DNA of 52,150 nucleotides, filler included, from Basidioascus undulatus (lineage: Eukaryota), in assembly GCA_000826855.1 (NCBI GenBank). It is 3 parts of 3 records of this genome, joined end to end, with 100 filler letters (N's around TTAATTAATTAA, not from the genome) between each part and the next. Parts side by side here need not be neighbours in the genome. Positions count along the whole stretch, not along the records: positions 17,450 to 34,751 come from JTLS01000539.1; 2 more parts are not named here. One strand, 5' to 3'. Positions 1 to 52,150 of this stretch are shown piece by piece; the first letter of the stretch is position 1; each line of letters starts with the position of its first letter. The position numbers and the translations under genes are program-made. The notes under the pieces were generated by a model. That model saw nothing but the letters and a program-made list of their open reading frames with translations, did no database searches and was not told the DNA's origin.

Positions 1-1
1 G

Positions 2-70
2 GGGTGGTCGGGCAGGCCCCACGCGCACACGACGTTCGGGCCTCGTGAGGACGGTCAGTATGGCTTGTGA
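2..70 (+). CDS. possible 3' end of a gene running in from outside the window
   Basis: Open frame GWSGRPHAHTTFGPREDGQYGL* ends at TGA 68-70. No family motif recognised. Confidence 0.25.
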   Translation, partial: GWSGRPHAHTTFGPREDGQYGL

Positions 71-583
71 TTAGGTATCTGCTGCTCGAGATGGGGACAC
101 AGTGCGGATGCAGCCGCGGCGGGGGAGCGGTTGACTGTACGGGTGGGGATAGTCATGCAGATCCGTTCGAATCTGCTAGCGGAAGTGCACGAGCTCGTGG
201 CACTCGATAACTGAATGCGGAGCTGAGAGTTGGTTACTGCGGTCGTACTTGGGTGATCCGGACGATGTGGCTGGCTGTGACCTAGATTAGAAACCTGGTT
301 GAACGATTGGTAAGACTTGAGGAGACCGCAGGGAGGGCCCTCGACCAGCTTCCCTGACTGGGGAATGCGAAGGCGCGTACCACGATACCACGACACCAGT
401 CGATGCGCCTCACGGCGATCCACTGACCAAGAGTAAGGCAAGACCAACATTTGTTCGCTGTGAGAGTACCATCAACAAAACATCATGCATGCTCAACAGT
501 GGTACTATCGCAACTCCACCGCCCGCTGCTATATCGATCAAGCTCAACAAGTCTCCTCATCGTCCCATCTCGTACCCCGTCGC

Positions 584-2220
584 TCAGTCATCCTCGTGCC
601 CGACCCTCTGAAGCAACCACGCCCTCGTGCGCGCCCACCTCCCCACTCCGCCAGGCGGTGGCGTCCGCCTCGCAGCTGCGCGCCGCCGGTCTTCCGCACC
701 CACCTCGAGGATGGCCGTCTCGGTCGCGAAGAGCGCGCGCTCGGCAAGCTTACGCACGGCGAAGTATAGGGCGGTGAGAGTCCTGGAGGAAGGAAGGCAG
801 GATCACACCCGATAAGAACGTTAGTGGGAGCGCTGGGGATGCCTGCAGCAGTGAAAGGGTGGCGCACCTGACAACTCCGATGACAACGAAAAGGACGAGG
901 AAGAGGCTCGCGATGCGGTCGGGCCCCGCGCCGCGGCGGGCGGGGGAAGGGCGCAATGTGCGGATGTTGAGTGGAGAAAAGAAGGGGAACGTGAACGCGA
1001 GGGAAAGGAACGAGAAGATACCGACGACGGAGAAGCCGAGGCTTAGGTGCTTGGCGAAGCGGTATAGCATTGAATCGCGTCTGCGCGCCGCAGGCTGGGG
1101 CGAGTGGTCGCCCGCCTTGTCCGGGTGCCGCGCGAGGCGACGGCCGAAGGCCGGAAGCGCGGGCGGGGGCTCAGCGGCGCCGGGGGACGTCTGGAGGAGC
1201 GTAGATGGCTCGGAGAAGAGCTGAACGGCTTGCTTCGCCATGGAGAAGTAGGCGGCGGGCCCGGACGTGTAGAGGAGGACGTCGGTGACGGACTCGGGAG
1301 AGGATGCGGAGGGGAGAGAGGACTCGAGCGGAGGTGAGAGGGTGAGGACGTAGGAGCCGAGGTAGCCCGCCAGGAAAAGGAGGAGCGTGAAGAGGGTGAG
1401 CGTGAGGAGGAGGAGGATGACTGGGGGAAGGAGGCGGGGTATTTAGTAAGGATGGAGAAAGTGTGGACCGGGTGGGAGGCTGCGCACTCGGGTTCGTGGA
1501 CAAGTTCGACGCCATCGTGCGCGAGAAGTGGTACCGACTGCGATGCGCCATATCTGGTCAGAAAGAGGCGATGTCAAGGAGCAAAGGAGAGAGAACGCAC
1601 TACCCGCACTGCGAGCACTTGTAGAAAGCCGTCTTGTTTCGGCTCGACACTCGCCATTGGTGAAGACACGAAACGTGGACGTGCTACCGCAGAGCGTCCG
1701 TGAGCGCCTTTTCTATGGAATGGACAGCGAATCCGAGCGTACACGCATGGTGCCGGCGCAGAGACATGGAGAGAACAGACGGCCCATGGCAGGGTCCTCG
1801 CCCGTACTGCCAAACGACCCTTCAGCATCACACGGCACAAGGCATCGCATACGAGATTGGCACGACTCACAGGCAAATCCTGCAGATGCGGTCGTCCTCG
1901 CCGTCCTCAGGCTCCGCCTCTCCGTTCACCTTGGCATGTTCATGTCCGTGCTCGTGTCCCTCCGCCTCCTCAGTCGGCCCGTTCCCATCCTCCTCCTTTC
2001 CCATCTCCTCCTTCCTCTCCTCCTCTCCTACCGCATCTTCGCCCAGCCCCTTCTTCGGACCCTCCCCCTCCGTAGGCGTCGTCGGGAGGCTCACGAAGTC
2101 CTCGACCCACTCCGCCGACGAGCGGCGGGAGAGCGTCGGTCTTGGTGGCGGGGCTGTCGCAGCGGACGACGGGCCTGCCACGTCCGGCGCTGAGAGGTCC
2201 GCGGGCGGCGGGGAGTCCAT
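584..2220 (-). CDS. RING-CH (RINGv) membrane E3 ubiquitin ligase, multi-exon
   Basis: Spliced translation gives an acidic N-terminus, then RICRICL..GRLFSPCLCAGTMRHVHVSCLHQWR..CSQC (C4HC3 RING-CH). Hydrophobic segments follow (LGFSVVGIFSFLSLAF, LFLVLFVVIGVV), and the C-terminus is ETAILEV..GHEDD* with the stop at 584-586. GT-AG introns interrupt the RING. Confidence 0.85.
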
Positions 2221-3406
2221 CTCTGCTGAGAGCAGGCTGATCGTATGCTGTAAAATGCAGGAGGAGATGTATGGTTTGTGTGATGAGACGTTGGAAGATT
2301 ATGGAGCGGAGCGAAGCCGTCTTGTGCCAGACTCGGCGGCCGCCATCCGATCACATGGGAATGAATCGGGCTATCTCGCAATCGCCAAACACATCACAGG
2401 AAAGTGACCGCTACAGTTTGGCTGTAGGCTTGGTTGCCTCTGTACAGCTATTTTGTCGGTGCTTAAAGCTATCTAACAGCTGATCCACCTAAAGAGGTGC
2501 TGAGAAACAGAACCGTCGACCTTCAAGTTGGCCCAAGGCAGCCTGAAAGTCGAAGTCGAAACGGTGCATATTTGATCCTCTGAAAGACAACACACATTTC
2601 ACCACATGGGAGAAATGCTGAAGGAGTTCCAGATACGACTTTTATAAGTTACGCGATGCTGGCACGCAGCCTGAGCGATGTGTGGCCACAGATCCGTGCA
2701 GGCATTCTGCTGCTGACGTGGAAGGCAATTCTGTGTCCATGTTCGGCTCAGGCCTTAAGGCCCTGGTGTGCTCAAGTTTCACTCTTGGAAGAACAGAACA
2801 GGGCTTACAGTGGCCTGCTCATCCATGCGAGGCTAGGTTCGAGCGGTCCCAGTTTTGCTAAGCCGTAAAGGCAGCGGCACGGCAGTTCTTCTGGCCCGAA
2901 TACACATATCTCATAAGGTAATACTTCTCACCAAGCGGCTTATATCTCCACCATATTCATTTATATATAACAACAATCGGTGGTCAGTCTGTGGTACCCC
3001 CCCTGGCGTCCATTCGCAAGCCTTCAAGTCTAGCTCGCTTTTGATCTTGCTTGCAGCCATGTACGAACCTGCCATAGGTACAGGACTACATTTCCCAAGA
3101 ATACATACTAGCAAGAGTAGTAAATCCCTGTCGGTCGAGATGGCAAGAATCAGAAGGTCTGATACGACGCGCACTTTCGTGAACACACCAGTGCAATGTT
3201 ACACGAGCCAGCCCCACATCCCTGAACAACTAGCAATTAACTTCCTAGATTTGGATCAATTCCCAAATGGAGCACGCTTGTAATGATCCTCTCGATTGGT
3301 TGCGTGCCGTGCAAGGTTTGATGCTTCCGTTAAATCTCCCGTTCTTGATCCAACTGCGCCGTTGCCTCCGGTCCGCATCCCCACTCCCCTCCCCCAGAGT
3401 CTTGTA

Positions 3407-4709
3407 ATGCGCTCCCCGTCCTCCTTCATTTCTTGCTTACATGCACCATCTCCCCCAACCTCATCCGCGAAGTCTCGAACGAATCCTTCGGGCTTCAAGC
3501 CTTCCTTCCCTACTTTCTCTGTGTTGTCGCACTGGCTCTCCCGACCTCGTCCTCGTCCCTACGCCCATCTCGAACCATCATCCTTCCCTTAATCCTCATC
3601 TCCACTCTCACCGCTACCATCTCCGGCCAGGAACTGCCGTCCCGGAGAGCGTTGGAGCGTGCTCGGCCACCTCTTCCCGCTTCTTTTGCGCGCAGTCGAT
3701 GCGCTCCTCCTCTCCGGGAGCCCGCACCAGGCATTCGTGAAGATCGATCAGCCTCCTCGGGCTTTAGAAAGCTGGTGAAGCCGCCTCAAGTGGAGCACGA
3801 GCTTCTGGATCAGCATGCGCGGAATCGGATGGAACCGGAAGGTCCGTGGTGTCCCACCCGCCCCGGCGAAGGGCACGTCGAGCGCGCTGTACGTCTTCCG
3901 GCAGCGCTCCTGGCGCTCAATTCCATCTGCTTCGACGCCCTCAACCTCATCTTCCAACATACACCCGCTCTCCTCTGGCCGGGTCCCGACGCGCCCTTAC
4001 ACTCGCACCCGCTCTGGGCCTACCCGCTTTTCATGTTTCCGCTCTTCGCGCGGGTCCTCCTCGGCACGCCTTGGCTCAAGCTCACTGTCAGTCCGCTTTT
4101 CGTGGCGCTTAGGGTGTGGCACCCCGAGGACTTCCTGCCGACGTTTGGAGATTGGCGGGATTGGTGGTGCTTGCGGAACTTCTGCGCAAGGTCGTGGCAT
4201 GCGACGTGTGGAAGAGGCCTTTTACGGCGCTGCCGAGGGCGCTCTTCCGCAGGCTCGGAATGCCGGAGGGGAGGTCATGACCCCTTTCGTTCGTAATCAC
4301 TGGGTTTTTGAGTTCTGAATACCCTGATATGAGCTCTAGGCACTGACTAACTACTCATCCCGACGCGGCAGTACCACGGCCTGATGGACTACACGCTCTC
4401 CCCCGCGCCTTGGCGCGGCTGGTGCTCCCTACTCTGATCTCCCTTCAGCCACTGGGGATATGGCGCGAATCGCGTCTCGGAGTAAGGCGTAATGCCTGGG
4501 GATATCTTTGGGTCGCCCTCTGGCTGTGTTTGACTGCTGTGCCTGTTGCTGAGGAGCTGTTCAAGCTCGGACTGTACCAGGACCGGTCGTTTTTCTACCA
4601 GGGAGGGCTGATGTGGGCTCTGGAGCGATGGGAATGTAGATGTGAACTGGAAACCTTAGAAGAGTGCGTGCGCGGTGTGGATGGTATTGCGGTCCGCCTC
4701 AGCCTGTAG
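3407..4709 (+). pseudogene. wax-synthase/TRI7-type MBOAT_2 O-acyltransferase, frameshifted
   Basis: Family-like motifs lie in different frames: FWISMRGIGWNRKVRGVPP (3815 frame); LPTFGDWRDWWCLRNFCARSWHAT, then WKRPFTAL after an extra TG at about 4206; YHGLMDY; LQPLGIW..GYLWVALWL. Several frame switches have no intron signals. The start is uncertain. Confidence 0.7.
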
Positions 4710-6119
4710 TATACGTGGTGGCGCTGTCCCGCACGAGGCGGAAAGACTGCGGTGTGCTGAAGAGTATCATAAGTCAACGGGTTAGGACCCGCCCTGTGTA
4801 CACCTCTCAATAAGTTAACTGGAAATGCTAACTAGCACACCCGTTTCAAGCAGACGGTCGGTCAAATGCAGTCCGGGTGGCCGGCAATCGCCGAGCCGCC
4901 CGCGTTGACACAAGTCTCAACGACTTCTGAAAGGACGGATCTTTCGCTAAGGGCTCTTAGGCATAACACATCCCCTCGGTCAGGCTTCGCAGTTGTTGTA
5001 CGTTCGAGTTGGAGCCGGTAACGAGCGGGCGGGAGCCGGCAAAGTCGTGTCGCTGGATCGGCTGATGTAGCAAAGAGCAGCACGGCATTGTCAAGCCAGT
5101 TGAGGACAGTATAAAACCAGGAGAGTGCTGTGGTCGTCTCAATATTAAATACGCCGGGTCTGCACTGCCGAAACGAGTTGGGTGCCTACTACACGCAGAC
5201 AGGTGAAAATACAGTCCGACAGGGGCGCCGACAGGCGTTCGCAAACGTACAGGGATTCCTGTTTCCGGACTATTCCGGTGGGCCGGACCAAATACACCGG
5301 CGACGCCGGCCTCTCGCGCTCTGGTTTATTTCAGAAAGAAGACGACCAGTTCGACTGATGTAGCATGAGCACCATCAAGTTCGTGTATAGCAAAATTGTA
5401 GATTTATTCGAGAAGTGTCCGAGAAGGTCCAGCTCGTTTCAAACATTACTACGCGAAATTCGTGCAACAGACGTTGAAGCGCAGTCGACAGTCGTTTCGC
5501 CAACCTTGTGTAGACGTCGCACGACACGGACACGATACCCGCATGCTCCCCTTGACATGTGCGGCTTCACGTGGAAGCCATGCCACTTTAATCAGTTACA
5601 TGTGGGATGTGCTCAATGAACTATCGGCGCCCTGATCAGATGGAGTTGTGCTTAGCCCGTTGAAGTTTGCCCTCAGACCTCCTCATGATGACAGCCAGTT
5701 TGCCACCGCACCCCAAGCAGAAATACGTCAGCTCACAGTCGAGGCTGCTCATTATCGGTCGGACGCGTTCTCGCCAAAGTTTTGCAGAACTGCAGGCTCA
5801 TATTTCACCAGGAGCTGAGCGTACACATGTGGGTGTTTCGGGGGCCGCAGGGGGCCGCTGGGGATGGAAGGGCATCGTCTTGATCGCCACTGCGTCATGT
5901 CTCCCCGCCCCTCGCTTCGGCCTTCTGCAAGAAGTTCGGGGAGTTCTCGGCATGATGCCCTGGCGCACGACGCCAGTGCCGGGATCCGTTCGCGATGGTC
6001 ACGGTCTAATTTTTGAAGATGCGCAGAGATGCGCTTGAAAGAAGCGCTGGACTGCGAATGGCGCATCGAAATTGCTGCCATTTTTCTTGCCCCGCTGGAA
6101 CCCCATTGCCCCCCAATGC

Positions 6120-6425
6120 CTCCAGGTTGGCCCCAATATGCACGGGAATATGCGGAAATGTCCTCCACAAGACTCCAGAAAAAACTGCAGCCATCCCCAT
6201 CTTTCCCTCATACAGACCTGACCCAAGGTGACGACAAAAGCTTGTCTCCTCGGAGTCGGAGGCGGGGCCTCATGTCCGGGCGGACCGACGGCCGCGGCTG
6301 TCACTGATACAACATACTGTACTTGTACTGCTTCGTTGTTTTATCGCGCTCATCGTGCGGGGCGTCTCGCTCATCGCTCACTGCGCTCCCCGCACCTCCC
6401 CGCCCTTAACCTGGACCATCCCCGC
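6120..6425. promoter_or_regulatory. cluster of SYGGRG (CreA/Mig1-type) motifs upstream of the sugar transporter
   Basis: CTCCAG 6120, CTCCAC 6163, CTCCAG 6173 (flanked by an A-run), GCGGGG 6262 and 6357, CCCCGC 6388, 6398 and 6420. They lie 250-560 bp upstream of ATG 6680. The motif is short and the genome is GC-rich, so support is weak. Confidence 0.3.
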
Positions 6426-6679
6426 CCCCTCATGCTTCTTCTTGTTGATGCCTGTCGATCCGAGTGCGGGTGCCGCCAAGGGGCGCTGACAAAAAGTGCG
6501 GGCGGATGAAAAGGCCCCTCATCTGCCCCATTCTCTCCCGTTCCTTCTTTACACCCCTCCGCCCTCAACCTTGCCTTCCTTTCCCACCTTACCTCCTCTT
6601 CTCCCTCCCCCCCCTCCTCCTCCTCACCTGCCGACACCCTCTCTCAAGTCTCAACAACCGACCTCTTACCTCCGTTAAC

Positions 6680-9478
6680 ATGGGCCAGTTCCACGTGAAG
6701 GGCCAGCCGGTTGGCGTGTCCAACATCGTCATCTCGGCGCTCGCGTCCATGGGCGGCTTCATTGTGAGCCACCCTGCTGAGCTCGCAAGGGAACAATTAA
6801 GCTGATAATCCCTTTATACCCCAGTTCGGATATGGTGCGATAATCTAGGCTGGTATAACCGAAATGATGATCTAACACATCGCCTTCTTCCACCAGACTC
6901 CGCTCAGGTACTTTGAAACCGCGAACCCGCCCCGCGACATGTTGCTGATGCAAGCCGCCACGCGCAGATTTCCCAAATGACTCTGATGGATGACTTCCTG
7001 GACCGATTCGGAGAGCCCGACCCGAAGAACCCTGGCGAGCAATACTTCTCCAACCCCGTTAAGGGAGCCATCGTCGGGTGAGCTCCTTCTCCGACTTGGG
7101 CGAGAAGACGAGCGACGCTGACACATGCGGTCTTGATAGTCTGCTCTGTGTTGGCGCTCTCTTCGGTGCTCTGGGCGGTGCCCCTGTTGCGGACAAGTGG
7201 GGCCGCAAGGCCGCCATTTCGCTCATGTGCTTCATCAACGCCGTCGGTGTCATTATCATCGTGAGCCTTCTTTTCTTTGCTCGGCCGGGCGTTCGTGTGC
7301 TGACGCTTGAGTAAAGGTCACTTCCCAACACAGTTGGGTTCAGATTGCAATTGGCCGTATGGTCGCTGGTTTCGGTATTGGCTCTCTTTCGGCCGGTGCG
7401 CTGCGTCTTCTTTTCTGGCCAGCGTGCGCATTCTGACCTCCAGCGTCATTTGGTGCAAAGTTGTCCCCATGTACCAGTCGGAGTGTGTCGCCGCGGTCAT
7501 CCGTGGTGCTTGCGTCGCCTCCTACCAGCTGTGCGTCTGCTGAGCTCACATGCCCCTTGTTAGCCTGTCTAACTTTCCACTCCAGCTTCGTCACTTTCGG
7601 TATTCTGATGGCCTACGTCTGGGCTCTCGGCACGCGCACCGTTGATGGCTCCGCCTCGTGGCGCATGTGAGTTTAGTATCATTTGGGACTGAGCTTTTCG
7701 CACGGGGTCTGACTGTATCCCGCCGAACAGCCTTACCGGTCTCGGTCTCGTCTTCCCCGTTTTCACCGGTTCCTTCATCTGGTTCATGCGTGAGTCTTCA
7801 ACAGCGCTCAAATCGCTTGATAGCGACCTGTCTAACAAACTGTCGGCTAACAGCGGAGTCGCCTCGCTGGCTCGTGAAGAACGGCCGGTACGACGAGGCC
7901 AAGCGTGCCCTTGAGACCATCCGTGGTGGCGACAGCCCCGAGGACCAGGCGACCATCGAGCACGACGTACTTGTTCAACAACCAAGTTTAATCAAATTCA
8001 AGCTCATGGCTATTTCCAACAGCTCTCCGACATCGTTGCCAGCGTCAAGCTCGAGGAGGCTGCTGGTGAGGGCACCTGGACCGAGTGCCTCTTCGGCAAG
8101 AAGGGTGTCTCCAAGCTCGCGTACCGCACCTACATCGGCATGGTCATCCAGGCTCTGCAGCAGCTTACTGGCGCCAGTAAGCTTTCGATATTGACTTTAA
8201 GTCGCCGAGGACGTAGGCTGACCTCGTTATCCCGCAGACTACTTCTTCTGTATGCCTGAAACCCCGGAGACACGCTAGTCTGCATGGTTGCTGACGTCCT
8301 TCCTGCGCCAGACTACGGAGCGACCATCTTCAGCGCTGTCGGTCTCAGCGATTCCATGGTCACGGCCACCATTCTCGGTGTTGTGTAAGCTCGCATTGAA
8401 CTGCCCTGCCTGCGTCGTCCAGCGGGCTGACGTCTTCGCTCAGCAACTTCGTCTGCACCCTCGCCGCGCTCGACCTCACCCAGCGCTTCGGCCGTCGTTC
8501 CTCCCTCATCGTTGCCGGTATCTGGCAGGCGATTTGGCTCAGTACGTCTATGTTCTTGCTATGCAAACGATTATTGTGCCTTGCGCTGGCCGACGTGCCA
8601 GACGCGGCGGCCAGCGCGGTACACGGAATCTCTTCTGCTTCGGCCAACTGATTTCTTCGTCGCGACCGCCAGTTGTCTTTGCGTCTGCTGGTACCTCTGC
8701 TGGTATTCCTGACGGCAAGCCCGATTCGGGCATGGGCAAGCTCATGATTGGTACGTCTCGTCTCAGCTGCATCGGGCGGGCACATTGGCTGACTTCGCCA
8801 CCTGTACAGTCTCTGGGTGCTTCTTCATTGCCGGCTTCGCTACCGTTTACGGTCCGATTCCTTGGGTTGTCGTCGGAGAGTCGTTCCCGATGAGCACGCG
8901 TGCCAAGCAGGCGGCCATCGCCACTGCGTCGAACTGGGTGCGTTTCTTCGTCTCTCGCCTCGCTCCCACCTCCAAATGACCTGGCTCACCTGGACACCCG
9001 TCTGCATTGTTATAATCGAATGTTAGCTCTGGAACTTCCTTATTTCCTTCTTTTCGGTGAGCAATTAAACAGGTTGCATAGTCTCCAGCGAGAGCCTGAC
9101 CTCAATCCTCGCCCCATAGCCCTTCATCTCCAACGACATCAGCTACGCGTACGGCTACGTCTTCGCGGGCTGCAACCTCGGCGCTGCCATCTTCACCTTC
9201 TTCTTCATCTATGAGACCGCTGGTCTCAGCCTTGAGCACGTCGATGCTATGTACGTTGTTGCGACTCTCCCGAAGTTCGTGCTCCCCCGGCTGATCAACC
9301 ATCCCACCCGCCCCTCATCAGGTACTCCACCAAGGGCCTCAAGCCTTGGCAGTCCGCCAAGTGGGTTCCCGAGGGCTACCTGGACCGCAACGGAGCGATC
9401 GGCGAGACCAAGCGCCACGACGAGAAGCAGCTCGAGAAGTCCACCGAGCCCGCTAGCTCGAGCGCGTCTACCGCATGA
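6680..9478 (+). CDS. MFS sugar porter, HXT/Ght-like hexose transporter (about 18 introns)
   Basis: Spliced protein: MGQFHVKG..ASMGGFIFGYDSAQISQ..ADKWGRK..VPMYQSE..PESPRWLV..LQQLTGANYFFYYG..GPIPWVVVGESFP..YETAGLSLE..KPWQSAKWVP. These are sugar-porter signatures. Stop TGA 9476-9478. Confidence 0.93.
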
Positions 9479-11369
9479 TGTTGTTTCACTCCTTAGACTA
9501 TAATGAACACTTTCGTTTCACCTGCATACGCTACATACTCGCATATGGCTTATTTCCTTTGCATGGATACCCCACTCAGAACGCTATCTTTTGAGTGTTG
9601 CGCTCACGCTGGTGCATCTTGACGCTTCGAGGGAGCTCAAGGGAACGCTCGGAAGGATCGGGTTCTCTTCTTCTGCTGCCGAAGGATACGCAAAGTCGTC
9701 ACCAACTCCTTGAACCAGAACAGATAGGTAGGTAGCAAAGGGAAAGTATGATGGCTGTCATAAGAAGCCAGGGAGGCAGTACCCCTGATATGGATGAGGG
9801 ACGATGACCGCAGGCTGCAGACATGCGTGAGCGGGCTCGATTCTTGCGGTGGACTTGCGCACAACATAACATTCTAGTATGGGAATTGTGAGAGGAAGCT
9901 GAATCGAAAGAATCTTAAGAACTGCTGCTTCATCAGTGTCCCGCTAAGATCACAGGAAGTGATTTCCGACACTGTCCGCGCCAGGATCAGTGTGAAGCAA
10001 GGGCAAACTTCACACCACAATGGAGGTCGAGCTCGCCATTCTGGAGTTTGGAGTGCCAGGGAATACTCTGACGCGTTTGTGCGATGACGAGAGCGCGTCG
10101 ACCGGAAGTCGCAGTGTGCGACGGTCCACTCCGACGCTTTGTACGTTCTTTCTCAGTTTAAGTCTCGCTAATGGCTCGGAATGATCTCTTGAGATAGAGG
10201 GCAGGAGTTCGACTCTTTTCAGTTGTATTGATGTCAATGCATCGTTTCGCAGGCGCTCTGAAGCGGGAAACGGGTAGTCACCCCGAGCAGGCTGTCGTGG
10301 TGGTAAGCACCGGGTGTAGCGTAGCACCATAGAAAGAGGCCTGAGACTAAATTCAGTCACAAAGTCAATCTTTCCATCCGTTGTAGGTACCCCTCGTTCA
10401 TTTGCTTGACAACGGCAGAATCAGGCGAACGTACCAACCGGGCCACACAGCCGCTTGCAGACATACACAGTCTTTTGAAATACAAGACAGAAAATGAAGT
10501 CAAGGAACTTCCTAATACCTATTGCTTTTTGGGGGCAGCTGACCCCGAAGCCAGTTGATCAGTCACCAACACAGCCTTGGGCTGAATGCTCGGGGGCAAG
10601 TCTCTTGCGATCCGCAGCGAATCGGCACAATATGGAGCTGGAGCCTTATGGATGCCTTTCAAGCTACACGCTCGGGCGGTTAATACCAAGATACGATCTT
10701 AATGCTCAGCTCTCCGATTTCGGAGTGCAACGCGCCCTGCTGTGAACCAGCGGGGTCGTTTGTCGTTTCGCATGGCACCGAGAAGTCTCAGGTACAGATA
10801 TGGGAGCCAGAAGGTTTAATTTGTAATCTGTACTGGTAATGATTATTAGAGAGGTTCAGCATTTCCAGCAAGGGAGGGTGCTGGTCGAGCTAGTTGGCAT
10901 TGTCCGTTGGTTCGGACCAAAAGCTGCAGTCAGACACACCGTGCTTTGTATGACCCATAAAGTCAACGTTTTTAAACAAAGGAAATACCTGAATCAGGTA
11001 CGTTCTGAAAGCTGGACTCAAAGGCTTGTGCCGAAGAAAAATGGGTTTGCTCCATTTCACAGCTGGCGCGCTGTCGCTGAACGACCCTGGAGTTGGGGCC
11101 TGATTTTCTTGCGACCAGGTGTGTTTGAAGCTCAGTTGAATCACCTCTGATATTCACCTGTAGTGGTGGAGCAAACTACGCCTAGGTCATAGACGACACA
11201 AACACCACGGGTCACAGGTCACTTGTCGTGCAGCCCGCGGCGGGCTGTGCCTCTCTCCCTTTTGCCACGACCAGCACCAGCACCAACCAGGACCCCACTT
11301 CGTCGCGCTCTGCCAAACGCATCGCAGATAACCCCGCTCGATCCACTCCCCTTTGATTGAAACTGCGCC

Positions 11370-12468
11370 ATGGTTTCACTTTCGAATCTCCCGCACGAGT
11401 CACTGGGCGAGATCGCTTCGCACCTTCCCCGTACACGAGGCGCTATGTCGACGGTCGCGTCCCTTCGAACGCAGACTTGCGCGCCTTCTCACTCGTCAGT
11501 CGGGATGCTCGGCGCACTTCTCTTCATTCCTCTTTTACTGCGTGAAGATCAGCTCCTTTGAGCAGTTCCCATTCTTCTCGTCCGATGAGGGGCACGGCAG
11601 GCTGATCAGGTGCCGCGCGGCGCGACTATTACCACTCGTTGCGATGCTCACTTCCGGTTAAACAGCAAGCTTGAGATCGAAGATTTTCCTAATCTTCGCC
11701 CCTTGGTACGGCCTCTGGTACCCCCCCTGAACGGGTTGCTGCGCAAGTGCGGCGCGCTGCACGCGCTCTGGCTGCTTGCGGACGTGGACACAGACCTTTG
11801 CGCTGGTCGGCTCATTCGACAGTATCGAGACCTTCTTTTACTGCGGCGACAAATTCGACCTGATGGTGCTGATTCCCGAATCTCAAGCACCTCAGCCCGG
11901 CGTCGGACGAAGGGGTCACGAGTCCGCGCGCACTTGCACAGCTTCTTGAAACGATCGCAAGCGTGTCGCGCCGTAGTCTCATTCTGACCTGTTCCGTTCA
12001 TCCTTACTGAGGAGAATACCATCTGCGCAGTTAAGAGGGCTCCTGATGTGCAATATCTCGAGGTGTATGTGGAGGGTGCTGCAGTTTACCAAGATGGCAC
12101 GCCGGTGCGTTGCGCCCCTTGCACGCAAACAACCTCAGTCCTCGCTAACGCGTCTCCCTCGTGGGTCCCTGGTGCCCAGCTCGACATCTTGCGAACGCTC
12201 TCCCCGCTCACTAGTCTACGGCGACTCGGCCCGACGGTTGCTTTTGATCGCCCCTGCGCACCCTTGCGCCGTACGTAGGCATCAATGACTTCCTGGAGAC
12301 GCTTTCCGAAGGGGTGAAGCCTTACAAGCAAGTCTTTCCGAATTCCGAGCTGCTCTGTTCGGGCGAATGGTATGACTAAGTGGTGTTCAGGGTTTGCGTG
12401 GAGGACGGGGTCGCGGCGGTCAAACTCGTTTGTCACGATTGTGACTGGGTTCATATCGAGGAGCGTTG
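11370..12468 (+). pseudogene. F-box-like protein gene relic
   Basis: MVSLSNLPHESLGEIASHL, DLRAFSLVSRDARRTSL and FLFYCVKISS read in three successive frames, matching the fungal F-box-like LPxE..I..L..LSLVSR..LF pattern. Downstream coding-like segments contain stops. The 3' end is approximate. Confidence 0.55.
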
Positions 12469-12974
12469 ATTTGGATGTTCCGCCGAAGATACTTGCGGGG
12501 CGCTAGATTGCGACGTCGATGCATACACGAATACCCCTTTCAACTTGAGTGCTCGTTCGTCCGGAACGGAGGACTGGGGAAAGCCACAGAACGACGCGTA
12601 GAGAATCTGTTCGGCAAGCGATCGTATTCACAGACATTCTCCACGCAACCTTTTGCGTAGTTGCCAGGTCAGGCAGACGTTCTACTCAGTTGGACTCGCA
12701 AGCGGCGACGCCACGCGCGTAACAGCGTCGTTACTTTTGTGCAAGCACCGACACAAATGTCTGGGATTATGCGCATGCGGAAAGTACGAGGGAATTAAGA
12801 CGAGGACGAGGTCCTTCCTTCCGATAAACGCGCTCGGTTGCCGTTCCTTTCCCAACCAGAAAGCACACCACGAAGGAGGCACAATAAACATCGTTCTTCC
12901 TCTCATCTCAACTCAAGTCCACCCTCGCGCCCTCTCCCAGCGCCCTACCGCGAAACCCATCCAACCGCACTCCA

Positions 12975-14600
12975 TCAAGCCTCCGCCCTCCCGCCGCGCT
13001 CAAAGAACCGCTTCTGGCGCCCGCACGTCTCGTTCGTGCACCCGGGGCAGCGCAGCCCCATCTGCACGCTCGTCCGCTGGCTGGGGACGTCCCACCCGCC
13101 CGTCCACCCGGGCGCGGCGATCTCGCCCGCACGCGGAGAGGGCGCCAACGGCGGGTACACCGTCGAGAGGTGCGAGGCCGCAAGGTCCGCCAAACCACGG
13201 ATGAAGATCGGAGAGTCGTTCAGGCTGTCGGCGCGCTCGAGGTGGATCCCTATCTGCGAGGCCAGCGAGCAGGTTAGCAGTGGCTGAGCGTGGGAAGAAG
13301 GAAGAGGGAAGAGGAAAGAGGAAAGAGGGAAGAGGGAAGAGGGAAGGAAGGAAGACGCCGCCGCACCTTCTCAGCCTCCTCCTTGTTCTCGATGTCGAGC
13401 TCGTAAAGCGTCTCGATGTGGTCGCTCGTGAACGCAATCGGGACAGTGACGGCGTGCTTGTGCCCGAGCTTCCGGAGCCCCTGGATCGCGTCGCTCGTCT
13501 GCTGCCCGAGCCACGCGCTCGGCCCGACCTGGCTCTGCCAGACGAGGCGGTGCGGGGACGAGAAGCCGGTCAGGGCGGGTAGACGCGCGACGACCGCCGC
13601 GACGGTTGCCGCGACCTCGGAGGGGTACGGGTCGCCGCGGTTGACGATGCTCATGGGAAGGGAGTGTGCGGAGAAGAGGAGCGGTACTTGGGATCGAACG
13701 GAGGCGGGGAGGCGGAGGAGCGCATTGTGCACGTTTTGGGCGACGGCCTGCATGGTGAGACGGTTGAGCAAGGGCACAAAGCAGTGTATAGCGGATTACG
13801 CTGCGCACCTCTACCAGACCCGGGTGAGTCGGCCACCGATCAATGACGCTCCAGTCGATCCCCGCGCCCTTCCCCTCCTTCGCCCGCCTCTCCAAATGCC
13901 TATACAGTTCATTCAAACTGCTGCCCGTAGTCGAGCAGCTGTACTGCGGGTACTGCGTAAACGCGACCGCGCGGCGCACGCCATCGCGCTCCATCTCGTC
14001 GAGCGCGACGTCCGTGAGCGGCTGCGCGTACCGGAACGCAACGTACGCCTTGTGCGGCGCCGTGTGCGGGCTCAGCTCGTCCAGCAGCGCAGCCATCCCC
14101 TCGCCCTGCGTTCGCGTCCACCGCAGGATCGGCGACCCGCCACCGATCGCAGCGTATTGTTCACGGATTTTGGGCGTGCGCCGAGCGGCGATTCGGGGTG
14201 CGAGGAGGCGTTGGAAGGGGAGGGGGATAAGGTCCCCGTCGTGGAATAGGTTGGAGAGGAAAGAGTGCACTTCGTCCAGCTAAGAGGGGTGCGACATCGT
14301 TCAGCCCAGAGGTGGGAGATGAAGGAAGGGAAAGAGGAGACGCACTGTTGAGGGACCGCCCATGTTCATCATGAGGATACCTGCCCAGCTCCGGACAGTT
14401 CAGCATACTCCCTTCCAAGCCCAAAGCTACATCGCACGAATCTCACCCGTCGGCCTGCACTCCTTTCCCTTGATTAGCTCCTCATTCAACTGCTCGCTCT
14501 TCGCTCGGTGTGCGACGCACCCGGTAGATTTCGGCCCAGACCTGAGAGTGGCCATCCCCCTCCGTGCAGTAGGCACCAGCGATTTTGGTGTGGAAACCAT
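12975..14600 (-). CDS. HEM15: mitochondrial ferrochelatase
   Basis: [85 protein letters not shown] and C-terminal [10 protein letters not shown]. There are 5 GT-AG introns, with an 8-nt micro-exon at 14447-14454. Confidence 0.96.
13293..13354. repeat. GAAGAGG/GAAAGAG purine microsatellite inside the last HEM15 intron
   Basis: gaagaaggaagagggaagaggaaagaggaaagagggaagagggaagagggaaggaaggaag, a 7-bp periodic array. It reads as polypyrimidine on the sense strand. Confidence 0.8.
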
Positions 14601-14723
14601 GCCTATCCGCTCTGACGAACTAGAGAACAACGGCGGTTGAAGGAAGTGCGTTGGGAAAGGAGCGAAGGAGGAAGACGCGAGGGCCAGCAACTGAGCGCGA
14701 CTTCGTCGATCGCGGTGCGGAGC

Positions 14724-14751
14724 CGCTCACGTCAGCCGGCGGACGTGAGCG
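14724..14751. promoter_or_regulatory. 28-bp near-perfect palindrome about 125 bp upstream of the HEM15 ATG
   Basis: CGCTCACGTC-A-GCCGGC-G-GACGTGAGCG: 10-bp arms, a palindromic core and one mismatched pair. It carries two ACGT cores, and TCACGTCA reads TGACGTGA on the minus strand (CRE-like). Confidence 0.5.
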
Positions 14752-17349
14752 TCTCGCGAAAGAGAACAGCCGGATTGGCACAACTTTCAAGCCTTTACTT
14801 CCAACCTTTTCACTCTTGCAAACATCCGTGCGCAGGTGTTACAGTAGTTGATCTTTCCAAAACATCTTTGTGTCCCAAGCCTCATGTAAAATTCGGTAAG
14901 GTATACAGGTTGAGCAGCCTGCTCGGCTTGCCTGCATTGCTCACGATTTGGGAGTCGATACTTTCGTCTAGCTCGAACTTCTTTGCTTCCATAGTTATTT
15001 GCTTGAATACACAATGCCCTACCTCGTGCAATACACCAAGGTCGTTATTACGCTCTTTGGTCGTCCAGTCATCGTGATACGCCGATTGCCGGGTACGATC
15101 GATACTCGCTATGCGAGGTCTGTCGTTGCTTTCCCTTCTTCCTGAAAGCTTGAGAGGTTAGAAAATGGTATAAGGATACTCCTCAGATTCACCGGTAAGC
15201 GACTGGTATGTGGAGGTGAGGCAGGCTGCATCTGCCGGGCAATCCGATGGACGGCTGAAACAAAACTCTCTCTCTGTCGGCGTCCTTTGATGCTCCATGA
15301 GTTCGACAGCGCACATGAATTCATATAAGATCCTGAGGTTAATTATCTCTCTTTTGGAACACCATTCAGCGGCGCTCGGTCCAAGAACAGCTTGTCATCA
15401 GTACCTGCCACGCAAGTCTCCATCGCAGCACAGTAAGTTCCCCCAGCTTGACAATCGCACGAGGCAGACGCCGCTGGCGCCTTATCCAAATCTGAATTTC
15501 TACACCCGGGAATAGTTCTCAAAGTCGATGCTGCTGAGGTCGATCGAGACATTCCAGATTGTACGTGCTTATGCCTGCAACTTCTTACGCTGGAGCCTGG
15601 AGCCTGGAGCCTGCCCTGCCGCGCGCCGCGGTCGTCATCTCCCTAAACAGGGCATCCCCATGAAGTCATAAACGGCTCAGAGGGTCCCCTGCATCCGAAG
15701 TGAGAGAATGAACCCCCGTTCAATATCTTGAGGCAATCTAGAAGGTTACATCTAAGAACTGCACTTCCCATACGCTGCAGGGCGGATTCCCTTTCAATTC
15801 CTCCTTCTACAGTTGTCCGTTTGAGCATTTAAGTGAATCGAGACCCGACTTCTAGTTTCTGTTGCTTCAATGTCCAGCGTGGCGAGATGGATGGCAGTCC
15901 TTCCCCAGAGGTGAGCGTTGCCCTGTGGACGTGTACAGAGAGCACAGGGAAGCGCGTCTTTGTGTCTACACTCCTTCGAGTCCCAAAACCCTTCAGAAGT
16001 CCCACCTCCCCCTCACCGGACCCCTGGACGTCTACAACTGCCTAAATACCCCACTCTCGGGAACTGACTACATGATCCCAACTCACCACCCAAACCGACC
16101 TGGAGGCGCATCTCTTGGCTGAAGAGTGCGGCACCGCGCAACTCGGGAGCCTGCGGCGGGCCATCCATGCTTATTGTGGGGGGGAGGGCAGGGGGGTTTG
16201 AGGCTAACGTGAGATACTCTGGTTTGACTACGAACTGAAAGATATCATTGAAAGTTCTTTACCAAACTCTACGAGCAGCGCGGCAGTGCTGAAGAAGTAC
16301 GGGCCATCTCGAAGGACGCCCCCCTCGAACGGCCATGGGTTGTGCTGTGGAGGGTTCCCATTGAGTCTTGCACCGCTCCGGCGTCCGTAGAGCTCAAGGA
16401 AATAAGATGAGAGGATTTGGGCTGAGCTGTTCGGGCGATAACGTTTGGCTGAAGGAGATGGGGGTTGTTGGTGGAAGACCGCGTGGCGGGTGGTCGTTGA
16501 CTGATCTGTATACATGTCGGCATGCCTCCTCGTATATTGAGTTCGAGAACAGCCGTTTTTTTAAGGCCTGAAGGGCTGAAACTGGTGATGCTGCGGGTGG
16601 GGTAGACGCTGCGTGGACTTTGAGGGGAAAAGATAAGGCACCCTGCGTCTCGAGCACGCATCAGGGTATAGCAAGGCTAACCCATCCACACGGAGCGTCC
16701 ATTTGGCTGGACCCCAGAACACTGACTGCCTCTCCAGAGGTGCTACGACAAAGAGGGACAGGGCATGAGCGGCAAGGGCGGCGGCTGCGGGACGCGGCCG
16801 AGCAGCACCTGGAGGAGGTGAGAGGACCTCGTTGTGGTACATGAGAGGGACGTTCCGAGAGCAATGCCCTGTCATCTCCGAAAAGGGGAATAAGGGAATA
16901 AAGTGGGCATGAAAGTCGACTACTGTTGACCGAGATGGGGAGCGCTGCGGGCTGTTGCGCGAGGTTGAGAGGTTGCTACCTTTCCCTCAACGCTCTTTGC
17001 CTCCTTGCCACTGAGGTGAGGGTTGAAATGAGAAGTTCCAATATCTTTGTGTATAATTGGGTCTGAAGCTAATGTAACATGTTTGAAGAACACAGCCATG
17101 CGAGAAGGGACAGACTTCGCCGGCCCTAATTCGCGGCGCAGCGCCAGAGAGCAAGAGGTCTTTTGAGGTCGGTTCAGTCGCAAACGACCAAAGCCGCAAT
17201 TGGACCAAAGATACAAGTTGTGCAAGTCCCAAGAGCTCTTCGACATATGGTGACAGTCTGCGTGTGCCGTTCGGGCCCTCCTTTGTTCAATTGCGCTGCC
17301 CTGCCGCCTGCCAGTGAGGGGGAGCGACTCGGCGACACTGCCCCTTTCA

Positions 17350-17449
17350 NNNNNNNNNNNNNNNNNNNNNNNNNNNNNNNNNNNNNNNNNNNNTTAATTA
17401 ATTAANNNNNNNNNNNNNNNNNNNNNNNNNNNNNNNNNNNNNNNNNNNN
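17350..17449. other. artificial contig-joining spacer
   Basis: 44 N + TTAATTAATTAA (stops in all six frames) + 44 N, exactly 100 nt. Confidence 0.97.
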
Positions 17450-17666
17450 GAGGGGGAGAGGGGAGGGTTGTGGTACGATATGTTATGACTTGATAATTTT
17501 GAACGAGTACGAGCGGAGGCAGGGCATGGTGCTTGAGCTCGGCGCGGGCGACTCGGGGGTGTGCTTGCACTCGCGCGGCACGCCATTTGCTGACATCCAA
17601 GTACCCGTCTATGCTCTAATTAAGCGCCCTGCAGTACAAACGATCCGAAGTACATGCTCTACCATC

Positions 17667-19743
17667 CTACTCTTCTCTCCCCTCAAGTAGCTCGTCCCAA
17701 AAGCCCCACCCCCCTCCATCCGTCCTCTGCGCCGGCTTCAACCCCAACAACCTTGCGCCGAGCGCGTACACCTCGACGTTGCTGAACTTCTCGAGGCGTG
17801 CGGGGTCCGGCACGCCCCGTCTGTTCCGGAGGAGGGACGCGAATGGCCCGGAGAGTAGGAAGGCGGCTTGCATCTGGAGGGAGATGAGTACTCGGGAGAG
17901 AGAAAGAAGGAGTAGGAAGACGTACGTCGGGGTAGGCGTTATCCCATCTCCCCACCTCGTTTCAGCTCCAGGCTTGTTGACAGAGGAAGCAACGCAACGC
18001 ACCCATGGTTCCCTCCCGGCCGATACACCCCCTCCATAAGCACCTCCAACTCCGCCCTGCTAGTCACGCTCCACCCGAGCGCAGGGACGATCCACAGGTC
18101 CGCCGTCCCCTCCGCTTCCTGCTCGGGCGCGTACCCCCAACGCCGCGGGAGCGTTTGGCGCGTGTAGACCTCGAACGCTCCGCCCGAGGCGGACGCAGCG
18201 GACTGGAGCGCGCTGTGGAGGGGCGCGAGGCATGTGGGGGAAAGGAGTCGCAGGGCGGAGAGGGGCCAGACTGGGTGTGGGGGGAGGGGGGAGCGGGAAT
18301 ACGAGTGCGGGGAGGATAGATAAAAAGGAAGGAGGAGAGGGGAGGTTGTCAGGGGGAAGGAAAGAGGAGGGAAAGGGAAGATGGGGAGAGGAAGAGAGGG
18401 GGGACGCACTGTCGGAGTGCGAGATGCATGACAGGAGGCGAGGGGGTACGAGGTCGTCGAGGATTATGAGCTGCTCTTGCGAGGTGGGGGCCATGCCGTG
18501 GTCGGAGAGTACGAGGAGGTTGATTATTGAAGTGAGGTTGCGGGCTTCGAGGAGCTGTATTTGGGCAGCGGTCTGTGAGCGCTGGAACGGGAGAAGGAGG
18601 GAGGGAAGACGCACATCCAGCAAATCACCCACGAACGCGTCGACCCGCTCGAGCGCTGCGTGCACGGCTGGCCCGTCGGGGCCTGAGACGTGCCCGGCTT
18701 GGTCGACGTCAGGGAGGTACGCTGTCCAAAATCCAGGACAAGAAGTGTGTCAGGTCGGGCAAGAGCGAAAGAGGAGGGAGGAAAAGGACGACCTGCAATG
18801 AGCTGCGGCCGCTCGGCGAGAGGCTTGTCGAGCCATGCGGCGATGTGAGAGAGCTTTTGGGTTGGGTGGATGTTCTGTGCGGGTGAATGGGGAGGCGAGA
18901 AAGGGTGTGTGGGCAGCTGAGGAGGGGAGAGAAGAGAGAGACGACGTACAGCGTACGGGACGTGGTAGGTTGGGGAGACGCCTTCTGAAGTTCTGGGCGG
19001 GCCTGCTCGGAAGATATACGGGGCTGGAGTGCTCAGAGGAGAGTAAAAAAAAAAAAGTTTTTTGGCGAAGCTTCACCTGGCCACATCAGCACGGCGCTCT
19101 TGACGCGCTGCTTTTCAGCGGTGGCCCACAGCTAACAGGCCATCGTGAGCAAAAAAGGCGTCAGAAGCACGGCTTTTGGAGTGTGCTGGAAAATATCCCT
19201 CACAGGCTCCCCACCCCACCAGAATGCTTCCAGGCTCTTGGCCGGATCGGTATACTTGAACGACCGCCCAGAGGAAGGGTCGAAGAAATCGTTCCCGATG
19301 ATTCCGTGATGGCGGGGCAACAAGCCGGTCCTGATTGTTGAACCAAGTCACAAACGTAAGAATCAAAAGTGAAGGATATCGAAAGATACGCGAAGATCGA
19401 AGCCTGACATGATAGACCAATGATTCGGAAACGTGAGCGTCGGAAACACCGGCTCGAGCGACTCAGCCCGGACGCCCTGCCTTGCAAGCCTCAGAAGCGC
19501 CGGCGTGCGCTCGGTGATCTGGCCCGCTCTTCATCATCCCTCAAATTTCAGTTTGGAACATCGATGGCGTTGAGGATGGCGAGCGTGAATGTACCGCAGG
19601 CCATCGAGCGAGACGAGCAGCGTTGTGGGCGCGAAGAGGTGCATCCCGTTGGATTCGGGTTTGGGCGAAAATGAGGGTGAGGAAGCGAGTGTGAGTGGGG
19701 CGGGGGTGAGGAGGGTTAGTATCGCTGGGATAAGGGAGAGCAT
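17667..19743 (-). CDS. type I phosphodiesterase / nucleotide pyrophosphatase (NPP family), probably secreted
   Basis: Signal-peptide-like MLSLIPAILTLLTPAPLTLA, then LLVSLDGLR, PVFPTLTFPNHWSIMTGL (catalytic Thr), HHGIIGNDF, WWGGEP, YLPDVDQAGH, LSDHGM, GNHG and FSNVEVY. Multiple GT-AG introns. Confidence 0.92.
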
Positions 19744-22271
19744 AGGGATGTTGGTGAGGGGAAAGAAGAAGCACGCAGTCTATGGTCAACTTGGGTCAAC
19801 GAGTCGCCAGAGTTTCCTTGGATCTTCCGTGGATGAGTTAGTGGAACACAGCGATACAGCGGTAAATATTGCCTTCTGCTGTTTTTCTTTTTAGGGCTGG
19901 ACAAAGGTTCGTACTAGTTTCCATTCATTTGAGATAGGCAAGCCTGCGACGGCTTATCTGGAGCTTTCACCAGTGCGTGCCGATTGGGTGCATCGACACA
20001 TTCGCTGCACACTTTATGTGCACGTCGACCGTCAGAACAAGTCAACTTATTATTATGGAAGTTGTTAATACAGAACCGTTCTTTTTTGTCAGAACCGTTT
20101 TCTGCAAGTGTCATATGTAAGGCTTGCGGCCTTACAACACCACACGGGTCCCCGCTTGGCGGTGGCGATTCCTTGTCGCTCAGACACGCCTTCAATTTCC
20201 CATTACAGTTTGAGGTTCAGTACTAGACAGCTGAACTCTAGCCCTTTTCCACGGGCCACCAACTTCCCTTTGAGTGTGCACCAGTTTCGACGCCCAGGCA
20301 CCAGTTTCAGCTGCAATGCCCAATGATGGTGTGCAAGATGAGCCTCGACCGCGCAGTGAAAGCCCAAAACATCTATCCAGATGTAGGGGATATGAGTTCC
20401 GATTGTGTGTGAGCGTATTCTACAGGAGACAACTTCAATTTTGGGACGATGAGTCGTAAACTTGAACCGCAGTCCTCAAGTTTCCGAGGGACTTGTTTCC
20501 TTTTTTTTTCCTTTTTAAGTAAGTAGGATTAGGAAGGTTACATTAAAGAGTCTAACAGCAAGCATTGGTGGGATCTGATGCATCCTGGAATCTCGATAGG
20601 AAGACTGGCCACTGGCTAGGCAGGACCAAGCGGGCACCGCCGAGCGCTTCGTTGTCTTGATCGCTTCGCGCAAGAATATCGAAGATCGAAGGGGGAGAAG
20701 AGTAACAAGACGTCCGAACACTTGTATGGTTGCGGGACTCAATTCAAAATTGTATAGCACGGTTTGGAGAAGTGCGGCAGCTTCGTCGCGAGTACATGAT
20801 CATCGAAAGACCGCCTTCAGAAGACATCGCTCATCACTTGCTCTGGTGCATCGTACAGATACAGCGAGTTGAGTCAGGATATGAGCACGTGGCGGACGTT
20901 TCTCAGCACCGTCGAATCGGCATGGATGATGGATGGAAAGGCGCTTTGATTAGATAGACAGTACGCGGCAAAGTAGTTCCAGCCGCCCGCCATCAGGAAG
21001 TGAAGTTCGGCATGTTTCGTTGAAGGTGTATGATCCCACATCCATTCTCAAACTCCCAAGCAGTGGTCCTCCCTGTTCCGCCCGAGCTTCCCCCTCTCCC
21101 TCCTCCCGGCCCGTCCGAAACATGACGATAGCTCCCCTCGTCCCCGAAGATCTGTTCACCACGACCTCCGCATATGCTTCTGATACTCGCGTACCAATGA
21201 CCGCGGCGCGCACGACCTCGCTCAAGCTTCGCGTCTGGGGAGAAAGAGGGGAGGGGAGGAAGCGCCAGTCAAAGTGTGTTCCCGCAAGGGCGCGCTGCAG
21301 CAGGGTTTATTCGCATTCAGCCAAGGCAGGGACTGTATTTCAAGTCGTATTTCAAGTCTGCTCCCGGCCCACTGGTACACCCGCTCGCGCAGGTGGCAGT
21401 TGAGCTCAGGAGACCTCTCCTCGACGAAGTGCGCGCCGAGAAGCCCCGCCTAATGCTCTACGTCGCATTCCACCGAACGGTGACTACATTTAAAGTCTGC
21501 TTCCATCCCACTATGACGGTTACACCCGCTTGTGCTAGTGTTCGTATGGGCTTTGAAAGCCTCCGCCCGATGGAGTGTGCAAGCAGCAGAGCACCAGCAG
21601 CGCGCCACCAAAGGAAGTGAGATGAAGGGGACTCAGCGGGACATTCGGATATGGAGTCTATTTATTCAGACGGTTCCCAAAAGAAGTCAGCATATGCCCA
21701 CGGCGAAATCAATCGAGAACTGATGACATAGCACGAACATATGTGCTCCAGAGGTGCACCGGTGGTATCGCGGGAACCTCGTCTGCGAGTCGGTGAGATG
21801 TCTATGTCTGAGGGGGAGGTACAATGTTGCTGGGAGAAAGAAGCGCACTTTGGTCACAAAACGCGCACCTAAATTGACTTTCTGTGCTTTCCCCTTCCGG
21901 AACTGACTGACTCATTTTCCGCTTCCGGCTTCGATCTTCCCGCTTGCGGTGGCCATTTCTGCTTGAGCGTACTGCATTCTGAACGACATTTTGGCGGGGA
22001 TGCAATCAAGTGCTCGAAGCACACCGTGTGAAACATTTTATGTGTAAATTGGAACATCAATCTCGAATACAGGCCTACGAACGCGCTGTGAAGCGAATCT
22101 TTAGCCTTGCGTGCCAGGCGGATGCAGGGGATCGCCGCGTGCGCTGCGCTGGTCTCTCTTGGTGTCTCTGACTGGCAACGCAATCAACCTTCACATGTTT
22201 CCGAAGGCGGTTTGATGGCTAGAAAGATAGTTGAGCTAGCGCATTTCCCCCACCTTACTGCTCTATCCCAA

Positions 22272-23607
22272 ATGGCTCGAACGCTACCGTTTCATGGCCA
22301 TTACTTCACCTTTAAATCCCCGCTTCCCATCGAGATCTGGCGACTGGTCCTCGAGAACACACACAACATCAGTCTTTGCTTGGCCCCTGACCCTCCCAGC
22401 ACGCCCAACGGCCAACCCTTCCTGCTCACTCGGCCGTTCTACGAGAGCTACGGCAACCTCGAACATAAGGAAGCCACTGAGGTCAAGCGGAAGCTGCTCT
22501 TATTCGCCTTGACTTGCAGAACCTTCTTTGTGAGCATAATTTTAACCTACTGGGGAAATTCCTGGAAGAGGCCTTCCTTACAAGCGTCGAGCGCATTACA
22601 GGAAATCGCTCGTCCCCTGCTGGTCAGACACCTCCGCATCACCTCCGCCCGGAACCTCCGACAAGTGGTGCCACAGCTCGCCGACGGAGACTCCTCCAAG
22701 GACGAGATCATGTATATCACCATCTCCCCAGCCGTCATCTCGTACCGCGCTGCCTATCCCCAGCTCGCACGCTCCATCAGCAGCCTGCTCGGCCTGCTCG
22801 GCACCTTCGGCCTGCCTCTCGACGACCGCTGCGTCCAGGCAGTCGTCGTCCCCTCACCTTCTACTTCACACATATCAAAAAGTGTCTCGACGATCGTTCT
22901 GCCTCCTCACCCGGTACTCCGCCCTACGCACGCTGTATTTCGATCTCGACGACGGGGACAGCACGTCTGAAGACGAAGGTGATCCGACAAACAATGTCTC
23001 GATCGTGCCTGACGACTTCCAGTTCAACACGTCCATACCCTCGCTTTCACCATCAACGGAGATCTAATCCCCTACCGAGGACGCTCCGCTCACCCGAACC
23101 TTCCCCTCTTTCCTTCCCTCGTTGAGGTCAATGTCGTTCACCGGCGTGGAGCAAAGCTTGACGAGGCGCCGAATTTCCTGGCCAATATCGCTCCCGGCGT
23201 CACGCGTGCTAATGTCCAGGCCGACTGGATTGCTATCGTCACGAGCCTCCTCGACACCCTGCGGGATCTGCGGGATGGTAGGACGAGTCCGACTTCGGCC
23301 CGGCCCTCCGCAAGCATTTCCGCGAGTTCCGCGTTAACCCCATGCTCCCATTCCTCCGGATCCCGCCCCGCTCACACCCACCAAGCTCCGGGAAGCGAGC
23401 CCCGAGGTCCAAGAGTTCGAGTTCGGCGACGCGGTGACCAGGGCGGTTGAGCCCATGGAGGACGAAGTCGAAATCCTCGAGCTCGTGGAGGACGTCATCG
23501 AATCCCGGAGTCCGTCTAGGGAAGGCCGTCCTAGAAGCACAAGCGCGCGAAGAAGAAGAAGCGACAGGACGAGCGTGAAAAGGGGGTGCCGAAGCCGCAC
23601 GGCATAA
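22272..23607 (+). pseudogene. F-box-like protein gene, frameshifted in its 3' half
   Basis: SPLPIEIWRLVLE..LLLFALTCRTFF, an intron at 22529-22601, then EIARPLLVRHLRI. After about 22840, coding-like blocks (LRTLYFDLDD, LRSMSFTG, PEVQEFEFGD) alternate between frames and contain stops. The 3' end is approximate. Confidence 0.55.
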
Positions 23608-24717
23608 ACAGGCGCGGGAAGAAGAAGAAGCAAGGCGACGAGCAGGATGGCAGTTGAGGGTGAGCTGTCATGGAAAGAGGAGCTGATCGGTCCATGGACA
23701 TTCGATAATATTATGTCATATTTCCTAGGCCAAAGCGTGAGCGTGAAATGTCAGATAGACAAGTTGATAGTTTGGCCGCACGCGGCTTGTCGCTGCACAC
23801 GAGCATGTGTCCCGCTGTTTTTTGGCTTGCTCATGCATGCAAGTGGCGTCGTACAAGGACAGAGGCGGTGGTTCTGGAATATATCCAAGAATCTCTTGAA
23901 TTTTCCCCCTGGGACTAAACCCTCCCCTCGTTACGTTCGACTCAGCTACACCGAGGCCTGGGCGTAATGTCCCCTCTTGATTGGAATCGATTGGGAAGGG
24001 ATCATTCGCCTGGGGTGAGGCAATGCCGCTCCTCTCTGACATTGTACCAGATCGGTTTAGATATTGGGCGACTCGTTGAACACCAGCAGTGAGAGGCACG
24101 CCAGCATGTTTGGAGGATGACTACGCAGGGCAAGCGGAAATGCCGTCCCCATGGTTGATACGCAGCCCAGGAGCGCGTTCCATAACTCTAACTCTACTCA
24201 TGTGTCTGTGTGGCTTTAGTATCTTTTGCACTGACTGTTGCGAGGGCCCAAAATCTTCATACCGCTGCTGGCCCAATCTTCTCTTGACAGTTCGAAACAA
24301 AGTAACTGTTGATAGTCGCGATTGTATTACCATAATGAATAGGAGGGTTTTGAATTCCCAGGACATTGATTCGTAAAAATTACTTTCGGTCAAAGTGCCA
24401 TCGGGTTGACCCAGTCGTGTCCCATCCGGACGTTTGCGCACTTACCCGAGCGTCGGCTTGGTGACGGAGATTACAGAGATTAGTATTGGCTTTAATTCAT
24501 CTTCTCTTATCCCCAAATATCGATGTTCCAATGCAGAAATCGCCGTTCCAATGTAGAACTTGACAGGTTCACTAACACCGCCGCAGCCGCTCATCGCCGT
24601 TTCGTTGGGGGCAACCCACAACCTCTTTCGGTGTAACTACCAGACTCAAATCAAAACGTAGATATCAAAAAAAAAGTAGTAGAAAGCCACAAAGGTAGAC
24701 TCCAAGGTACGCTGCGG

Positions 24718-25824
24718 CTAGTAAAACCAGTGGTGCTCTTCTCGGAAGTCGATGTGCATCTCAGCTGAACCAGTGTTCGGCATGTCGCATTTGTTCAAGT
24801 AGCTGTAGACACGTGCAAAGCGAGTGATGCGTGAGTGTGTGATTATTAAAAGCCTTTTGAGATTTTTCGTTAAAACGTACTACCTCTCCGCTACACTGTG
24901 CAGCGGCCGCTGGTGCCACTTCAGTTTGATGTTGAGCGGCCTGTCCTCGGCCAACCGTGTGCCAGGTTCTTGACGGTATCCTTTCAGGCTGCAATCTTCG
25001 AGGCATAAGTAACATTATGTCTCATCACAGGGAGCACGCACAGTTCTCTCCAAGCGTCAGAGACGTCCAAGATCGTCACCCCGGTAGGGTTGAGCACTTT
25101 TCGCGGTAATTCCGACCGGCCCTTCATGGTTAATTGGAGCTCCTGTGTGGGTGGGGTAGTGGCGAAAGAGAAGGAAAGAAGTGCATGGTCCGAGACGGGC
25201 GAGAACTCGTCGGTGCCCTTGTTATAGCGTGCTTGGCGGACCGCGGTGACGAAGCGTGTGAGCTTGGTTTGAGGTAGGCTTCTTGGGAAAGATTGTCGAA
25301 TCTTGAGGTTCGGAGCGCTCGTTGACAGTATCCAGTGGGGTTCGAAGACCCCTTCGATGCAAGCAGCGCCCGGGAATCGACCGAATTGGCGAGCCCAGCA
25401 ATTTCTAGCGTCTTCGAATATGTATACATCCCCCCGCCCCCCCCCCAAATCATCAGAGACCATTGAAATATGCAGAAAGTTTCCCCTCACGTATGGCCTG
25501 GCAGTTTGCACACCCCGCCTGGCTATTGCCGCACCTAGGCAAAGCAATGCGAGCCGCGACAGTACGAAGAGCGGACGCGCGGTCCATGTTTTTACACAGA
25601 TGACGCGGCAAGCCAAATCCGCGGCTGTGTAGAAATGGGAGGAGAAACCCTTCATCACATACTGCGCCGAGGCGGGTGCACGTCCGTGAGAGCGAGAGGA
25701 TGTCGGCCAGTGATTCCAGTTCGTTGCGTATCCGAGCGAGGAGTTCGTAGGGGAGGGAGAGCAGGGGGGGTGGACCACTGGGTGTGGAAGGGAAAGTAAC
25801 TTTGCTATGGTGATGGAGTGGCAT
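24718..25824 (-). CDS. F-box domain protein (3 introns)
   Basis: PLLSLPYELLARIRNELESLADILSLSRTCTRL (F-box), then CGNSQAGCANC and SFATTPP..NPTGVTILDV. Three GT-AG introns keep the frame open to a TAG at 24718-24720. Confidence 0.7.
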
Positions 25825-26189
25825 TGCAAGTGTATGCGAGCGAGGAGGAAGCGGCGAAAGACCGATAGTCCAGTGTCGGGCAATGGCGACCGGAAGCGGA
25901 TCGGGTTCAGTTGCCTCCCGTGTCGCAGGCCGTTTCCAGATATCACTTTTCAGCTTTGTGAACCGAACGCCTACTGAGGTCCCCAGTCTCGCAAACATCC
26001 AGCGTCCATCCAGCCGCGTGTTGCATAAAAAGACCGGATGACAACTTCGGTGGACGAAAAGAAGAGCGTGTAGAATCACTTAGACAAGACCAGGAGAACA
26101 TGATACCTCAAGAACAACGTAAAATATGGAAATTATGCAAACATCTTGCAGAAGCTACAGCCCTCGCCCGCCGTCGCCGCCCACATCCC

Positions 26190-26826
26190 TCACTTCCCGA
26201 TCTTCCCCGCCACCCCGAAGTCCACCGCCGCCAACAAGCCATCCACCACAGTGATAATGTCCCACCCTCCAAGCAACCACCTTCCCGTGCGGGGCATGAC
26301 CGCATCGTCGAGCACCCACTGCGACGCGTTCGCGAGTCCGAGGGTGAGCAGCGCTTCGCGGTCGAAAATCGTGGGCTGCTCGGCCTGGCCCTGGGCCTGG
26401 GATGGTGGGGGCGTGGATTTCGTGTTGGGGAAGAGACGGACGAGTGAGTGGCGGAGGTGGAATGCGAGGCGCAAGAGGGAAAGGAGCGCGGCGGAGGTGT
26501 TGAACCCCCCGAAGAAGCGCAGGACGTCGAGCGTATGCGGGGAGGTGAACGGGTCGCGGAGGGTGGAGCTGAAGGGTTGGGGAAGTGTTTTGTAAGTGAA
26601 AATGTAAAGACAATGCAGTCGCATGGTGATCGGGACGCACTACTTCTGGTCCCCGGGCCTTTGAACAGAAAGTAATACGCAGCTGCGAGGAACCAGCTGG
26701 CGTTCTGATTGATAAAGACAAACGGCGTCAGGTACTCTCCGGGACCCTCAATTTAACTTGGTAGCATACCCCGGCGTAGACTATGCTCAGCGAAGAGGCA
26801 GAGGAAGGCTTGAAGATGCTGGACAT
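26190..26826 (-). CDS. small fungal membrane protein of unknown function
   Basis: MSSIFKP..IVYAG, intron, NASWFLAAAYYF, intron, then DVLRFFGGFNTSAALLSLLRL..LGLANASQW..RW..WDIITVVDGLLAAVD. Four hydrophobic segments. The second intron's phase is off by 1 nt with the obvious GTGCGT donor, so the model is uncertain. Confidence 0.6.
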
Positions 26827-27037
26827 GCTGGGGAAGTACTTCGTGCGTAGGGGAGGTGACGTCGGCAGGATAGAGTTGGTGCCTTTCAGAAACCTTTCTT
26901 TTATCCTTAAGGACCCCGGATGTTGAATAAGCGAGGGGAACACATGATAATGTTGCGAAAAGCCGTTGTGGTATGCCGTACCGATCCACGAAATGAATGC
27001 CGAACGCCGACTGCCGGTGACTGACTACTGCCGCCCC

Positions 27038-27085
27038 TAAAGTTCCTCTTCCTAAAGTTCCTCCCATAAAGTTCCTCCCCCTAAA
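27038..27085. repeat. three tandem copies of TAAAGTTCCTC at 14-15 bp period
   Basis: Copies at 27038, 27053 and 27067, plus a partial TAAA at 27082. They sit in the divergent intergenic region between the membrane gene and YPP1. Confidence 0.85.
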
Positions 27086-27708
27086 TGGGACTTGCCCCGG
27101 CGAGGTCAACAGAAAAAGACAACGAGAGGTGAGCGCGAAGAGGGGTCGAAACATCCTTAATGTCGAGAAGCTGTCTCATCGACACTGCCCTTCGACCAGG
27201 AACCAAGACCGCCCAAAATTAAGGGCTATTTCCAAGCACAAGGCACACACTTAGTTAAGTGTTGTCTATCTTAAGTGTGTGAGCAGCTCGGTGATGAGCT
27301 CTGCTCTCAAGTGTGTACCAAGTGTGTACTGTGCGTCACTGACGGCGCTGGCTGAGAAAAGAACCTGCAGGTTCTTGGCCTCGATAAGGGACTCTGAAAT
27401 GTCAGTTCCGTTTCTAGAGATACTTTTTGAGCCTTTGATGAGGTAGTGACTGACAACAAGCATCACCAAAGACAGACAGACGATTGTGCGGCAAGATACC
27501 GAGAACCGTACAGCCTTTGGGCCGGGCTTAGGTAATCAAAACGCGCTCCCAGCGCAGCGTCAGGGGCGCTCGCTCGGTGCAGCACGTTGAGAAGCACGTT
27601 GCCCTCCTGCCTGCCCTGCTCTGTACATCTCTGTTCTTTATTCCTCTTTCGATACCCGCGCATACAACCACAAATACTCATCGGAACCGCGCAGTTCCCG
27701 CTCTCGAA

Positions 27709-30700
27709 ATGTCGACGATATCGGCCCATTCACCAGTCAAATACACGCACTACCTCTCCCAGCTGTCCACCGTCCTTCTCACACCCGACTGGCACCGCTC
27801 CCCCTCGCCCTTCCACAACCCCGCGGGAGGCGCGCTGCCCTTCGAGGAGGGCTTGCGGAAGCTCAAGAAGCACGCGCCCCCGGAGCGACAGGAGGCCGTC
27901 CAGCGCGAGGCCGAGCTGTTGGAATGGGACCGGTCTCTGAGGAACGTGCTGGGCGGGTCTGAGGAGGATAGGGGCAGGAACGACGCGGAGCAGGGCATTG
28001 GGAGCGCGCTGAGGGCGGCCGCGGACGTGGCGCTCGTGCCGGCTGCGAGCCGGAGTCTGGACGAGGTGGTCAGGAACGAGCTGCGGAGGATACACGACGA
28101 GGTCGCGAAGATCGATGCCAGCCTGTGGCCGGTGCGTCCATTCCTTCTACCCCGTAACGCCCAGGGTGCCAGACTGATAGCTTTAGCAGCAGGTCGTTCA
28201 CCATCATTCCCTGCTCATACGCTGCCACGCCCTCGCCCTCGTGCACGAGCAGGACCAGGCGCTCCAGCTCCTCGGACAGGCAGCCGATCTCGAACCGCAG
28301 CTTCACTCTGAAGTCGAAGGCGGCGACAGGCTCATCTTGCTCCGAAAGGTTGAGCGAGCAGTCATCGAAGGTGCGTCTAGGTCCTCAGCGGCTGCGCACA
28401 GGAACTGGTCATGACAAGGCACGAGCTGCGAGCAGGCGAAACGCTCGAGCGCTCTGCACCTCTTCGCGCTCTGTCGGCCTACTCGCACGCCGTCTCTCAT
28501 CTTCCCGCTCCACCCACATCCAAAGTCGCTCCTCAGCCGGCCACGACCCTCTCATACCTCTCCGCGCTCGCCTTGTCGCGCTCGGCCCTCCTCTCCTTCA
28601 GCGTATCCCCCTCCCCCCTCCCCGCATTCCGACTTTACCTCGCACACTCTCGCATCTGGCCAGCGGCCGTCCGCTCCGGCCCGCGACACATCAACACCCT
28701 CCTCGGCTACCTCAAGGCGCTCCTGCGTGACGAGGAGGCGCTCGATGCCGCGGAGGTGCGGCGCGTCAGGGAGGAGCTCGGGGATGTCCTGCGCAGGGAC
28801 ACCGGCTTCCCAAGGGCCGGGGAGGTCAACAAGCCCGTCCTCAAGTGGGTCGACCTGGTCGTCAAGCTCTGGAAGAAGGGCGGTGAGAAGTTGGAGGAAA
28901 TACCCGACCTGCTGGAGGTGCGCTTGCTGTCTCTCGAGATCTTAATCTCGGCGCTTATTCTCGGTTGCTCGCAGATTCTCTATACCGCCACGGCCCTCAC
29001 CTTCCACTCCCAGCTCATCCTTCGACACCTCCTCTTCCTCACGTCCCTGCACCCGTCGACTTTCGACACCGCCGCGCGCACACTCCGTCTCTACCACGCG
29101 CTGACGTCCAAGGCACGCGAGACGAACACGAGCGAGATCAACAAGCGCCTAAAAGCGCGCACCAGCTTGGGATCCGCCGAGCAGGCGCTGCAGGCGGCCG
29201 AGGAGGAGGAGGAGCTCGAGGCGGACTGCGACAATGACCGGACGTACGTTCGCGCCCTCGTTGGCGGTGCGCGGGTCCTCGTGCGATGTGGTGGCGAGGA
29301 CGAGGCGAAGGAGGCGGTTGAGATTTTGGAGGATGCGGGCAAGGTCGCACGGGAGGGCGAGCTCAAGGGAGACGAGCTTGTCGAGGCGCTCGTAGAGCGC
29401 ATGCTTGGCATCGCGAAGTCCGCCGTGGCCGCTCACGGTTCGTCTCTTTCTCCCTCTCCGGGTTCCCAGACCGCTGATGCTTGATCAACTGCAGAGGCGG
29501 ACCCGGTAAACCGCCCCAAACTCTTCGGTTCTGCGCTTTCTCACCTCCAACACGCGGCGTCGCTTGACCCCTCATCGTCCGAGACGTTCTACGCCCTCGC
29601 GCGGACGCACGCCGAGACGCGCGACATCGAGCCTGCGCGCGGGGCAGCGCGCAAAGCGCTCGAGCTCGACCCGCAGAACGTCGACGCGTGGCACCTCCTC
29701 GCGCTGCTGCTGAGCACCGACGACCTGTGCGGCGCGCGGGAAGCGGCCGAGGCGGGCCTGATGTTCGGCGCAGAGGAGGACGACGCCGAAGACCAGTCCG
29801 TCGTTGCGTACTCCGGCAAGATCCCGCCCCCCGAGCTCGAGGACGCCGCGGAGGACGGCGTCATCCAGCGCGACATGGCGTTCCAGCCCAACGGGCTGCC
29901 AGCAAAGCAGCGAGACGGCACGGCGCCGTCCTCCGTGGCGGACCCGATCTCCCGCGCAGACACGCCTGTCTTCACGTCCGCACCGCAACCTTCGGGCCCG
30001 CGCCGACGTACCGCGCAGCTCGACTTCCCCCCGACCCGACTGGACGCCGCCGAGTCGCTGCTGCGCCTGCGCATGACGTTGAACGTCATCGTCGAGGCGC
30101 TCGATGGCCCCGAAGGTGCGACGGAGAGCCACCAGGAGCTCTTTACGTTCTTCGCTTCCCGCATCGCGAAGAGCGTATCCGCCGCGACCGGGCCGGACGG
30201 CGACGACCAGATCCGCGCGTCGCTCGAGAGCGCGCCCATCCCCCCTCAACCCGTCCCGCCCAAAGTCGTCACGTCCGTTGCGTCTGCATCAACTGCTCCC
30301 GTCCCCGCCCCACTCGTGCAGACTTCGACATTCACCTCGGCCGCCACCTCACGTTCCGCCAGCCCGTCCTCAGCCCGCGCCCCGGCTTCCACCACCTCGC
30401 GCGGCAAGCACTTTCCCCTCCACCTCTCCGTCCACGGCACCCTCTCCAAGGCTCGCTCGCTGCAGCACAACATCCGTCCAGGCCACCGCCACCGTTCGGG
30501 CGCGAGCTCGGTCGCGTTCGCGGACGACACGCGGGCACCGGAACCGGGCGAGGCGAACAAACGTTCCGTCTCGATCGCGAGCTCGATCCACTCGCGGCAG
30601 AGCCGCCTCGGGAACGGGAGCGTCAACGGCGGGAGCTGGCGGCGGGCGCGATCCCACAGCGACCCGCCCGCCATGCAGGAGGAGGATCTCCCCCCGCCCC

Positions 30701-31252
30701 CGGCGGATAGCGAGCGCGACCCACGGGAAGCCAGGCTCCTCGCCGAGCTGTGGTTGTCGAGCGCAGCGACGTTCAGGCGATGGGGGAAAATGGAGCAGGC
30801 GCGCGGTGCGATCCAGGAGGCCGAGGCGCTCGATCCTGGTAACCCGGACGTCTGGGTACAGGTGCGTCGACCCCCGCAAGCTTTGAGCACGAACGTCGCT
30901 GATGGTCCTCCTTCCACAGCTCGGCCTCTACCACGCCGGGCAGTCCTCGCCCGAGCTTGCGCAGACGAGCTTCAACAAGGCGCTCTCGTTCGCGCCCGAC
31001 CACCCGGCAGCGCTCGTCAACCTCGCGCGCAGCTTTCTCGACTCGGGCGCGCCCGACCTCGCTGAGGGCCTCCTCGAAGCCGCCACGCGCGGCGCCGCAG
31101 CGTGGTCGTCTTCCGAGGCGTGGTACTTCCTCGGCAAGGCGTACGAGGTCCGCGGCCGCGCAAAGCGCGCGAGGGAGTGCTTCATCTACGCGCTTGAACT
31201 TGAGGACAGCAAAATCATTAGGCCGCTTGACGGCGCGGTGCCAAGGGCATGA
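27709..31252 (+). CDS. YPP1: TPR protein YPP1/TTC7 (PI4-kinase Stt4 complex subunit)
   Basis: TPR repeats (ARKALELDPQNVDAWHLLALLL), LLRLRMTLNVIVEALDGPEGA, and C-terminal LWLSSAATFRRWGK..AIQEAE..DVWVQLGLY..EAWYFLGKAYE..ALELEDSKIIRPL. Five introns. Confidence 0.85.
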
Positions 31253-31731
31253 CAGCGAGGAACATTCGGCATTTTCTTCAGGGCTCGACGTACTTCCTCT
31301 CTCTCTTTTTCGATTCTATATGCGACTCGTGTTACGCTGTCTAATGATAATGATTCCTCGGTGCCAGCTCCTGCTCTCGACGATGTGCAGATCTGCGTTG
31401 TATGCTAGTGCTGCTCTGCAATGCGAACTTGTGCGAACGCCGCATTACGGCGCTCTCAACTGGCGTCGACTGCTTGCGCGTATTGTCCCTGCTGTTCAAC
31501 ACCCATGGACGAAGAACGCGGCAGTGATCTCTGTTTCCCGCAGTACACGTAGACTTCCAGGAGCTGAACATCGTCGACAGAGTCGGACCGCCGCCGAGCC
31601 ACAGCTACGTCCCGTATGCGCTCTGGGTGCGTACCTTAGTGCATGTTTTCACGCATAATGCACCAGTGTTATTTACGCTGGCTGCTTTCCCTCATCCTCC
31701 AAGCGCATGATGGACGCCACACGCTGCATAT

Positions 31732-32470
31732 TCAGTGTGGCACAGTGCACACCAAACCTCGTCGGGTTCCAATGTTGAGGGTCCGAAACACATTGCATGC
31801 AGCCACAGTACTGTTGAAGTTTTTTCTCTGTACCGAAAGCTCTTCTACTCTGTTCCCTCGTGCCCATGACTTGTAAGGGAAGAGGATCGGCCGGGTGACG
31901 ACGTAGAAAGCCAGTCCGGTGGACTTGGACGTGAACTGTGACAGGGTGACACTCCTCTTTCAGCTTGAGCTGAGCTATAGCCTTGAGAATGTGCACCATA
32001 AGAAAGTGGAAAACTACGCACTGTAACCTTGGCGCCCTGAGGAAGGAAGACAAAGTCGCCTGCGGTCACGGTCGTGATCTCGCCGGTAGCGTGGTCCTGA
32101 GCAAGACGAACGGTCAGCACCCTCAGCAACATCAACATCGTCCGGAATGGCTTTCAATCCGTTAGTTTTTGAAAAAATACCCGCCTTAAGGGTGATCTCG
32201 CCGTCCAGCACGAACTTGCTCTCCTCGTATTCGAACACCATCGTCCGGGGCTGTTGCGAGCCAGGCGCTACTCAGTCCATTCTCCGCTCACATCCAACAA
32301 CTCAACAAAGGCTCACCTCTCCCTGCTCGATCTTGTAGAATCCCGAGGTCACGCTGGCCGGAGCCTTGGCCGGAGTGAAAGTGTGCAGGTCTCCGAGCCC
32401 GGCGGCGGGGTTGGGGAGGAAGTCGAAAGGCTTCGCCTTGGCCTCGCGGAGCGATCGGGACTGCGGACAT
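31732..32470 (-). CDS. cupin, EutQ/Cupin_3-like, with an apparent frameshift in exon 1
   Basis: LGDL..SVTSGFYKIEQGE, PRTMVFEYEESKFVLDGEITLK, DHATGEITTVTAGDFVFLPQGAKVT and FTSKSTGLAFYV. The ATG (CACCATG, 32470) is 1 nt out of frame with the cupin frame. One GC-AG intron. The 3' end is uncertain. Confidence 0.75.
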
Positions 32471-32765
32471 GGTGATGGAGGTTGAAATGGACGTTGAAAG
32501 GTGGATGGGGGCTGGGAGTGTGGAAGGCCGCAGACTGTCGAAAGAACTGGTCTTTAACTTGTTTCACTGACAATGAGAACGCGGCAGAGAAGCGCAAGCT
32601 GCTTCGGAAATTAGTGTAAGCGCTCAACACATTCCGTTCGGATAGAGGGTTTGATATCGTGTAGGTGAGCCGAGAGCGCATCGAGCGGTAGACGAAGCAT
32701 GAACAGCGTGCGAGCAGACGCGCTTCGCTTCGCAAGCGCCTAAGCACAGGCACGAGCCAATAATA

Positions 32766-33680
32766 TCATAGCTTTGCTCTCAACCGCATGAGCGCCTTCC
32801 CCAGCTCATTACGCCCTTGCCCATCTGGCCCAATACCCCAGAACGAATCAACCTGCCCCCCAGCATCAAATCAGTTACCTCGCAGGACATTCAGATGCAG
32901 CAAAGCTTATGTCGCTGTCCTCGATCAGCTCTCGCTCGCCCTTATTCTTCAGCAGATCCCACACATCGCGGTTCTGCGTGAACTTGGTCTCCAGGACCGT
33001 GTCCGTCACCCCAACATTCACGTCGAACCAGTCCGGCCACTGCAGGCGCCGAAGACGCGTCGCTTCTTGCAGCGCGGCCTGCGCGGTGGGGCACGCCCGG
33101 ATGCGCTCGGGTAGGTCGACTCGGTCTGGGAAGAATTTGTGAGCTTAGAACACTGTGTGCTTAGGAACGTAAGATGGAGATCGCGGGAGGGGCCCGGAGA
33201 CGGGAAAGCGAGGGGGCACAATGCTCGGCCATTGGGTAAATCCTCCCGTCAAACTCCATCGGCCGCGGATAGAAGTTGGTGAACCTGGAAGGAGAAGAGT
33301 GGTCAATTTGACGCTTCACAGAAGTCAAACTATGATTGTCCACTCGTAATAAGGCCTATCGCGGTGATAGAACAGCAAGGGAAGGCGCCCTTGGTCTATT
33401 GAGGGGTCAGACGGCGGCGACGCCCCCGAGGCAGAATGTGAATGAGGGGAAGAGCTGTGATGCGGCAGCGCAAAAGCCGAGGATTGCGGACCAGTTTGAA
33501 ATGGAGCAGCTTAGGAAAATCTCATGGATCGAAAGTGTTGCTGAAGCGCTCACCTGCGTTGCCCTGCCTGCCAACAACATCCATATCCGCCTCTCCATAC
33601 GCATCGCCATCCCAGAAATCAGAATGGCCCGCTTCCTCCGTTTCGTTCGCATTTCGCGGCTGGTCCTATTAAATCCGTCC
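32766..33680 (-). pseudogene. NADAR (YbiA/DUF1768) family N-glycosidase / ADP-ribosyl hydrolase-like gene, disabled
   Basis: Spliced: LLFYHRDRPYYE|FTNFYPRPMEFDGRIYPMAEH|LF*AHKF..DWFDVNV..KFTQN..RELIEDSD|VDSFWGIGPDGQGRNELGKALMRLRAKL*. There is an in-frame TAA at 33145-33147 where FQAHKF is expected, and the last donor reads ATAAGC instead of GTAAGC (32910). The 5' end is uncertain and may extend to about 33900. Confidence 0.9.
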
Positions 33681-34053
33681 CTCTTGTCCGTGAGCAAGCG
33701 ACACCATCACTCATCCGACACACACCGACGCACCGTCGGTCATTCTCGCGAAGATATGCCAGGATGCCAAGCCTGTTCGCATCGTCGAGGACGTTGTAGA
33801 CTGCCAGTGATAGCCGTGTGAAGATCCGTAGCAGTAAGTTTGCATAACCATCCGAGATGGCGATGGATCTTGTCAAGTGGAAGACGTCGCCGCTCCTTGA
33901 GGCAAATGCGGGCGGGCGAGAATCCCGGTTGATCGCATGGAAGCTCGCGGGAATGGAGAGTCTGAGCTTTGTTTGTTCCGCCGCCTCGAGCACCGCTTTC
34001 TGAATCTGCACTCCCACCACTCGCACACCATCTCTTCACGAGGGCAACAACGC

Positions 34054-34656
34054 ATGTGTGTCGACCTCTCGCAACCCAACACGCTCTGCGCCTACCCGAC
34101 CTGCAACCAGACCATTTGGCGCGACCCCGACGGCAGCCATTCATTCCGCCTTCTGCTCGGACACCCACCGGCGCAACATGGCTCAGGCTGCACCGCACAT
34201 GAACTGCATCGTGAGGCCAACCACTTCTCTAGTATGAAGTGAGCCATCTTACCCGGTAATCCGGTGGGTAGCAATGCGAGGCTCGGCCGGTCTACATTGA
34301 GAACGGATTCAGTGCGTCTGCGAGCTCTTTCCTGTTCTCGGCTCGCTCATTTGCCGCTGTTCCTCAGGCCACCCATAATGCGGTCGTACCTGCGCGATTG
34401 CCACTGCTAATGGGCAGCGGCTACCGCGCCCCGTCAATCGCCCGCGCCCGGCTCGATATGTAGGCTGGCGGGCTGCAACTCGCCAACGTTCGTGGACCGC
34501 AACGGCCTGGCGTCCGAGTACTGCTCGAACAACCACCGTCGGTGCGTCTACCATAAGATCTGGGGAAAGGTCTTGGTCTGATTGGAGGGATGAGGACAGG
34601 CTCGCGGTTCAGACGGGCAAGGCGGAGGAGTGCCTGTCTGCAAGCAGATGCCGAAG
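34054..34656 (+). pseudogene. Cys/His-repeat (zinc-finger-like) gene, putative N-terminus of a PARP-like ADP-ribosyltransferase; disabled and truncated
   Basis: Exons 34054-34210, 34272-34311, 34368-34541 and 34600-34656 give CAYPTCNQTIWRDPDGSHSAFCSDTHRR..CIQCEARPVYIENGFSHP*CGRTCA..CRLAGCNSPTFVDRNGLASEYCSNNHRRLAVQTGKAEECL.CKQMPK. Disablements are a CATT duplication at 34138-34145, a TAA at 34376-34378 and two further frameshifts. The PARP assignment is from my recall of this repeat architecture; no catalytic domain is in the window. Confidence 0.65.
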
Positions 34657-34676
34657 GTGCCTCCTCAGTCAGCCGT

Positions 34677-34751
34677 TGTTGAAAGTTTTATAGGGGTTGT
34701 ACTCGTCATTACAACGAGACAGTATACATTCTAGAAAACATTGTTTTAAAA
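34677..34751 (+). mobile_element. possible terminus of an LTR retroelement at the contig end
   Basis: Abrupt switch to AT-rich sequence starting TGTTG, 20 nt into an intron and immediately before the assembly break. Confidence 0.3.
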
Positions 34752-34851
34752 NNNNNNNNNNNNNNNNNNNNNNNNNNNNNNNNNNNNNNNNNNNNTTAAT
34801 TAATTAANNNNNNNNNNNNNNNNNNNNNNNNNNNNNNNNNNNNNNNNNNNN
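34752..34851. other. artificial contig-joining spacer
   Basis: 44 N + TTAATTAATTAA + 44 N, identical to 17350-17449. Confidence 0.97.
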
Positions 34852-35775
34852 CCTCTTCCGGCTCCTCTCCTCCCTCCGCCTCGCCCCCGCCGCCCCGATC
34901 TCCCTGCCTTCCGCCACCCGCTTCCGTGGCCAGCTCGCCCCTCGGCGCACCAAATACCGCAAGTCGCACAAGGGCCGCGTGTCGGTGCCCACGGGCGGGT
35001 CCACGAAGGGCACGACGCTTGCGTTTGGCGAATTCGGGCTGCGCGTCAAGCACGGCGTCCGCTTGACCGCCAAGATGATCCAGAGCTGCCAGGACGCGAT
35101 CAGGAGGAAGATCAAGGTCGTTAAGGGCGCGCAGCTCCATTTGCGGGTGTTTCCGGACTTGCCGGTTTGCGTGAAGGTGCTTGGTGTCTTTTGGGGATGA
35201 GGAGGAGCGGAAAGGAAGCTAAACTGGGAGTGGTGTGGGGTAGGGAAACGAGACTCGTATGGGCAAGGGGAAGGGGTCGTTTGAATACTGGGCGGTTCGG
35301 TGCGTAATGATCTCCTCTGTTTGTTCTTTCACACTCCTCTGACATGCCCGGACGGTCCAGCGTGCCTCCTAATCGCATCGTCTTCGAGATCGGCGGGGGC
35401 GGGATCCGCTCTGAAATTGCCGAAGAAGGTCCGCCGTCTTCCCTCCTCCTCTCCTCGTCCTTCTTTCCCTCCACCACCTCCTTCTCCTTTCACTCTCCCT
35501 CCATCCCCATCTCCATCTACCCTGCTTGCTTACCCTCGCTCCCCCGCCAAACAGCCCTGCGCCTGGCGCAAGTCAAGTTCCCCGTGCCCACCGAATTCGT
35601 CGTCGCCGGCACGCCGCCCAAGCTCGGCGGCGTGTTCGTTGACCCCCCGCGGTCGAACGACGGCCCCGCGGGCGGGAAGGCCGCGCTCGAGGGCGGGCAC
35701 GTGGACGTTACGGTGCTGGGGCAGGGCGAGGCGGAGAAGGTCAAGGGCGCGCAGCAGGCGGAGGCGAAGGCGTAG
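34852..35775 (+). CDS. MRPL16: mitochondrial ribosomal protein uL16m, 5'-truncated by the gap
   Basis: [63 protein letters not shown]..|[11 protein letters not shown]. Three introns. Confidence 0.95.
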
Positions 35776-36639
35776 AGAGAGCGCTGGAGGGGGAGGACGA
35801 TGGATACTGAGGTAGACGAGACTTAGCGTGGGTGCGGTGTGCGGCGTGCGCGGCCCAGGGGCTGTGCGGATGATGTGCGAGCGGGAGGGACAGTGGTCAG
35901 ATGGCGTCGGTGAGCATCGGTAACAAGACAGATCGGCTCGATGCAGTGGGCTGGAAGCTTGGGCTCGACGACGTTCCCCTTCCATAATCTACATACGGGC
36001 GATACGACGACCATTATCGTTCGGAATTTCGAAATTCTGATGGCCAATGTGCGGTCAGCCGTACTGGGTATACGAAAGCCGCCAGGATTTGTGGAATACA
36101 TACGCCGCAACCTCCGTTTCTGATTTTCCCCCCGCAATTCAGTACATTTGGTAGTGATGTCGGACATTGCAGCTTGCTTGATCGGCACCGCGACCTTGCA
36201 ATCACTCCCGGCCAGGTGGCAGTTCCGCTCAAGCTTGCAACGCAGCCATGCAACGTCGAAAACGCTCGCTCTAGCGTCGAACATGACCATGCCTCATTAA
36301 TTAGTAACAAACGGGGGTAGATTCAAACGGGGGTATATTCGAGAAACTTTCCTGAACGCCGGGTTCAACGTTGCGCAGCAGAACATGCAGAACAAACACC
36401 CCGCATGTACAGTCGAGCTCGTTGCGTAGATCTCGCGATGGATATCCTGGTGTATTGATTCTATGCCTATTTCCCCCTTCAATATTGACGTGAAGAGGCT
36501 TGCAGCGTGCAGAACCAAAAGAAGGGTAATCACGCTCGGGTTCCGTCTTCCTTTCGAATGTTAACCTCATCCCATGCTGGTTCATTTCCGCCTATGCAGT
36601 TGATTCCAGCACCCTTAAGCTGTATCACATATCACTATG

Positions 36640-37904
36640 GGCCTTTTGCTCTCCCCGCAAGCTATCACCGCATCAGACGTCCCAATAACGCCGGAGGGAG
36701 TTTCTCCTCCGACGTGCCTCAGAGAACGCCGACCCGCGCGCGGCTGCCTGGCCGTCCCTTCCGAGCTTCCACCCTCCTTGCACAGGAAGGCTACATACCT
36801 TGGGACAAGGGGCGAAGCGCGTTCGGGAGTTGTACGAGCGCGGCATGGCCGACTTCGATCCAGACCTGCTGGACCGATTCGGGCGTGCTGTATACTTCGG
36901 GAGGAAGCGCCAGGTGGAGACGGTATATAAACTTCTGTATCGCTTCCCAGAATGGAGTCTGAGCACTTGCTAACCGGTGGCAGGTGACAGATGGTGCAGC
37001 GGGGAGATGCTCCGTCGTTGGGGAGCACCGTCACTGGGTATGGCTGGGGATACCTGACTGTAAAAAGTCCCTTTCACAGCTCTCAGTCACTGAACCTGTC
37101 TGAAAAGAGAGTAATTGTGGAAGGCGGATTGTGTTAGATAGCGATCCTTGGTGCGCAGAGGGCACTGCATAAGGGGACTCGCCCGTCTGGCAATGAGTAT
37201 GCTACACTGCTCAAGGTGCGCCGGTCTTTCCCCTTAAAGATTGGCTTATAATTTCAGTGTCCCATCGAAACCGGCTGCCCGCTTGAGATGGAAGACATCG
37301 CCGGTTGGACAACGCTTTGTACGTACGCGTCGGCCTTTTCCGCAGCGTGTGCCCCCCACTCCCCTCCGTGCACGTATCTTTCACGTTTATCTCTGAGCTA
37401 CCTCAAATACCCCGTCAGATCACTCCGAGAAACATTCATGTCCTATCGAGCTTGCGCGCATCCTGTGTGAAGCCGGAGCTGACGTTAATCATGTAAGGAT
37501 TCTCGATATACATCCCTCCTTGCCCCTCACGCTTTGCCTCTTGGCGTGATCGCATTGTGAAAACGACTCTGCTGGATGCCCGCGAAGACTCGCACTTGGA
37601 CTTCATCTCGCTTGTGCTCTCGACAGGTGCCGACATCGACATCAATGATGCAGACGGCTGGTCGGTCCGCAAGTTCTACTCGATGTTGGTCCCATCTTTC
37701 CTACCCATTCTTGGGTGCTGCCAAGGGTCCGGTCTTCGCTGACTTTGTGGATATGGTCAGGCGTGGCGCTCGGGGTATAGCAGCTGTCGAACGCGGTCCG
37801 CGCTTGCAGCGTGGAGAGGCACCTGCTCCGCGTGAGGGGCGAACCGGGTGCCGCAAGAGTGGAAAAGGCATGAGCTTGACAACGTGCGCGAAATGCTGAG
37901 GCAG
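36640..37904 (+). pseudogene. ankyrin-repeat + MYND-finger protein gene relic
   Basis: RVRELYERGMADFDPDLLDRFG, ILGAQR, GCPLEMEDIAGWTTL, IELARILCEAGADVNH and LVLSTGADIDINDADGWS (ankyrin repeats). Then GCRKSGKGMSLTTCAKC* is the first half of a MYND finger, stopped at 37897-37899, with no second half visible. Boundaries are approximate. Confidence 0.65.
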
Positions 37905-40024
37905 GTGGGTGGCCTGACCACATTCTGGAATTTTTCTCTTTCCACTGATAACCATGGGTGCATTGCACTGGTAATAGCGCCGACGGCCAGCGCAGTGATT
38001 GGAAAGCGGGACACAGGTGACGGGCATATTGTTCGCTTGGTCGGGTTTTGTCTCGCTGATGAGGGCGGACATGCCCATCATGGAGGCATGCAGGCCCTTC
38101 TCATCGGCAGAAAACGTTTTGGTATCTCTCGTCACCGTGTCCCAAACCGACTTCGAGCGAACCAGGGCCCAGGTGGACCTGCTGTTGTGCAGCATCTTCA
38201 GTCTGGACCCCTCCTGCCCCATGTCGCCCGAGCCCAGCACGTTTTCAACGGCCGCAATATTTCAGTGTTCCTACGGCCCAGACTATCAAGGTCCAGCTTC
38301 AGTCCGTCGCGCCCGAGAACGCACTCCTGATTTACAACCGACAGCGCACGGTGAATGGGTAGGTGTACAGGGCGCACTGTCGGGCGGCGTACGACCGTAA
38401 TTCCGAAGTCGTGAGGGAAATGATATCTCTGGAATGGGTACAGGGTATTTTCGGGCCGAGGTGAAAGACGGACGGGAGAAAGTGGAGATCAGATTGGGCA
38501 AACACCTGGCGGCGCTGGAGTGGTAAATGGGTTGGGCGGAGTTGAAGCACCGATGGCTGAACAAGAAGCATATTCTTTCAACGCGCATGTGCGTCCGCCA
38601 TAAGCTTTGTTGTTGCTGGGAGGGCCACCGAGTGGCACCCGAATACCGGAGCAGCATGCCACTGCAGCGTTTGAGAAACGCCCACTCCTGCTCACCCTGA
38701 AGCAGGTTAAGGAGCTTGGGGTAGCTACAACCCACTGTCGAGATCACCCATTCTCGAAACGGCCTTGGCATCTAGGGTAAAAGGAAAATCCGTGACTGTG
38801 AACCAGCGTGTAGCTGTCCAGCCACAGGCTCCTGCTTGCGAACTGAACCGTTTTAGGACGTTTATGCCGGTTTGCTTTCACTTACTCGGCAGTCTAAGAC
38901 GGTCGGTTGAGAAACCAGTTGAACACTGTATAAAGAAGAGAGACACTTACCCGGCGCAGTCCCTAAACCGACCGTGCAGTCGCCTTGGCTCAGCGGCCAG
39001 CGGCTGTCGTCGGGCACAGCGTCCAACCCTTTAAAGAATGCACAATGCAGAGTTCGGAGGACTGGACATGTGTGCGCAAGACGTTTCAGGGCAGATCAGA
39101 AGTCTCTCACTGCCATACCCCAAGCATTCAGTCGCGTCCCCAGCTGTCCCCAACCGCTAGCAAAGAGAGGTCAGCTCAAATGACCCACCATCTCCATGGC
39201 CGTCCGTGACACATGCCCAAGCGCCCCCCCACAGTTCTTGCAGGAGACTTTTTGTTTAGACAGTTAACATAGCCAGAGTCCAGACACTCGAAGAACCTCT
39301 ACACCCGCCGCTTGCCAACTCTGGCCCAATCCTGCCGCCCGCCCACGAACACACTGCCCCCTCTCACGGGACGCCTTCGGCCCCGCAATGTCCGTGTGCC
39401 AGCGCGATCGGTGCTTCAGACCTGAACGCCTGCTGTTCAGCTACCCACTGCGATCCCCTCGAGGGCGCATGGTTAATCTGAACATGGGGCTTCGACCGGG
39501 CTTCGGGTGGATCCTGTGTTGGCGTGCGTGCGGGCTGGGAGGCGGAGTGGCGGCGAGGGGAGACCTCGCTCGTACGATGAGGTATGGTTTGGGGCCTCGG
39601 AAGTCCGAGGTTCAGGTTCAGGTTAAAGAGGGGTGAACTGGATGAAGCGGCCGCCGCTCCGGATGGAGGGCGGGTTCGGCACTGGACGGACGAGGGCGAG
39701 AGTGAACGTGAGCGGCGAGGTTGAAGCGATTGACAGGGGGAGATTGCTCGGATTCGTTGGATGAAAGATCGAAAGCCGGGCGTGCCACAAGTAATTAAAG
39801 GCGCAGGGGTGCATACGCTCGAAACGGCCAGTAGAAGCCGCGATCGAGCGAGTTGAGGACGAGGGGTGAATTGCGACGAGGGGATAGAGGGTGAAGTGCG
39901 ACGAGGCATTAGAGAGTGAAGAGGTAGGATTTGAAACGTCGGAACTCTGCCCCCTCCACACAATGAGCGCCCCGAGACACACCTTCTCAAGAAGCGGTCC
40001 AAGTCCATGTCCGCCCCTCCTCTC

Positions 40025-40551
40025 CTAAGACGCCCTCGCAATGACCTGGGCCCCCTGCCTAAGCTTGACCGCCTCCCTTCCCTCCATCCACCCCTTCCCC
40101 TCCGTCTTGACAAACCCGATCTCGCCAAAGTTCAGCCCCGGGACACCCTTCTCGCGCGCGCCGTTGACCCAGCGGCGGAGCTCGTCCGCGTCGAGGTACA
40201 CGCTGCGGCTGGGCTTACTGACGCTCGCGAGGCGGCGGAGGACGGGCTGGTCCTGCCTGTACTTGAGGTCGAGCCAGAGCCGGCGCTGCGGGACGGGGAG
40301 GGCGGGGAACTCTTGCGGGGCGGGGGAGGAGGGCGAGCCGAGCGTGAGGGAGGTGATGAGCCCGCTGGAGAGCAGCAGGCGCGAGAGGTGGAAGTTCTGG
40401 GTGGTGTAGGGGAGGGCGACGCGCGGGAGGGCTACGCGCGAGGCGTTTTGCTGCGGTGGAGGGGAGGTGTGAGCAGAGGGGAGGGCTGCCAGGAGCAGGG
40501 AGTGAGGGAGAGACGGACGATCATTGAGCATGCGTCAAAGGGGAGCACCAT
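40025..40551 (-). CDS. MRPS8: mitochondrial ribosomal protein uS8m
   Basis: MVLPFDACSMI|QNASR..LLLSSGLI..RRLWLDLKYRQDQPVL..VSKPSRSVY..GWMEGREAV. One intron. Confidence 0.92.
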
Positions 40552-40793
40552 CGTGGCCGTTCTATCTACTCTCGAGTCCAATTCCAAGCGGGTGTGGTAG
40601 GTGATAAGGTCCAGGAAGTCTCGGGAGGTGGTGGTCGAGCGAGAAGACGCCTCCGAACTCCCAGGCGTTCTCCCCTTTCGGCTTCCAGCTGTCGTTCGTC
40701 CCCTTATCCCCGATAGGCAGCCGCGAAGCCTGCCCGCTTGCCTGGGTGCTTCCAAGCTCTTTACTTCCATCAACTACATCTCACACGCTCAAT

Positions 40794-41886
40794 ATGGCTT
40801 CAGCGCTCTTTGACCGGCGGCGCATCAACGGGCCCGAGACGTCGCACCCGCCGCTGTACGAGGACGAGCTCTCCCAGCCGTCCACGTCCACCGCTTCCGC
40901 AGCCCGCACCTCCCGCGCACCTACCGACCTTCGACCAATCTGTCCGTCCACACACTATGCACTATCCCCCCATCCACGCGCAGAAACACGCTAAAACGGA
41001 ACAATGTATGGCGCTGGGTGGACAGTCCTCAAAACCGGCTTGATCACAGCCGCCTCCGGCTCGGCCTACCTCGAGACGGAGCGGACGAAGCTTGCTGTGG
41101 CTGTGTACGGCCCGCGGCAGGTCAAAAATGCGCCGTACTCCTCTAAAGGGAGGCTCAACGTGGAGTGCAAGTACGCGCCATTCGCGTCTGCAACGCGCAG
41201 GGCGCCGCTGAAGGTGCGTCTGTCCTCCCCCTCCCCCCCATCCCCCCAATTCCCACTGTCGCCCTCCTTTTCCTTCCCTTCTCCTTTGCTCTCCCGCAGT
41301 AGACGATACTAATTCTTATGTTGTGGCGGAACCAGGACGCCGAATCCCCGCACCTCTCCACTCACGTGGCGCAGGCGCTCCTCCCCTCGCTCCGGCTCGA
41401 GCTCCTCCCCAAGATGCAGCTCGACGTCCACGTCACCATCCTCGAGGACGATTCCGGCGAGCACGGCCTTGTCTCAGCTATCGCGTCCACCGCGTCTGCG
41501 GCGCTCGCAAGCGCAGGGGTGGAGATGAAGGGTCTCGTGGTGGGCGTGACAGCCGTGCGTCTCCTTCCTCCCCCTGTCCCGCCTCCCCCACTCACCCGAG
41601 CCCGCAACAGGCCATGCCCTCCTCCTCTTCTGCTCTGCCACTCCTCCTCGACCCTACCTCCGCCGAGGCCCGCGCTGCCCGTGCGCAAGTCACGCTCTGC
41701 GCGCTGCCCGCGCTAGGGAGCGTGAGCGAGCTGTGGGTGTCGGGCGCGCTGCGCGAGGGGGAGGAGCAGGGCGTGCTGGAGGCGCTGATGAGGGCGGGGA
41801 GGGACGTGCATGGCGTGCTGGTTAGGGCGCTGGTGGAGGAGGCGGAGGCGGAACGGAGTAGGAGTGAGGGCGAGGGAGCGAGATGA
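40794..41886 (+). CDS. MTR3: RNA exosome RNase PH subunit Mtr3/EXOSC6
   Basis: FDRRRINGPE..LRPI|FLKTGLITAASGSAYLE..AVYGPR..KYAPFA..LRLELLPKMQLDVHVTILEDD..LLLDPT. Three introns. Confidence 0.88.
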
Positions 41887-42216
41887 AATGCGCTGAGAGA
41901 ACGAGATACTCCGAGAGTGCTTGATGGTCAAGGCAGGTGCAGTTGCTGCACTGCTTCGGGCAAGCCCAGGGGCGTTGCGGTGCTGGATCGGAGTGCTGAA
42001 AGACTGAAAGACTCCGCCAGTGCATCGCTCACGCCGTACAGCCTGCCCGTCAGAGGCCGCCTTCTTGGTCGCCTCACCCCGGTCTGTTCATCAGATCAGC
42101 AGTTGCTCCTCAGACTGGCAAAATGTAATTAATATTTTGTTCGCCTTGGTCGCAGTGTGAACGCGCCGCACAACGCCGCATAAACACCGCTCAGTGCTTG
42201 CACGTGCAAGCAATTA

Positions 42217-42573
42217 TTGACCGCGACGCGTCCATCTCTCGCCCTTGCTCTCCTTCACCCCTTCCTTCCCCTCCTCCGCTCGGCATGTCCCCTTTCGACT
42301 CCCTCCCTCCCCTCCCCCCACAGCCACCAAGAACACCTTCCCCTCTCCGGGGGGCTGACCGTCCCGCCCGAGCTCTCTGACATCTTCTCCAAGCACCCCG
42401 GCCTCATCAAGCTCGCGCAGGGGCAGCAGCTCGCACGGGACGCGTACGTCCAGCGGAGCCTGAACTTGGACCACCTCCTACTGCCCGTTTGCCAAGGCGA
42501 TTTATGCGGGCCAGGTGGGGGAGCTGAGGAGGGTGAATTGTGGAAGAGGGGGAGATGGAGAAGGGGGAGCTGA
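42217..42573 (+). other. coding-like fragment of unknown family
   Basis: GC3-biased stretch HLPLSGGLTVPPELSDIFSKHPGLIKLAQGQQLARDAYVQRSLNLDHLLLP. The nearest ATG (42285) is in another frame. Confidence 0.25.
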
Positions 42574-42802
42574 TGGGAGCTCGAGGGCGTGCGGAGGCAG
42601 ATGGTTGAGGAGGGGGAAGCACCGTACTTGGAGGGACGGTGACGGACTCACATCGAAATAATTTTAGACATGACACTTCTTCATCCTTCTCACACCTCAA
42701 ATGTTTTCAATAGCAAATGCTAAGATGCCTTGCCGTCAACTGGATCCACTGTGTCAGGAACAATCCATACTGCCCCTCTGTCCTCCGCGAAGTCAAACAA
42801 TT

Positions 42803-44730
42803 CTATTCCGAGCTCCCCCCGCTCACCCTGCACTCCTCCGTCCAATCCCTCGGCGTAACTTTCTGCACCGCCCTCTGGAACGCCTCGAGCGTACAGAACT
42901 CCGGAAACCCTGGCAGGTGGTCGCCATCGGCCGCGCAGGCGGGCAACGTGAGCGGTCGGGATTGGTAGCGGAGGCGGACGTCTGGAAATGTCCAAGTGAA
43001 AAGGTGAGCATAGGAAATCGTAGAAGAGCGAAAGAGTGATGATCGGAGAACGAACAGTGAGAAGTGCTTTGGGAACGACGGAACCATGACGTGAGGGAAG
43101 AGGACGACGAGGGGGCTGCAGAGTCGGAGGCAGGTCGGAAGAGCTCGAGAGCGATATGAGCGGTGAAATCCGGCCAGCTGTAGGCCAACACCGAGCGATC
43201 AGGATATCAATATCGATACTTGCATAAGAACACGAAGATGCAGCGCACCGGTTATTGAACACGTCCAAGCAGGCAAGCACACCCGCGAGCGTGGTATCGT
43301 GCGTAGCCATGATGCCGAGCTTGGGGCCCTTACCCTTGCCCACCATCTCGCTTAAACGACCCGAAAGGGAAGCGAGGAGCGGGCCGAGGGAGATGCGGCG
43401 GAATTCAGGGGAAGTGTCTGTCAACCCAGGGAGCTCCTATCGCGTGAGGAAACTGCGCAGTTGGAGATAGGTGAGGCGGAGTAAGTGAGGGCAGACGCAC
43501 AGCCATCGAACCACTCGTGGGTTACGGCCTTTTCAAGCGTTTCTTGTACGGCGGGATCAGCGAAGACGGACGGGACGGGGATGCCGTGCGCTTGGGCAGC
43601 GCGGACCTGATGAGCGGTGCAGAGCGCAGACCGTCAGCCGTTGCAGGATTTCCTTCGGCCACAAGAAATCCGAACGCACAGTGTCGAGGATACCGTTCGC
43701 CCTTGGTCGCCCGTCAATGCGCACGGGCTCGCCATCCAGATAAAGGCTGAGCTTCTCATCGAGACGATGCAGGGTGGGATTGTACTTCTTCGCCGCCGCT
43801 GCCCGATCGCCCACCATCTTCAGCGCCAGCATTCCCTAGTTGCGTCCGCCTCGTAAGCACACACCCTTCGCAAACTCAGCCCAGAGCACGCCCAGCCGCC
43901 GGCAGCCCATGGTATTAGGGAGGAGTGTCTCGTCCATCCCGTCGCGGGTGAGGACGTCAGGCCGGATGCCCTCGGCGCGGAAGGGGCGGGGGTAAAGGCC
44001 GGTCATAAGTTGTTGGAGAGACTCGACCTGAGGGAAAGGTAGGCAGATCAGGGCCTGAACGTCAATGAGGGAAGCTCAGCAGACTGACCGTTCGGGGCAT
44101 GTTGGTCGAGCGGAAGTAGAGCTGGGGGAGGGAGGATTCGGACAGAGTGGAAGGAACAAGACCGAGTCTGGTTGCCAGAGAGAATGCAAAGGAGTTCAGA
44201 CACGGTGGGAGGGAGGACATCAGCAAAAAGACACACTGGTCGATATACAACGCCCTGATCATCCTCCCGACCTCCAGGGTGCTGCGTCTGCCGACGTCCG
44301 TCAACTCGCCCAGGAGACTATCCACCCATCCCAGCAACATCAGCGTCGCTTTCCACAACCTTCCAAGCATCTAAAAGCGCACTCACCAATCCCCCCTCGC
44401 GCCCAGCTTCCCATCCAGCCTCTCCAGCCTTCGGAAGACGCCCAACTCGTCCCGCCCCTGCTTGCCCTCGGGCGAGAGCTCCAGCACGGCCGCGTCAAAC
44501 GCGCGCCCTTCGTGGCATAGATTCCATGTCTCCGGGATGTGCTTCGTGAGTCGATGCCTGACTGGTGTGCGCTCCCCTGCGAACGAAAATGCCAGTCAAT
44601 CTCGAGCGTGGACGAGAAGACGCTGGATATCGTCTTGCGGCGCACCGTGTCGGACGAGCACAAAGGCCTGTATGAGGTCAAGGCTGTTGGGTGCGAATGG
44701 CTGATCTTGGGGTGCGAACGGCGCCGGCAT
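42803..44730 (-). CDS. histidine acid phosphatase (His_Phos_2, ACP6-like)
   Basis: VLVRH|GERTPV (RHGxRxP), LLGELTDVGR, FRSTNMPRT|VESLQQ, ATHDTTLAG (HD), WPDFTAHIALELF, VRLRYQ..CTLEAF..DWTEEC. Multiple introns. Confidence 0.92.
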
Positions 44731-45591
44731 GAGGAACTGAATTATTGGGTCGAGCTGGAGATGACGGTGAAGTTCAAGTCGGGATTGGTTGAGAGCCTCG
44801 AGTTCGGGCCGGCTGGTGGAGGCCGTTCCTCCCTCTGAAGGGGCTTCGCAGCGAGTGAGATTCGACAGTTTCAGGCTTGTTTTTTGAGCTTCAGCATGTT
44901 TGACCACATGAAAAGAGAGCCAGGATGTGAGCCCACTTTGTCCGTTGGGCTTCAGTCGTGGAAGCTCTCATCGCAAAGCGCAAACGTAGCGTGCTGTCAG
45001 TATGGGCCAACAATGGTCACCCCGGAAAACATTGACGAAGATAATCAAGTGATATGCAAGAATAGTTAAGCCGCTCATGTGGAATGTGGCAAACCACCGA
45101 GTTCGTGGGCAACATTCGTCGAATGGAGTGAAAGCGTTGTTGGTGCAGCGCTGTAGTCGTGTCGTGTCTTGCGTTCAGTCAACATAGAAATCAAGCTTCA
45201 CCAGACTTCACAACGTCCAGGAAACGATGGTATGAGTCTCTAATGGACCACTGGGCGCAGCGAGGGAACAAGACGCGACGCGAGACAGAATGATGAGCGT
45301 TCCAATCGCAGGCCGAGGTACCCAGAGGAGCAGCAGGCGGCGAAAATCCAATCATCGATTTGTTGATAAGCCGTGAGTGAAATGGGAAGTTACCACCGAC
45401 AGAGAATGATGAGGCAGGCGATGGGCTGCCGGGAAGTGCGAGCAGCGAGAAGGACGGTTGCTATTAGTGCGATGCCGCTCAAAGGGATGCTTGCTCCTCA
45501 GACTCGATAAAGGCACCAAAGCTTCACTTCAGCGCCCAAAATCACAATATTTGGTTTTCTACAACCGTTCAAGCACATACTCCCGCTCAGC

Positions 45592-46261
45592 TCACGAGGT
45601 CTCCCCCGCAGCAGGCGTGGGACCCGAGGCCGCCGCCGCTTCCTGGATAGCCTCGAAGACACGTAAGTACAGCTGGTCTGTGTAGAATGTTAGAAATATA
45701 GAGAAAAACAGAAACCATCTCTGCCTGCGCCGCCTTCAGCTCTTCCTTGACCTCGACCTTGCACGCCTTGTTCCCAATGGGGACTTCGTTGCGCAGCGGG
45801 ACGTCGCGGTTCTTCTCGAACTCCTTGAGGAGGATCTTCCATCTTCTTCTTTCCTTTGGTGGTATATCTGGGCATTTGGGCTCGCAGCTCGAGTCCCATC
45901 CTAGGGCGTCCATCACGAGCGTTGCGGGCTGGACGAGGATGGCAGCCTCAACGTCCGTCGAGGACTTGAGGCTTCGGAAATGAGATGTACGTAAGAAAGA
46001 TTTAGCAGGCTTTGTAGAGAACCATCCATCCAACACGTGCCCCCGGCGACTGGCGTCGAAACCGCTCGAGAGTGAGGCGCATTGATGGCTGCGCACTGCA
46101 AGGATCTTGAAAGGATCTCCGTAACCACGCCGACAAGATCCTACTGTTTCTGAATCGAATTTGGAGTGCAGCGCTTGATACCCTTGAGAAAGTCTGTCTT
46201 TCTGGAATAAGGTGACTCGGATGTAGCCCTCGCCCTCGCTGTCGGGCACCCTGTCTGTCAC
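45592..46261 (-). pseudogene. 5'-truncated gene of unknown function abutting the GMC relic
   Basis: Open frame DSEGEGYIRVTLFQ..VEAAILVQPATLVMDALGW..WKILLKEFEKN..KAAQAEM, intron, LYLRVFEAIQE..ETS*. It has no GMC similarity and no start of its own. Confidence 0.4.
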
Positions 46262-46296
46262 ACGCTGCCTCGATTCAACTCACGGTACTCACGGTA

Positions 46297-48677
46297 CTCC
46301 GAGCCGACATTCGGCCTCCAATACGCTTCCCACTCCTTGTCGCTCTGCACGTCCTGCCCGGAAAGGTTTCGGCCAAAATGATCTGCCTGTACGCTTCAGT
46401 CTACCCGATGCGTCGGGTATAGCGCATGCACGCCGTCTGAGCGGCAGCGTCATGGGCGAGGTGAAATACGCGGGATCTATCAGCGAGGAGACGGGCATCG
46501 GGACTGTGGCGAAAGGGTAAACATCTTCGGGAAACAAGGAAGATCAGAGAGGGACGCACCTGTTGATGTGGACCGGTCCTTGAGAGAACGGGTGTTGGTT
46601 CACGCCGAGGAAGGAGACGTAGGTATTGTTCACGACATGTGGACCGGCGGTGGCGAAGTGGCCGTTTACGCCTGCACAACTAGGTTGAGCAATGGAAGCA
46701 TGTAGGGGCCTACAAAAGATCGAAGGACTTGCCGATAAGCTCGCACTAAACACCGTATCCTCGGTCTCCTCCAAAAACCTCAGCTGCGTCTTCCACTGCT
46801 TATAGTATGGCTTATAGTATGGCGACGCCCGCCTCTCCTCGACCCAAACCCGTTGCTCAGCCACCAGCCTCTACCCTCGACCTGGCGTGTCAAAGAGGAT
46901 CTGCTGCAGGCTGGCGTAAGCGATGGTGTTGTCGGGCGAGTCGAGGATCGACGGTGGTCCGGAAACGTTCTTCCAATTGGCTTGGGACGAGACTGCGAAG
47001 GATGGGTCGTCGCGACTGTGCAGTTGCAGAAGGCATTCAGCGACTAAAAACTCTCTGAGATGCGAAGAAACATTTTACAGAGTATACAGGGTCTTGTAAC
47101 CTGGCTTCAGTTCGAAAGACGACTGCGAGCGGCGTGCGTCAGCATGGGGAACCAGAACTGACTGTGAGCGAAAGCACGTACAGTTGCCTAAGTATGGTCC
47201 TGAAGATTTCCGCCGACAGCTGACAAGTCGAGCAAGACGTCGATGCCGAGTCTGAAATCAATTCGATATCAGCGTACGGGCCTGCCAATCGCACAGCAAG
47301 CGTCGCCTACCCCTCCAGCAGCGTTCTGTTCCCGATCCCGCTAAGCTCCAGGAGCTAGAGGGTGTTGACCGTGCCCGCCGAAAGGATGGCCTCCTTCTTG
47401 ACCCTGGCAGTGAAACGCGCGCCGCCATGCAGGAACTGGATGGCCTCGACGTGCAGATCTCCGGCAGCGGACTTAATTGCATCGGAGAAGACGAGGCGTG
47501 TCGTGAGGGTGGAAGTGAAGACGTGGAGGTTTGGCAGGTAGGAGATGGGGAAAAGGTAGGCCGGGGCGGTGCTTTGAAAGGCGATGATGAGCCTTCAAGC
47601 CTTTGTGGCTAGGGACGGAAAGGCGTACTAGTCGCGGGTGGTGTTGAGCGGGTTTATGTTGTTCGGCATGACGCCGGCGCCGAGGTTGCTTCCCCCAACG
47701 GCTGAATTTGAAAGAAAGGCTTCGGTAAGCGAAACGGACGGAAAGAATAATGTGGCGCACATTCGCATTCAGCGGAATGCCGAGCTCCTCCATCGCCGGA
47801 TCCAGATCCGCTGCTGCTCGGACGCATACGGAGCGATGGAGACGTCCGTCGACCCTGCCGTTCTGAAGTTATCTGGGCCGGCCTCGTCCAGCTTGAGCTG
47901 GTCGATCAGCTGGGAAGAAGGTGCCGTCCAGTGCTCGGACTTCTTGAAACTGTCGACTTCACTTAGCATCACGGACCGCTCAAGTCGGGCGGGGCATCAG
48001 TGCTACGTACTACGGCAATAGGGAATTCCAGTGCCATCCACCCCAAGCTCCTTGCAAGCGTCCAGGTCGACGCGGCTGGGACGGTCCCACGTGAGGAAGT
48101 TGAGCAGGCTCGAGCCGCCAAGTGCTTTGCGGCGGGGTTAGAAAAGGGACGCGATGCCGCTGGTTCCGGGGACGGTCGTGTAGTTCCAGTTGACTAGAAA
48201 GTGGGTCAGCGTCAACCTTCGTGCTGTACAGCCTCGGGCGCGACAACGGGGCAGGGAAGACGCACATTGCGTGCCGATGTTCGCTCCTAATAGGCCAGTG
48301 GCCTTGTTGATGTCGAGGCCCTCACTACTGTAAAGAAGCATGCGTGAACGTGATACTAAGAAGGCTACAAGGAGAAACTCAACACACCTGATGCCTGCCT
48401 CGAGCACGCCGACCTGAACGCTCGAATTCGCGCTCAGCCGATTTGCAAGAACCAGCCCGGCAGTGTCGCCGCCCACGATGAACTGAAGGAAACCATCAGC
48501 TGTAATGACATGAGCTTTTTTTTTGTAGAGACCCACGTAGTCGAACTCGATGCGGGTGAAGCTCTCCGCCTGCGACAAAGAACGCGAGCGCCCGGCGAAC
48601 AGGACGAGCGTGACTGCCACAACGGCGAGGGAGAACGACATGGAGACGAGGGCGAGGGAATGAGTGAACAGCATCAT
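46297..48677 (-). pseudogene. secreted GMC oxidoreductase (AA3_2-like), disabled and 3'-truncated
   Basis: Signal peptide, FDY|IVGGDTAGLVLANRLS (GxGxxG altered), VLEAG, NWNYTT, *PRRKALGGSS, KEAILSAGTVNTL*LLELSGIG, VGGNLQDH, QHPFSQGPVHIN, LIDPAY and DVQSDKEWEAYW..SEY. Stops at 48138, 47355, 47188 and 46871, plus frameshifts. The C-terminal catalytic exons are absent. Confidence 0.9.
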
Positions 48678-49420
48678 GAATTGTGATTTAGAGGCAGAGA
48701 TCCGGGAGCTCTAGAGTTCGCTTCGGGACACACGATGCGGCTCTGCAGACGGCCAGGGCCGGCACTGAGCGGTGACTGATCACGGTGCCTGCCAAGGTTT
48801 TGTCATTCCGCTATGTGGACAATACCTGGGAAGGTGTCCGTCCTCTCAAGGCGTAGATTTTGAAAGAATATTGTGGAGATCGCCTTAAAGGTACTTTGAG
48901 ATAGACACTTCCCGCTCTCAGTCTGGCAACATTTCGCTGGATTAATGGACCAAGAAAGGCAGCATGACCTTTCCTCTCGTGGAAAGAAACACGGTGGACT
49001 GAAAATTTTACTCTCGTTAAGGCCTTGGACAGGAGAAAGAACGGAAATGTCCCAGGAGGAATATCCCGGCTTGGCTCTTCGCACATACGGGCTGTACTGC
49101 AGCTATGGTATCTGGTCGCATCGTGCAAGGATTGCTAACTTTGTTGAAGCGGCACAGCACAAAGACAGTACCTATATTGTACTTTTGTATTCCTTGGAAG
49201 CAGGTTCGAACCATGCAAAAGCAAACGGATAAATCGCGCGCGATCGATGTCATGCGCTTTCTGCCACTTCCACTTTCACTCCCAGGCCTCTCTTCAAAAT
49301 CTCATCACAATCATCAGGAATTGCTCCTCCCGCTTATTTGGGACTCGGGGAGGGTGGGGGAGGGGGGAAGCCCTCCTCGGTGCGGCAGCACGCCTTATGG
49401 AGATTATCCCGCGGCACGTG

Positions 49421-49885
49421 TCAGCAGCTGCGCCCGCTCGCCTGCGCGAGGAAGCTCACCCTTGTCCATGGCCTGTTCGAAGATCGAAGATATGAATCAT
49501 TCGGGTGGTTGGAACGGAAGGAAGTGGGGGTGTGTCCGCAGCGCCGACTCACGCGGTTCGCCTCGTTCCCCGTCTTGTCGTTCTTGACCATCCCGCACTT
49601 CTCGCCCTTGGAGTTTTCCTGCGGTTCTCCCCGACGCATCAGTCACACCACTTGAAGGGGCAAACGGAGGGTAGAGGGAAGGCGTAGTGTCGCCATGGAG
49701 AGAGAGGGAGGGGTGAGGAACTCACGCCGATGCCGGTGATAGTGCTTTACCCCCTTCCTACGCCAAAATCCGAAAGCGGGTGTGTAGGGCCAAGGCATCG
49801 GTGCGGGTGCGGGGGAGCCTCGAGGGGGGCTGTTAACGCGGACGTACACCTCGAGCGAGTCCTTGGACGACTTGGATGCATGCTG
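49421..49885 (-). other. possible small multi-exon hydrophilic gene or relic
   Basis: Repeated GTGAGT donors and CTGAC..YAG acceptors flank short exon-like pieces (ASKSSKDSLE, ENSKGEKCGMVKNDKTGNEAN, AMDK). I could not build a phase-consistent model. Confidence 0.25.
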
Positions 49886-50356
49886 GCAGTGGTGTCTGTT
49901 GGTGCAGGCGGGAGATATGCACTCGAAAGGGTTCTATACCCCCAAACCGCCACCCAGTCAGCTCGTCCGCCACATCCATCCCTTCCAGCAGCCCTGTGTA
50001 GGGGACCGGGACACTGCGAAATGGTAACACCCAAACCCACCTTGGGCTGTTGACTCGAATACCTAGGAGCTGAGGGGAGGGGACAGGGATGGTGCTGGTC
50101 GAGAGGCAAGCCCGACGAGCGGAGGACGGCGGGCTTTACGCGCGGCGGGCGGAGGACGCGACGCGCGACGCGATTGTTTGGGCGCAACTTTGCCCTATCC
50201 CTCTCGCTTGCCAGTAACGTTCCCCCACTTCCTCCCTTTTTTAGGGAAAATGAGCCCACACAACGATACGCACGCTCGCTAGATCCGCAACCAATCGCTG
50301 CATGCACCTCCCTCCATCCCTCCTCGCCCCCCCATCGCCTCATCCCAACACCCGAA

Positions 50357-50777
50357 TCACAAGAACTCCAGCCCCACGCCTACCTGTACTCCGCGGCCCC
50401 ACACGTCCGAGCGCGCCGCGGCGAGGGGCACGCCAAAGTTGAGCTCGACGCGCACGGGGTCGAAGCGGTACATGAGCCCGGCGCCGGCGGAGATGGACGG
50501 GCGGGCGAGGGCGCGGAGAGGGTTGGCTGGTGAAAAAAGGGGGGGGGAGCGGGGCGAAACGTCAGGGGGCTTCATTCGAGACGCTGGGGGAAAGGGGAGG
50601 AGGGCAGGGAAGGAGAGCGGAAGGGGGGAGGGAGGAGAGACCCACGGTTCGAAAGCGAAACCAGCTGCCCCGCATTGACGAAAAAGTGCGGGCGGAGCTT
50701 CCACTCGCGCCTGCGCGGGAAGGGCGTGAAGAGGGAGAGTCCAAGCGCGTAGTAGAGCTCGCCGCCGAGGTGGTCCT
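50357..50777 (-). pseudogene. SAM50: last two exons of SAM50/TOB55 (Omp85 beta-barrel), lacking upstream SAM50 exons
   Basis: Exon 50777-50646 encodes DHLGGELYYALGLSLFTPFP..LRPHFFVNAGQL. Exon 50526-50357 encodes RPSISAGAGLMYRFDPVRVELNFGVPL..RGVQVGVGLEFL*. The upstream 1.3 kb shows no recognisable SAM50 sequence. Confidence 0.8.
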
Positions 50778-52150
50778 CTGTTCTCGTCCGCACCCCGCCT
50801 GAGCCTGGTACCAACCCCACCGGCCCTGCCCGTACATCGCCCACCCCGCGCCCGGGTGCGGGTACTGCTGCTGGGCCCACGCCTGCTGCTGGGGCGGGGG
50901 AGGCTGAGGAGGGTATCTGCGAACGCAGGGTAAGTAAGGAAGACGGTTGATCGCGCGCTGGAGAGGAGACGGACCCGCTGGCGCCGGCGTAACAGTTCTG
51001 ATAGAAGCCATCTTGACTTTGGTTTCGGCGGGACCATTGAGAGTGCGGGTCGTACAGGTGCTGCGAGCCCATCGAGAGCGGGGGAGGTGAGATGAACGGG
51101 AAGAGAAGACGCGAGCGGGCAGTTTCGCGCGGGGGGCGAGTGACAGCCGTCAGTAGAACAGCTGTCACTCGCCTTCTGCATGTCCTTGCGAAGGTGCCAT
51201 CAACTGTATCGACGTCGAGGAAATGCACGATGATGGCAGTGTGAATGCTAGATGACGATTCTCACAATAGTGCAATACCACCTGCAGCCCCGTCCCTTAA
51301 CCCCTATCCAGCCCCTTAACCTCGTCTTCGTCTTCGTCGCTCAGCCTCAGCCTCACGTGAGCTCTTCGCCTGCGCCAGACCGAGTCTGCCTTCTGCCATC
51401 GCCGTAGCCTCACTCCTGCGCGCCACCTCCCCCTCATCCTCACCCCTTCGCCAACCCCCTTCACCCTCAGCAGAATCCACCTCCCACAGCGATGTTCGAG
51501 CCCGCCCCCGCCCCGCCTGCCCCGACTCTCGGACCTGCGTGGGACGGCTCGACGGGGACGGGCAAGGGAAAGGCGAGGAGATCGGCGGCCGCGGCGGCGA
51601 GGGGAGGGGTTGCGTGGAGTGCGGGATGGGCGGGGCAGGATGGCAGGGTCGATAAGGTCAAGCTGGCTGCGGTGAGTCGTCGTTCGAGCGTGGGTTGATG
51701 CGCCGGTTGGGCAGCTTGGAGGCGGACGGTGGACGGTGGCCGCTGCAGGGAGGATGGTCGCTTATCGTTGGGCTCTGGACGCAGATCACCCGCCAGCTCA
51801 AGACTCGCTTATCGTACGCTCGGCTGAAGGTCGATCACGGATGGGTGCGCTCCCCTCGCATCCTGCCGGGACCCTCACCCGCTCACCCGCTCACCCTCCC
51901 TGCCCCTTCGCAGACTCAGCAGTCCCTCCCGGAGGTGCGTTCCCTTCCAGATGACCTCCCACCTTCGCAGCGTTGGAACGAGATTGATTTGATCGTATCC
52001 ACTCCCCGGCAGGTCGAGAACCTCTACCAGCATCACCTCAAGCGCTCCTCCTCGCGCGGCGCCTCGCAACCCCCCATCCAGCCCAGCGCCGCTCTCTCCC
52101 CTCCCACTCCCGCGCGCGCCCCCAGCCTACCGCGCATGCCCCCTAGATCG

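What the first reader, a model, noticed from the sequence alone, without database searches (positions are those of the whole stretch)
32766..34656. Head-to-head NADAR gene and putative PARP-like ADP-ribosyltransferase: a candidate fungal writer/eraser (DarT1-NADAR-like) module
Seen: a complete spliced NADAR domain on the minus strand and, divergently within a few hundred bp, a 4-exon gene of Cys/His repeats (CAYPTC..FCSDTHRR, CIQC..HPxCGRTCA, CRLAGC..YCSNNHRR, CLxCKQMPK). Established: NADAR/YbiA proteins are N-glycosidases, and in bacteria NADAR is the antitoxin that removes guanine ADP-ribosylation made by DarT1 encoded next to it. Recall/inference: this repeat array heads basidiomycete proteins ending in an H-Y-E PARP-like catalytic domain, which here would lie beyond the contig end. 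Tight divergent linkage and the loss of both genes fit a toxin-antidote pair (defence, allorecognition or selfish drive). I know of no description of such a linked pair in fungi.
Basis: partly seen in the sequence, partly recalled or inferred. Interest (0 to 1): 0.85.

Follow-up and report, generated by a model that had tools for sequence, protein, structure and literature searches.

The report
Decayed fungal NADAR and zinc-finger PARP pair
Two back-to-back broken genes at a fungal contig end are the remains of an ADP-ribose "eraser" (NADAR) and a zinc-finger PARP "writer" that also sit side by side, intact, in other mushroom-forming fungi, which suggests they work as a pair.

Summary
A NADAR (PF08719) gene lies on the minus strand at 32766-33584. 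A four-exon Cys/His-repeat gene starts 469 bp away on the plus strand, at 34054.

All 15 full-length relatives of the repeat module found (15 of 15, Agaricomycetes where named) end in a PARP catalytic domain. H, Y and E are invariant in the 13 I aligned.

Linkage recurs elsewhere. In 22 of 28 metagenomic loci that encode this zinc-finger PARP, a NADAR gene ends 28-188 nt upstream on the same strand. In 11 of them a second, divergent NADAR lies further upstream. Those loci share wider synteny, so they count as one lineage, and the window, with different flanks, is a second.

The same zinc finger is also fused to NADAR domains in other eukaryotes (3 of 84 hits, one from an amoebozoan).

In this window both genes are dead:
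- **NADAR:** a stop at a conserved Gln, a GT-to-AT splice donor, and aberrant splicing in RNA-like contigs.
- **PARP gene:** three frameshifts and one stop, and it runs into a roughly 400x-copy AT-rich sequence at 34673. No catalytic domain is in the window.

The writer/eraser reading is well supported by context. Toxin-antidote behaviour and the substrate are untested.

The parts
32766..32852 (-). NADAR pseudogene, last exon (VDSFWGIGPDGQGRNELGKALMRLRAKL + TGA)
   Evidence: Pfam PF08719 E 2.6e-07. 70-85% identical to the homologous exon in the metagenome loci. Boundaries read.
32909..32910 (-). Degenerate splice donor (AT where homologues have GT) after ..ELIEDSD
   Evidence: Read. In homologues the open frames run ..EDSPV into the intron. 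The intron is retained in RNA-like contig record 7 of run X3.
32911..33152 (-). NADAR pseudogene, main exon, with premature TAA at 33145-33147
   Evidence: Pfam PF08719 E 1.3e-08. The TAA aligns to the Gln of VFQA(F/L)KF in 6 of 6 homologues.
33220..33284 (-). NADAR exon encoding FTNFYPRPMEFDGRIYPMAEH
   Evidence: tblastn to loci, 48-67% identity. The acceptor at 33284/5 is used in X3 record 7.
33344..33509 (-). NADAR exon encoding ..LLFYHRDRPYYE (first strand of the domain); skipped in the one RNA-like contig seen
   Evidence: Reading frame. X3 record 7 joins 33552/4 directly to 33282/4, skipping 269 nt, and no frame of that spliced product gives an intact NADAR.
33554..33665 (-). Transcribed exon holding the inferred NADAR start codon (ATG 33584-33582)
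   Evidence: X3 record 7. The start codon is my inference from frame continuity, with no homologue support.
33734..33868 (-). Upstream transcribed 5' exon of the NADAR transcript
   Evidence: X3 record 7; the joint skipping 68 nt has CT..AC ends.
33869..34053 (.). Shared divergent promoter region. The RNA-like contigs approach to within about 160 nt of each other (33868 and 34029).
   Evidence: records 7 and 8. No CACGTG in 33500-34100. No remnant of a plus-strand NADAR at tblastn E<=10.
34054..34210 (+). Zinc-finger PARP pseudogene, exon 1: conserved start MC.D.. and finger 1 (C-x4-C...FCSDTHRR), broken by the CATT duplication at 34138-34145
   Evidence: Alignment to P0089, P0097 and P0095 changes frame from 1 to 2. 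Orthologues start MC(S/P)DTQR. X3 record 8 covers 34029-34198.
34272..34311 (+). Exon 2: first half of finger 2 (QCEARPVYIENGF)
   Evidence: Matches ..C..(K/R)PVYIENG.. of the orthologues. Boundaries read.
34368..34541 (+). Exon 3: second half of finger 2 with TAA at 34376-34378 (HP*CGRTCA), a frameshift in 34400-34455, then finger 3 (CRLAGCNSPTFVDRNGLASEYCSNNHRR)
   Evidence: Finger 3 was the phmmer query. The intron directly after HRR falls at the same place in the homologues.
34600..34672 (+). Exon 4: (R)LAVQTGKAEECL / CKQMPK = start of finger 4, with one base missing at 34637/34638. This is the finger that precedes the PARP domain in orthologues.
   Evidence: Orthologues read HRRAAVQ..ADACLLCKEMP..SDFCSKRC followed by the catalytic domain. 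Frames.
34673..34751 (.). AT-rich, very high-copy sequence in which the contig ends; the PARP reading frame is lost here
   Evidence: A 48-nt unitig at depth 7250 against 17.2 (X1) and 16722 against 46.6 (X2). The Logan contigs stop at 34702. GC drops to 0.26-0.37.

Best explanation
The locus is the decayed remnant of a conserved basidiomycete gene cluster. The cluster pairs a YbiA-type NADAR N-glycosidase with a roughly 375-aa protein made of four Zn-binding fingers (alternating C-x4-C..C-x3-H and C-x2-C..C-x3-C types, zf-FCS-like) followed by an H-Y-E PARP catalytic domain.

Shown: the identity of both genes, their pseudogene state here, the recurrence of NADAR next to this PARP in other fungi, and fusion of the same finger to NADAR domains elsewhere.

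Inferred: in intact relatives the PARP is the writer and the NADAR(s) the eraser of one ADP-ribose mark, and the fingers bring either enzyme to the same target. Characterised NADARs hydrolyse ADP-ribose on exocyclic amines of guanine and cytosine, not protein-linked ADP-ribose. The most likely mark is therefore base-linked ADP-ribose on DNA or RNA.

In this genome the pair was lost together. The PARP gene has four disabling lesions and is cut off by a high-copy AT-rich sequence. The NADAR gene has a nonsense codon and a dead splice donor, and is still transcribed but mis-spliced.

My odds: identity and decay about 0.9; a true functional writer/eraser coupling about 0.55; a nucleic-acid base as the substrate about 0.35.
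For: - **NADAR identity.** Pfam NADAR on two minus-strand exons. The nearest solved protein for an intact homologue is E. coli YbiA 2b3w, and the Glu of ..LIEDS aligns to LVEHT. Passages of PMC11543638 give that Glu as the YbiA-subfamily signature.
- **The finger and its partners.** phmmer with finger 3 gave 84 hits. Pfam on all 84 found PARP in 6 and NADAR in 3. One NADAR fusion is from Soliformovum and one PARP fusion from Pelomyxa.
- **Full-length relatives.** A profile of the finger module, searched among longer proteins, gave 15 of 15 with PF00644. H243, Y294 and E358 are invariant in 13 of 13. PDB sequence hits are PARP4, PARP3 and tankyrase. The 19 best fold matches are all PARP-family domains, best Z 10.0, and the next row is Z 2.6, although the model is weak at pLDDT 59.6.
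- **The window gene is the PARP type.** It matches these orthologues from Met1 to the fourth finger.
- **Adjacency.** NADAR lies directly upstream in 22 of 28 loci, or 13 of 16 clusters at 90% nt identity, and a second divergent NADAR lies in 11 of 28. The NADAR stop is 28-188 nt before the PARP ATG. The window keeps the adjacency with none of those loci's flanking genes.
- **Lesions.**, unchanged in contigs of two DNA runs.
- **NADAR chemistry.** Guanine-N2 and cytidine ADP-ribose hydrolysis, including by YbiA-type and eukaryotic NADARs: PMC11543638 (passages), PMC12945103 (abstract) and bioRxiv 2026.03.31.715305 (passages).
Against: - **No catalytic domain here.** It is absent from the window (tblastn of all 84 hits), so 'PARP' for this copy rests on orthology of the N-terminal 170 residues.
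- **One syntenic clade.** The loci long enough to show their flanks share synteny: a BRE4-like transporter upstream in L007, L013, L017 and L023, a gluconokinase-like gene downstream in 12 loci, and KRE6 in L004, L013 and L023. Their NADARs are very close to each other (median branch 0.03, against 1.83 for the window). Their adjacency may be inherited gene order. A housekeeping-looking kinase is just as constantly adjacent. Independent lineages with adjacency number two.
- **A counterexample.** L002 has 974 nt upstream of its PARP gene with a different ORF and no NADAR.
- **NADAR can be housekeeping.** YbiA-type NADARs also act on riboflavin intermediates (PMC11543638 passages), which needs no PARP.
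- **No biochemistry.** None exists for this PARP family. The one PARP-made base mark tested in the preprint (guanine-N1) was not removed by NADAR.
- **Fusions are few.** ZnF-NADAR fusions are 3 of 84, and two of them have no known organism.
- **Thin RNA evidence.** The RNA-like evidence is single Logan contigs from one run whose type is only guessed.
Confidence: 0.55

Rival explanations
1. Neighbours by descent only. The NADAR is a housekeeping N-glycosidase (riboflavin-intermediate clean-up) and the zinc-finger PARP modifies proteins. They sit together through inherited gene order, and both decayed here because the whole contig end is degenerating.
For: The loci long enough to show flanks share broader synteny that includes a gluconokinase-like gene and KRE6. 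GC falls from about 0.70 to about 0.55 across 31.2-34.7 kb. The small neighbouring gene's only ATG is out of frame with its long ORF. L002 lacks an upstream NADAR. The housekeeping NADAR role is documented (PMC11543638 passages).
Against: The window keeps the NADAR-PARP adjacency while sharing none of the other flanking genes. Two NADAR paralogues flank the PARP start in 11 loci. The same finger is fused to NADAR in three other proteins, one from an amoebozoan, which is hard to explain without a shared target. The spacing of 28-188 nt is very tight.
Confidence: 0.27
2. Toxin-antidote, defence or allorecognition module. The PARP is growth-inhibitory (for example by ADP-ribosylating DNA or RNA), the adjacent NADAR(s) neutralise it enzymatically as in DarT1-NADAR, and the pair behaves as a conflict or selfish element that is gained and lost as a unit.
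For: An ART-NADAR gene pair is the layout of DarTG1 (PMC11543638 passages). There is antidote redundancy, with two NADARs per PARP in 11 loci. Both genes were lost here. PARP paralogues occur in tandem in Sparassis (consecutive locus tags), and one Daedalea gene model holds two units.
Against: No toxicity data exist. In the long loci the cluster sits in a stable syntenic block, not in a variable or mobile context. The NADAR is YbiA-type, not the DarT1-associated type. The PARP has its own conserved CACGTG element and is not in an operon. No NLR, HET or other allorecognition domains were seen in the flanks scanned.
Confidence: 0.15
3. The genes are intact in the organism, and the stops and frameshifts are assembly or sequencing errors.
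For: The locus is at a contig end in a draft assembly.
Against: There are no letter or indel differences in contigs of two DNA runs from two studies at depths 17 and 47, although either run may be the source. The lesions include two substitutions to TAA and a GT-to-AT change, not only homopolymer indels. The RNA-like contig retains the intron with the dead donor.
Confidence: 0.03

Closest known systems
DarT1-NADAR (DarTG1) toxin-antitoxin system of bacteria
   Same: A diphtheria-toxin/PARP-class ADP-ribosyltransferase gene lies next to a NADAR hydrolase gene. There the NADAR removes guanine-N2 ADP-ribose made by the neighbour (PMC11543638, passages).
   Different: The pair here is eukaryotic with spliced genes, not an operon. 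The transferase is a Pfam PARP (PF00644) with H-Y-E and four N-terminal zinc fingers, not a DarT. The NADAR is YbiA-type (Glu) rather than the DarT1-associated type (Asp). Relatives often have two NADAR genes. Toxicity and substrate are unknown.
Fungal PARP families described so far (fPARP1: BRCT/WGR-PARP; fPARP2: PARP-Ubc)
   Same: Fungal proteins with a PARP catalytic domain.
   Different: These are about 375 aa with no WGR, BRCT, HD or UBC domain found by Pfam. They have four zf-FCS-like fingers instead. The passages I read of the 2026 review (PMC13720257), the 2026 preprint on 534 fungal genomes and Citarelli 2010 do not mention this architecture. [quoted passage not shown]
Macrodomain-bearing PARPs (PARP9/14/15), as recalled and from the title of reference 13 cited in PMC11125620
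   Same: A writer and an eraser of ADP-ribosylation are kept physically linked.
   Different: There the link is a fusion with macrodomains in animals. Here it is gene adjacency with NADAR, plus a targeting finger shared between separate writer and eraser proteins.
zf-FCS / MYM-type zinc finger (PF06467)
   Same: C-x2-C ... (F/Y)C(S/G)xxC spacing. 5 of the 84 finger-bearing hits give weak PF06467 matches, 2 of them above the cut-off. The AF2 model gives short strands followed by a helix for each finger.
   Different: The window's own fingers give no Pfam hit at E<=1. Half of the fingers end C-x3-H with a conserved PGC..P.(W/Y)(V/R)D..G motif that PF06467 does not describe.

Membership tests
NADAR (PF08719), YbiA subfamily | Sequence match to the NADAR profile | tested here: met
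   Exon 32875-33144 scores 35.7 bits (cut-off 35.1) and the last exon 31.5 bits. Intact homologues in the loci score 50-93 bits.
NADAR (PF08719), YbiA subfamily | Conserved Glu (YbiA type) rather than Asp (DarT1-associated BC4488 type) or His (phage type), as stated in PMC11543638 | tested here: met
   ..RELIEDS.. in the window. The homologue's ..reliedsp aligns to YbiA ..klveht. The rule is taken from passages.
NADAR (PF08719), YbiA subfamily | Intact, translatable gene | tested here: not met
   TAA at 33145-33147 in place of the conserved Gln, an AT donor at 32910-32909, and an exon skipped plus introns retained in the RNA-like contig.
PARP / ARTD catalytic family (PF00644) | Catalytic domain with the H-Y-E triad in this gene | not testable with these tools
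   The contig ends at or after finger 4. No PARP-like segment lies elsewhere in the window. No genome is held.
PARP / ARTD catalytic family (PF00644) | Orthologues of the N-terminal module carry the domain and the triad | tested here: met
   15 of 15 carry PF00644. H243, Y294 and E358 are invariant in 13 of 13. Y and E align to PARP4 GIY and (D/E)E. Fold matches to PARP domains have best Z 10.0.
DarT1-NADAR (DarTG1) toxin-antitoxin | DarT-type transferase | tested here: not met
   The orthologues match Pfam PARP and solved PARP4, PARP3 and tankyrase. No DarT family was reported.
DarT1-NADAR (DarTG1) toxin-antitoxin | Transferase toxic, and rescued by the adjacent NADAR | not testable with these tools
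   Needs expression assays.
DarT1-NADAR (DarTG1) toxin-antitoxin | Conserved adjacency of the transferase and NADAR genes | tested here: met
   22 of 28 loci, or 13 of 16 sequence clusters, plus the window. These amount to only two clearly independent lineages.
zf-FCS / MYM zinc finger (PF06467) | Profile match of the window's fingers | tested here: not met
   No family at E<=1 for the window's finger ORFs except a chance-level CpG_bind_C hit. Weak matches appear only in 5 of 84 relatives.

The most novel reading that the evidence does not exclude
Basidiomycete fungi and amoebozoans carry a dedicated, reversible nucleobase ADP-ribosylation system. A small H-Y-E PARP writes ADP-ribose onto guanine or cytosine amines of DNA or RNA. 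YbiA-type NADARs encoded beside it erase the mark. A previously undescribed C-x4-C/C-x3-H zinc finger, found on both writer and eraser, targets both to the same nucleic acid. The system behaves as a dispensable, conflict-type (toxin-antidote or defence) module that can be lost as a unit, as in this window.
Probability: 0.25. Interest if true: 0.85.

Novelty: new variant of a known kind. Interest (0 to 1): 0.62.

Why it matters
NADAR enzymes are the known erasers of base-linked ADP-ribose. Outside bacterial DarT1-NADAR, their physiological writers in eukaryotes are unknown. [quoted passage not shown]

A conserved PARP-NADAR gene cluster would give that question a concrete pair of proteins to test, especially with a zinc finger shared by writer and eraser proteins from fungi to amoebae. 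It would also add a third, undescribed PARP architecture to the fungal repertoire.

The window's own copy is only a relic. Its value is as the pointer to the intact clusters, and as a natural example of both genes being lost together.

Tried and rejected
- **Word-index protein searches.** Searches with the single finger and with the NADAR exon found nothing. Only the exhaustive phmmer and the profile search worked.
- **ESM Atlas.** No usable hit for the finger ORF or for residues 1-170 of P0089.
- **Own genome.** None is held, so the rest of the PARP gene could not be sought.
- **Earlier findings.** Nothing by place or by words.
- **RNA evidence.** No RNA holder was listed among the sequencing runs. 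Run X3 is labelled 'DNA?', but all five of its joints have GT..AG ends on the minus strand, so I treated it as RNA-like. X3 has no cover over 34276-34751.
- **AF2 model of P0089.** It was poor from 13 sequences (pLDDT 59.6; catalytic core 236-310 under 50). I used it only for the domain-level fold match and did not interpret the fingers' fold from the search.
- **NADAR tree.** It could not place the window's copy: branch length 1.83, no starred clade. I cannot say whether it is orthologous to the divergent or to the tandem NADAR of the other loci.
- **Plus-strand NADAR remnant between the two genes.** None at tblastn E<=10.
- **Synteny of the window's flanks.** The small spliced gene and the TPR gene gave no hits against the loci.
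- **Locus-tag search for neighbours.** Searching for the neighbours of the Serendipita and Sparassis genes found 0 papers.
- **Complex prediction.** Not run, because I do not claim the proteins bind.
- **'The repeats belong to the NADAR protein through a local inversion'.** Considered and rejected. The gene has the conserved PARP-type start and fourth finger.
Full report
**What is in the window**

The window is three contigs joined by N44 + TTAATTAATTAA + N44 linkers. N runs lie at 17350-17449 and 34752-34851. The finding lies at the right-hand end of the middle contig (17450-34751). GC is about 0.70 over the clearly coding genes at 29.5-31.1 kb. It falls to about 0.52-0.63 from 31.2 kb to 34.6 kb, and to 0.26-0.37 in the last 100 nt.

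**The NADAR gene**

Pfam finds PF08719 on two minus-strand exons. One is 32875-33144 (E 1.3e-08, 35.7 bits against a cut-off of 35.1). The other is 32766-32870 (E 2.6e-07). From the minus strand I built this model:
- ATG at 33584, first exon ending at 33554;
- exon 33509-33344 (..LLFYHRDRPYYE);
- exon 33284-33220 (FTNFYPRPMEFDGRIYPMAEH);
- exon 33152-32911;
- last exon 32852-32766.

The start codon is my inference.

The gene is not intact. TAA at 33145-33147 aligns to the Gln of VFQA(F/L)KF in 6 of 6 intact homologues from metagenome loci. After ..ELIEDSD the intron begins AT (32910-32909), where the homologues' frames run ..EDSPV into a GT intron.

The nearest solved relative of an intact homologue is E. 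coli YbiA (2b3w, E 7.6e-09). The Glu of ..LIEDS aligns to YbiA's LVEHT. Passages of PMC11543638 give that Glu as the mark of the YbiA subfamily, against Asp in the DarT1-associated subfamily.

**The repeat gene**

It starts at ATG 34054, which is 469 nt from the NADAR ATG and on the other strand. Exons are 34054-34210, 34272-34311, 34368-34541 and 34600 onward, with GT..AG introns of 61, 56 and 58 nt.

Relative to homologues the frame is broken four times:
- a tandem CATT duplication at 34138-34145, inside finger 1;
- TAA at 34376-34378, where relatives have F or Y (HP*CGRTCA);
- a frame change between 34400 and 34455;
- one missing base at 34637/34638, inside CL.CKQMPK.

**Are the lesions real?**

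Contigs of two DNA runs from two studies (X1 at depth 17, X2 at depth 47) lie on 31000-34702 with no other letters and no indels. Either run may be the source of the assembly, so this is not fully independent. It does argue against simple consensus errors.

**RNA-like evidence**

A third run, X3, comes from the same sample as X2 and its type is only guessed. It behaves like cDNA: all five of its joints have CT..AC ends, which is GT..AG on the minus strand.

Its 756-nt contig covers 32776-33282 without a break, so both downstream NADAR introns are retained. It then jumps 269 nt to 33552-33664, skipping the LLFYHRDRPYYE exon, and jumps 68 nt to 33733-33868. No frame of that product gives an intact NADAR.

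Another X3 contig covers 34029-34198, the first exon of the repeat gene. So both relics are transcribed, from start regions about 160 nt apart.

**The contig end**

From 34673 the sequence belongs to a 48-nt unitig at depth 7250 (X1) and 16722 (X2). That is about 400 times the flanking depth, and the Logan contigs stop at 34702. Homology to the orthologues' fourth finger fades just there. Whether this is an organellar or repeat insertion into the gene or an assembly junction cannot be told. No genome is held.

**What the repeat gene is**

Word-index searches failed. An exhaustive phmmer with finger 3 (34 aa, window 34441-34542) against 1.84 billion representatives gave 84 proteins at E<=0.001.

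Pfam on all 84 gave:

| Family | Proteins |
|---|---|
| PARP PF00644 | 6 |
| NADAR PF08719 | 3 |
| weak zf-FCS PF06467 | 5 (2 above cut-off) |
| RING | 3 |
| NHL (probably spurious) | 2 |
| no family | 57 |

Several short hits (P0033, P0036, P0007, P0066 and others) have the same start (MC.DT..). They also have the same finger order and the same break right after ..HRR, where the window has an intron.

A profile of these, searched among longer proteins, returned 15 proteins of 369-728 aa. All 15 carry PF00644. The 9 that carry a species name are all Agaricomycetes: Daedalea, Lactarius, Multifurca, Gloeopeniophorella, Lactifluus and Sparassis.

In the orthologues ..HRRAAVQ..ADACLLCKEMP..SDFCSKRC leads straight into the catalytic domain. 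The window reads ..HRR|LAVQTGKAEECL.CKQMPK. The window gene is therefore the N-terminal 170 residues of this family.

In an alignment of 13 members, H243 (RRFHGT), Y294 (GIYTS) and E358 (NYDE) are invariant. The Y and E stretches align to PARP4 (E 4.7e-10). A weak AF2 model (pLDDT 59.6) still gives PARP-family domains as its 19 best fold matches (tankyrase Z 10.0, rmsd 4.0, 166 aligned), with the next row at Z 2.6.

No PARP-like segment exists elsewhere in the window.

**Is the linkage conserved?**

A scan of metagenome contigs with the 13-protein alignment gave 28 loci.

*Tandem NADAR.* tblastn with the window's NADAR exons finds a NADAR gene directly upstream of the PARP gene, on the same strand, in 22 of 28 loci. 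Of the six without:
- L003, L005, L008 and L018 have only 13-133 nt of upstream sequence;
- L015 starts inside the gene;
- L002 has 974 nt upstream with a different ORF of no known family.

The tandem NADAR has its own stop, and the PARP ATG follows 28-188 nt later (22 loci).

*Divergent NADAR.* In 11 of 28 loci a second NADAR lies further upstream on the opposite strand. This covers every locus with at least about 820 nt of sequence before the tandem copy (L010 and longer). The layout is NADAR(-) <> NADAR(+) > ZnF-PARP(+).

*How independent is this?*
- The 28 loci collapse to 16 clusters at 90% nt identity, and 13 of the 16 show the tandem NADAR.
- The four long loci share the same wider gene order: BRE4-like transporter, NADAR, NADAR, PARP, gluconokinase-like AAA_33/SKI gene, KRE6.
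- The kinase follows the PARP in 12 loci.
- The loci's NADARs are very close to each other, with a median end branch of 0.03, against 1.83 for the window.

So these loci are one clade with inherited synteny, and a housekeeping-looking kinase is as faithful a neighbour as NADAR. What adds weight is the window itself. It shares none of those flanks, lacks the tandem NADAR (no remnant at E<=10), and yet keeps a NADAR head-to-head with the PARP gene.

**A second line of evidence: shared fingers**

Three of the 84 finger proteins are NADAR fusions: P0001 (NADAR followed by four fingers), P0043 and P0067.
- P0043 is from the amoebozoan Soliformovum irregulare, and a 563-aa isoform also carries NADAR.
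- A finger-PARP (P0037) is from the amoebozoan Pelomyxa.
- Another finger-PARP cluster includes Serendipita indica.

The same finger thus decorates writers and erasers in distant eukaryotes. This is the classical signature of two activities meeting on one target.

**How it most likely works**

*Shown:* gene identities, decay, adjacency and the fusions.

*Established elsewhere:* NADARs hydrolyse ADP-ribose from guanine N2 and serve as the antidote of DarT1, and eukaryotic and YbiA-type members share the activity (PMC11543638, passages). Some also remove cytidine ADP-ribose (PMC12945103, abstract). A NADAR did not remove PARP15-made guanine-N1 ADP-ribose (bioRxiv 2026.03.31.715305, passages).

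*Inferred:* in intact clusters the zinc-finger PARP writes a mark, most plausibly on a nucleobase amine, that the neighbouring NADARs erase. The fingers provide targeting.

The tight tandem spacing could allow co-transcription. Polycistronic transcripts are reported in Agaricomycetes (PMC4503453, search listing and start of the abstract only). However, a conserved CACGTG sits 49-97 nt before the PARP ATG in 20 of 22 spacers, which suggests the PARP has its own regulated promoter.

The toxin-antidote, defence or allorecognition reading is compatible with the two NADARs per PARP and with the joint loss here. It has no direct support, and the stable synteny of the cluster argues mildly against a mobile or highly polymorphic element.

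**Comparison with the known, and novelty**

The closest system by logic is bacterial DarT1-NADAR. This pair fails membership on the transferase type and the NADAR subtype, and it is not an operon.

The fungal PARP literature I could read recognises PARP1-like and PARP-Ubc types and does not mention this architecture or a NADAR neighbour. That literature was the 2026 review PMC13720257, a 2026 preprint on 534 genomes, and Citarelli 2010, all read as passages. [quoted passage not shown]

My searches for a description found none. De Souza and Aravind's 2012 NADAR paper, cited, was not read, and supplements were not consulted. A prior mention cannot be excluded.

I rate it a new variant of a known kind: an ART-NADAR writer/eraser pair, here eukaryotic and PARP-based with a shared finger.

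**Verdict**

The linkage idea gains real but not yet broad support. The window's own copy is a transcribed, jointly decayed relic. Interest is 0.62.

Noticed in passing
window 17350-17449 and 34752-34851: The window is three separate contigs joined by N44 + TTAATTAATTAA + N44 linkers. Features on either side of these linkers are not physically linked.
   Followed up: yes
window 34673-34751: The contig ends in an AT-rich sequence present at about 400 times the nuclear depth in two DNA runs (7250 against 17, and 16722 against 47). Other copies continue differently to the left (an 18-nt loose end). It could be organellar DNA, a very high-copy repeat or a mis-join.
   Followed up: partly
window 31842-32533 (-): A small gene just downstream of the NADAR relic is spliced at three GT..AG introns in an RNA-like contig and has a long open frame (..KPFDFLPNPAAGLGDLHTF..VFEYEESKFVLDGEITLK..). 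Its only nearby ATG is one base out of frame. Its exon ORFs give no Pfam family. It may be a third damaged gene.
   Followed up: partly
window 31200-34650: GC drops from about 0.70 in the upstream TPR-repeat gene to about 0.52-0.63 across the stretch that holds the three damaged or suspect genes. I did not test for a C-to-T / G-to-A bias such as repeat-induced point mutation.
   Followed up: no
L004-L028, spacer between the tandem NADAR stop and the PARP ATG (e.g. L023 9825-10000): The palindrome CACGTG lies 49-97 nt before the PARP start codon in 20 of 22 loci, against one per 2.3 kb over all loci. The loci are related, so this is partly shared ancestry. There is none in the window's 33500-34100.
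   Followed up: partly
L013 11364-12290, L023 12199-12831 and 10 other loci: A gluconokinase-like P-loop gene (Pfam AAA_33 / SKI) follows the PARP gene in 12 loci, followed by KRE6 in L004, L013 and L023. A BRE4/ArAE-type transporter lies upstream in L007, L013, L017 and L023. This is one conserved syntenic block.
   Followed up: partly
P0085 (Daedalea quercina, 728 aa); P0095 and P0098 (Sparassis crispa): The Daedalea model contains two complete finger-PARP units in one protein. The two Sparassis proteins have consecutive locus tags on one contig. So the PARP gene is tandemly duplicated in some Polyporales.
   Followed up: no
P0056, P0065, P0082, P0052, P0057 (hits): The same finger also occurs with C-terminal RING fingers (3 proteins, one of them also with a CCCH finger), a SAM domain and ankyrin repeats. 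It looks like a general targeting module beyond ADP-ribosylation enzymes.
   Followed up: no
window 34852-35775 (+), next contig: A spliced gene for a ribosomal protein of the L16p/L10e family (PF00252, E 4.2e-19) starts the third contig. It is unrelated to the finding.
   Followed up: no
L002 2-859 (+): In this locus the PARP gene is an uninterrupted ORF (no introns). It is preceded by a 285-aa Pro/Ser-rich ORF with no Pfam family instead of a NADAR. It is either a transcript-derived contig or a lineage without the tandem NADAR.
   Followed up: partly
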